Assembly (NCBI RefSeq): GCF_044704955.1
Contig: NC_091987.1
Coordinates: 148,366,001 to 148,430,000 of the forward strand
Direction: 5' to 3'
Length of the DNA stretch: 64,000 nucleotides
From: Pristiophorus japonicus
Lineage: Eukaryota
Part shown: piece after piece, positions 1-64,000 of the stretch
How positions within the stretch are numbered: position 1 is the stretch's first letter
Layout: each line of letters starts with the position of its first letter
Notes under the pieces: model-generated
What the model was told of the DNA's origin: nothing
The model's database searches: none
What the model saw: only the letters and a program-made list of their open reading frames with translations
Position numbers and translations under genes: made by a program

Positions 1-1472
1 TATGGAGTGGAGGGTAGCCAATGTAACCCCACTTTTTAAAAAAAGGAGGGAGAGAGAAAACAGGGAATTATAGACCGGTCAGCCTGACCTCAGTAGTGGG
101 TAAAATGATGGAATCAATTATTAAGGATGTCATAGCAGCGCATTTGGAAAGAGGTGACATGATAAGTCCAAGTCAGCATGGATTTGTGAAAGGAAAATCA
201 TGCTTGACAAATCTTCTGGAATTTTTTGAGGATGTTTCCAGTAGAGTGGACAAGGGAGAACCAGTTGATGTGGTATATTTGGACTTTCAGAAGGCTTTCG
301 ACAAGGTCCCACACAAGAGAGTAATGTGCAAAGTTAAAGCACATGGGACTGGGGGTAGTGTGCTGACATGGATTGAGAACTGGTTGTCAGACAGGAAGCA
401 AAGAGTAGGAGTAAATGGGTACTTTTCAGAATGGCAGGCAGTGACTAGTGGGGTACCGCAAGGTTCTGTGCTGGGGCCCCAGCTGTACATTAATGATTTA
501 GACGAGGGGATTAAATGTAGTATCTCCAAATATGCGGATGAAGCTAAGTTGGGTGGCAGTGTGAGCTGCGAGTAGGATGCTATGAGGCTGCAGAGCGACT
601 TGGATAGGTTAGGTGAGTGGGCAAATGCATGGCAGATGAAGTATAATGTGGATAAATGTGAGGTTATCCACTTTGGTGGTAAAAGCAGAGAGACAGACTA
701 TTATCTGAATGGTGACAGATTAGGAAAAGGGGAGGTGCAACGAGACCTGGGTGTCATGGTACATCAGTCATTGAAGGTTGGCATGCAGGTACAGCAGGCG
801 GTTAAGAAAGCAAATGGCATGTTGGCCTTCATAGTGAGGGGATTTGAGTGCAGGGGCAGGGAGGAGTTGCTACAGTTGTACAGGGCATTGGTGAGGCGAC
901 ACCTGGAGTATTGTGTACAGTTTTGGTCTCCTAACTTGAGGAAGGACATTCTTGCTATTGAGGGAGTGCAGCGAAGGTTCACCAGAGTGATTCCCGGGAT
1001 GGCAGGGCTGACCTATCAAGAAAGACTGGATCAACTGGGCTTGTAGTCACTGGAGTTCAGAAGAATGAGAGGGGACCTTATAGAAAAGTTTAAAATTCTG
1101 ATGGGTTCAGACAGGTTAGATGCAGGAAGAATGTTCCCAATGTTGGGGAAGTCCAGAACCAGGGGTCACAGTCTGAGGATAAGGGGTAAGCCATTTAGGA
1201 CCGAGATGAGGAGAAACTTCATCACCCAGAGAGTGGTGAAACCTGTGGAATTCTCTACCACAGAAAGTTGTTGAGGCCAATTCACTAAATATATTCAAAA
1301 AGGAGTTAGATGAAGTCCTTACTACTAGGGGGATCAAGGGGTATGGTGAGAAAGCAGGAAGGGGGTACTGAAGTTGCATGTTCAGCCATGAACTCATTGA
1401 ATGGTGGTGCAGGCTAGAAGGGCCGAATGGCCTACTCCTGCACCTATTTTCTATGTTTCTATGTTTCTATGT
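1..1472 (+). mobile_element. CR1-clade LINE, 3' part of ORF2 (RT), disrupted, with (TTTCTATG)n tail
   Basis: ORFs 96-575, 582-1046 and 1065-1274 give RT motifs [29 protein letters not shown] and YCVQFWSP, interrupted by stops; 3' tail ttttctatgtttctatgtttctatgt ends at 1472. Confidence 0.95.
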
Positions 1473-2023
1473 CTCCTCCTCTCCCTCCATTATAGGGCAC
1501 ATTCGGTCAAATAGGCAGCTGGTAACAGCTACCTTTTGTTTGCCTTCTTGCTGTGAAGCTCTAAAGTCTCCCTCCTTCCTCTCAAAGCAGCCACACCACA
1601 CTCAGCCACGCCTTCAGTCCCTCTGAGCTCCCTCTCTGAATCCTCTTCTACGCATATCATGGTGACCCTTGACCTCCAGAATCGTGGGAATTGAGCGTTG
1701 TCATGCCGTTGCTAAGGACGGCCACACTTTACGGCAGAAGGTCAAAAAAATTTAACGCTGCCGCCCATTTTATATCGCTTGCGGTAATGCGCATTTTCAA
1801 AAATCTAAACTAGGTGTTTTGAGATTGGACAAGAAGCCGGCGATCTGAAAACACTTTTTTAACACCCGCGCCGGAAATAATGCCCATTTTTGCTCAAAAG
1901 TGGAGGTTCTAGCCCTATGTCTTTTATCTTAGTCTAACTTAAAAAAATGTTTTAATGTTTCCTTTTAATATTTTAATATGGACTTTTTAAAATTCATCAT
2001 TTTTAATTCAGACTTTTTAAAGC

Positions 2024-2684
2024 AACGGGCCTCCTTCCCTCCAGCGACGGGCCTTCCCCCCTCCAGTGATAGGCCTCCTTCCCTCCAGCGACGGGCCTCC
2101 TTCCGTCCAGCGACGGGCCTCCTTCCGTCCAGGGACAGGCCTCCTTCCGTCCAGCGACGGGCCTCCTTCCCTCCAGCGACGGGCCTCCTTCCCTCCAGCG
2201 ACGGGCCTTCTTCCCTCCAGCGACGGGCCTCCTTCCCTCCAGCGACGGGCCTCCTTCCCTCCAGCGACGGGCCTCCTTCCCTCCAGCGACGGGCCTCCTT
2301 CCCTCCAGCGACGGGCCTCCTTCCCTCCAGCGACGGGCCTCCTTCCCTCCAGCGACGGGCCTCCTTCCCTCCAGCGACGGGCCTCCTTCCCTCCAGCGAC
2401 AGGCCTCCTTCCCTCCAGCGACGGGCCTTCTTCCCTCCAGCGACGGGCCTCCTTCCCTCCAGCGACGGGCCGCCTTCCCTCCAGCGACGGGCCTTCTTCC
2501 CTCCAGCGATGGGCCTTCCCCCCCCCCCCCCCCCCCCTCCAAGTGGGCCTCCCCACCCCCCCCTCCAAGCGGGCCTTCCCCCCCCCCCCTCTCCAAGCAG
2601 ACCCCCCCCCCCTCTCCAAGTGGGCCTTCCCCCCTTCCCCTCTAAGTGGGCCTTCTCCCCCCTCCCCTCCAAGCGGGCCTTCCC
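2024..2684. repeat. 22-bp minisatellite (CGACGGGCCTCCTTCCCTCCAG)n decaying into C-rich units
   Basis: About 20 near-perfect 22-bp units visible at 2040-2510; explains the repetitive ORFs on both strands. Confidence 0.95.
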
Positions 2685-2884
2685 NNNNNNNNNNNNNNNN
2701 NNNNNNNNNNNNNNNNNNNNNNNNNNNNNNNNNNNNNNNNNNNNNNNNNNNNNNNNNNNNNNNNNNNNNNNNNNNNNNNNNNNNNNNNNNNNNNNNNNNN
2801 NNNNNNNNNNNNNNNNNNNNNNNNNNNNNNNNNNNNNNNNNNNNNNNNNNNNNNNNNNNNNNNNNNNNNNNNNNNNNNNNNNNN
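2685..2884. other. assembly gap (200 N)
   Basis: run of N. Confidence 1.
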
Positions 2885-4780
2885 AGTGGTGGGGATGGGG
2901 GGTGAGGGGGGAGTGGTGGGGATGGGGGGTGAGGGGGAGTGGTGGGGATGGTGGGTGAGGGGGGGAGTGGTGGGGATGGGGGGTGAGTGGGGAGTAGTGG
3001 GGATGGGGGGGGTGAGGTGGGGGGAGTCTTGGTGAGGGGGGGGAGGGGGGGAGTGGTGGGGAAGGGGGGTGAGGGGGGAGTGGTTGAGGTGAGGGGGGAG
3101 TAGTGGGGAGGGGGGAGTAGTGGACAAGGGGGGGGGAGTGGTGGGGATGGGGGGGGGATTGGGGGGGGTGAGGGGGGAGTGGTGGGGATGGGGGTGTTGA
3201 GGGGGGAGTGATGGGGATGGGGGAGGTGAGGGGGGAGTGGTGGGGATGGGGGGGTGAGGGGGGAGTGGGGGTGTTGAGGGGGGAATGGGGGGGTGAGGGG
3301 GGAGTGGTGGGGGTGAGGGGTGAGTGGTGTGAATTGAGGGGGTGAGGGGATGATGGGGGGGCGTGAGGGGGGTGTGGGGGGAGTGGTGGGGATGGGGCGG
3401 GAGTGGTGGGAGTGGTGGGGATGGGGGGGCGAGGGGGGAGTGATGGGGATGGGGAGGCGAGGGGGAAGTGATGGGGGAGGCGAGGGGGGTGTGGTGGGGG
3501 ATAGTGGGGATGGGGGGGGAGTGAGGGAGGGATGGGGGGGGATGGGGGGGTGGTGGGGGGAAGGGGGAGTGGTGGAGGGGGGAAGGGGTGGTGGTGGGGG
3601 GGAAGGGGGAAGGGGCGTGGTGGGGGGAGAAGGGCTAGTGGTGGGGAGGGGTAAGTGTGGGGTAAGGGGAGTAGGGGAGAGTTGTGATGGGGGGAGGGGG
3701 AGCGTTGAGTGGTGGAGTGGAGAGGGAGAATGGTGAGGGTGAGTTGTGATTGCGGGGGAGGGGTAGGAGAGGGTGAGGGGGGTGAGGGAGAGAGAGGGGG
3801 TGAGGATTAGGGGAGTTGGGTGGAGGGGGAGTTGGGGCGTTGATTTGAGGTTGAGGGGGAGGGAGGTGAGGGGTGTTGGGGGGTGGGGAGGGGTGAGTGT
3901 GAGAGGAAGCGAGAGGAGTGAGGGGGAGGGGAAGTGTTGGGATTGAGGGTGTGGGGGAGTGAGGGTGGTGAGGGGGAGGGCGATGGAGGCGGCTGAGAGG
4001 GAGGGGGTGACGGGGGAGGGAGGCGATGGGGGTGTGAGGGTGAGGAGGGGGAGGGAGGGGGGTGAGGTGGGGGAGCTGGGGGGTGTGAGGGGGAGTTTTG
4101 GTGAGGGTGGGTGGGGGTGAGGGGGAGGTAAGGTAGGTGGGTTGGGGTGCGGGGGGTGGGGTGAGGGGGATGTGGTTGAGGGGGAGGTGAGGGAGTTGAG
4201 GGGAGGTGGGAGAAGGTGTGGGAAGGGGAGGTGGGGGTTTGAAGGGGGAGGAGGAGGGGAGGGTTGAGGGGAGGAGGAGGGGGGAGTGGAGGGTGGGTTG
4301 TGGTGGGGATGGGGAGTGAGGGGAGGGGTCGGATGGGGAAGGAGTGGGGAGTGAGGGGAGTGAAGTGGGGAGGGGTGGGGTGGGGACGGAGGGGGAAGAG
4401 AGGAAGAGGGTTGGGGAGTGTGGGGGAGAGAGAGGGGGTGGGAAGTGAGTGAGGGGGAGAGAGAAGTGGGTGGGGGGGCTGAATGAGGGTGGGTGTGAGA
4501 AAGAGAGAGTGAGACGGAGGGAGGATGTGAGGGTGTGAGAGGGAGGGAGGAAGGGTGTGAGGGTGAGGGAGGGAGGCTGTGAGGGTGTGGGAGGGAGGGA
4601 GGGAGGCTGTGAGTGCATGTGAGAGGGAGGGGGGGGTGTGAGTGCCTGTGAGATGGAGGGAGGGTATGAGAGGGAGTGTGTGAGAGTGAGTGAGGGAGGC
4701 TGAGAGTGAGAGAGTGGTGGCTAGGGGTGGGGGGAGGGAGTGGTGGGGAGAGATGGGGGGAAGAGGGGTGAGGTCGGGGG
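2885..4780. repeat. G-rich low-complexity tract (GGGGAGTGGTGGGGAT-like units), dense G-quadruplex potential
   Basis: Almost entirely G/A/T with many G>=3 runs. Confidence 0.9.
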
Positions 4781-4836
4781 ACAGTAAGAGTAAGGGTTTT
4801 CTATCGCCAGGATGCTTTACTAACCTCTCTCTTTCC

Positions 4837-5003
4837 NNNNNNNNNNNNNNNNNNNNNNNNNNNNNNNNNNNNNNNNNNNNNNNNNNNNNNNNNNNNNNNN
4901 NNNNNNNNNNNNNNNNNNNNNNNNNNNNNNNNNNNNNNNNNNNNNNNNNNNNNNNNNNNNNNNNNNNNNNNNNNNNNNNNNNNNNNNNNNNNNNNNNNNN
5001 NNN
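4837..5003. other. assembly gap (167 N) at the alpha3 splice acceptor
   Basis: run of N between a TACTAAC/polypyrimidine tract and the exon. Confidence 1.
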
Positions 5004-5263
5004 CCCCGCCGTGTCCTTTACCCGCCCGGGCGATGCTAAACGCCTGTCCTGTGTCGCCACTGGATTTTACCCTCAAGCCATCGAGGTGACTCTGTGGAGA
5101 GACGGTGTGTTCCTCGCTGAGACCCAGTCCAGTGGGATCCTCCCCAACCACGACGGCACCTTCCAGGTCAGCAAGTGGACGGAGTTTGACCCCGAGGATC
5201 CGGGCACTTTCTCCTGTGAAGTGGAGCACGGCGGTCTGCAGGGGAAGGTGATCGTGTTTTATG
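5004..5263 (+). CDS. MHC class I heavy chain, alpha3 (Ig C1-set) exon; 5' edge hidden in the gap
   Basis: PAVSFTRPGDAKRLSCVATGFYPQAIEVTLW...PNHDGTFQ...FSCEVEHGGL: C1-set motifs CxATGFYP, PNxDGTFQ and F/YxCxVxH; phase-1 donor TATG|gtaaga at 5264; resembles shark UAA-type alpha3 as I recall it. Confidence 0.93.
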
Positions 5264-5279
5264 GTAAGACTGAAGAGAG

Positions 5280-6176
5280 GATCCAGTCTCACTGTGTGAG
5301 CACAGGGTCAGTGCTGAGCTTTGTGAGGGTCCAGTCTCACTGTGTGAGGGTCAGTGCTGAGCTGTGTGAGGGTCCAGTCTCACTGTGTGAGGGTCAGTGC
5401 TGAGCTGTGTGAGGGTCCAGTCTCACTGTGTGAGCACAGGGTCAGTGCTGAGCTGTGTGAGGGTCCAGTCTCACTGTGTGAGGGTCCAGTCTCACTGTGT
5501 GAGCACAGGGTCAGTGCTGAGCTGTGTGAGGGTCCAGTCTCACTGTGTGAGCACAGGGTCAGTGCTGAGCTGTGTGAGGGTCCAGTCTCACTGTGTGAGC
5601 ACAGGGTCAGTGCTGAGCTGTGTGAGGGTCCAGTCTCACTGTGAGCACAGGGTCAGTGCTGAGCTGTGTGAGGGTCCAGTCTCACTGTGAGAACAGGGTC
5701 AGTGCTGAGCTGTGTGAGGGTCCAGCGTCACTGTGTGAGGGTCAGTGCTGAGCTGTGTGAGGGTCCAGTCTCACTGTGAGCACAGGGTCAGTGCTGAGCT
5801 GTGTGAGGGTCCAGTCTCACTGTGAGCACGGGGTCAGTGCTGAGCTGTGTGAGGGTCCAGTCTCACTGTGTGAGCACAGGGTCAGTGCTGAGCTGTGTGA
5901 GGGTCCAGTCTCACTGTGTGAGCACAGGATCAGTGCTGAGCTGTGTGAGGGTCCAGTCTCACTGTGTGAGGGTCAGTGCTGAGCTGTGTGAGGGTCCAGT
6001 CTCACTGTGTGAGCACAGGGTCAGTGCTGAGCTGTGTGAGGGTCCAGTCTCACTGTGTGAGCACAGGGTCAGTGCTGAGCTGTGTGAGGGTCCAGTCTCA
6101 CTGTGAGCACAGGGTCAGTGCTGAGCTGTGTGAGGGGTAAGTCTCACTGTGTGAGCACAGGGTCAGTGCTGAGCTG
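5280..6176. repeat. ~48-bp intronic minisatellite (CACAGGGTCAGTGCTGAGCTGTGTGAGGGTCCAGTCTCACTGTGTGAG)n
   Basis: About 19 units with length variants. Confidence 0.95.
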
Positions 6177-6283
6177 GGATATTGCAGTGTGACTGGGCCC
6201 GGTGTATACTCGGGACATTACAGTCTCACTGGTTGTAGAGTCCCCACGTGTGACTCACTCTCTCTCTCTGATTCTCTCTGCAG

Positions 6284-6391
6284 TGTTTCAACCTGTCTCC
6301 CAGGTCCCTGTTGTTGTCGGTGTTGTGCTTGGGGTCCTCGCGCTGCTCGTCATTCTCACCATTGTGGCTGTCGTCATCGACAAAAAGAAAG
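6284..6391 (+). CDS. MHC class I connecting peptide/transmembrane exon
   Basis: Polypyrimidine + cag acceptor at 6281-6283; phase 1-1; (V)FQPVSQVPVVVGVVLGVLALLVILTIVAVVIDKKK; donor G|gtagca at 6392. Confidence 0.9.
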
Positions 6392-6434
6392 GTAGCAATT
6401 GATCGAAAATGTGCAGGTCCCCATTAGGGTGGCA

Positions 6435-7430
6435 ACTGGGTAGGTCCTCACTGGGGGCGGGGAGGGGGGGACTGGGCAGGTCCTCACAGTAGGGGCGGGG
6501 CAGGTCCTCATTGGGGGGGGGGAGGGGGGACTGGGCAGGTCCTCACTGGGGGCGGGGAGGGGGGGACTGGGCAGGTCCTCACAGCGGGGGAGGGGCAGGT
6601 CCTCATTGGGGGGGGGGAGGGGGGACTGGGCAGGTCCTCACTGGGGGGGGAGGGGCAGGTCCTCACTGGGGGGGAGGGGGAGGTCCTCACTGGGGGGAGA
6701 GGGGCAGGTCCTCACTGGGGGGGGAGGGGCAGGTCCTCACTGGGGGGGAGGGGGGAGGGGCAGGTCCTCACTGGGGGTGGAGGGGCAGGTCCTCACTGGG
6801 GGGGGAGGGGGGAACTGGGCAGGTCCTCACTGGGGGGAAGGGGGGAGGGGCAGGTCCTCACAGCGTGGGAGGGGCAGGTCCTCACTGGGGGGAGAGGGGG
6901 GACTGGGCAGGTCCTCACTGCGGGGGGGAGGGGCAGGTCCTCACTGGGGGGGGAGGGGGGGGACTGGGCAGGTCCTCACTGGGGAGAGGGGACTGGGCAG
7001 GTCCTGAGGCGGGGGGGGAAGGGGCAGGTCCTCACTGGGGAGGGGGGGAGGGGGGGACTGGGCAGGTCCTCACTGGGGAGGGGGGACTGGGCAGGTCCTG
7101 AGGCGGGGGGGGGAAGGGGCAGGTCCTCACTGGGGAGGGGGGGAGGGGGGGACTGGGCAGGTTCTCACTGGGAGGGAGGGGGGAGACTGGGCAGGTCCTC
7201 ACTGGGGGGAGGAGTGGAATTGGGCAGGTCCTGGTTGGGGGGAGGGGCACGTCCTCACTGGGGGGATGGGGGACTGGGCAGGTCCTCACTGGGGGAGGGA
7301 GGAATTGGGCAGGTCCTGGTTGGGGAGACAACACGTCCTCACTGTGGGGAGGGGGGACTGGGCAGCTCCTCACTGGGATGGGGGAGGTGGTAGTAGGGGG
7401 CAGAACAGGGCAGGTCCTCACTGGGGGGAC
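6435..7430. repeat. G-rich intronic minisatellite, core GGGCAGGTCCTCACTGGGGG
   Basis: Roughly 30 variable-length units. Confidence 0.9.
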
Positions 7431-7631
7431 TCTAGGCGCAGGAAGTGGGAGATGAGAATGGGAGGTTGGGGTGTGGGCGTGAGGTTATTGGGGTGGGTGT
7501 GAATGGGGGTCCCAGTGTGTGGTGTGGGGCAGTTGGCGTGTTACCATCTCTACCTTTCGCTCGGCGTTTCCTGCTCTCTCCTCTCTGACTGTCAGTGTGG
7601 CGACACTAACCGAGGGCTCCTTGTTTTACAG

Positions 7632-7664
7632 CTGTGCAGAAGACCGTCTACAATCCAGCAAACA
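7632..7664 (+). CDS. MHC class I cytoplasmic exon 1 (33 bp)
   Basis: CACTAAC branch site at 7604-7610, ttgttttacag acceptor, (A)VQKTVYNPAN, donor A|gtaagt; Tyr motif YNPA typical of shark class I tails; phase 1-1. Confidence 0.88.
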
Positions 7665-7830
7665 GTAAGTTTACCATAACGGGATCTTCACTTAACTGTG
7701 TGGGTGTGTCGTCCTCTGTCTGTCTCTCGAAAGACGTGGGTGGGGGGTGAGGTACGTGTCTCTCTGACGGGGCCGTGTCTCAGGCCGGGAGGAGGGAGGG
7801 CTTATGTTTCTAATGATGGACAGAATTATG

Positions 7831-10800
7831 GCAAAAGACAGAAAGGAGATGAGGAAAAGTGGAGGGCAGAGAAACCCAAGGCAAAGAACAAAAAGGGCCA
7901 CTGTACAGCAAAATTCTAAAAGGACAGAGGGTGTTAAAAAACAAGCCTACAGGCTTTGTGTCTTAATGCAAGGAGTATCCGCAATAAGGTGGATGAATTA
8001 ACTGTGCAAATAGATGTTAACAAATATGATGTGATTGGGATTACGGAGACGTGGCTCCAGGATGATCAGGGCTGGGAACTGAACATCCAGGGGTATTCAA
8101 CATTCAGGAAGGATAGAATAATAGGAAAAGGAGGTGGGGTAGCATTGCTGGTTGAAGAGGAGATTAATGCAATAGTTAGGAAAGACATTAGCTTGGATGA
8201 TGTGGAATCTATATGGGTAGAGCTGCAGAACACTAAAGGGCAAAAAACGTTATTGGGAGTTGTGTACAGACCTCCAAACAGTAGTAGTGATGTTGGGGAG
8301 GGCATCAAACAGGAAATTAGGAGTGCATGCAATAAAGGCGCAGCAGTTATAATGGGTGACTTTAATATGCACATAGATTGGGCTAACCAAACTGGAAGCA
8401 ATACGGTGGAGGAGGATTTCCTGGAGTGCATAAGGGATGGTTTTCTAGACCAATATGTCGAGGAACCAACTAGGGGGGAGGCCATCTTAGACTGGGTGTT
8501 GTGTAATGAGAGAGGATTAATTAACAATCTCATTGTGTGAGGCCCCTTGGGGAAGAGTGACCATAATATGGTGGAATTTTGCATTAGGATGGAGAATGAA
8601 ACAGTTAATTCAGAGACCATGGTCCAGAACTTAAAGAAGGGTAACTTTGAAGGTATGAGGCGTGAATTGGCTAAGATAGATTGGCGAATGATACTTAAGG
8701 TGTTGACTGTGGATGGGCAATGGCAGACATTTAGAGACCGCATGGATGAATTACAACAATTGTACATTCCTGTCTGGTGTAAAAATAAAAAAGGGAAGGT
8801 GGCTCAACCGTGGCTATCTAGGGAAATCAGGGATAGTATTAAAGCCAAGGAAGTGGCATACAAATTGGCCAGAAATAGCAGCGAACCTGGGGACTGGGAG
8901 AAATTTAGAACTCAGCAGAGGAGGACAAAGGGTTTGATTAGGGCAGGGAAAATGGAGTACGAGAAGAAGCTTGCAGGGAACATTAAGGCGGATTGCAAAA
9001 GTTTCTATAGGTATGTAAAGAGAAAAAGGTTAGTAAAGACAAACGTAGGTCCCCTGCAGTCAGAATCAGGGGAAGTCATAACGGGGAACAAAGAAATGGC
9101 AGACCAATTGAACAAGTACTTTGGTTCAGTATTCACTAAGGAGGACACAAACAACCTTCCGGATATAAAAGGGGTCAGAGGGTCTAGTAAGGAGGAAGAA
9201 CTGAGGGAAATCGTTATTAGTCGGGAAATTGTGTTGGGGAAATTGATGGGATTGAAGGCCGATAAATCCCCAGGGCCTGATGGACTGCATCCCAGAGTAC
9301 TTAAGGAGGTGGCCTTGGAAATAGCGGATGCATTGACAGTCATTTTCCAACATTCCATTGACTCTGGATCAGTTCCTATTGAGTGGAGGGTAGCCAATGT
9401 AACCCCACTTTTTAAAAAAGGAGTGAGAGAGAAAGCAGGGAATTATAGACCGGTCAGCCTGACCTCAGTAGTGGGTAAAATGATGGAATCAATTATTAAG
9501 GATGTCATAGCACCGCATTTGGAAAATGGTGACATGATAGGTCCAAGTCAGCATGGATTTGTGAAAGGGAGATCATGCTTGACAAATCTTCTGAAATTTT
9601 TTGAGGATGTTTCCAGTAAAGTGGACAAAGGAGAACCAGTAGATGTGGTATATTTGGACTTTCAGAAGGCTTTCGACAGGTCCCACACAGGAGATTAATG
9701 TGCAAAGTTAAAGCACATGGGATTGAGGGTAGTGTGCTGACGTGGATTGAGAACTGGTTGTCAGACAGGAAGCAATGAGTAGGAGTAAATGGGGACTTTT
9801 CAGAATGGCAGGCAGTGACTAGTGGGGTACCCAAGGGTCTGTGCTGGGGCCCCAGCTGTTTACATTGTACATTAATGATTTAGACGAGGGGATTAAATGT
9901 AGTATCTCCAAATTTGCGGATGACACTAAATTGGGTGGCACTGTGAGCTGCGAGGAGGATGCTATGAGGCTGCAGAGTGACTTGGATAGGTTAGGTGAGT
10001 GGGCAAATGCGTGGCAGATGAAGTATAATGTGGATAAATGTGAGGTTATCCACTTTGGTGGTAAAAACAGAGAGACAGACTATTATTGGAATGGTGACAG
10101 ATTAGGAAAAGGGAAGGTGCAATGAGACCTGGGTGTCATGGTACATCAGTCATTGAAGGTTGGCGTGCAGGTACAGCAGGCGGTTAAGAAAGCAAATGGC
10201 ATGTTGGCCTTCATAGCGAGGGGATTTGAGTACAGGGGCAGGGAGGTGTTGCTACAGTTGTACAGGGCCTTGGTGAGGCCACACCTGGAGTATTGTGTAC
10301 AGTTTTGGTCTCCTAACTTGAGGAAGGACATTCTTGCTATTGAGGGAGTGCAGCGAAGATTCACCAGACTGATTCCCGGGATGGTGGGACTGACCTATCA
10401 AGAAAGACTGGATCAACTGGGCTTGTATTCACTGGAGTTCAGAAGAGTGAGAGGGGACCTCATGGAAACGTTTAAAATTCTGACGGGTTTGGACAGGTTG
10501 GATGCAGGAAGAATGTCCCCAATGTTGGGGAAGTCCAGAACCAGGGGTCACAGTCTAAGGATAAGGGGTAAGCCATTTAGGACCGAGATGAGGAGAAACT
10601 TCTTCACCCAGAGAGTGGTGAACCTGTGGAATTCTCTACCACAGAAAGTAGTTGAGGCCAATTCACTAAATATATTCAAAAGGGAGTTAGATGAAGTCCT
10701 TACTACTCGTGGGATCAAGGGTTATGGCGAGAAAGCAGGAAGGGGGTACTGAAGTTTCATGTTCAGCCATGAACTCATTGAATGGCGGTGCAGGCTAGAA

Positions 10801-10852
10801 GGGCTGAATGGCCTGCTCCTGCACCTATTTTCTATGTTTCTATGTTTCTATG
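7831..10852 (+). mobile_element. CR1 LINE, 5'-truncated, near-complete but disrupted ORF2 (APE endonuclease + RT), inside an MHC intron
   Basis: ORFs 7956-8540 (CLNARS, ITETW, GDFN), 8547-9698, 9841-10125 (FADD) and 10138-10752; (TTTCTATG)n tail. Confidence 0.95.
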
Positions 10853-10975
10853 ACACATGTGTCTCTGGTGGGGGGGGAACGTGTCTCTGACTGGGGGGCG
10901 TGTCTGATGGGGTGGGAGGGGGGGCGTGTCTGTGCGTCTGTCTCTGAAGGTGAACACCTCTCTTTCCATTAACAG

Positions 10976-11001
10976 CTTCTGATGCAGGGGAATCCTCATG
11001 A
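10976..11001 (+). CDS. MHC class I cytoplasmic exon 2, coding part (exon runs to donor after 11021)
   Basis: ctctttccattaacag acceptor; (T)SDAGESS* with TGA at 10999-11001; donor CAG|gtatga at 11022. Confidence 0.8.
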
Positions 11002-11164
11002 ACCTCGTCCGCCAGCCTCAGGTATGAATATTAGTGATCAATAGTGTCAGCAGATTCTTCACTGGGCTATTGACTGGGATATTACAGATATACCCACACG
11101 GGGGGTCTCTGAGCCCAGTGTCTTTATGTGTGAAACACTGCTGGGGGTTTCTGAGCCCAGTCTT

Positions 11165-11236
11165 TGTGTGTGTGTGTGTGTGTGTGTGTGTGGGGCGGGG
11201 GGTGTCTGTGTGTCTGTGTGTGTGGGTGTGTGTGTG
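11165..11236. repeat. (TG)n microsatellite
   Basis: direct reading. Confidence 0.9.
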
Positions 11237-11443
11237 AAACACTCGCAGGGGGTCTCTGAGCCCAATGCCTGTCTCTCGGTGAATAGGTGTTAAAGGCTAT
11301 GTCATAGAGTTCAACACTGAGCGGTGAGACTGTCCCGCTGGAGATGGCGATCCTGCACAGTGAGGCTGGAGATATTGGGGGTGGGGGGGTAAACACTTCT
11401 AACATCTCAACCTGGACGTGGCTACCCTGTAATCAAATCACAG

Positions 11444-11613
11444 ATAGATAGATTTTTAACCAATAAGGGAATTAAGGGTTATAGGGAGCGGGCGGGTAAG
11501 TGGAACTGAGTCCACGGCCAGATCAGCCATGATCTTTTTGAATGGCGGAACAGGCTCGAGGGGCTAAATGGCCTACTCCTGTTCCTAATTCTTATGTTCT
11601 TCTGTTCTTATGT
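11444..11613 (+). mobile_element. CR1 3'-end fragment, (TTCTTATG)n tail subfamily
   Basis: gatcagccatgatc...gaatggcgg...ggcctactcctg...ttcttatg. Confidence 0.85.
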
Positions 11614-11730
11614 ACCTGTCAGCTGCTCCCTTTCATTAAAGGTAGTCGAGTTTCCCAGAAATTGGTTAATGGGGGTTTGTGGTGTCTCTTCCCTCAGGAT
11701 TGATTACTGCTGGTGCTTGGTGGGGGGGGA

Positions 11731-12048
11731 TTCAGGTCTGCGTGGTTTTATTGCTTGTGTTTGGGGTCTGCTGGGTTTTATTGCTGGTGTTTGGGGTCTG
11801 CTGGGTTTTATTGCTGGTGTTTGGGGTCTGCTGGGTTTTATTGCTGGTGTTTAGGGTCTGCTGGGTTTTATTGCTGGTGTTTGTGGTCTGCTGGGTTTTA
11901 TTGCTGGTGTTTGGGGTCTGCTGGGTTTTATTGCTTGTGTTTGGGGTCTGCTGGGTTTTATTGCTGGTGTTTGGGGTCTGCTGGGTTTTATTGCTGGTGT
12001 TTGGGGTCTGCTGGGTTTTATTGCTGGTGTTTGGGATCTGCTGGGTTT
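11731..12048. repeat. 30-bp minisatellite (TTGGGGTCTGCTGGGTTTTATTGCTGGTGT)n
   Basis: About 10 units. Confidence 0.95.
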
Positions 12049-12082
12049 GCCTTGCTCTGTGACCATCTATTCTTTTCCCCAG

Positions 12083-12250
12083 TGACATCAGTCCACAGTC
12101 AGCGGGAGGAGTTGGAGAGAGAATTGGGGATGGTAGCTTTTCATCGCAATGATGGCGATTGACTGGTGATGGCTCTGGCTCTGGCTCTGGATGACCCTGT
12201 TTAACTGTAGCGCTGGGGGTTGTGGGTATTAAACCTGTGTGTTTTCTGTT
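12083..12250 (+). other. probable terminal (3'UTR) exon of the MHC class I gene
   Basis: ttcttttccccag acceptor ending at 12082; ATTAAA at 12228-12233 followed by a GT/T-rich tract. Confidence 0.55.
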
Positions 12251-12301
12251 TTGGTGATTTCAGCTTTGATCTGTTTATACTGCACACACTGCATGGATGT
12301 C

Positions 12302-12544
12302 TGTCATGTATTTCACCATCTTGCAATGACTATAAGTATGTAACTGTAACTCGTGCATACTGTACCTGTACCCTTGTAATGCACACCCTGACTACAGGGA
12401 GTGAGCTCCTCACCTGGGCTTCCAGGTATAAAAGGGCAGGATCAGCACTCTTTAGTCCTGGGAATAAAGTGAAGGTCACAGAGTGACCGTGTCTGATATA
12501 TCCATGCCTCGTGTGAGTTTGTAACAAGGTGCAGAGACTCAACA
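12302..12544 (+). mobile_element. Gypsy-type solo LTR with 5-bp TSD ATGTC
   Basis: TG...CA ends; ATGTC at 12297-12301 and 12545-12549; TATAAAA at 12427, AATAAA at 12463; similar in layout to the LTRs at 17873 and 33421. Confidence 0.9.
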
Positions 12545-13234
12545 ATGTCAAATTTACTGGTTTCACTGCAGGGGCTTGTTTTCACTGTTGCTTTTTACAT
12601 GTTAAATCCCCAGGATAAGGGAGTGGATTCCATGGGAGATTGACCCTGATCTCCATCTCACCCCTACTCCGTTTCTGATTTGATTGTCAGATGTGCTAAC
12701 TGGGACTGTAGCAGTCCCAGCAAGGGGGTGGAGGCGGCAGAGGGTGTGTCTGAGACACGAGACCTTCAATCCTGGCGGGAGGGGGTGGGGGGGTCCCCGA
12801 GACTGTCGTCGGGGGGAGGCGATCCCCGAGACCGTCCCAGCTCCGGGGTGGGGGGGGGGAGGGTTGGGGTGGGGGGGGAGGGTTGGGGCAGGTAGGGGGT
12901 GTCTCCAAGACACTGGGGTGGGGGGGATGCATCGACCCATTGGCTGAAAAGGGGGAGGATTTAATCGCTGGGAGATCAGGGATCCTATGATCAGAGGGTT
13001 TTTTATAGGGTGGGAGGGGGTTGTGCTTTACAAATGGGACTCTGTTCCTGCAATATTTATTTTTCCTGAAATCGTGTAATAAATGAGGTTTGTACTCCAC
13101 TTCCTGTCTCTGTCTAATTCATCTAATGGTGGGAACATTAGAGCTGGTTGAGGATGAAACGACCAGGTTTCTCGCTGATGAGGTACGAAATAAGTAGCCA
13201 ACACAAATTTCAGAAGGGAAGATCGTGCTTGCTC

Positions 13235-15410
13235 ATAATAACATAAGAAATAGGAGCAGGAGTCGGCCATTTGACCCCTCGAGCCTGCTCCACCATTCAA
13301 TAAGATCATGGCTGATCTGATCATGGACTCCGCTCCACTTCCCTGCCCACTCCCCATAACCCTTTACTATCTTATCGCTCAAATATCTGTTTACCTCTGC
13401 CTGGGGCAGAGAATTCCATTGATTTACAACCCTCAGAGAAGAAATTCCTCCTCATCTCAGTTTTAAATGGGCAGCCCCTTATTCTGAGACTTTCCTCTAT
13501 GAGTGGAAATATCCTCTCTGCGTCCACCTTGTCGAGCCCCCTCATTATCTATGTTTCAATTAGATCACCTCTCATTCTTATGAATTCCAATGAGTATAGG
13601 CCCAACCTACTCAACTTATCCTCATAAATCAAACCCCTCGTCTCCGGAATCAACCTTGTGAACCTTCTCTGAACAGCCTCCAATGCAAATATATCCCTCC
13701 TTAAATACGGAGACCAAAACTCTACGCATTACTCTCGGTGTGGCCTTACCAATACCCTGTACAGTTGTAGCAGGACTTCTCTGCTTTTATACTCTATCCC
13801 CCTTGCAATAAAGGCCAACATTCTATTGGCCTTCCTGATTACTTGCTGTACCTGCATAATAACCTTTTGTGTTTCATGCACAAGGACCCCCAGGTCCCTC
13901 AGTACTGCAGCACTTTGCAATTTTTCTCCATTTAAATTATAATTTGCTTTTCTATTTTTTCTGACAAAGTGGATAACATCACATTTTCCCACATTACATT
14001 CCATCTGCCAAATTTTTGCCCACTCACTTAGCCTGTCTATATCCCTTTGCAGATTTTCTGTGTCGTCCTCACAATTTTCTTTCCCTTTTATGATCTTTGT
14101 ATCATCAGCAAACTTGGCTACATTACATTCGGGCCCTTCATCCAAGTCATTAATATAGATTGTAAATAGTTGAGGACCCAGCACCGATCCCTGCGGCACC
14201 CCATTTGTCACTGTTTGCCAACCAGAAAATGACCCATTCATCCTGACTCTCTGTTTTATGTTAGTTAGCCAATCCTCTATCCATGCTAATATATTACCCT
14301 CAAGCCCATGAACTTTTATCTTGTGCAGTAACCTCCTTATGTGGTACATTATGAAATCCAAATACACCACATCCACTGGTTCCCAGCAAGCAAGGAAAAG
14401 AGTGGCTAAAGTAAATGTTGGTCCCCTACAGGATAAGAATGGGAAATTAATAATGGAGAACAGGGAAATGGCAGAGATGTTGAACAAATAGTTTGTATCG
14501 GTCTTCACGGTAGAAGACACTAAAAATTTCCCAATAGTGGATAATCAAAGGGCTACAGGGAGGGAGCAACATAATACTATTACTAATGAAGTAGTACTCG
14601 ATAAAATCATAACATCATCAAGGCACTCCAGCAAATTTGTCAAACATGATATCCCTTTCATAAAACCACGCTGACTGCTTGATTGAATTATGCTTTTCCA
14701 AATGTCCCGCTAAATGTCCTTAATAATGGACTCCAGCATTTTCCCAACGACAGATGTTTGGCTAACTGGTCTATAGTTTCTTGTTTTTTGTCTGCCTTTT
14801 TTAAATAGAGGCGTTACATTTGCCGTTTTTCAATCCACTGGGACCGCCGCAGAATCCAGGGAATTTTGGTCTATCACAACCAATGCATCCAATATCTCTG
14901 CAGCCACTTAAGACCCTAGGATGTAAGCCATCAGGTCCAGAGGACTTGTCTATCTTTAGTCCCATTATTTTACCGAGTACTATTTCATTAGTAATAGTAT
15001 TATGTTGCTCCCTCCCTGTAGCTCTTTGATTATCCACTATTGGGAAGTGTTTAGTGTCTTCTACCGTGAAGACCGATACAAAATATTTGTTCAACATCTC
15101 TGCCATTTCCCTGTTCTCCATTATTAATTTCTCATTCTTATCCTGTAGGGGACCAACATTTACTTTAGCCACTCTTTTCCTTTTTATGTACCTGTAGAAA
15201 CTCTTACTATCTGTTTTTATATTTCGTGCTAGTTTACTTCCATACTCTATCTTCCCTCTTTTTATCAATATTTCAGTCATTCTTTGCTGGCTTTTAAAAG
15301 TTTCCCAATCCTCTGGCCTCTCACTAGTCTTGGCCACATTGTATGCCCTTGTTTTCAATTTGAAAACCTCCCTTATTTCCTTAGTTAGCCACGGATGGTT
15401 ATCCCTTCTC
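13235..15410 (-). mobile_element. CR1 LINE (TTCTTATG tail subfamily), degraded ORF2, with an internal inverted duplication
   Basis: ORFs 13729-14520 ([14 protein letters not shown]) and 14801-15448; tail at the left end. Confidence 0.9.
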
Positions 15411-15419
15411 TTACAGTCA

Positions 15420-16340
15420 TGGAATTCTTTTGAGGAACTAACAGACATGGTGATGGGGAATTACGGTAGATGGAGTGCACATGGACTTTCGGAAAGGTGC
15501 TACATGGGAGACTATTAGAGAAGATTAAATGAGATCTTTGCATCTGTCTTCGCAAAAGGTGAGAATGCTGACAATTTCACAGTAAAGGAGGGCACTAGAT
15601 AAAATGGATGGGATAAAGAGGCAGTACTTAAAAGATTGGCAGCACTCAAAGTAAAAAAAGTCACCCGGTCCAATGGGATGCATTCTGGGTTACTGAAGGA
15701 AGTAAGAGAAATTGCAGAGGTTCTGACCACAATCTTTTAATCCTCCTTAGATATGGGTGTGGTGCCAGAGGACTGGAGGGTTTCAAATGTTGCACCCTTG
15801 TTCAAAAAGGGGAGCGTGATAAACCTGGTAACTACAGGCCAACTCAGCCTTACGTTGGTGGTGGGGAATCTTCGAGACTATAATCCAGGAGAAAATATAT
15901 TGTCACTTTGAAAAATATGGGTTAATAAATGACAACCAACACAGATTTGTTAAAGGCAAATTGTGTTTGACAAATTGATTAGGCTCTTTGAAGTAACTGA
16001 GAGGGTTGATGAGGGAAGTGTGGTTGATGTGTAGATGGACTTTCAAAAGGCCTTTGATAAAGTGTCACGTAATAAATTTGTTAGCAAAATTGAAGCCCAT
16101 GGGATTCATCATCATCATCATTATCACTGACAGGGTATTCAGGGTAATGATTGAAGGGGCAGTGGCTGTATGGATGCGAAATGGGACAGAAAGCAGAGAA
16201 TTGTGGTGAGCTGTTGTTTTTCAGACTGGAGCGACACATACAATGGTGTTCCCCAGGGGCTTTTATTGGGACCACTGCTCTTTTTGAGATATATTAATGA
16301 CCTGGACTTGGGTATACAGGGCATAAGTTCAAAGTTTTCA
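15420..16340 (+). mobile_element. old degraded CR1 ORF2 fragment
   Basis: Remnants [18 protein letters not shown] and GVPQGLLLGPLLFLRYINDLD. Confidence 0.75.
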
Positions 16341-16345
16341 GGGAA

Positions 16346-16520
16346 GGCGATGTCTATGTCGAAGTGCTAGAGTTCCCGAGCAACAATAGCAGTGCGGTGT
16401 TCCGGTCTGTTGCTGTTGGGGTTGTCCATGAGGGTCCTGACGTTCCAGGTCCCGAACTTCATCTTAGAGTGCGGAAGATTGCCTGTGCGTGAATTCTTTT
16501 AACATGCGGTGGCCGTTGCA
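16346..16520 (-). mobile_element. RTE-clade LINE fragment: end of 5'UTR and start of endonuclease
   Basis: Reverse strand reads MKFGTWNVRTLMDNPNSNRPEHRTAIVAREL*HFDIDIA. Confidence 0.85.
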
Positions 16521-17872
16521 TAGAAACATAGAAAATAGGTGCTGGAGTCGGCCATTCGGCCCTTCGAGTCTGCACCACCATTCAATATGATCATGGCTGA
16601 TGTCGAAATCTCGACTCCGAAAAGAATGACTCCGACACTTACGGCTCCGGTAGAGGTTTCCTTTTTAATTTACTTGCTCGCAAGGGGTAGGTTTCACTCA
16701 GTCAAGGGCTAAGTGAACACCTCCGAAATGGTTCAGTTTAACAAGATATTTATACAGTAAAACCAAAGTTCTGGCCTCTCCCTGTGTATTGCTCTGTCTC
16801 ACAGTCAGTGAATACAGATAAAGAGTTAATTACTATATCCTGGTTCTGACATGGTGTCCAGATATTTCCTTTTGTCAGGGTTATCAGAAAGCCAAACGGC
16901 CATTACTCCATGAGTCATAGGTAATGGGCTATCACCTGTCTTGTATTGTGTCAGTATTGTTTCAATTTCCTGGTCAGTTTATCTGTTTGCATCAAATGGA
17001 TGAGGTCTCGGAAAGAGATAATGGCTAGAAGATAAGGGTGGGGTGACATGGAACTCCTGTAGTGTAGACAATAGGAGAGCACCATGGGGGGTTACTTGTC
17101 TCAGCATGACTTGTCTCCTAGCTGTCTGATGGCCATAAGCCATCTCACAGCAGGTTTAGCTGTTTATGCAAGCTGACTGCTAAAATGCAGAAAGTTCTGG
17201 AAGGGCCAGGACTCCATTTTAATCAAAAGGCACACAAATACCGTATGGTATCAGCTTAGATAAAAATACTTTCCACACTGATCATGCAACTTCAGTACAC
17301 CATTCCTGCTTTCTCTCCATATCCCTTAATCTCTTTAGCCATAAGGGCCACCTCTCACTCCCTTTTGAATATATCTAACAAACTGGCCTCAACAACTTTG
17401 CGGTAGAGAATTCCACAGATTCACAATTCTCTGAGTGAAGAAGTTTCTCCTCATCTCAGTCCTAAATGGCTTACCACTTATCCTTAGACTGTGACCCCTA
17501 GTTCTGGACTTCCCCAACAACGGGAATATTCTTCCTGCATCTAACCTGTCCAATCCCGTCAGAATTTTATATGTTTCTATGAGATTCCCTCTCATTCTTC
17601 TAAATTCCAGTGAATATAAGCCTAGTCGATCCAGTCTTTCTTCATATGTCAGTCCTGCCATTCCGGGAATCAGTCTGGTGAACCTTCGCTGCACTCCCTC
17701 AATAGCAAGAATGTCCTTCCTCAGATTAGGAGACCAAAACTGAACACAATAGTCAAGATGTGGCCTCATCAAGGTCCTGTACAACTGCAGTAAGATTTCC
17801 CTGCTCCTATACTCAAATCCTCTCGCTATGAAGGCCAACATGCCATTTGCTGCCTTCACCACCTGATCTACC
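16519..17872 (-). mobile_element. CR1 3' half, interrupted by the solo LTR at 16601-17277
   Basis: Tail catagaaacatagaaa at 16519; ORF 17389-17862 ANGMLAFIARG...YCVQFWSP. Confidence 0.9.
16601..17277 (-). mobile_element. ERV-like solo LTR, 677 bp, 4-bp TSD CTGA
   Basis: Interrupts CR1 at ggctga^tcatg; CTGA at 16597-16600 and 17278-17281; minus strand TGTGGAAA...GTCGAGATTTCGACA with CTGTATAAA and AGTAAA/ATTAAA. Confidence 0.85.
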
Positions 17873-19998
17873 TGTCATGTGTGTAACCACAATGTAACAC
17901 CACTGTATACACTGAACCTAGATGCACATCTTGACCACAAGGGGTGAACTTGTGGGAGACACTCCTTACCTGATCACACTGGTATAAAAAGGGAGGTCCC
18001 ACGCAGGGTCATCGTCTTTGGAGTCCTGTGAATAAAGAGTTAAGGTCAGAGAGTGACCTTGTCCTCAGAACATGTCTCGTGTGGTTTCAAACTGTAGAGT
18101 AAGGACCTTACATTGGCGACGAGAAACGGGAATTCACGACCCACGAGAATGGCCACCGGTAGCACAGAGGAACGGTACTGTGTTGGGGAAGACTGGGACG
18201 ATTTTGTCGAGAGGCTTCAGCAAAGCTTCGTTACGAAAGAATGGCTGGGGGATGCAGCGGCCAACAAGCGAAGGGCTCATCTCCTGACCAGCTGCGGACC
18301 AAAGACTTACGTGCTCATGAAGGACTTACTAGCACCCGAAAAGCCGGCAGACAAAACCTTTGAAGAACTTGGCAAATTGATCGGGGAGCACCTCAAACCA
18401 TTGATTAGCATACACATGGCTCGACACAGATTCTACAGCCTCCGACGTTGCGAAGGACAGAGCATACCGGACTTCTTAGCGGACCTCCGGCGTTTGGCCA
18501 GCCTCTGTAAGTTCACAGACGCCTGCAGGGAGGAGATGCTAAGGGACTTCTTTATCGAGGGCTTCGGTCATGCGGGAATTTTCCACAAATTAATTGAGAC
18601 CAAAGATTTGACCTTGGAAGCGGCGGCGTTGATAGCTCAAACTTTCATGGCGGGGGACGAAGAGACAAAAATAATATACGCGCGCAATTCTGCCTCTAAC
18701 ACGGCGATGGATCAGGAAGTCAACATCATCAATGCGACTCAGAGCCCCAAGGCAGGCAGGGGCTGTCCGACACTCCCCAGACAGCAATAGACCTCAGAGT
18801 AGGACTTCAACAGAGACAATTGCAGGCTGAACGGACATTCACGCCATCACAGTGGACAATGCAGCCTGGGATGGGGCCATTGACACCCACTAATAGGGTA
18901 CTTAAGAGCAGTCAAAGGTACAGTCAGCGCGGAATGTCTGGCCATAGTTCCTTTGTCCCCAACAATGGAAACTTTTAACTCATGCTGGAGGTTTGGGGGA
19001 AAACACTCAGCTAGATCTTGCAGATTTCAACAGTTTGTCTGCAGGAACTGCAATCTCAGTGGCCACTTAGCTCGAATGTGCAGGAAATCTGCAACCAGAC
19101 TAATATATGAGGCGGATGGACCAGAAGAGGATTCTTTGAGGCAGGATGACTTTTGGGGAAAATCTATGGACGCCGAGGTTCAGCGGGTCCATGTGGTGAA
19201 TATTCACAGTTTATCCACCAATGATGATGAGGGTTTTATTAAACTGTATCCCAGTACGCATGGGCGTCCAGCAATTTGAGAAGCTGTGGCCACTTAAAGC
19301 TAGTAGACCCAAATTAGCACGTATTGAGACACAGTTACGGACTTACACTAAAGAATTCATTCCGATGCTAGGCAGTTCAATGTTGGCTGTCGCTCACACA
19401 GTTAGTGAATCGGCTGCCGCTCTGGATTGTCCCAGGCAATGGTCCCGCACTGTTGGGGAGGAGCTGGTTCGCCGAGATGAACTGGAAATGGGGGGATGTT
19501 CACGCAATGTCATCTGTGGAGCGAAGTTCGTGCTCACAAGTCCTACAACAATTCGATTCACTATTCCAACCTGGCGTCAGGACTTTCAAAGGCACTAAAG
19601 TAGTGATAGACATCACCCCGGACGCCAGGCCAATGCACCACAAAGCCAGAGCGGTGCCGTATGTGATGTGGGAAAAGATCGAGAGCGAATTGGACCGGCT
19701 GTTGAGAGAGGGCATCATCTCGCCTGTTGAATTCAGCGACTGGGCGAGCCCCATCGTTCCCATCCTAAAAGTGGATGGCTCTGTCAGGATCTGTGGCGAC
19801 TACAAGACCACCATCAATCGGGTGTCCCTACAAGATCAATACCCGCTCCTGAGAGCGGAAGACCTCTTCGCCACGCTGGCAGGTAGCAAGCTGTTCACCA
19901 AGTTGGACCTCACTTCAGCCTATATGACCCAGGAACTGGTCGACGAATCTAAACTACTGACCACCATCACCACGCACAAGGGACTGCTCGTTTATAAC
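17873..19998 (+). mobile_element. Gypsy (Mag/K02A2.6-like) LTR retrotransposon, 5' half: 5'LTR 17873-18112, PBS, gag, protease remnant, RT N-part
   Basis: TG...CA LTR; PBS TGGCGACGAG at 18114; gag with CCHC knuckles; WASPIVP, ICGDYK and KLDL motifs; breaks after HKGLLVYN. Confidence 0.92.
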
Positions 19999-20199
19999 CT
20001 GGCTCTTTACAATTATGAAGGTGTTCATTAGGGTACACATAGAGAAGATGGCCTAGAAATTGGATAAGGTTTGAAAATGGCCGAAGCCCATTCAAAGTGG
20101 AGCAGGCAAAGCCACGTGCACACTCCTCTTTCTCTCTGTTCAGACAGAAGACAATAAAGTCCCTTGTCCTGGAGTACAGAGCCTCTCTGACCTCCCAGA

Positions 20200-20815
20200 T
20201 GTGTGCTGGACAACCAGGGGTGCGGGTAGTGTGGTGTACTGCAGGAGCTCAAACTCCAGGTTTTGGAGCATGAACAGCAGCGAGCATCACTGCGGTGCAT
20301 CCATGAGGCTGAGAGCTATGTGGAAAGCACGTTTCAGGAGGTGGTCACTCCATAGCGTAAGGGTGTGCAGGCAGAGAGGGAATTGATGACTGCTGGACAG
20401 AGAAGGAGGACCAGGCAGGCAGTGCAGGAGTCCCGAGTGCATCTCGCTCTCCAACCAATATTCAACTGAATATTCCTCTGGGGAGTACAGCCAGAGCTGT
20501 GCATGGCACCATGGGTGGCTCAGCTGTATGGCGGGAGGAGGAAGACCGGAAAGCAATAGTGACAGGGGGTTCAATAGTTAGGGGCACAGACAGGCGTTCC
20601 TGCTGCCGCAGACGTGATTCCAGGATGGTATGTTGCCTCCCTGGTGCCAGGGTCAAGGATGTCACTGAGCGGCTGCAGAATATTCTGAGGGGGAAGGTGA
20701 AAAGCCAGAGACGTGGTCCATATCGGTATGAACAGCACAGGTAGAAAGAGGGATAAGGTCCTGCAGGCAGGTTTTAGTAAGCTCGGAAAGAGATTAAAAA
20801 GCAGTACCTCGAAGG
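20200..20815 (+). mobile_element. old CR1 ORF1 (SGNH esterase) fragment
   Basis: KAIVTGGSIVRGTDRR...SRMVCCLPGARVKDV, homologous to the ORF1 at 24027-24974. Confidence 0.8.
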
Positions 20816-21156
20816 TATTACATAGGATTACATAGGATATACAGCACAGAAGTAGGTCATTCTGCCCAATCAATCCATGGCGGCATTAATGCTCCACTCG
20901 AGCTACCTCCAGTCTTTCATCATCTAACTCTATCCGCATAATTCACTATGACCCTCTCCCTCATTTTTTTATCCAGCCTCCCTTTAAATGCATCTATATT
21001 ATTTGCCTCAACTACTCCATGTGGTAGCAAATTCCAAATTATCACCACTCCCTGGGTGAAGAAACATAGAAACATAGAAAATAGGTGCAGGAGCAGGCCA
21101 TTCAGCCCTTCTAGCCTGCACCGCCATTCAATGAGTTCATGGCTGAACATGAAACT

Positions 21157-23949
21157 TCAGTACCCCCTTCCTGCTTTCTCGCCATAACCCTTGATCCCCC
21201 GAGTAGTAAGGACTTCATCTAACTCCCTTTTGAATATATTTAGTGAATTGGCCTCAACTACTTTCTGTGGTAGAGAATTCCACAGGTTCACCACTCTCTG
21301 GGTGAAGAAGTTTCTCCTCATCTCGGTCCTAAATGGCTTACCCCTTATCCTCAGACTGTGACCCCTGGTTCTGGACTTCCCCAACATTGGGAACATTCTT
21401 CCTGCATCTAACCTGTCTAAACCCGTCAGAATTTTAAACGTTTCTATGAGGTCCCCTCTCATTCTTCTGAACTCCAGTGAATACAAGCCCAGTTGATCCA
21501 GTCTTTCTTGATAGCTCAGTCCCGCCATCCCGGGAATCAGTCTGGTGAATCTTCGCTGCACTCCCTCAATAGCAAGAATGTCCTTCCTCAAGTTAGGAGA
21601 CCAAAACTGTACACAATACTCCAGGTGTGGCCTCACCTTCAATGACTGATGTACCATGACACCCAGGTCTCGTTGCACCTTCCCTTTTCCTAATCTGTCA
21701 CCATTCAGATAATAGTCTGTCTCTCTGTTTTTACCACCAAAGTGGATAACCTCACATTTATCCACATTATACTTCATCTGCCACACATTTGCCCACTCAC
21801 CTAACCTATCCAAGTCACTCTGCAGCCTCATAGCATCCTCCTCGCAGCTCACACTGCCACCCAATTTAGTGTCATCCGCAAATTTGGAGATACTACATTT
21901 AATCCCCTCGTCTAAATCATTAATGTACAATGTAAACAGCTGGGGCCCCAGCACAGAACCTTGCGGTACCCCACTAGTCACTGCCTGCCATTCTGAAAAG
22001 TCCCCATTTACTCCTACTCATTGCTTCCTGTCTGACAACCAGTTCTCAATCCACGTCAGCACACTACCCTCAATCTCATGTGCTTTAACTTTGCACATTA
22101 ATCTCCTCTGTGGGACCTTGTCGAAAGCCTTCTGAAAGTCCAAATATACCACATCTACTGGTTCTCCTTTGTCCACTTTACTGGAAACATCCTCAAAAAA
22201 TTTCAGAAGATTTGACAAGCATGATCTCCCTTTCACAAATCCATGCTGACTTGGACCTATCATGTCACCATTTTCCAGATGCACTGCTATGACATCCTTA
22301 ATAATTGATTCCATCATTTTACCCACTACTGAGGTCAGGCTGACCGGTCTATAATTCCCTGTTTTCTCTCTCCCTCCTTTTTTAAAAAGTGGGGTTACAT
22401 TGGCTACCCTCCACTCAATAGGAACTGATCCAGAGTCAATGGAATGTTGGAAAATGACTGTCAATGCATCCGCTATTTCCAAGGCCACCTCCTTAAGTAC
22501 TCTGGGATGCAGTCCATCAGGCCCTGGGGATTTATCGGCCTTCAATCCCATCAATTTCCCCAACACAATTTCCCGACTAATAAAGATTTCCTTCAGTTCC
22601 CCCTCCTTACTAGACCCTCTGACCCCTTTTATATCCGGAAGGTTGTTTGTATCCTCCTTAGTGAATACCGAACCAAAGTACTTGTTCAATTGGTCTGCCA
22701 TTTCTTTGTTCCCCGTTATGACTTCCCCTGATTCTGACTGCAGGGGACTTACGTTTGTCTTTACTAACCTTTTTCTCTTTACATACCTATAGAAACTTTT
22801 GCAATCCACCTTAATGTTCCCTGCAAGCTTCTTCTCGTACTCCATTTTCCCTGCCCTAATCAAACCCTTTGTCCTCCTTTGCTGAGTTCTAAATTTCTCC
22901 CAGTCCCCAGGTTCGCTGCTATTTCTGGCCAATTTGTATGCCACTTCCTTGGCTTTAATACTATCCCTGATTTCCCGAGATAGCCACGGTTGAGCTACCT
23001 TCCCTTTTTTATTTTTACGCCAGACAGGAATGTACAATTGTTGTAATTCATCCATGCGGTCTCTAAATGTCTGCCATTGCCCATCCACAGTCAACCCTCT
23101 AAGTATCATTCGCCAATCTATCCTAGCCAATTCACGCCTCATACCTTCAAAGTTACCCTTCTTTAAGTTCTGGACCATGGTCTCTGAATTTACTGTTTCA
23201 TTCTCCATCCTAATGCAGAATTCCACCATATTATGGTCACTCTTCCCCAAGGGGCCTCGCACAATGAGATTGCTAATTAATCCTCTCTCATTACACAACA
23301 CCCAGTCTAAGATGGCCTCCCCCCTAGTTGGTTCCTCAACATATTGGTCTAGAAAACCATCCCTTATGCACTCCAGGAAATCCTCCTCCACCGTATTGCT
23401 TCCAGTTTGGCTAGCCCAATCTATGTGCATATTAAAGTCACCCATTATAACTGCTACACCTTTATTGCATGCACCCCTAATTTCCTGTTTGATGCCCTCC
23501 CCAACATCCCTATTACTGTTTGGAGGTCTGTACACAACTCCTACTAACGTTTTTTGCCCTTTGGTGTTCTGCAGCTCTACCCATATAGATTCCACATCAT
23601 CCAAGCTAATGTCTTTCCTAACTATTGCATTAATCTCTTCTTTAACCAACAATGCTACCCCATCTCCTTTTCCTTTTATTCTATCCTTCCTGAATGTTGA
23701 ATACCCCTGAATGTTGAGTTCCCAGCCCTGATCATCCTGGAGCCACGTCTCCGTAATCCCAATCACATCATATTTATTAACATCTATTTGCACAATTAAT
23801 TCATCCACCTTATTGCGGATACTCCTTGCATTAAGACACAAAGCCTTCAGGCTTGTTTTTTTAACACCCTTTGTCCTTTTAGAATTTTGCTGTACAGTGG
23901 CCCTTTTTGTTCTTTGCCTTGGGTTTCTCTGCCCTCCACTTTTCCTCAT
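21157..23949 (-). pseudogene. CR1 ORF2p (APE-RT) with one nonsense codon (22018-22020) and an in-frame 114-bp deletion near 21635
   Basis: 643-aa and 274-aa ORFs in the same frame; HQSLKV joined directly to RPHLEY. Confidence 0.9.
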
Positions 23950-24026
23950 CTCCTTTCTGTCTTTTGCTTTTGCCTCCTTTTTGTTTCCCTCTGTCTCCCT
24001 GCATTGGTTCCCATCCCCCTGCCATA

Positions 24027-24974
24027 TTAGTTTAAATCCTCCCCAACAGCACTAGCAAACACTCCCCCTAGGACATTGGTTCCGGTCCTGCCCAGGTGCA
24101 GACCGTCCGGTTTGTACTGGTCCCACCTCCCCCAGAACCGGTCCCAATGCCCCAGGAATTTGAATCCCTCCCTGCTGCACCACTGCTCAAGCCACGTATT
24201 CATCTGCGCTATCCTGCGATTCCTACTCTGACTATCACGTGGCACTGGTAGCAATCCCGAGATTACTACTTTTGAGGTCCTACTTTTTAATTTAGCTCCT
24301 AGCTCCTTAAATTCATTTCGTAGAACCTCATCCCTTTTTTTACCTATGTCGTTGGTACCAATGTGCACCACGACAACTGGCTGTTCTCCCTCCCATTTCA
24401 GAATGTCCTGCACCCGCTCCGAGACATCCTTGACCCTTGCACCAGGGAGGCAACATACCATCCTGGAGTCTCGGTCGCGGCCGCAGAAACGCCTATCTAT
24501 TCCCCTCACCATTGAATCCCCTATCACTATTACTGTCCCACTCTTTTTCTTGCCCTCCTGTGCAGCAGAGCCAGCCACGGTGCCATGAACTTGGCTGCTG
24601 CTGCCCTCCCCTGATGAGTCATCCCCCTCAACAGTACTCAAAACAGTGTATCTGTTTTGCAGGGGAATGACCACAGGGGACCCCTGCACTACCTTCCTTG
24701 CACTACTCTTCCTGCTGGTCTTCCATTCCCTATCTGGCTGTGGACCCTTCACCTGCGGTAAGACCAACTCACTACACGTGATACTCACGTCATTCTCAGC
24801 ATCGTGGATGCTCCAGAGTGAATCCACCCTCAGCTCCAATTCCGCAACACGGTCCGTCAGGAGCTGGAGGTGGATACACTTCCTGCACACGTAGTCATCA
24901 GGGACACCGGAAGTGTCCCTGAGTTCCCACATGGTACAGGAGGAGCATAACACCCGACCGAGCTCTCCTGCCAT
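24027..24974 (-). CDS. CR1 ORF1p: CxxC..CxxC zinc finger, leucine zipper, SGNH/GDSL esterase; open frame
   Basis: CSSC...CRKC, LTDRVAELELRV, VIGDSMVRG, HIGTND, DGLHL. Confidence 0.9.
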   Translation of the reverse strand: MAGELGRVLCSSCTMWELRDTSGVPDDYVCRKCIHLQLLTDRVAELELRVDSLWSIHDAENDVSITCSELVLPQVKGPQPDREWKTSRKSSARKVVQGSPVVIPLQNRYTVLSTVEGDDSSGEGSSSQVHGTVAGSAAQEGKKKSGTVIVIGDSMVRGIDRRFCGRDRDSRMVCCLPGARVKDVSERVQDILKWEGEQPVVVVHIGTNDIGKKRDEVLRNEFKELGAKLKSRTSKVVISGLLPVPRDSQSRNRRIAQMNTWLEQWCSREGFKFLGHWDRFWGRWDQYKPDGLHLGRTGTNVLGGVFASAVGEDLN

Positions 24975-27014
24975 GACTTAACCCTTAGATACCCTTAAAT
25001 TGGCAACAACAATGTTAAAAGTTACTGACTGATATAAGAAGAAAAAGAAAAACTACTCACCAATCACCAGCCAATCACTTACCCCCTAGGCTGTGACGTC
25101 ACCTTTGTTTCTTTCTTTGTCTTTACCTGTAGCTGCACCGGTACGCCTCTCGCCGACCCCGGACTCGCGCTGCTCCGAGCTCCCGCCTCCTCGACTGACT
25201 GCTCGAACTGCTCGACTCCCGCTGGCCTTTATAGGCCTCTCGCCGACCCCGGACTCGCGCTGCTCCGAGCTCCCGCCTCCTCGACTGACTTCTGAATTCC
25301 CTATATGATTTCCCTGTGACTATCTTATATTGATGGCCTCTAGTTATGCTCTTCCCCACAAATGCAAGCACTCTCTCTGTATCTACTCTATCAAAACCTT
25401 TCATACTTTTTAAGAGCTCAGTTAGGTCACCTTCTATTTTCAAACGAAGAGCGACCCAGCATGTTCATCCTTTCCTGATAGGTATACCCTCGTATTTCTG
25501 GCATCATCCTTGTACATCGTCTCTGCACCCTCTCCAGTGCCTCTATATCCTTTTGATAATATGGAAACCCGAATTATACACCGTACTCAATGTGCGGTCT
25601 AACCGAGGTTCGATACAGCAAAGTATAACTTCCCTACTTTTCAATGTTATCCCTCTTGGAATGAACCCTAGTGCCTGGTTTGCTTTTTTTATGGCCTTGT
25701 TAACCTCTCGCTGCTCTAAATGATTTGTGTATTTGCACTCCGAGATCTCTTTGCTCCTCTACCCCACCCAGACTGTCCAAGTTATGTGACCTCCCTATTC
25801 TTCCTACCAAAATGTAATGCCTCACATTTATCTGTGTTGAATTTCATTTGCCAATTATATGCCTATTCTGAAAGTTTATTAATGTCTTCCTGTAATTTGT
25901 TGGTCCTCCTCAGTATTGACTATCCCCCCAATTTGGTGTTATCCACAAATATAGAAATTGTGTTTTTGATTCCAAAGTCTAAATCTTTAATATAAATAGT
26001 GAACAAAGGTGGTCCCAGCACTGATCCTTGTGGAACACCACTACCCACCTTCTGCCTACGAATAGCTACCCTTTACCTCTACTTTCTGCTTTTTGTCTTG
26101 AAGCCAGCTAGCTATCCATTCTGCTATTTGTCCCCTGACTATCTGACCTTATTCATTAATCTATTATGTGGTACCTTATCGAAGGCCTTTTGAAAATCTA
26201 GAAAAATTACATCGACTGCATTACCCTTTTTTATTCTCTCTCTCGGTCACCTCCACAAAAAATTCAATGAGGTTCGTCAAGCAAGACTTTCCCTTTTAAA
26301 ATCCATGTTGACTATTCATTATTATATTTTTGGCTTCTAGATTGTCTTCTATTTTCTCCTTTACTAGGGATTCCGTTATTTTTCCTACCACCGATGTTAA
26401 GCTGACTGGCCTATAATTCTCTGGACATGTTCTATCTTAAATATAAGTATTACATTAGCTATCCACCAGTCCTCTAGCACAGCACCTTTTTCCAATGAAG
26501 TATTAAATGTATAGTCATGCCTCTGCTATCTCTTCTCGAGAGTCTTTTAAAATGCGTGGATGCAATCCATCCGGACTATGGTTTTTTATCCTCTTTGAGT
26601 TTGATTAGTTCATTTAATATATCTCTTTTTATTTTAAATGCAGTTATTTCATTGCTAATCCCATCATCCAATGTCATGTCCACTTGTTCTAAAACCCTGA
26701 TAAATACTGAAGCAAAGTAATGATTTAATATCTCTGCCATCTCTCGATAACTGCCTGTGGTATTATCCTGTCCATCCCTCTGTGGTCCTATTCCCATCCC
26801 CACCTTCCTTTTTATTGATGGGCCTGCAAAATATTTTACTATTTTGTTTTATGTTCCTTGAAAATTTAATGGCATGGTTCCTCTTTGTCTTTCTAATTGT
26901 TTTTGTTCACTTCTCTCCTAATCTCTTTATATTTTGATGATCATGCTCTCCCCTGCAGTCCATGTACTTAATGTATGCCTCTATCCTTACCTTTGATTTT
27001 TCCCCTTATGGCTT

Positions 27015-28034
27015 TCATCATCATCATAGGCAGTCCCTCGGGGTCAAGGATAACTGATAACTTGCTTCCACTCTAAATCTGAGTTCTCAGGTGAGTGAAG
27101 AGTCCAATGCGGGACCCACAGTCTCTGTCACAGGTGGGGCAGACAGTGTTTGAAAGAACGGGTGGGTGGGTGGGGCTTGGGTTGCCGTGCACTCCTTCCT
27201 CAGTCTGCGCTTATCTTCAGCTTGCTCCCGGCAAAGAGACTCGAGGTGTTCAGCACCTTCCCGGATGCTTTTCCTCCACTTTGGGCAGTCTTGGACCAGG
27301 GATTCCCAGGTGTCGGTGGGGATGTTACATTTTTTCCAAGGAGGCTTTGAGGGTGTCCCTGAAGCATTTCCTCTGCCCACCTGGAGCTCGCTTGCCGTGT
27401 TGGAGCTCAGAGTAGAGCGCTTGTTTTGGGAGTCTCGTGTCAGGCATGCGGAAAATGTGACCCTCCCAACGGAGCTGACGGAACATGGTCAATGCTTCGA
27501 TGCTGGAGATGTTGGTCTGAGCAAGAACACTGACATTGGTGCGTCTATCCTGCCAGTGGATTTGCAGGATCTTGCGGAGACAGCACGGTGGTACTTCTCC
27601 AGTGTTTTGAGATGTCTGCTGTATATGGTCCATGTTTCTGAGCCATATAGGAGGGCGGGTAACACCACTGCTCTATAGACCTTGAGCTTGGTGCCAGATT
27701 TGAGGTCCTGGTCTTCAAACACTTTCTTCCTCAGGCGACCAAAGGCTGCACTTGCACACTGAAGGTGGTGTTGGACATTGTCGTCGATATCTGCCCTTGT
27801 TGATAGTAGGCTCCCGAGGTATAGAAAATAGTCCACGTTGTCCGAGGCCTCTTAGTGGATTTTGATAACCGGGAGGCACTGCTGTGTGGCGGGAACAGGT
27901 TGGTAGAGGACCTTTGTGTTACGGATGTTTAGTGTAAGGCCTATGTTTTTATATGCCTCGGTGAAGGTGTTGATGATGGCTTGGATTTCGGCCTCCAAGT
28001 GTGCGCAAACGCAGTCATCGTCTGCGTATTGTAA
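27015..28034 (-). mobile_element. RTE-clade LINE 3' part with (ATG)n tail
   Basis: LQYADD near 28020; YLGS...ASAAFGRL...LLYGSETW; RWEGHIFRMPD; catcatcat tail at the left end. Confidence 0.9.
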
Positions 28035-28267
28035 TTTGACATAGACATCGCCGCCCTAAGCGAGACCCAGTGGGCAGGGGAAGGCCAGCTTAAAGAACAA
28101 GATGGTGGCTAGACCTTCTTCTGGAAAGGCAAACCAGAAGCACAACATTTCCTCAATGGGGTAGGCGCACCATAAAAAACGAGCAAGTGGGCTGTCTCAG
28201 ACACTCCCCTTGCAGGATAAACGAACAGCTCATGACTCTTCAGCTCACCGTAGCCCAGCACCAATAT
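28035..28267 (+). mobile_element. RTE endonuclease fragment, opposite orientation to the adjacent RT part
   Basis: FDIDIAALSETQWAGEGQLKEQDGG*TFFWKGKPE. Confidence 0.85.
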
Positions 28268-28637
28268 CATAGCATCCCAGGTAGCAGGTCGGTTGGCAAC
28301 ACTTGGTCCGAAGTGGAGCCCAGCGGCGGGGTCAGGGCCCAGAAGAGGTCGGGGGATATCGGGAGGTTGGGGGACATTGGGAGGCAGCGGGAGGTCGGAG
28401 GGCAGTGGGATGGTCGTGGCCCAGGAGTGGCGTAGCGTGTTCATGAGACCACCATTGCGTCCTACGAAACCCAGGGATAGAGGCCCAGCGGGAAGGAGGA
28501 AGGAGGACAATAGGAGTCTGTGTGTGTGTGTGTGTATGTACTAGGCAGATGGAGTGGAGCCTGGTCTCCAATCGTCTTGGATCCCCTTGCCACCGGACCA
28601 AGATCTTGCTCTGACAAGCCCTGTGGTAGCTGGTATG
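28268..28637 (+). mobile_element. RTE 5'UTR fragment
   Basis: 28540-28637 matches the RTE-derived element at 50590-50690 (ccttgccac.ggaccaaga...gtggt.gctggt); assignment of the GC-rich part upstream of 28540 is weaker. Confidence 0.65.
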
Positions 28638-28639
28638 GA

Positions 28640-29448
28640 TTGGTAGCCCTATGGATTGGAGGGTAGCTAATGTAACCCAAGTTTTAAAAAAGGAGGGAGA
28701 GAGAAAACAGGGAATTATAGACCGGTCAGCCTGCCATTGGTGGTGGGGAAAATGTTGTAATCAATTATTAAAGATGAAATAGCAGCGCATTTGGAAAGCA
28801 GTGATAGGATCGGCCCAAGTCAGCATGGATTTGTGAAAGGGAAATCATGCTTGACAAATCTTTGAGAATTTTTTGAGGATGTAACTAGTAGAGCGGACAA
28901 GGGAGAACCAGTGGATGTGGTGCATTTGGACTTTCAAAAGGCTTTTGACAAGGTCCCACACAAGAGATTAGTGTGCAAAATTAAAGCACATGGTATTGGG
29001 GGTAATGTATTGACGTGGATAGAGAACTGGTTGGCAGACAGGAAGCAAAGAATAGGAATAAATGGGTCCTTTTCAGAATGGCAGGCAGTGACTAGTGAGG
29101 TACCGCAAGGTTCAGTGCTGGGACCCCAGCTATTTACAATATATATTAATGATTTAGACGAAGGAATTGAATATAATATCTCCAAGTCTGCAGATGACAC
29201 TAAACTGGGTGGCAGTGTGAGCTGTGAGGAGGATGCTAAGAGGCTGTAGGGTGACTTGGACAAGTTAGGTGAGTGGGCAAATGCATGGCAGATGCAGTAT
29301 AATGTGGATAAATGTGAGGTTATCCACTTGGGTCGCAAAAACACGAAGGCAGAATATTATCTGAATGGTGACAGATTAGGAAAAGGGGAGGTGCAATGAA
29401 ACCTGAGTGTCATGGTACATCAGTCATTGAAAGTTGGCATGCAGATAC
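28640..29448 (+). mobile_element. CR1 ORF2 fragment (5' half of the insertion whose 3' half is at 16519-17872)
   Basis: [16 protein letters not shown] and PQGSVLGP; ends at ...GMQI where an LTR starts. Confidence 0.9.
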
Positions 29449-29532
29449 TGTAAGGTCCTTACTCTACAGTATGAAACTACACGAGGCACATTCTGGGGAC
29501 GAGGTCACTCTCTGACAACTCTTTATTCACAG

Positions 29533-32500
29533 TGATACGTCCTTACTACACAGTATAAATGCACACAGGCCCATGCTTGAGAGAAGGTCAGTCTGTGACC
29601 TGTCCTTTATTCCTTAGCACTCAAGTGATGAAGGTGGGTGGAGCTTCCCCTTTTATACCTGAAGGTCCAGGTTAGGAGTGTCTCCCACCTAGTGGTCAGT
29701 GTTCTCACGGTGTACAACTTCGGTCAGTTTATACATGGGTTACAATGCTGGTTGAATACATGACATCACCTCCCCCCCAAAGTCTTATTGGGATCACAGG
29801 TTGAGTCTCTCTGGTGGTTTACACTCCCTTGCAGAGCGCCTGAGTTGGGGCTCCGGTTGTTGGGCGCTGGCCTGAGTGTCTGCTGTTTGCAGTGCCTCAG
29901 GCCTGTCCGGACTGCCCACAGTGACTGGGCTCTCCTCCCTTTGGTTCCGGTGTTCGGTCACCTGTGGTGGAGTGAACTCTATATCGTGTTCTTCCTCTGC
30001 TTCTTCTATGGGGTTGCTGAACCTCCTTTTTGTTTGATCCACATGTTTGCGGCAGATTTGTCCATTGGTAAGTTTAACTACCAGAATCCTATTTCCCTCT
30101 TTGGCAACCACCGTGCCTGCGAGCCATTTGGGCCCTGCAGCGTAGTTGAGGACAAAAACAGGATCATTTACATCAATACATCGCGCCCTCACATTCCTGT
30201 CATGGTAGTGATATTGTGACTGGCGCCTGCTCTCGACAATTTCTTTCATGGTGGGGTGTATAAGGGATAATCGGGTTTTGAGCGTCCTTTTCATTAGTAG
30301 CTCTGCGAGTGGAACCCCTGTGAGCGAGTGTGGTCGGGATCTATAGGCCAACAGGAGGCGTGATAAGCGGGTTTGTAAGGAACCCCCTTGGAATCTGAGC
30401 ATCCCCTGTTTGATTATCTGCACTGCTTGTTCTGCCTGGCCGTTTGAGGCCGGCTTGAATGGTGCCGTTCTAACATGGTTAATTCCATTGCCTGCCATGA
30501 AGTTTTGGAATTCAGTGCTTGTGAAGCACGGGCCATTGTCGCTGACCAAGATGTCCGGTAGACCGTGGGCGGCGAACATTGCCCGTAGACTTTCTACCGT
30601 GGCAGAGGATGTGCTTGAATTTAAAATGTCTCACTCGATCCATTTGGAGTAGGCGTCTACTACAACCAAAAACATTTTCCCCATGAAAGGACCTGCGTAG
30701 TCCACATGGATGCGTGACCAAGGTTTGGCGGGCCATGGCCAGGGGCTAAGGGGGGCTTCCCTGGGCGCATGGCCCAGCTGGGCACACGTGTTGCATCTGC
30801 GAACACAAAGTTCCAGATCTGCGTCTATCCCTGGCCACCAAACGTGTGACCTGGCAATTGCCTTCATCGTGACAATGCCTGGGTGCCCATTGTGGAGTTC
30901 TCTGATGAACACCTCTCTGCCCATCTGGGGCATGACTACGCGGTTTCCCCACAGTAGGCAATCGGCCTGAATCGAGAGTTCATCCTTGCGCCTGTGAAAT
31001 GGTTTAAATTTCTCAGGGCATGCCCTGTACATGGCTGCCCAGTCCCCATTCAGGACACATTTCTTGACTAGAGACAATAGCGGGTCTCTATTTGTCCAGA
31101 CTTTAATCTGACGGGCTGTCACGGGTGAGCCTTCGCTTCCGAAAGCTTCAACAGCCATGACCATCTCAGCACCATGCTCGGTAGCCCCCTCAGTGGTGGC
31201 TAGTTGGAGCCTGCTGAGTGCATCGGCGCAGTTTTCGGTGCCCGGTTTGTGCCGAATTGTGTAGTCATAGGCAGCTAACGTGAGTGCCCACCTCTGTATG
31301 CGGGCCGATGCGTTTGCATTTATGGCCTTGTTGTCGGCCAAAAGGGACGTTAGGGGTTTGTGATCTGCCTCCAGCTCAAATTTCCTGCCAAACAGGTACT
31401 GGTGCATTTTCTTTACCGCATATACACATGCGAGCGCCTCCTTTTCTACCATCCCGTAGCCCCTTTCTGCCTGGGACAGACTCCTGGAGGCATAAGCTAC
31501 CGGCTGTAACTGACCCTTGGCATTGACATGCTGCAACACACACCCGACACCATAGGACGACGCATCGCACGTTAACACAAGTTTCTTACATGGGTCATAT
31601 AGCGTTAACAGATTGTTAGAACATAACAAATTGCGTGCTCTATTAAAAGCCCTTTCCTGGCTGTCCCCCCAGACCCATTCATGACCTTTGCGTAGGAGCA
31701 CGTGTAGCGGCTCTAGCAGCGTGCTCAATTTGGGAAGAAAGTTACCAAAATAGTTCAGGAGCCCCAGGAACGAATGCAGCTCCGTCGTGTTACGGGGTCT
31801 GGGTGCTCTCTGGATCACTTCCGTCTTGGATGCAGTAGGGCTGATCCCGTCTGCTGCTACCATCATCCCCAGGAATTCCACCTCTGGAGCTAGGAAGACG
31901 CACTTCGCCTTTTTCAGTCGCAGACCTACCCGGTCCAGTTTGTGTAGCACCTCCTCCAGGTTGTGGAGGTGTTCTTCAGTATCGCAACTCATGATGAGGA
32001 TGTCGTCCTGAAAAACTACCGTCCCTGGAATCGACTTCAGGAGGCTTTCCATATTTCGTTGGAAGATCGCGGCGGCCGAGCGAATCCCGAACGGACATCT
32101 GTTGTACTCAAACAACTCCTTGTGAGTCGTGATGGTGATCAGCTTCTTCGACTCACTCGCCAGCTCCTGGGTCATGTAAGCTGAGGTCAGGTCCAATTTT
32201 GAAAAGAGTTTGCCACCGGATAGCGTCGCAAAGAGGTCCTCCGCTCTTGGTAGCGGGTACTGGTCTTGGAGTGACACCCGATTGATGGTGGCCTTGTAAT
32301 CGCCACATATCCTGACCGACCCATCCGCTTTGAGCACCGGCACAATCGGGCTCGCCCAGTCACTGAATTCGACTGGAGAGATGATGCCTTCCCTCAACAG
32401 GCGGTCCAATTCGCCTTCTATCTTTTCCCGCATCACGTACGGCACCGCTCTGGCCTTGTGGTGTACTGGTCTGGCGTCCGGGTTTATGTGAATCACTACC

Positions 32501-33654
32501 TTGGCCCCCATGAAAGTGCCAATGCCGGGTTGAAATAATGAGTCAAATTTGTCCAGGACCTGTGAGCATGATACTCGCTCCACAGAGGAAATTGCATTGA
32601 CATCGCCCCATTTCCAGTTCATGACAGCAAGCCAACTCCTCCCCAGTAGTGCGGGACCATCCCCTGGGACAATCCAGAGTGGCATCCTGTTCTCCGAATC
32701 TTTGTGAGTCACGACTACCGTGGCGCTGCCTAGCACTGGAATGATCTGCTTTGTGTAAGTCCGTAGCTGTGCGTCAATCGGCGGTAATTTTGGCCTCCTG
32801 GCCTTGGATGCCCACAACTTTTCGAACTGTTTGATACCCATCAGGGACTGGCTGACACCCGTGTCTAACTCCATTGATACTGGGATGCCACTGAGGAGCA
32901 CTTTCATCATTATCGGTGGCGTCCTGGTGTATGAACTGTATACATGCTCCACATGAACTCGCTGAACTTCAGCTTCCAGCGATTTCCCCCAGTGTCCATT
33001 TCTGCAATTTCTGCAGGTATTTTGCTCATCTCTGCAAACTCCGGCTGAATGTATGCCTCCACGCCTCCAGCATGAGTTGCGGTTTGAAACAAAAGGTCCC
33101 TTGCCAGTCGATCGTCCCTGACTGCCCCTGTTATTGTCCTTGAGTGCACCATTAACAGGTGTTGATGGCCCCATTACTGGCCGCATTGTCCCTTGCAATG
33201 GCGTGAATCGCTGTTCAGCTTGCCATTGTCTCTGTCGAACTCCCCCTCTGGGTTCGACTACATGTTGGGGCATGCCTGACTGCCCTTGTCTGCCTGGAGA
33301 ACTGTGTGCTGCTTTAACAATGTTGAATCTCTGTCCCAACCATTCCTTAACACAGTACCTCTCGTCTGTTCTGCTAGTGGCCATGCTCGCGTGGTTTAAA
33401 TCCCAGTTTCTTGTCGCCATTGATACGTCCTTACTACACAGTATAAATGCACACGAGGCCCATGCTTGAGAGAAGGTCAGTCTGTGACCTGTCCTTTATT
33501 CCTTAGCACTCAAGTGATGAAGGTGGGTGGAGCTTCCCCTTTTATACCAGAAGGTCCAGGTTAGGAGTGTCTCCCACCTAGTGGTCAGTGTTCTCACGGT
33601 GTACAACTTAGGTCAGTTTATACATGGGTTACAATGCTGGTTGAATACATGACA
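29533..33654 (-). mobile_element. young nested Gypsy element, LTRs 29533-29765 and 33421-33654, TSD CACAG, gag largely deleted
   Basis: CACAG at 29528-29532 and 33655-33659; 3 LTR differences by eye; PBS TGGCGACAAG; 929-aa ORF (LDTG, FQDD, CDAS, HPG) plus a 261-aa integrase remainder after one TGA. Confidence 0.95.
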
Positions 33655-35145
33655 CACAGGACTCCAAAGACGATGACCCTGCGTGGGACCTCCCTTTTAA
33701 TACCAGTGTGATCAGGTAAGGAGTGTCTCCCACAAGTTCACCCCTTGTGGTCAAGATGTGCATCTATGTTGAATGTATACAGTAATAAAGTGGTGTTACA
33801 TTGTGGTTACATACATCACATCACCTTCCCCCACCCCCCCAAGTCTTATTGGGATCATAGGTTTAGTCTTTCAGGTGGTCCACGCTCCCTCGTGGAGCGC
33901 CGCAGTTGGGGCTTGGTTGTTGGACACTGACGTGTGTGTCTGTCACCTGTGGTGATTCCGGCCTGTCCAGGCTGACCGCAGGGACTGTGCATTCTTCTGA
34001 TTGCTCTTGTTGCTCGTTCACTGGTGGTCTTGTGAGCTCCATCTCATGGTTGTCTTCAGGTTCCTCCGTGTCGATGCTGAACCTTTTTTTAAACTTGGTC
34101 CAGATGGCATATCTGACCATTGTTGCGTTTTACCACGATGACCCTATTCCCCTTTTTGTCAATTACAGTGCGCTCAAGCCATTTGGGCCCCATGGCATGA
34201 TTGAGGACGAATACAGGCTCATTTATTTCTATACAACTCCCCCTCGAATTACGGTCATGGTACTCGTTTTGGGACTGGCGCTTGCCCTCAACTATGTCGG
34301 CCAGGACTGGGTGAATGAGGGACAACCGAGTTTTGAGTGTCCGTTTCATTAGTAGCTCTGCGGGCGGGACCCCCGTGAACGAGTGCTGTTGGGATCTATA
34401 GGTCAGCAGGAGACGCAATAGGCGGCATTGTAGGGAGGGTCCTTGAATCCTGAGCATACCTTGCTTAATGATTTGGACCGCACGTTTCGCCTGGCCATTG
34501 GAGGCCGGCTTGAACGATGCAGTCCTGACGTGGTTGATGCCATTGCCCGCCATAAACTCTCGGAATTCGTAGCTTGTGAAACATGGGCCATTATCACTAA
34601 CCAGGATGTCCGGCAAGCCATGGGTTGCAAAGATCGCACGTAGGCTTTCCACGGTGGTGGATGATGTGCATGAATTCAGAATGATGCACTCGATCCATTT
34701 CGAGTACGCATCTACCTCAATAAGGAACATCTTACCCATGAACGGGCCCGCGTAGCCAACATGAATGCGTGACCATGGCCTAGTGGACCAGGGCCACGGG
34801 CTGAGCGGGGCCTCCCTGGGTGCATTACCCAGCTGGGCAAACGTCGTGTACCTGCGAACACAGTGTTCCAAGTCTGAATCAATTCCAGGCCACCAAACAT
34901 GTGACCGGGCAATGGCCTTCATCAGCACAATGCCTGGGTGCTCGCTGTGGAGTTCCCTGATGAATGCCTCCCTGCCCTTCTGGGGCATAACTACCTGGGC
35001 ATGCGCCTTGTGTGGGTGCCCAATCCCCAGTCAGGACACATTTCTTAATCAGGGATAGGAGGGGATCTCTGTTTGTCAAGATTTTGAACTGGCGGGCTGT
35101 GATGGGGGAGCCTGCACTGTCAAAGGCATCGACAGCCATGACCAT

Positions 35146-35715
35146 TGTGGAAATTTACTTTCAAAGTTACATTTTCTGTTAAATGTACCCTTTTGTAATA
35201 AAACAAAATGGAGTCTCAGTTCTCCCAGAAGCCCCTGCAGCAGACAGCCTGTCTCTGCATAAACATATTAACCTTGACTGACAGCCAACTAATTTAGAAA
35301 AGCAGAAGCCATCTGTGTGAGCGAGGGAACCTTGACTTTACCCTCCCTGTCTTGTTAGAACAATACTCCCTGCTAAATAACTGTCGCTGTGCTAAATCTT
35401 AGAAGTATTAGATAAAGGCTGTATAGATAAGTAGGAAATTAAAACAAGGATGTAATGATAATTAAGTGATTGAAGAACTCCTTATCTGTATTTGCTGATC
35501 GCAGAACTGATACACGTGATGGAACCATAATTTCTTTGTTTGTTCTTCTGTATAAAGATAATGTAATTTCATACAACTGTAGAAGTCTTTGCAGAGCCTT
35601 TGACTCAGCAAGGCTTTTCCTTGTAGCAAGTAAAACTTATTAAAGAGACACCTGCTGAGTTGTTTATGTCAGAGTTTCATTTTTTCTAGTTAAATTGAGA
35701 GTCGAGATTTCGACA
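35146..35715 (+). mobile_element. ERV-like solo LTR, 570 bp, 4-bp TSD CCAT
   Basis: CCAT at 35142-35145 and 35716-35719; TGTGGAAA...GTCGAGATTTCGACA; interrupts Gypsy pol at EMV^MAV. Confidence 0.87.
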
Positions 35716-36659
35716 CCATCTCGGCGCTTTGCTCCGCTGCCCCCTCAGTGGTGGCCAGTGGAAGCCTGCTGAGCGCATCAGCGCAATTTTCGGTGCTGGG
35801 CCGGTGCCGGATGGAGTAGTCATAAGCAGCCAGTGTGAGAGCCCATCGCTGTATGCGAGCTGATGCGTTGGCATTGATAGCCTTGCTGTCTGACAACAGG
35901 GATGTTAATGGCTTGTGGTCCGTCTCTAATTCAAACTTCCTACCAAAGAGGTACTGATGCATTTTTTTTTACACCATAGACACATGCAAGCGCTTCCTTC
36001 TCGACCATCCCATATCCTCATTCTGCTTGAGAGCGCGACCTGGAGGCATAAGCCACAGGTTGTAGTTGACCCTCAGCATTGCCTTGCTGCAACACGCACC
36101 CAACCCCATAGGACGATGCAGCACATGTCAGAACCAATTTTTTACAGGGGTCGTACAGGGTCAACAACTTGTTTGAACAAAGTAGGTTTCGCGCCCGATC
36201 AAAATCCCGTTCCTGACAGTCCCCCCAAAACCAATTGCCACCCTTACGCAGGAGCACGTATAATGGCTCCAACAACGTGCTCAAATTCGGCAGAAAGTTC
36301 CCGAAATAGTTCAACAGTCCCAGGAATGAACGCAACTCCGATGTGTTGCAGGGCCTGGGTGCTTGTCGAATCACCTCTGTTTTGGATTCGGTGGGCCGAA
36401 TCCCATCTGCAGCAACCCTCCTGCCCAGAAACTCAACCTCAGGAGTTAAGAACACACATTTAGACTTCTTGAGTCGCAGGCCTACCCGGTCCAGTCGACG
36501 TAGCACCTCCTCCAGGTTGTGGAGGTGTTCCTCGGTGTCTCGACCTGTGATGAGGATGTCGTCCTGGAATATGATCGTTCCAGGAATGGATTTAAGCAGG
36601 CTTTCCATGTTTCGTTGAAACATCGCAGCCGCTGATCGAATGCCAAATGTGTGGAAATG

Positions 36660-38140
36660 GTGCCTCATTTCCGTGGGAATGTTTGCAGACTGAAGTCTAG
36701 GTTCACTCCTTTGGGGAAGGCCCAGGTAAGCCTTGAGTGATGTAAGTGGGTCATTGGCCCAGTGTTAATCATCTCACACCTTACTTCCTGTCATTGGCAG
36801 GCGGGGAGAAGCAACCACTTAATCTCCGTACGTCAGAAGGCATTTATAAGACTGTTAAAAGAAACACTCGAGAAGCTGGTACAGTAATGGAAGGTTCAGA
36901 TCAAATGAGTTCTAAGGAATAGCCATTGGAATTCAGGGTAGAAGGCAGAATGAGGGAAGGAATTGGATTAAAAACTTGGAAACAAAGGGAATTTATGAGA
37001 GGTGTAGAGGTGGAGGGGTCAATTTTGGGAGACAACAGTCCCTGGTGAGGCCTCGTATATACCAGTGCAACATTGCGGGGAGGTTAGGAGGCAGTGTGGG
37101 TGGAGAGATAAGTGGGGTTGGTAAGTGTGCAGGTTCTCCGGGTCAATGGGTGGGCGACAGATGGGGCAGAATGCAACTCTGCACAGGCAGGCGGGCAAGC
37201 TGACAAGCACTTGGAATGGGTGAGAAATGAGACCGGAAACATTTCTTAACACAAACAGAGGAAATATGGAATTCTCTCACCCAAAAATTTGTTGAAGCTG
37301 GGGGGTCAATTGAAAATAAAACAAGGACAGTGAAATGGAACCAAACAGCCAGCAATGCCTCCCTGCTGCCTTGTTTCCATGGGAACACTAGCAGGCTGAG
37401 GTCCAGGCACAGGTCCGCACCTTTGGGTAAGGCCCAGGTAATCCTGGAATGATGTAAATGGGTCACTGTACCAGTTTTCATCGTCTCCACTCTTACTTCC
37501 CATCATTGGCAGCCGGTGAGAATCAGCCCCTTAATCTCCATGCGTCAGAAGGCAACTATAAGACATTGTTGAAAGAAACGAGGTGGTGTACAGGGCAGCG
37601 GGTACAGTAATGGAAGGCCCATATAAAATGAGCCCTAATTAAAAGAATATCCATTGCAATTCAGGGTAGAAGGTGGAACGAAAGAAGGAATTGGATTAAA
37701 AACTAGGAACCGGAGGATGAATTTTGGGAGACACCAGGCCCTGTTGAGGCTTCACACATACCAGTGGAACAAAGCTCTGGGGTCGGCCATGTACGGAAGT
37801 GGGAGGCAGTGTGGGTCGAGAGATCAGTGGGGTGGGTAAGTGCACGGCTTCTGCGGGTCGATGGGTGGGCGATAGGTGGGGCAGAATGCAACTCTGCGCA
37901 GGCAGGCGGGCAAGTTGGCCAGCATTTGGGATGGGTGAGCAATGGGTTAGGAAGAGCTTCTTCACACAAAGGGTAGTGAAATCTGGAACTATCTCGCCCA
38001 AAATCTGTTGAGGCTGGGGGTCAATGGAAAATTTCAAGACTGAGATTCATAGATTTGGTCAGGCAAGGATAATAAGGCTCACGGAACCAAAGAGGGTTGA
38101 TCAAGTTGAGAAACAGGTCAGCCATGATCTAATCGAATGT
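36660..38140 (+). repeat. old diverged ~710-bp tandem duplication, each unit ending in a CR1 3' remnant
   Basis: cctttggg.aaggcccaggtaa at ~36709 and ~37420; gtcagaaggca and ggggcagaatgcaactctgc recur in both units. Confidence 0.8.
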
Positions 38141-38669
38141 TGGAACAGGCTCAAGGGGCTGACTGGCCTACTCCTGTTACTATATTTGTTCCTACTACAC
38201 AATTTAAAAATAGGTGACTAAATGATCAGGGATCAGCCATTCTCATTTCATAACTGTGCTATTATTGGATCCACTGGGGTCCGTGATTGGTTCTGAGCCC
38301 ATCCAATTGCATGGTCCTAAAGCCGCCACTGCCTAAATTTCCTGCATTAAACACTGTGGGTACATTTTCCGTTCTGGATGGCCAGCGCAGTGGAGGTCAC
38401 GAGGCAAACCGGAACTGGGAGATGGACAGTCCAACGGATTCTGGCATGGGATGAGTTTCATTTCAATTTCCTGGCACACGACCTTTTTCCCTCAGCTGTC
38501 TCTTTCATATCTGCTCTAAGTCTCTCTCTTCATTACTCAAAGCTCATCCCGCTGGCCTTGTCCTTGCTCCCCACCCCACCACGTAACCTTTCACTTCTGA
38601 GATTTTTCAACACTTTGTCGAGTTTTCACCACCCACTCACAACTCCTTCCCCACTCACACACCTTCCTG

Positions 38670-38900
38670 AAACAACACAACCCCTACCCCACTCAACACA
38701 ACCCCTTCCCACTCAACACAACCCCTTCCCCATTCACCACAACCCCTTCCTCACACAACACAACCCATTCCTCACTCAACACAACCCCTGCCTGACACAA
38801 CACAACCCCTTCCCACTCAACACAACCCCTTCCCCATTCACCACAACCCCTTCCTCACACAACACAACCCCTTCCTCACACAACACAACCCCTTCCCTCC
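38670..38900. repeat. ~22-bp CA-rich minisatellite (ACACAACCCCTTCC core)
   Basis: direct reading. Confidence 0.85.
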
Positions 38901-39926
38901 CACTCACTAGAAACCATGGTCCCCACTCACCATTAATCTCTTCCCTACTCACCACCACATCCTCTGATCATATCAGTTTCCCGCTGGAAGTGAGATTAAA
39001 ATTACCCCCTCTTCCCGTGTAAGTTCACCTGCCATTAAGGAGGTGCATCCCTTTACATTTATGCTGCAGCCAATTTTCTCGCATTGCGCATTATACCAGG
39101 TACTGTCACAAATCTAAAATGATGTCAGGATCTTATGGTAGTGATTGAAATGAGCTGACCATGCTGACTGTGGGCAATCTGCTTAATGCCCCTTGAGCCA
39201 GCTTTGTGCTAACATCTCACCATTCCCTCCTCCACTCCATCACTTTCACAAAGTGGGCCACTCTCGAGTCCAGGATATGGGGAATGAATCAACATTTAGA
39301 TAGAATGACATAGAATTTACAGCACAGAAACAGGCCATTCAGCCCATCATTTCTATGCCGGTGTTTATGCTCCATGTGATGAGTCAATGGAGAGTGAGAA
39401 CGGGCCGGGTGTGAAACCAGCGTTGCCCCAGATCCCGTCAGTTTCCCGACGGGCGGCTTAAATTAAAATTGCCCCAATGTATCTCAGGTCTGTGCTTAAC
39501 CCCAGCTAGCCTCAAACAGCTTGCCGTCCTTATATGGTACCTCAACCCAGGCCCTGCATCACCCCCACATTGTTACTCAGGAGGTTATGTCACATGACAT
39601 CACAGTGAAAACCATGGCAACACAGAGGGAAGTGGGTTTCACCAGTAGCTGACGTGCAGATGCTGAAAAGTTCTCGACAAGTCAGGGGCAAGTTTGTTTA
39701 AACCTTACCAAAGTCTTCAGAATCTGTGTAGATCAAATCATTTGTTAACGCAACTCAGTTTTTAAACACATCAGGAACTGTGGTGCTCAGAATCATTTAT
39801 TTCCAGAATTCAATTTGTAAATTGATCCGAATCTATTGTGATCAAAAATTGTTTGTTTTCAGAATTAATTCTGAATTCAGAATTAAATTCTTAAATTTAT
39901 CAAATAATAAGCAAAGAGATAATTCT

Positions 39927-42410
39927 TCACAATATCAGGGAAATGTCATCGAGGGGACAAAGAGTGACTTCAGACTGTGAGCACAATCTGAAACAGGTGG
40001 AGAAGGATCGGTGAGACTGTCGAGTTGAGTTGGATTGTCCAGGCTGTATCCTTAAACAGCAGAGTTTCTGAATACATGTCCTCCTCTGGGCCGGCTCCTG
40101 TGGAATCTGACAAAGGATGACTCTTAAGAAGTCCGCATCCCCTCGGAGACAAGGCCCCATGTGTAGGAAGGAGCTGCAGCACATTATATATAAGTTGACC
40201 CTCCTGGGGAAATCTTTGATGGGCTGTAAGGAAAGAACTTTCAAAAATTCCTCATACTTCAGGCTGCCTTCCCGTGAATGCTCCTGGATTATTGCACAAA
40301 CACTCTGTGATCCGATATATGGGGCGACCAAGCACAATGTTAAAAGACAGGCCCTTTGTATCTTCTCACTCTTTTCGTTCAGGTGTAGCAACAAACTGAC
40401 CAGGTTCAGGTGGATCTGTTCCATAAAGGAAGCCCTTGAATGTCCGTGTCCACATTTGGCCAAAGTGCCAAACACGGTAAATGCGGCAGCTCGAACCTGA
40501 GTGGATTTGAACTCAAAGAAAGATCGAATTCCTTTTGCTAATCCAATACAGAATGGTCCGATGGCATTGACACTGAGCTGGTCCAAGATCTTTGAGAGAG
40601 TTGATGTTACTTCAGTCATGAATTCCTCTTCATGGTAATCCTTGCCCTGCAGCATGTTACTCATTGCAGCCGACAGGTCTCTCCATCAGTCCAGGTACTC
40701 CAATTGGAATATTCCCCAGCCCCATAATACAGAGCAACCTGACAGCCAGAATCGAATCCAGAAGACCATTGAGCAAGCTATCCACCAGGGTGTTAGTGAG
40801 TCACATGTGGGAGATGGACGTACATTTTAAAAGTTCAGCAAAGAAGGCAGCCACAGTGGCTTTCTGGCCCACCTGTGTAGTTGTCAGGACGGGTGCTAGA
40901 TCCACCACAATCCCAACCAGCTGGTGCTCATTGAACAAGCTCATCGCTCTAGCGAGCAGAGCAATCCCCTTGTGGTGGGTGTGTGGGTCCAACATTAAAT
41001 CCCAGCCTCCCTTCTCCTGGACAAAATCTACCACCACTTCATTGTGCACTCGATTCAGCACGGCCCTGAGAGTCTCTACTGAGGACAGGCAAAGCTCTCG
41101 GCTTCTGCACACTGCTGTTGTTGATCGGTTTTCTGACTGCTCCAATTCACAGCAAGGAATAAAGTCAGAAGGCACATTCACATAGATGGAGGAACCGAGA
41201 TGTGTTAACAGAGAAGCGAATAAGTCAGAATACAAGGTGTTTACAGCCTCTGCAGACTCCGGCTCTGAGACCATCTCGTACATAGCGCAAATAACAGCCA
41301 GAGGATCAGGGCTCTCGGTTTCTGTCACTGAATGGCTCCTTTCACTAAATGCCACCGATCTGTTCAGGTATTGCATCAGTTGTTTCAATGAAGTGGCAGC
41401 CAATTGGGTCTTCTTTGCTACTGACCTCCAGATGGCGCTGGTGCACTCGCCCACAGGGAACCTGAGGAGACAACGCACAACGGCTGGCAGGTGCTGGGAA
41501 GTGAGCAGAGTGAAGGTTTGTAGAACTGTCAGTGTCACTTCCTGCTGTGTGATTGCTGCCATTTGAAGGTGTAGTGCCTCGAGGATCTCTGAGAGCTGAT
41601 CCTCCAGCTCAGGCCCACATCGCTTTACCACAGCTTTCAGTGTAACAGCAGCTGCATTGGAAGAGCTGGTTTGGTGGTCAATCAGCCCTTTGAAGAGCAT
41701 AAAGAGCAGGTTGGCCAGCTGGTCCCGGGGCAAGTGCTGGGAAATGAGTTGTGAGAGCTCGGAGCATCCTTTAAAGAGGACTGTGGTGTCTGTGCTCGCC
41801 AATTGTTGGCCAATTCTTCTCAGAATCCCTTCCTGCTCATATTGCTCATCTGGATTCACACCTTCAGAACATGCCTGGATCTTTAGTAGGATGTACAAAC
41901 TGTCCATGGCCCTCTGCCGTATGGTAAGCAACGGATCAACACATCGTGGCAGCAGCTGACCAACTACAACCCCCAAGTCAATCGGTGCCATTATATTTTC
42001 AGCATCAAGCTCCTGCCAGTAGAATGTCAGCAGCTTAGAGTCATGTCTACTGCTCGCTCTCTTTCATAATCCCTCGCTGATATTATCCACGTCTCCACAT
42101 ATTTGTATATGGTCTGGAGACCCTCAGGGGACAGGTTCTGAAGCAAAAGTTGTTTCAGGAGACTATAGAGCAGCCACACTATCCATGTATACAGTGTCTC
42201 CTCCTCCTGGGTTAACAGGTATCCTGTCTTGGTCATGGTCCATAGGAACTAAACTGAAAATACTCCTCAAACAGCTTTTAATTAATGGGCATTGATCAGC
42301 TTCATTTAGCCGTGGGTTCAGTTGGACAAGGTACAGGCAGGCATTCATTGCCAACGGCCGAATCGGAGTCTGCAGCAGCTCTGTTGGCCCTCGATAAGTT
42401 GTTGCATTTA
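39927..42410 (-). pseudogene. Maestro HEAT-like repeat protein (MROH1-like) C-terminal half, intronless, with stops/frameshifts: probable processed pseudogene
   Basis: LQTPIRPLAMNACLYLV, LLPRCVDP..IRQRAMD, TVAAFFAELL, VRAAAFTVFGTLAK and LVSLLLHL resemble MROH1; contiguous over ~2.5 kb; in-frame TGA at 40801-40803 and several frame breaks. Confidence 0.82.
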
Positions 42411-42418
42411 CTATAGTA

Positions 42419-42460
42419 AACATAGAAACATAGAAAATAGGTGCAGGAGTAGGCCATTCT
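42419..42460 (-). mobile_element. CR1 3' terminal stub (~40 bp)
   Basis: catagaaacatagaaaataggtgcaggagtaggccattc. Confidence 0.8.
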
Positions 42461-43104
42461 CCCTCTGGGACTGGGTGACACAGTGTGTTGATGCATTGTC
42501 CATTCCCGCTCTGTGACCGGGTGTCCACAGTACATTTGATACACTGTCCTTTCCCCCTGTGGGACTGGGTGTCACCATGGATTCGATGCACTGTCCTTTC
42601 CTCCTCAGGGGCCGGGTGTCACAGTGTGTTATATGCTCCATCCTTTCCCCTCTAGGACGGGTGTTGCAGTGCGTTAGATACACTGTCCTTTCCCCCTCTG
42701 TGACTGGGTGTCACAGTGCGTTGGATACACTTTCCTTTGCCCCGCTAGAACCAGCTGTCACAGTGACTTAGATTCACTGTCCTTTTGGCCTCTAGGACCG
42801 GGTGTCACAGAGTGTTAGATGCACTGTCCTTTCCCCCTCTAGTACCAGGTGTCACAGTGCCTTTGATATACTGTCCTTTCCCTCTGTGTGACCAGGTGTC
42901 ACAGTGCATTAGATACACTGTCCTTTCCCACTGTGGGACCGGGTGTCACAGTGTGTTTGATATAATGTCCTTTCTGCCTCTGGGACTGCCTTCACAGTGT
43001 TTAAGATATACTGTCCTTTCCCCCGCTGGGACTGGGTGACACACTGCGTTAGATACACTCTCATTTCCCCCCGCTGGGACCGGGTGCCACAGTGAATTAG
43101 ATAC

Positions 43105-46100
43105 TATTGTGTTCCTAACACAGATGAGGCTGCACACAGAGACGTTAAAGTAACAGTGACCTCAGTCTTTAATAAGACACTCCAGAGTGAGGAACAGACC
43201 TTAGGGACCGGCTTATATACAGTGCTCCCAAGGGATGCTGGGATCCCTTGGGACTTCAGGGAATGAGCTCCCTGGTGGCGGAACATGGGAGTGCATGCTT
43301 TACAGATACACAACATCACTCCTCCCCCCCAAAGTCAAAATGAAAACTATTTACAAGGTGAGGCAGTCGGGAGCCTTTCTTTTCCTGGTGGACCGCCTCG
43401 GTAGAAATGTCTGTTCTGGTGTGTTGGCTGTGCCCTCGCTGGGCTGGCGTGTTGTTGGCCCTGCAGGGCTGCTAGGTGAGCCTGGCCTTGCTGGGCTATT
43501 GGGCGTGATGGGTTTGATTTCCTGGTCCGGCATGGTGTTGTTGATCCTTTGGGTGTGTGTTGTGGACTTGGAAAAGGTGGTGTCTGCTGTGGGTTGTTCA
43601 GGGCAGTCTATGAACCGCAGCCTCGTTTGGTCCAGGTGCTTTCTGCAAATTTGTCCATTGTCTAGTTTGACTGCAAACACCCTATTCCCTTCTTTAGCTA
43701 TCACCGTGCCCGCGATCCACTTGGGACCATGTCCATAGTTTAGCACATACACAGAGTCATTCAGATCAATTTCCCGTGACACAGTGGCACGACCATCGTT
43801 TACATTTTTTTGCTGCCGCCTGCTCTCTACCTGATCATGCAGGTTGGGGTGAACCAGTGAGAGTCTGGTTTTAAGTGTCCTTTTCATGAGTAGCTCAGCC
43901 GGGGGCACCACTGTGAGCGAGTGGGGTCTCGTGCGGTAGCTGAGCAGTACTCGGGACAGGCGGGTTTGGAGTGAGCCTTCTGTGACTCGTTTAAGGCTCT
44001 ATTTGATGGTTTGTACTGCCCGCTCTGCCTGCCCATTGGAGGCTGGTTTAAACGGGGCCGAGGTGACATGTTTGATCCCATTGCGGGTCATGAATTCTTT
44101 AAATTTGGCACTGGTGAAACATGGCCTGTTGTCACTGACCAGTATGTCAGGCAGGCTGTGGGTGGCAAACATGGCCCTCAGGCTTTCAATGGTGGCGGTG
44201 GTGGTACTTCCCGACATTATTTCACATTTAATCGATTTTGAAAAAGTATCCACCACCACCAGGAATATTTTACCGAGAAACGGGCCCGCATAGTCGACAT
44301 GGATCCTTGACCATGGTCTGGAGGGCCAGGACCTCAACTGAGCACATACACTGCATTGCCGTACACAGGACGCTAAGTCAGAGTCGATACCGGGCCACCA
44401 CATGTGGGATCTGGCTATCGCTTTCATCATCACTATACCCGGGTGTGTGCTGTGGAGATTCAAGATGAACGTCTCCCTGCCCTTTTTTGATCGCACTACG
44501 CGGTTACCCCACAACAGACAGTCCGCCTGAATGGACAGCTCGTCCTTTTGCCGCTGGAATGGCTTGATTGGCTCTTGCATTTCAACGGGGATGCTGGCCC
44601 AGCTCCCATGCAGTACACAGTTTTTTACTAGGGACAGCAGAGGATCTTGGCTGGTCTAAGTCCTAATCTGGCGGGCCGTGACAGGTGATTTATCATTTTC
44701 AAACGCTTCCATGACCATCAACAAGTCTGCGGGCCGCGCCACCATCAACAAGTTTGCAGGCTGCACCATTTCCACCCACGTGGTCAGCAATGGTAGCCGA
44801 CTGAGAGCATCTGCACAGTTCTCGGTGCCTGGCCTGTGGCGGATGGTATAGTTATACGCTGATAGCGCGAGTGCCCACCTCTGTATGCGGACTGAGGCAT
44901 TAGTATTTATCGCCTTGTTTTCAGCGAACAGGGATGTGAGGGGCTTGTGATCGGTTTCCAGCTCAAATTTGAGGCCAAACAGGTACTGATGCATTTTCTT
45001 TACCCCGAACACACACGCTAATGCCTCTTTCTCAATCATGCTGTAGGCCCTCTCGACCTTAGACAAGCTCCTGGAAGCATAGGCGACAGATTGCAACTTC
45101 CCCGCAATGTTAGCTTGTTGTAATACACACCCGACTCCGTACATAGAAACATAGAAACATAGAAAATAGGTGCAGGAGTAGGCCATTCGGCCCTTCGAGC
45201 CTTCACCACCATTCAATATGATCGTGGCTGATCATTCACCTCAGTACCCCTTTCCCGCTTTCTCTCCATACCCCTTGATCCCTTTAGCCGTAAGGGCCAC
45301 ATCTAACTCCCTCTTAAATATATCCAATGAACTGGCAGGGAATTCCACAGGTAAACAATTCTCTGAGTGAAGAAGTTTCTCCTCATCTCAGTCCTAAGAC
45401 TGTGTCCCCTGGTTCTGGACTTCCCCAACATTGGGAACATTCTTCCCGCATCTAACCTGTCCCGTCCCGTCAGAATCTTGTACGTTTCTATGCGATCCCC
45501 TCTCATCCTTCTAAACTCCAGTGTATAAAGGCCCAGTTGATCCAGTCTCTCCTCATATGTCAATTCAGCCATCCCTGGAATCAGTCTGGTGAACCTTCGC
45601 TGCACTCCCTCAATACGTCACATGCTAGCACAAGTCTTTTACACGGGTTATACAATACAAGCAGCTTGTTGGAGCATAAAATGTTTCTAGCTTTCTCAAA
45701 AGCAATTACTTGTTTTTTTCCCCCCAGTTCTCAGCCTTGCGCAATAACACATGTAGGGGCTCTAAAAGGGTGCTTAACCCCGGTAGGAAGTTACCAAAAT
45801 AGTTGAGGAACGACCACAGCTCCGTGATGTTCTGTGGCCTGGGCGCGTTCCTGATAGCCTCTGTCTTGGCGTCTGTGGGCCGAATGCCGTCTGCCGCGAT
45901 CTTTCTCCCCAAAAACTCCACTTCTGTTGCGATGAAGATGTATTTTGACCTCTTCAGCCGCAGCCCTACGCGATCCAGTCACTGGAGGACCTCCTCCAGG
46001 TTTTGTAGGTGCTCGGCGGTGTCCCGACCCGTGAGCAATATGTCGTACTGAAAGACCACCGTCTGTTTCTCTGGAAGATCGCTGCAGCCAACCGAATTCC

Positions 46101-48090
46101 AAACGGGCATCTGTTGTAGATGAACAGTCCCTTGTGCGTGTTGATGCAGGTGAGGCACTTCGAAGACTCCTCCAGCTCCTGCGTCATGTAGGCCGAAGTC
46201 AGTCAAGTTTGGTGAGGGTCTTGCCTCCTGCCAGCGTCACAAATAGGTCGTCTGCCTTAGGTAGCGGGTATGGTCCTGTAGCGAGAAACGATTAATAGTT
46301 ACTTTATAATTGCCACAAATCCTGACCGTGCCATCATTTTTGAGTGCTGGAACAATCGGGCTGGCCCACTCGCTGAATTCCACTGGGGAGATGATGCCCT
46401 CGCATTGCAGCCTGCCCAGCTCGATTTCCACTCTCTCCCTCATCATGTGAGGTACCGCTCGCGCCTAGTGGTGAATGGGTCATGCCTCTGGGACCAAGTG
46501 GATCCGCACCTTCGCCCCGGAAAAGTTTCCAATGCCTGGCTCAAAAAGGGAAGGAAATTTGTTAAGAACCTGGGTACATGAGGCCTCATCGACATGTGAT
46601 AGCGCTCGGATCCAGTTCCAGCGGATTTTGCCCAGCCAGCTCCTTCCAAGCAGTGTGGGGCCATTGCCCGGGCCAATCCAGAGTGGCAGTTCGTGCATTG
46701 TGCCCTCATAGGTGACCTTGACCATGGCGCTGCCCAGGACAGTGATAAGCTCTTTGGTGTACATTCTCAGTTTCATGTGGATGGGGCTCAGAGCTGGTCT
46801 GAATGCCTTGTTGCACCACAGTCTCTCAAACATCTTTTTACTCATGATGGATTGGCTAGCACCAGTGTCCAGTTCCATGGCTACTGGTAAGCCATTCAAT
46901 TTTATGTTTAGCATTATAGGTGGACATTTCGTCGAAAATGTGTGCACCCCTTGTACTTCAGCATCTGCCTCCTCTCTGAGGCTCGAAATTGCTTTGATCC
47001 ACCATGGACCGATCTTCCTCTGCCACGTGGTGGTTAGCAGGTTTTGCAGAGCTTGCAGCTCATTTGCAAGCTCATTGGAGGTGCCCCATTGTTCCACAGC
47101 TTTTGCAAACATACCCTTTGAAGCGGCATGAATAGACTGAATGGAAGCCTCCACAACGCCAACAAGGTGTGAATGGCCTTGCATTCATCCTTTGTTGGGG
47201 ACTCTGAGTCATCTGGGTCACCTGAGGCCTGCTGGCAGTTGCAGAGTCGTGGGTTCTGCCCTGTACATTTCTGCTCGCAAACACAGTTCCAGTTAATTTA
47301 TGAACATTGCTAGCACTTGTGTGCTGAGAGATTTGTTTGGTGTTATCACTGATGGACATAAACGCCTGTGCTATCGCAATGGCCTTACTGAGGGTCGGTG
47401 TCTCTACAGTCAAAAGTTTTCGTAGGATGGTCTCGTGGCCAATGCCCAGTACAAAAAAGTCTCTGAGCATTTGCTCCAGGTAGCCATCAAACTCACATTG
47501 TCCTGCAAGTCGCCTTAGCTCGGCGACGTAGCTCGTCACTTCCTGACCTTCAGATCGCTGGCACGTGTAGAACCGATACCTCGCCATCAGCACGCTCTCC
47601 CTCGGGTTAAGATGCTCCCGAACCAGTGTACACAACTTATCTGTGGGTTTCACTGGAGCCAGAAGATTTTTCATGAGGCTGTAGGTCGGTGTCCCGCAGA
47701 CTGTGAGGAGGACCGCTCTCCTTTTTGCAGTGCTTCATTCTCCGTCCAGCTCGTTGGCTACAAAGTACTGTGGTCTAGCCGTTCGACATAGGCTTCCCAG
47801 TCCTCACCCTCCGAGAACTTCTCCAGGATGCGTACAGTTTGCTGCATCTTTGCGTTGAATTCGTATTCTCGTCGCCAGTTATTGTGTTCCTAACACAGAT
47901 GAGGCTGCACACAGGGAGGTTAAAGTAACAGTGACCTCAGTCTTTAATAAGACACTCTTGAGTGAGGAACAGGCCTTAGGGACAGGCTTATATACAGTGC
48001 TCACAAGGGATGCTGGGATCCCTTGAGACTTCAGGGGATGAGCTCCCTGGTGGCGGAACATGGGAGTGCATGCTTTAAAGATACACAACA
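43105..48090 (-). mobile_element. full-length degraded Gypsy element, 211-bp LTRs (43105-43315, 47880-48090), TSD GATAC
   Basis: GATAC at 43100-43104 and 48091-48095; PBS TGGCGACGAG; gag CCHC, LDTGAS, RT, RNase H and integrase fragments; about 10 LTR differences by eye. Confidence 0.93.
45141..45613 (-). mobile_element. 5'-truncated CR1 inserted in Gypsy pol
   Basis: Tail catagaaa x3; ORF 45303-45605 QRRFTRLIPG. Confidence 0.9.
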
Positions 48091-50364
48091 GATACACTGT
48101 TCTTTCCCCCTCTGGGTCCGAGTATCACAGGTTTTTAAATACACTGTCCTTTCGCCCTCTGGAACGGGTGTCACAATGCGTTAGATGCACTGTCCGTTCT
48201 CCCTCATGGACCGGTTGTCACAATGCGTTAGATACACTGTCCTTTCCCCATCTGGGACCGGGTGTCACAGTACATTAGATACACTGTCCTTTTCCCCTGT
48301 GGGACTGGGTGTCACAGTGCGTTAGACACACTGTCCTTTCCTTCCCTGGGACTGGGTGTCACAGTGCGTTTGATACACTATCCTTTCACCCTCTGGCACC
48401 GGGTGTCACAGTGCGTTAGATACACTGTCCTTTTCCCCCTGTGTGACCAGGTGACACAGTGCGTCAGATACACTGTCCTTTCCCACTCTGGGACCGGGTG
48501 TCGGGTGTCACAGTGTGTTCAATACAATGTCCTTTCCGCCTCTGGGACTGGGTGACACAATGCGTTCGATATACTGTCCTTTTCACCCTCTGGGACAGGG
48601 TGACACAATGCATTAGATATACTGTCCTTACCCCTCAGTGACGGTGTGTCACAGTGTGTTAGATACACTGTCCTTTCTCCCTCTGGGACCGGATGTCGCA
48701 GTGAGTTAGATACACTGTACTTTCCCCCGCTGGGATCAGGTGTCACATTGCGTTAGATACACTGTCCTTTCCCCCTCTGGGACCGGGTGTCACAGTGCAT
48801 TAGATAAACAGTCCTTTCCCCTCTAGGACTGCTTGTCACAGAGGGTTAGATACACAGTCTTTTCCCTCCCTGGGACCAGGTGTCCCAGTGCCTTAGATGC
48901 ATTGTATTTTCCCCCTCTGAGAATGGATCACACAATATAAGATACACTGACCTTTCCCACTCTGGGACTGGGTGTCACAGTGTGTTCGATACACTGTCCT
49001 TTCACCTTCTGGGGCCGGGTGACACGGTGTGTTAGATACACTGTCAATTCACCCTGTGGGACCGGGTGTCACAATGCGTTTGATACACTGTCCTTTCCCC
49101 TCTGGGATGGGTGTCACAGTGTGTTAGATACACTGTCCATTTCCGCTCTGTGACTGGGTGTCACATTGTGTTAGATACACTGTCCTTTCCCCCTCTAGGA
49201 CTGCTTGTCACAGTGCCTTAGATGCACTGTATTTTCCCTCTCTGAAAATGGATCACACAATATTAGATACACTGTCCTTTCCCCATCTGGGACCGGGTGT
49301 CACAGTGCGTTAGATACACTGTCCTTTCCCCATCTGGGACCGGGTGTCATAGTGCCTTTGATATACTGTCCTTTCCCTCTGTGTGACCGGGTGACACAGT
49401 GCGTTAGATAGATTGTCCTTTCCCACTCTGGGACCGGGTGTCACAGTGTGTTTGATACAATGTGCTTTCCGCCTCCAGGACTGCCTGGCACAGTGTTTAA
49501 GATACACTGTCCTTTCCCCCTCTGAGAACTGGTGTCCCAGTGCCTTAGATACACTGTATTTTCCCCCTCTGGGACCGGGTGTCACAGTACTTTGTGTGGT
49601 GTATGTAGGCACCTTTAGTAATGATTCCAAGAGGCAGGGTATGATTTTAAACTGTGTAGACTGTAGTACTTTTTTTTTGCAACTCCTTGAATGAGGACAC
49701 CAAGCTGTGAACTCCCTTTACCCTAAGTTCTCCAGCAGCAGCACCCTCTGCTGTACAGGTAAGGTGTGTACAGGGTAAGGGTACATACAGTGTTACATAT
49801 CAGTGTTACAGACAGCACACAACAAACAAGCATGCATATATAACACTTTGCTCTCTGGGACCAAATGTCAAGTGCATTAGATACACTGTCCTTTCACCCT
49901 CTGGGACCGGGTGTCGCAGTGTGATAGATACACTGTCCTTTCACCCTCTGGGACCGGGTGTCACAGTGCATTAGATACACTGTCCATTCCCCCCTGTGTG
50001 ACTGGGTGTCACAGTGCATTAGATACACTGTCCTTTCCCCCCTGTGTGACCGGGTGACGCAGTGCGTTAGGCAGACTGTCCTTTCCCCCTCTGGGACCGG
50101 GTGTCACAGTGCATTAGATACACTGTCCTTTCCTCCTCTGGGACCGGCTGTCACAGTGCGTTTGATACACTGTCCTTTCACTCTCTCGGACCGGGTGTCA
50201 CAGTGCGTTTGATACACTGTCCTTTCACTCTCTGGGACTGGGTGTCACAGTGCGTTAGATACACTGTCCTTTCCCCCTCTGGGACTGGTTGTTACAGGTT
50301 TTTAGATACACTGTCCTTTCCCCCTCTGGGACCGGGTGTCACACTGTGTTTGATACACTGTCCT

Positions 50365-50858
50365 TTGCACATACCATTGCAGGGAGCAGCGCGTGCTGCT
50401 GCAGGAGGGTGATGGCTATGAAGCCTGGTCACTGATTGCAGTACGGGCAGGCACAGCAAGAGGGGCGAAGGAGCAGCAAGAGTCCATAGAGGGAAGTGAC
50501 CGGGGCCCAGGGGAGACGTGAATCTGGGGCCCAGAAGAAGCAAGGGCCCAGGGGCAGCACAGGCCAGCCCACACTGCGATATGTGTACGTGCTCAGTCTG
50601 TGCAACAGAGCTGGGCTCCAGTTAGTCTTGGGTAATCCTTGCCACTGGACCAAGACCTCGCTCTGTCAAGCTCGTGTGGTGGCTGGTGTGCAACGGCCAC
50701 CACATGTTATAAAAATCCACGCACAGGCATCTTCCACCCTTCATGATGTAGTTCAGGATCTGGAATATTGGGTCCTTCATTGAACCACCTGTGAACTCAT
50801 CCATTATTGGCGTGGAAGCAAGTCATCCTCGCTTCGAGGGACTGCCTATGATGATGAT
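50365..50858 (+). mobile_element. non-autonomous bipartite RTE-derived element (5'UTR + 3' tail), copy 1
   Basis: 5' part matches the RTE 5'UTR/ORF start (16440-16520 rc, 28540-28637); 3' part gtggaagcaagt...gagggactgcctatgatgatg matches the RTE tail at 27015 (rc). Confidence 0.8.
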
Positions 50859-51236
50859 TTCCCCCTCTGGGACCGGGTGTCACAGTGCGATAGATAGACT
50901 GACCTTTCCCATTTCTGGGATCGGGTGTCACAGTACCTTAGATACACTGTTCCTTCCCCCTACTGGGACCGGCTGTCACAGTACGTTAGATACACTGTCC
51001 TTTGCCCTTCTGGAACCGCGTGTCACAGTGCGTTTGATACACTGTCCTTTCCCCCTCTGGGACCGGGTGTCACAGTGCGTTTGATACACTGTCCTTTCAC
51101 TCTCTGGGACTGGGTGTCACAGTGCGTTAGATACACTGTCCTTTCCCCCTCTGGGACTGGTTGTTACAGGTTTTTAGACACACTGTCCTTTCCCCCTCTG
51201 GGACCGGGTGTCACACTGTGTTTGATACACTGTCCT

Positions 51237-51730
51237 GTGCACATACCATTGCAGGGAGCAGCGCGTGCTGCTGCAGGAGGGTGATGGCTATGAAGCCTGG
51301 TCACTGATTGCAGTACGGGCAGGCACAGCAAGAGGGGCGAAGGAGCAGCAAGAGTCCGTAGAGGGAAGTGACCGGGGCCCAGGAGAGACGTGAATCTGGG
51401 GCCCAGAAGAAGCAAGGGCCCAGGGGCAGCACAGGCCAGCCCACACTGCGATATGTGTACGTGCTCAGTCTGTGCAACAGAGCTGGGCTCCAGTTAGTCT
51501 TAGATAATCCTTGCCACTGGACCAAGACCTCGCTCTGTCAAGCTCGTGTGGTGGCTGGTGTGCAACGGCCACCACACGTTAAAAAAATCCATGCACAGGC
51601 ATCTTCCACCCTTCATGATGTAGTTCAAGATCTGGAATATTAAGTCCTTCATTGAACCACCTGTGAACTCATCTATTATTGGCGTGGAAGCAAGTCATCC
51701 TCGCTTCGAGGGACTGCCTATGATGATGAT
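51237..51730 (+). mobile_element. non-autonomous RTE-derived element, copy 2 (872-bp tandem duplication)
   Basis: Same sequence and same satellite flanks at offset 872. Confidence 0.8.
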
Positions 51731-52288
51731 TTCCCCCTCTGGGACCGGGTGTCACAGTGCGATAGATAGACTGACCTTTTCCCTTCTGGAATCGGGTGTC
51801 ACAGTACCTTAGATACACTGTTCCTTCCCCCTACTGGGACCGGCTGTCACAGTACGTCAGATCCACTGTCTTTTACCCTTCTGGAACCGCGTGTCACAGT
51901 ACGTTAGATACGCTCTCCTTTCCCCTTCTAGGACCGCGTGTCACAGTACCTTAGAAACACTGTTCTTTCCCCCTCTGGTACTGCGTGTCACAGTCCGTTT
52001 GATACACTGTCCTTTCCCCCTACTGGGACCGGGTGTCACAGTACATTAGATACACTCTCCTTTCCCTTTCTGGGACAAGGTGTCACCGTGTGTTAGATAC
52101 ACTGTCCTTTCCCCCTCTGGGACAAGGTGTCACCGTGTGTTAGATACAATGTCCTTTCCCCCTCTGGGACAAGGTGTCACCGTGTGTTAGATACAATGTC
52201 CTTTCCCCCTCTGGGACAAGGTGTCACAATGCGTTAGATACACATTCCCTTATCCCGCTGGGACCGGGTGACACACTGTGTTTGATAC

Positions 52289-54105
52289 AATCAATATGGA
52301 GGTTAAAATCACCCATGATTATTGCTGTTCCCTTTTTACAAGCCCCCACTATTTCCTGGTTTATGCTCCGACCAACAGAGTTGCTACTGTTAGGGGGCCT
52401 ATAGACTATGCCCACCAGTGACTTTTTCCCCTTATTATTCCTTATCTCCACCCAAACCGTTTCAACATCCTGATCTTTTGAGCCCATATCGTTTCTCACT
52501 ATTGCAGTGATTCCATCCTTTATCAATAGAGCTACCCCACCTCCTTTTCCTGTCTGTCTGTCCTTCTGGATTGTCAAGTACCCCTGAATATTTAATTCCC
52601 AGTCCTGGTCACCTTGCCACCATGTCTCTGTAATGGCTATCAGATCATACCCATTTGTATCTATTTGTGCCGTCAACTCATCTATTTTGCTACGAATGCT
52701 TCATGCATTTAGACAAAGAACCTTTAAATTTGTTGTTTTTTACCATTTTTTCTGCTTCATTCCTCTCTCCTTCAAACTCACTTTCTTTATTTTTGCTTTC
52801 TAATTCCAGCTTTACTCCTCTCCCTAATGAATCTATTTTCAGGTTCCCATCCCCCCGCCAAGCTAATTTAAACCCTCTCTAACAGCACTAGCAACCCCGT
52901 CCCCGTGAGGATATTGGTCTTGGCTCTGTTGAGGTACAACCCGTCTGCCTTGTACAGGTCCCACCTCCCCCAGAAGCGGTCTCAATGCCTCAGGAAACTA
53001 AAGCCCTCCCTCCTGCACCATCTCTCCAGCCACGCATTCATCCACTCTATCCTTCTGTTTCTGTATTCACTAGCTCGTGGCACTGGGAGTAATCTGGAGA
53101 TTACCATCTTTGAGGTCCTGCTTTTTAATTTCTCTCCCAGCTCCCTAAACTCTGCCTGCAGGAGCTCATCCCTCTTTCTACCTATGTCATTGGTCCTGAT
53201 ATGGACCACGACCTCCGGGTGTTCACCCTCTCCCCCCAGAATGCCTTGCAGCCACTCAGTGACATCCTTGACCCTGGCATCAGGGAGGCAACATACCATC
53301 CTGGAGTCACGTCTGCGGCCGCAGAAACGCCTGTCTGCTCCCCTGACTATTGAATCCCCTACCACTATAGCTCTTCCATTCTTCTTACTCCCCCCCCCCC
53401 CCCGCCGTGTGCAGCTGAGCCACCCGTGGTGCCGTTGCACTCCCCAGAGGCACCATCGCCCCCACCAGTACTCAGAACAGAGGTTGGAGAGCGAGATGGA
53501 CTCAGGGAACTCCTGCACTACCTGCCGAGTCCTCTTCTGTCCGGCGGTCACCCACTCCCTCTCTACCTGCACACTCTTAAGCTGCGGGGTGACCACCTCT
53601 AGAAACCTGCTATCCATGTAGCTCTCAGTTTCACGGATGCATCGCAGTGACTCCAGCCGCCGCAACAGTTCCAAAACACGGAGCTCGAGTTGGTGCAGCT
53701 GGAGACACCTCCTGCACACGTGGTCGTCCCGGCTGCACGAAGTGTCCAGGATTTCCCACATGCCGCAGGATGTGCACTCCACGGGACTGAGCTGCCCTGC
53801 CATCCCTCTGGTTACACTCGGAACTATCGAGTAGGACTAAACTCCAAACCTTAGCACAACACGCCCAGCAAACAGTTGTTTAATTAATGAGTTCTCCTTA
53901 GATAATAAAGATCACTTATCTATTTAATTGCAGGTCCTAACTTACATCAAAGCCCAAGGTTTTTTAAAGGAAAGACAAATACTCACCAATCCACCAGCCA
54001 ATCACTTGGCTGTGACGTCACACTTTGATTTTCATTCTTTTTACTTTTTTTCCCTTACTCCTGACACTGCTGCAGCTCGTTCCTCCCGGCTCCTCCGACC
54101 TCTCT
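52289..54105 (-). mobile_element. CR1 5' portion: 5'UTR, degraded ORF1 and start of ORF2 endonuclease
   Basis: ORF 52982-53803 (CTSC..CRRC, VVGDSIVRG); ORF 52224-52676 (ITETW, YRPP, GDFN). Confidence 0.88.
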
Positions 54106-57100
54106 CATACTCTCACTCTTTCTCCCTCTCCCTGTTTCACTCACTCTCACTCTCCCTGTTTCACTCTCTCTCACCCTCACCCTCCCTGTTTCACGTTCAC
54201 TCTCCCTCTTTCTCTGTTTTTCTCTCTCTCACTCTTTCTCACTAACTTTCTCTCTCTCTCCCTATTTCACTCTATCATTCTCCCTCTTCCTGTTTCACTC
54301 ACTCACTCTCTCCTTCTCTCTCCCTGCTTCACTGTCTTTCACTCTCTCTATTCCTCTCTCCCTGTTTCTCTCACTCACTTGCTCCCTCCCTGTTTCACTT
54401 TCTCTCCCTCTCCCTGTTTCACTCTCACTCTTTCACGCTTTCTCCCTCACTCTCCCTGTTTCACTCTTACTTTCCCTGTTTCAATCCCTCACTCTCTCTC
54501 CCTGTTTCTCTCTCTCTCCCTGTTTCACTCTCTCATTCTCTCTCTCCCTGTTTCACTCACTCGTTCCCTCTCTCTCCCTGGTTCACTCTCTCTCTCTCGC
54601 TCTCCCTCTTTCCCTGTTTCTCTCACTTTCTCCCTCCGTTTCACTTTCTCTCCCTCTCCCTGTTTCACTCTCACTCTTTCACGCTTTCTCCCTCACTCTC
54701 CCTGTTTCACTCTCACTTTCCCTGTTTCAATCCCTCACTCCCTGTTTCAATCTCTCACTCTCTCTCCCTGTTTCTTTCTCTCTCCCTGTTTCACTCTCTC
54801 ATTCTCCCTCTTCCTGTTTCACTCTCTCTCATTCTCCCTCTTCCTGTTTCACTCTCTCTCATTCTCTCTCTCCCTGTTTCACTCACTCATTCTCTCACTC
54901 ATTCTCGCCCTCTCTCTCCCTGGTTCATTGTCTCTCTCTCTCTCTCTCTCCCTGTTTCTCTCACTTTCTCCCTCCCTGTTTCTCTTTCTCTCCCTCTCCC
55001 TGTTTCACTCTCACTCTTTCACTTTCACTCCCTCACCCTGTTTCACTCTCTCTCGCTCCCTGTTTCACACTCTCACTCTCCCTGTTTCAATCTCTCACTC
55101 CCTGTTTCAATCTCTCACTCCCTGTTTCACTCTCTCATTCTCTTTCGCTCCCTGTTTAACTCTCACTCTCACACTCACTCTCCCTGTTTCACTCTCACTC
55201 TCCCTCTTTCTCTGTTTCACTCTCTCTCACTCTCCCTGTTTCACTCTCTCTCACCCTCACCCTCCCTGTTTCACGTTCACTCTCCCTCTTTCTCTGTTTT
55301 TCTCTCTCTCACTCTTTCTCACTAACTTTCTCTCTCTCTCCCTATTTCACTCTATCATTCTCCCTCTTCCTGTTTCACTCACTCACTCTCTCCTTCTCTC
55401 TCCCTGCTTCACTGTCTTTCACTCTCTCTATTCCTCTCTCCCTGTTTCTCTCACTCACTTGCTCCCTCCCTGTTTCACTTTCTCTCCCTCTCCCTGTTTC
55501 ACTCTCACTCTTTCACGCTTTCTCCCTCACTCTCCCTGTTTCACTCTTACTTTCCCTGTTTCAATCCCTCACTCTCTCTCCCTGTTTCTCTCTCTCTCCC
55601 TGTTTCACTCTCTCATTCTCTCTCTCCCTGTTTCACTCACTCGTTCCCTCTCTCTCCCTGGTTCACTCTCTCTCTCTCGCTCTCCCTCTTTCCCTGTTTC
55701 TCTCACTTTCTCCCTCCGTTTCACTTTCTCTCCCTCTCCCTGTTTCACTCTCACTCTTTCACGCTTTCTCCCTCACTCTCCCTGTTTCACTCTCACTTTC
55801 CCTGTTTCAATCCCTCACTCCCTGTTTCAATCTCTCACTCTCTCTCCCTGTTTCTTTCTCTCTCCCTGTTTCACTCTCTCATTCTCCCTCTTCCTGTTTC
55901 ACTCTCTCTCATTCTCCCTCTTCCTGTTTCACTCTCTCTCATTCTCTCTCTCCCTGTTTCACTCACTCATTCTCTCACTCATTCTCGCCCTCTCTCTCCC
56001 TGGTTCATTGTCTCTCTCTCTCTCTCTCCCTGTTTCTCTCACTTTCTCCCTCCCTGTTTCTCTTTCTCTCCCTCTCCCTGTTTCACTCTCACTCTTTCAC
56101 TTTCACTCCCTCACCCTGTTTCACTCTCTCTCGCTCCCTGTTTCACACTCTCACTCTCCCTGTTTCAATCTCTCACTCCCTGTTTCAATCTCTCACTCCC
56201 TGTTTCACTCTCTCATTCTCTTTCGCTCCCTGTTTAACTCTCACTCTCACACTCACTCTCCCTGTTTCACTCTCACTCTCCCTCTTTCTCTGTTTCACTC
56301 TCTCTCACTCTGTCTTTCTCATAACGTTCTCTCTCACTCTCCCTGTTTCACTCTCTCATTCTCACTCTCCCTGTTTAACTCACTCCCTCTATCCCTCTCT
56401 CTCCCTGGTTCACAGTCTCTTACTCTTTCCCTGTTTCCCTCCCCCTCTCTTTCCCTCCCTGTTTCCCTCCCCCTCTCTTTCCCTCCCTGTTTCACTATCT
56501 CCCCCTCTCCCCATTTCACTCTCACTCTTTCTCCCTCACTCACCCTGTTTCACTCTCCCTCACTCCCTGTTTCACACTCTCACTCTCCCTGTTTCAATCT
56601 CTCACTCCCTGTTTCAATCTCTCTCTCTCGCTCTGTTTCTCTCACTCTCTCTGTTTCTCTCTCTCCGTTTCCCTATCTCACTCTCTCTCTCCCTATTTCA
56701 CTCTCTCTCTCACTCTCCCTGTTTCACTCTTTCTCACTCTCCCTGTTTCACTCTCTCCCTGATTCACTCTCTCCATCTCCATGTTTCACTCACTCCCACT
56801 GTTTCACTCTCTCTCTCTCACCCTCTCCCTGTTTAACACTCTCTCTCTCTCACTCACTCACTAACTCTCTCTCACTCTCCGTTTCACTCTCACTCTCATT
56901 CTTAACGATTCACTCTATCTCTCTCACTTACAAACTCTCTCTCACTTTACCTGCCCGTTTAACTCTCACTCTCCCTCATTTCTCTCTCTCCCTGTTTCAC
57001 TCTCTCTCTCCCTACTTCACTCTCTTTCACACTCACTCTCTCTGTTTCACAATCACTCTCCTTTCTGTTTCACTCTCTCCAACTCTCACTCTCTCACTAA

Positions 57101-57925
57101 CTTTCTCTCTCTCACTCTCTCTGTTTCACTCTCACTCGTCCTGTTTCACTTTCTCACTCTTTCTCTCCGTTTAACTCTCTCTCTCTCTCACTCTCCTTGT
57201 TTCACTCTCACTCTCACTGTTTCACTCTCTCACTCTATCTCTCTCACTTACTCACCAACTCCCTCTCTCTCTCTCTCTCACTCTCCCTGTTTCACTCTCT
57301 CACTCTCCCTGTTTCACTCTCTCACTCTCCCACTCCCTATTTCACTCTCTCTCTCTCCCTGTTCCATACTCTCTCTCTCCCTGTTTCACTCTCTCTTACT
57401 CTCCCTGTTTCTCTCACTCACTCGCCCTGTTTCACTCTCTCTCACTCTCTCTTGCCCTGTTTCACTTTCTCACTCTCTCCCCGTTTAACTCTCTCTCACT
57501 CTCTCTCTCTCTCTCTCTCACTCTCACTCTCACTCTCCCTGTTTCACTCTCTCACTCGTCCTGTTTCACTCTCACGCTGTTTCACTTTCTCACTCTCCGT
57601 TTAACTCTCTCACTCTCTCACTCTCCCTGTTTCACTCTCACTCTCCCTGTTTCACGGTCTCTCTCACTCTCTCCGTTTCATTCTCTGACACTCCACTCTC
57701 CCTGTTTCATTCTCTCTCACACTCTCTTGCCCTGTTTCACCCTCTCACTCTATCTCCGTTTAACTCTCTCTTTCACTCTCTCTCACACTCTCACTCTCCG
57801 TTTCACTCTCTCACACTCCCTGTTTCACACTCTCGCTCTCACTCTCACTCTCACTTTTTCACTCTCACTCTCACTCTCACTTTTTCACTCTCACTCTCAC
57901 TCTCACTCACTGACTCTCCCTGTTT
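54105..57925. repeat. 3.8-kb pyrimidine-rich repeat built on CCCTGTTTCACTCTC, with a near-exact 1080-bp higher-order duplication
   Basis: The line at 54181 is identical to 55261 and this continues for about 1.08 kb. Confidence 0.93.
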
Positions 57926-57999
57926 AATTAACTCATTCATTCATTCACTCCCTTTCTCTGTTTTATCTCTTTCCATGAAACGAGCTGGGTGATAATTTA

Positions 58000-58150
58000 A
58001 ACATTCCCCGGTTGTTCTGCCTGGTAACAATGACATCATGCTGAGTCTATTTATTATTGGACAGCCCCATCAGTCAGCGCCGCCCCATGGTCTCCAAGGG
58101 ATCTCCCTGTGACTGGGATGTGAAGCGGTCTCTCAGCACTAGGGGCGGAG
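58000..58150 (+). promoter_or_regulatory. MHC-type X1-X2-Y promoter module with kB-like half site and GC box
   Basis: AACATTCCCC 58000-58009; RFX-like TGCCTGGTAACA 58018-58029; CRE-like TGACATCA 58031-58038; inverted CCAAT ATTGG 58056-58060; GGGGCGGAG 58142-58150. Confidence 0.6.
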
Positions 58151-58184
58151 TGAGCTTTCTTAAGGTCCAGACCCACAGCACATT

Positions 58185-58262
58185 GCTGCAAATCTCAGCG
58201 GCTCAGGGCAGCGTCTGTGGAGAGAAACCGAGTTAACGTTCCAGGTCTGTGACTCTTCGTCT
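58185..58262. mobile_element. possible Penelope-like terminal repeat remnant
   Basis: gcagcgtctgtggagagaaaccgagttaacgttccaggtc resembles a common shark PLE repeat as I recall it; not verifiable here. Confidence 0.4.
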
Positions 58263-58284
58263 CACAAGGCCTGTTCAGCAGGTA

Positions 58285-59385
58285 AGGGGGTAATACATTA
58301 GCATAGATAGAGGATTGGCTAACAACCAGAAAACAGAGAGTCGAGATAAATGGTTCATTCGCGGGTTGGCAATCAGTAACTAGTGGGGTGACACAGGGAT
58401 CAGTGCTGGGACCGCAACTATTTACAATTTATATTAACGACTTGGAAGAAAGGACCGAGTGTAACGAAGCCAAGTTTGCTGACGATATAAAGATGGGAGG
58501 AAAAGCAATTTGTGAGGAGGACACAAAAATTCTGCAAAAGGACATTGACAGGCTAAGTGAGTGGGCAAAAATTTGGCAGATGGAGTATAATATTGGAAAG
58601 TGTGAGGTCATGCACTTTGGCAGAAAAAAATCAAAGAGCAGGTTATATTTAAATGGAGAAAGATTGCAAAGTGCTGCAGTACAGCGGGACCTGGGGTACT
58701 TTAGCATGAAACACAAAAGGTTAGTATGCAGGTACAGCAAGTGATCAGGCTCTTGGCCATTATTACAAAGGAGATGGAATATAAAAGCAGCGAAGTCTTG
58801 CTACAGTTATACAGGGTATTGGAGAGGCCACACCTGGAATACTACGTGCAATTTTGATTTCCATATTTACGAAAGGACATACTTGCTTTGGAGGCAGTTC
58901 AGAGAAGGTTCACTAGGTTGATTCCGGGGATAAAGGGGTTGACTTATGAGGAAAGGTTGAGCAGGTTGGACCTCTACTCATTGGGATTCAGAAGAATGAG
59001 AGGTGATCTTATCAAAAAGTACAAGATTATGAGGGGGCTTGACAAGGTGGATGCAGAGGGGATGTTTCCACTGATAGGAGAGATTAGAACTAGTGGGCAT
59101 AATCTTAGAATAAGGTTATTTAAAACTGAGATGAGGAGGAATTTCTTCTCTCAGAGAGTTGTAAATCTGTGGAATTCTCTGCCTCAGAGAGTTGTGGAAG
59201 CTGGGACATTGAATAAATTTAAGACAGCGATAGACAGTTTCTTAACCGATAAGGGATTAAGGGGTTATGGGGAGCGGGCAGAGAAGTGGACCTGAGTCCA
59301 TGGTCGGATCAGCCATGCTCGTATTAAATGGTGGAGCTCAAGGGGCCGTATGGCCTACTCCTGCTCCTATTTCTTATGTTCTTAC
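58285..59385 (+). mobile_element. 5'-truncated CR1 (TTCTTATG tail)
   Basis: ORFs 58388-58744 (QGSVLGP, FADD) and 58888-59295. Confidence 0.9.
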
Positions 59386-59639
59386 GTCGAGGGCAGGCGG
59401 GAGCGAGGAACACGGTCAGAAGAGGCCAGTGTGAGTGTAATTTATACTGTGGGGGGCCTGGAGGAATAGGATTGATTCCCCTGGGCTCCAGACAGAGTCA
59501 CTGGGCCTGTCCAGCCCCAGACTTCCCTTTCCCTCCCACCACAGCAGCTCGCTTCAGACCCCTTCTCCCAGCAGCACCCTTCAGATCCCCCCTCCCCCCA
59601 CCAGCAGCAGATATCCAACTCACCTGGGGCTGCTGCCCA

Positions 59640-60400
59640 CCCTCCCTCTCTGCCCCTTCCATCTCTGCCTCCTCCCCTTCTATCTCTGCCCCTGCCCACT
59701 GCCTCTCTGCCCCCTCCATCTCTGCCCCCTCCATCTCTGCCCCCTCCATCTCTGCCCCCTCCATCTCTGCCCCCTCCATCTCTTCCCCCTCCCCTTTCCG
59801 TCTCTGCCCCTTCCGTCTCTGCCCCTTCTGTCTCTGCCCCTTCCGTCTCTGCCTCCTCCATCTCTGCCCCCTCCCCTTCCATCTCTGCCCCTCCCCCTGC
59901 CCCTCTGTCTCTGCCCCTGCCCACTGCCTCTCTGCCCTCTCCCCCTGCATCTCTGCCCTCTCCCTGCATCTCTGCCCTCTCCCCCTGCATCTCTGCCCTC
60001 TCCCCTGCCTCTCTGTCCCCTCCCCCTGCCTCTCTGCCCTCTCTCCCCGCCTCTCTGTCCCCTCCCCCTGCCTCTCTGTCCCCTCCCCCTGCCTCTCTGC
60101 TCTCTCTCCCCGCCTCTCTGCCCTCTCCCCCTGCCTCTCTGTCCCCTCCCCCTGCCTCTCTGTCCCCTCCCCCTGCCTCTCTGCCCTCTCTCCCCGCCTT
60201 CTCCCCCTGCATCTCTGCCCTCTCCCCCTGCCTCTTTGTCCCCTCCCCCTGCCTCTCTGCCCTCTCTCCCCGCCTCTCTGTCCCCTCCCCCTGCCTCTCT
60301 GCCCTCTCCCCCCGCCTCTCTGTCCCCTCGCCCTGCCTCTCTGCCCGCTCCATCTCTTCCCCCTCCTCCTCTCTCTCTGCCCCCTCCATCTCTGTCCCTT
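59640..60400. repeat. C/T-rich minisatellite (CTCTGCCCC core, 15- to 21-bp units)
   Basis: direct reading. Confidence 0.9.
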
Positions 60401-61699
60401 CCGTCTCACTTTTTTGGGGCGGAATCAGCAGAATGGGCGATTTAACGTTACATTCCTCACGGACTTAACGCTGAGATTCAATAATAACGCACGGCGACTT
60501 TTTTTGTCGTAAAGAGCATATTTACCCAAACTAGCGGCCATGGAGATCTCCCACCGTCAATTGCAGCACTTCGCGCACACATTGCCCAGAATATCGGCCA
60601 CTCAAAAAACCGCCCACAATAAGTGGAACTAACCGGGACGGATGCTAGCGGTGTGGCTGGCATTTGTTAAATCCCACTGTTACACGAGGAGCTGATATCT
60701 GAAAGATTTGCCTGAAAGAGTGTTGATGTGAGTGACAACGCTGACACACTGCTGTGTGTGTGCAGCTCAGACATCAATGGTGCCCATCAGCTTGGTGCCA
60801 GTTAAAGTTTACGTTGATTGATGTAAAGTTGTACTTAACCCTTTCACAGTAAGGAATCACCACTGTGTAACTGTCCAGCTATTTGAGACAATGCACAACA
60901 AGGTTATGTTCAATAACAAAAATGTAATACCAACATTGGTCTGAAATCATAAATATCACAGCCAATAACACCCAACCTTTTCCACCATTGACATCAATCA
61001 CATGGTCAACATGTTCAGCAACAGAGAATACAAAGGCAAAGCAGGAGCGTGGTCCCCAGCCCCCATACATTGCAACAAATTGTATACATCCAGATGGCGA
61101 TATAACACAGCCATCACCTGCACACATGCACCTCACTTTCTTCTCCCCACCTCTGTCCCTTCCCCTGCTCGCTCCATGGCGCCTGGCCGAGGAGCTCCTC
61201 AGGCAGTGTCTCATTGGTGGGGGATGAAGGCAGATGCGTTGGTTGGACGGATACGGGAGCGGGGGGTGTCGAGGGGGCAACATTCTCTGATGCAGAAGCA
61301 GGATCTTGGTCCTTGCTCTCATCTGACGTTCGCAGTGGTGGTGCGGAACCTAGGGGTGGAGTGCCACGCTCTGGGACCACTGGGAGGGCTGTGGCAGCAG
61401 TGTTCCTGACTATCGCATCCAGGGACTCCGCCATGCACGGAATGTACTCGGTCATGGTGGCCAGGTGTCAGGATATGCCCCCAGTGCTTCGATGAGCTGG
61501 TCACCCGTGTCTGCAGTCCTCCTGGACAACTGAACCATCTCGCCGCTGTCATGTCGTGCTCGTGGAACAAACCTGCCGCTTCCACGAGGCCTCCGCGGGG
61601 TCGGCACCGTCCTGGGAACAAATGGGGAGCCCTGTGGTGAGGTGCTTGGGGCCGGCACCTCCAGAGTGGACCAATAGATGGCCTTAGGGTGAATGGGTT

Positions 61700-64000
61700 C
61701 TAGAAACATAGAAAATATGTGCAGGAGTAGGCCATTCGGCCCTTCTAGCCTGCACCGCCATTCAATGAGTTCATGGCTGAACATGCAACTTCAGTACCCC
61801 ATTGCTGCTTTCTTGCCATACCCCTTGATCCCCTTAGTAGTAAGGACTACATCTAACTCCTTCTTGGATATATTTAGTGAATTGGCCTCAACACCTTTCT
61901 GTGGTAGAGAATTCCACAGGCTCACCACTCTCTGGGTGAAGAAGTTTCTCCTCATCTCGGTCCTAAATAGCTTACCCCTTATCCTTAGACTGTGACCCCT
62001 GGTTCTGGACTTCCCCAACATTGTGAACATTCTTCCTGCATCTAACCTGTCTAAACCCATCAGAATTTTAAACTTTTCTATTAGGTCCCCTCTCATTCTT
62101 CTGAACTCCAGTGAATACAAGCCCAGTTGATTCAGTCTTTCTTGATAGGTCAGTCCCGCCATCCCGGGAATCAGTCTGATGAACCTTCGCTGCACTCCCT
62201 CAATAACAAGAATGTCCTTCCTCAGGTTAGGAGACCAAAACTGTACACAATACTCCAGATATGGCCTCACCAAGGCTCTGTACAACTGTAGCAATACCTC
62301 CCTGCCCCTGTACTCAAATCCCCTCGCTATGAAGGCCAAGATGCCATTTGCTTTCTTAACCGCATGCTGTACCTGCATGCCAACCTTCAATGACTGATGT
62401 ACCATGACACCCAAGTCTCGTTGCACCTCCCCTTTTCCTAATCTGTCACCATTCAGATAATAGTCTGTCTCTCTGTTTTTACCACCAAAGTGGACAACCT
62501 CACATTTATCCACATTATACTTCATCTGCCATGCATTTGCCGACTCACCTAACCTATCCAAGTTGCTCTGCAGCCTCATAGCATCCTCCTCGCAGCTCAC
62601 ACTGCCACCTAACTTAGTGTCATCCGCAAATTTGGTGATACTACATTTAATCCCCTCGTCTAAATCATTAATATACAGTGTAAACAGCTGGGGCCCCAGC
62701 ACAGAACCTTGCGGTACCCCACTAGTCACCGCCTGCCATTCTGAAAAGTACCCATTTACTCCTACTCTTTGCTTCCTGTCTGACAACCAGTTCTCAACCC
62801 ATGTCAGCACACTACCCCCAATCCCATGTGCTTTAACTTTGCACATTAATCTCTTGTGTGGAACCTTGTCGAAAGCCTTCTGAAAGTCCAAATATACCAC
62901 ATCAAATGGTTCTCCCTTGTCCACTCTACTGGAAACATCCTCAAAAAATTCCAGAAGATTTGTCAAGCATGATTTCCCTTTCATAAATCCATGCTGACTT
63001 GGACCTATCATGTCACCATTTTCCAAATGCGCTGCTATGAAATCCTTAATAATTGATTCCATCATCTTACCCACGACCGATGTCAGGCTGACCGGTCTAT
63101 AATTCCCTGTTTTCTCTCTCCCTCCTTTTTTAAAAAGTGGGGTTACATTGGCTACCCTCCACTCGATAGGAACTGATCCAGAGTCAATGGAATTCTGGAA
63201 AATGACTGTCAATACATCCGCTATTTCCAAGGCCACCTCCTTAAGTACTCTGGGATGCAGTCCATCAGGCCCTGGAGATTTATCGGCCCTCAATCCCATC
63301 AATTTCCCCAACACAATTTCCCGACTAATAAGGATTTCCCTCAGTTCCTCCTCCTTACTAGACCCTCTGACCCTTCTTATATCCGGAATGTTATTAGTGT
63401 CCTCCTTAGTGAATACCGAACCAAAGTACTTGTTCAATTGGTCCGCCATTTCTTTGTTGCCCGTTATGACTTCCCCTGATTCTGACTGCAGGGGACCTAC
63501 GTCTATAGAAATTTACATATCTATAGAAATTTTTGCAATCCGTCTTAATGTTCCCTGCAAGCTTCCTCTCGTACTCTATTTTCCCTGCCCTAATCAAACC
63601 CTTCGTCCTCCTCTGCTGAGTTCTAAATTTCTCCCAGTCTCCGGGTTCACTGCTATTTCTGGCCAATTTGTATGCCATTTCCTTGGCTTTAATACTATCC
63701 CTGATTTCCCTTGATAGCCACGGTTGAGCCACCTTCGCTTTTTTATTTTTATGCCAGACAGGAATGTACAATTGTTGTAGTTCATCCATGCGGTCTCTAA
63801 ATGTCTGCCATTGCCCATCCACAGTCAACCCCTCAAGTATCATTCGCCAATTAATCCTAGCCAATTCACACCTCATACCTTCAAAGTTACCCTTCTTTAA
63901 GTTCTGGACCATGGTCCCTGAATTAACTGTTTCATTCTCTATCCCAATGCAGAATTCCACCATATTATGGTCACTCTTCCCCAAGGTGCCTCGCACAACG
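61700..64000 (-). mobile_element. CR1 LINE ORF2 with open RT portion (61791-63449) and a frameshift near 63500; continues beyond the window
   Basis: 552-aa ORF containing the RT motifs; tail at ~61700. Confidence 0.95.

What the first reader, a model, noticed from the sequence alone, without database searches (positions are those of the whole stretch)
54105..58287. Orphan MHC-type X1-X2-Y promoter sitting directly behind a 3.8-kb array of ISRE-like motifs
Seen: RFX-like TGCCTGGTAACA, adjacent TGACATCA and an ATTGG 18 nt after TGACATC, preceded by a kB-like half site and followed by a GC box and a strong donor CAG|GTAAGG at 58282. The repeat ending ~75 bp upstream is built on GTTTCACTCTC and contains at least nine TTTCACTTTC (GAAAGTGAAA, the IRF/ISRE consensus), for example at ~54393, 54639, 55017, 57144, 57460 and 57580; some were doubled by a recent 1080-bp duplication. 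Known: MHC class I promoters combine kB, ISRE and S-X-Y elements with conserved X-Y spacing (RFX, CREB/ATF, NF-Y with NLRC5/CIITA). Inference: a copy-number-variable repeat could act as a tunable interferon enhancer for an MHC-region gene with a non-coding first exon (~58090-58281), or as a distal XY enhancer. No leader-peptide exon is visible; the ATG at 58087 opens only a 49-aa non-hydrophobic ORF.
Basis: partly seen in the sequence, partly recalled or inferred. Interest (0 to 1): 0.72.

Follow-up and report, generated by a model that had tools for sequence, protein, structure and literature searches.

The report
Distal enhancer of shark MHC-I genes
This control box is not an orphan: it lies 16.6 kb upstream of a damaged shark MHC class I immune gene that has its own promoter, so it is likely a distant enhancer, and the repeat behind it is a local satellite of 4 to 126 kb in sister copies whose interferon-type sites are mostly single-letter variants and probably passengers.

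Summary
Observation confirmed, reading revised. The X1-X2-Y module (58018-58060) is real: the exact pattern occurs 5 times in 5.9 Gb, always upstream of MHC class I exons. It is not an orphan promoter. The class I leader exon lies 16.6 kb downstream, outside the window, behind its own ISRE/X-X2-Y/CCAAT promoter, and 2 of 2 aligned processed copies begin there. The module is likely a distal X-Y enhancer like those of mammalian class II genes; motif positions are invariant in three lineages (21/21, spacer 12/21). The linked gene looks broken. The 'exon' is largely a dispersed repeat, and the donor and GC box are not conserved. The array is a locus-specific satellite (327 of 332 genome matches) of 3.7, 5.0 and about 126 kb behind three sister modules, grown from a ~190-bp seed. 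Its 9 perfect ISRE-like sites are one-letter variants of the unit and are not in excess under order-3 to order-7 models, though they cluster near the module. No expression data were available. This scan noted a similar satellite expansion on other DNA of this genome (e1-9232663).

The parts
54100..57925 (+). Pyrimidine-rich satellite array, unit about CTCTCACTCTCCCTGTTTCA; 72 GTTTCAC cores, 9 perfect TTTCACTTTC; one of four arrays of this family at this locus
   Evidence: locus-specific
54144..56311 (+). Recent internal tandem duplication of about 1080 bp (exact runs 805 bp at offset 1080 and 301 bp at offset 1078)
57996..58009 (+).
58018..58029 (+). X1 box (RFX-type; factor assignment from recalled consensus), 12/12 invariant in three lineages
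58031..58038 (+). X2 box (CRE-like TGACATCA; TGACG half-site in the C19 paralogs)
58056..58060 (+). Y box (ATTGG), 21 nt after TGAC, same register as the proximal class I promoters of this genome
58087..58236 (+). 49-aa ORF, no family match, not a leader peptide
58184..58261 (+). Fragment of a dispersed short repeat (36 of the 41 listed hits match only this piece, mostly 87-91% identical, on many contigs)
58279..58287 (+). Donor-like CAG|GTAAGG: variant of a G-rich minisatellite unit, at the LINE junction; shared by the three C11 copies only
58286..59383 (+). 5'-truncated LINE reverse-transcriptase fragment (CR1-like, name recalled), shared by the three C11 copies, absent at this spot in the C19 paralogs
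59384..59640 (+). Non-coding segment conserved upstream of class I paralogs on C11, C19 and C3 (80-99%)
5005..5263 (+). Alpha3 (C1-set) exon of the upstream paralog, class I gene A
6284..6391 (+). Transmembrane exon of class I gene A
7632..7664 (+). First cytoplasmic exon of class I gene A

Best explanation
The X1-X2-Y module is likely a distal enhancer of a shark MHC class I gene family: it sits 8-21 kb upstream of the leader exon in 4 of its 5 genomic copies, and each of those genes has its own proximal promoter. It would load RFX, CREB/ATF and NF-Y and recruit NLRC5 or CIITA by looping, as the distal S-Y modules of mammalian class II genes do (inferred, untested). The copy in this window belongs to gene B of a three-copy cluster outside the main MHC contig; gene B looks like a pseudogene, so this copy may be idle. 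The array behind it is a locus-specific satellite amplified from a ~190-bp TTTCAC-rich seed; its perfect ISRE-like sites are C>T variants of the unit and are probably passengers for the most part.
For: Five copies of the module, each upstream of class I exons; looser pattern 14 matches, 8 on the contig that carries a class II alpha gene and most class I genes, 3 here, 3 elsewhere, control 1. Leader exon MIGLIVLVLLCGGVSA at C11:148440643 with X-X2-Y at the same 21-nt register and a CCAAT box. C19 proximal promoters carry a single perfect TTTCACTTTC at about -160 plus two X-Y modules. Two processed copies (L065, L069) begin just after the proximal TATA-like site of L046; no processed copy fetched matches 58086-58285. 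Motif 21/21 invariant versus spacer 12/21 (Fisher p=0.0013) and 80-84% in two neighbouring homologous segments (P=0.009-0.027). Gene B: 13-aa deletion in alpha3, TM acceptor deleted with the exon out of phase, 32-nt first tail exon, 5 of 8 peptide-anchor residues. Array: C19 seeds have 6 and 8 TTTCAC and 0 perfect sites; perfect share 23 of 2044 cores in array C; length 3.7 to 126 kb while the module stays 97-98% identical.
Against: No binding, chromatin or expression data. Perfect sites are denser beside the module than chance within the satellite would suggest: 4, 3 and 5 in the last kb of A, B, C; 5 of 23 cores versus 18 of 2021 in the rest of array C (Fisher p=3e-6, units not independent, noticed post hoc); only 2 of 156 other 1-kb windows reach 4. 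Two class I loci on C19 (54.67 and 57.16 Mb) show no clear homolog of this module in the 45 and 40 kb fetched upstream of their leaders (only a weak E=0.18 X-Y module at 41 kb for the first). The processed copies derive from a paralog in which the distal module was not found, so they show where that paralog starts, not gene B. No S box could be assigned. Only three independent lineages underlie the conservation test.
Confidence: 0.6

Rival explanations
1. The array is a working homotypic IRF cluster: IRF1/ISGF3 would bind the perfect and near-perfect GAAA sites beside the X-Y module, so array length or the number of perfect sites would tune interferon induction of each class I paralog.
For: TTTCNNTTTC density 3.1/kb in array B versus 0.10/kb in the rest of the window; clustering in the last kb; TTTCAC repeats persist right behind the module in all five copies although the units differ; satellite confined to this locus; a tandem repeat with 45 PU.1 sites is an IFNB1 enhancer (PMC13373173, abstract).
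Against: The base unit breaks the first GAAA half-site; the perfect variant is a minor one (outside the 14 commonest classes in array C); count not in excess under order-3+ models; C19 seeds have none; array D has no module beside it and the far parts of C are full of transposon insertions; the genes already have an ISRE-like site at the proximal promoter; gene B looks broken.
Confidence: 0.17
2. The module is an alternative upstream promoter that would make a transcript with a non-coding first exon or a long read-through across the proximal promoter.
For: Same orientation as the gene in all copies; a GC-rich box after Y in 4 of 5 copies; intronless class I genes on C3 carry both the proximal promoter and the 59418-59589 homologous segment, which an upstream-started transcript could explain.
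Against: Donor, GC box at 58142 and the body of the proposed exon are not conserved; no TATA-like element seen; processed copies start at the proximal promoter; the C3 genes lack the module itself and could have arisen otherwise.
Confidence: 0.11
3. The module is a non-functional leftover, for example the promoter of a lost neighbouring gene, carried along in segmental duplications and alike only by descent.
For: Surrounded by transposon fragments and minisatellites in every copy; linked genes are often damaged (gene B; frameshifted alpha3 at C19:56.6 Mb); not found at two other class I loci.
Against: Motif-restricted conservation with exact spacing across lineages that are only 83-91% alike in neighbouring segments.
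Confidence: 0.12

Closest known systems
Distal S-Y / XL enhancer modules of the mammalian MHC class II locus and invariant chain (PMC1802633 passages incl. Table 1; PMC7866136 passages)
   Same: Second X-X2-Y module with fixed spacing, away from the promoter of an MHC gene that has its own proximal module
   Different: Here upstream of class I genes, in a cartilaginous fish, with a satellite attached; no S box assigned; binding untested
MHC class I proximal promoter: enhancer A, ISRE, SXY with NLRC5 (PMC4374748 passages; PMC7922096 passages)
   Same: X1-X2-Y order, X-Y spacing in the range given for NLRC5 targets, ISRE-like sites upstream
   Different: Not next to the leader exon; the true proximal promoter is 16.4 kb downstream; ISRE-like sites are variants inside a satellite rather than one element
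MORC3-repressed tandem-repeat enhancer of IFNB1 (PMC13373173, abstract and section list only)
   Same: Tandem repeat holding many copies of an immune transcription-factor-like motif near an immune gene
   Different: There the unit itself is a PU.1 site and function is shown; here only 1-10% of cores are perfect IRF-type sites and nothing is shown
Shark MHC class I heavy chain PDB 6lup_A and the MHC-Ia-like genes of elasmobranchs (PMC10751288 passages)
   Same: Best structural-database match for alpha1 (E 3.7e-21) and alpha2 (E 8.9e-29) of gene B; same exon layout
   Different: Gene B keeps 5 of 8 anchor residues, carries lesions and lies on another contig than the main MHC, whereas that paper found no class Ib genes outside the MHC in the genomes it surveyed

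Membership tests
MHC SXY module | X1, X2 and Y boxes in order with fixed spacing | tested here: met
   21 nt between TGAC and ATTGG, same as in 7 proximal promoters of the same class I lineage in this genome; box identities rest on recalled consensus
MHC SXY module | S box about 16 bp upstream of X | tested here: inconclusive
   An invariant 14-15 bp block lies 9-22 nt upstream of X1, but the S position itself varies among copies; S consensus was not available as text in the papers read
MHC SXY module | Linked to MHC or antigen-presentation genes | tested here: met
   5 of 5 exact matches lie upstream of class I exons
MHC SXY module | Bound by RFX, CREB, NF-Y with NLRC5 or CIITA | not testable with these tools
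   needs ChIP or EMSA
MHC class I proximal promoter | Immediately upstream of start site and leader exon | tested here: not met
   Leader exon 16.6 kb downstream with its own promoter
Distal X-Y enhancer | Remote from the promoter of the target gene and conserved | tested here: met
   8.1, 9.1, 16.6 and 21.4 kb from the leader in 4 copies, leader not seen in the fifth; 21/21 invariant
Distal X-Y enhancer | Enhancer activity and contact with the promoter | not testable with these tools
   needs reporter, ATAC, 3C
Homotypic IRF/ISRE tandem-repeat enhancer | Repeat unit is itself a consensus site | tested here: not met
   Unit GTTTCACTCTC; perfect variant 7/72, 7/96, 23/2044, 32/900 cores in B, A, C, D
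Homotypic IRF/ISRE tandem-repeat enhancer | Motif excess over the repeat's own composition | tested here: inconclusive
   No excess over order-3 to 7 models for the whole array; local excess in the last kb
Homotypic IRF/ISRE tandem-repeat enhancer | Interferon-inducible activity that scales with copy number | not testable with these tools
   no RNA or chromatin data
Classical MHC class Ia gene (gene B) | Eight peptide-anchor residues and intact exons | tested here: not met
   5 of 8 by eye with recalled HLA-A2 numbering; alpha3 deletion; TM exon out of phase. The gene at C19:54.67 Mb keeps 8 of 8

The most novel reading that the evidence does not exclude
Shark MHC class I genes use a conserved distal RFX/NF-Y enhancer, and in one translocated cluster an IRF half-site minisatellite beside it has grown into a 4-126 kb satellite whose module-proximal kilobase holds selected perfect ISREs, giving each paralog a different, fast-evolving interferon dial.
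Probability: 0.15. Interest if true: 0.78.

Novelty: new variant of a known kind. Interest (0 to 1): 0.42.

Why it matters
Distal X-Y enhancers are described for mammalian class II genes. A conserved one upstream of class I genes in a cartilaginous fish would push long-range RFX/NLRC5-type control back to the oldest jawed vertebrates. The locus also offers a ready series (seed of ~190 bp, arrays of 3.7, 5.0 and ~126 kb behind the same module) to test whether a satellite changes interferon response. Eight literature searches (listings only) showed no title on shark class I promoters or enhancers, but most subscription journals are not covered. The value is tempered because the gene tied to this copy looks dead and nothing functional is shown.

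Tried and rejected
RNA run search with 57925-58285: no RNA holder listed, so no reads were laid; this says nothing on expression. Look-up of earlier scan notes by sequence and by words returned nothing. Non-coding first exon: rejected as above. Dispersed-repeat origin of the module: rejected. Genome-wide CT satellite: rejected; a 31-mer gave 10 matches, all at C11:148.12-148.69 Mb, and a 24-mer gave 332, of which 327 were counted in the four local arrays and one listed on C9 (the tool listed only the first 100 places, so 4 are unplaced). Profile search for the module upstream of C19:54.67, C19:57.16 and three C3 genes found no clear homolog. Orthology of perfect ISRE-like sites among A, B, C: 2 positions align between A and B, none clearly with C; alignment of the satellite is unreliable. 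No other gene seen between module and leader: long ORFs there are transposon or repeat derived by eye. S-box consensus sought in PMC7922096, not given as text. The C4, C24 and C19:55.87 Mb matches of the looser pattern were only looked at locally; their genes were not identified. Supplements of papers were not opened.
Full report
Setting. The window is G000:C11:148366001-148430000 in a 5.9-Gb genome. LINE and LTR-element frames and about 100 tandem-repeat rows fill it. The class I exons found match a shark class I chain (PDB 6lup_A) best (that 6lup is a shark protein is recalled), so I treat the genome as a shark's.

Observation. Every element named is present at the stated place. The array spans 54100-57925, holds 72 GTTTCAC cores, 44 GTTTCACTCTC and exactly 9 TTTCACTTTC, 3 of them copies made by a 1080/1078-bp duplication. 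Nine exceeds order-1 and order-2 Markov models of the array (0 of 300 simulations each) but not order-3 to order-7 models (8-36% reach 9).

The module is not an orphan. A DNA search with 57925-58285 gave 41 matches: three near-identical copies on C11 (A 148356659+, B this one, C 148576098-), two diverged copies on C19 (79% and 83%), and 36 hits to a short dispersed repeat at 58184-58261 only. The exact X1-X2-Y pattern has the same 5 matches, reversed control 0. A looser pattern has 14: 8 on C19, 3 on C11, 1 on C4, 2 on C24, control 1. C19 carries most class I exons and one of two class II alpha matches, so I take it as the main MHC contig (inference). Downstream of the window lie alpha1 (148446169), alpha2 (148447248), alpha3 (148449224), TM and tail exons of gene B. 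Its leader exon, found through processed copies, starts at 148440643, 16.6 kb from the module. Copies C and the two C19 copies lie 9.1, 8.1 and 21.4 kb upstream of their leaders. For copy A no leader, alpha1 or alpha2 was seen; a run of N precedes its alpha3, so loss and a gap cannot be told apart.

The real promoter. In front of each leader sits X-X2(TGACTCA)-Y with 21 nt between TGAC and ATTGG, the same register as the distal module, followed in most by a CCAAT box. The C19 promoters also show one TTTCACTTTC at about -160 and a second, more upstream X-X2-Y whose Y box is altered in C11 genes B and C. Two processed copies (L065 on C2, L069 on C6) align to the C19:57.15 Mb gene from a point just after a TATA-like site, which marks the start of that paralog's mRNA. 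None of the fetched processed copies matches the proposed exon.

The proposed exon and donor. 58184-58261 is a repeat fragment. The donor is the last unit of a G-rich minisatellite that reads GTCAG in both C19 copies; 17 of 35 LINE alignments begin at 58286, four bases after the GT. The GC box at 58142 is missing in A and C. The 49-aa ORF has no Pfam match.

Conservation. Across B, C19a and C19b, 21 of 21 motif positions are invariant against 12 of 21 in the spacer (Fisher p=0.0013) and 124/155 and 214/254 in two neighbouring homologous segments (chance of 21/21: 0.009-0.027). The C19 copies were first found by BLAST, not by the motif. A 14-bp block at 57996 is also invariant. Against this, no clear homolog was found upstream of two other C19 class I loci or three C3 genes.

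The array. In 460 kb fetched around the locus there are four arrays: A 5.0 kb, B 3.7 kb, C about 126 kb with transposon insertions, and D about 54 kb with no module beside it. D shares its far flank with C, so it is a duplicate or a haplotype copy. A 31-mer has 10 genome matches, all here; a 24-mer has 332, 327 of them counted in these arrays. The C19 copies have only a ~190-bp seed with 6 and 8 TTTCAC and no perfect site. The three copies are related and I noticed this after the fact.

State of the genes. Gene B lacks 13 residues of alpha3, has lost the normal TM acceptor so that the exon is out of phase, has a 32-nt first tail exon against 33 in A and C, and keeps 5 of 8 anchor residues (anchor numbering recalled). 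Gene C has intact leader, alpha1, alpha3, TM and tail exons; its alpha2 was not seen and a run of N lies where it is expected. Alpha3 of A and C is 99% identical and the 5' parts of A and B about 98%, so some copies may be assembly duplicates.

Mechanism. Shown: position, spacing, conservation, a separate proximal promoter, satellite lengths. Inferred: RFX, CREB/ATF and NF-Y load on the module and recruit NLRC5 or CIITA to boost the class I promoter from a distance, as for distal class II modules (PMC1802633 and PMC7866136, passages). X-Y spacing matters for NLRC5 targets and the S box sets specificity (PMC4374748, passages); I could not assign an S box. The array most likely expanded by slippage and unequal exchange from the seed. 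A tandem repeat can be an interferon-related enhancer (PMC13373173, abstract), so the rival stays open at about 0.17.

Novelty. A new variant of a known kind. My eight searches (listings only) showed no title on shark class I regulatory elements. PMC10751288 (passages) reports no class Ib genes outside the MHC in the elasmobranchs it surveyed; this cluster and the C3 genes lie on other contigs than C19. PMC6523485 and PMC7922096 were read as passages for background. Interest 0.42.

Noticed in passing
G000:C3:316.6-319.3 Mb; L066:2455-3519, L119, L121, L122: Nine intronless MHC class I matches without stops. The one read in full is a 355-aa frame with leader, alpha1-3, TM and tail, behind a retained proximal X-X2-Y-CCAAT promoter, with a broken IFIT-like exon upstream on the other strand (name from a recalled motif). 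Possible retrogene family outside the MHC.
   Followed up: partly
L042:3500-3700, L051:7700-7900, L071:5850-6050, L024:280-500: Proximal promoter of these shark class I genes has one ISRE-like site at about -160 and two X-X2-Y modules in tandem; the first Y box is altered in the C11 genes.
   Followed up: partly
G000:C19:54716665-54716705 (L118, L141): Another X1-X2-Y module 41 kb upstream of the class I gene that keeps 8 of 8 anchors, with a CTCF-like motif (recalled consensus) about 60 bp upstream.
   Followed up: no
G000:C19:52.86-53.93 Mb (L137-L140): Four copies of a compact promoter (ISRE-like in 3 of 4, X1-X2-Y, CCAAT, TATA) before a short leader exon of a different class I lineage.
   Followed up: no
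G000:C11:148114962-148168749 and 148576185-148702480: Arrays D and C share the same far flank; with the 99% identity of alpha3 in A and C this hints at segmental duplication or haplotype duplication in the assembly.
   Followed up: partly
window 39930-42060 (-): Intronless, interrupted Maestro HEAT-repeat (MROH-like) frames, probably a processed pseudogene.
   Followed up: partly
window 42457-43104, 48090-52289: 47-bp minisatellite in several blocks split by insertions; the same unit is seen in translation near arrays A and D.
   Followed up: no
G000:C6:35351065-35351286: A second class II alpha match outside C19; not examined.
   Followed up: no
G000:C2, C3, C5, C6, C9, C13, C17 (L055, L061-L069): Many processed, mostly broken class I copies scattered over the genome.
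   Followed up: partly
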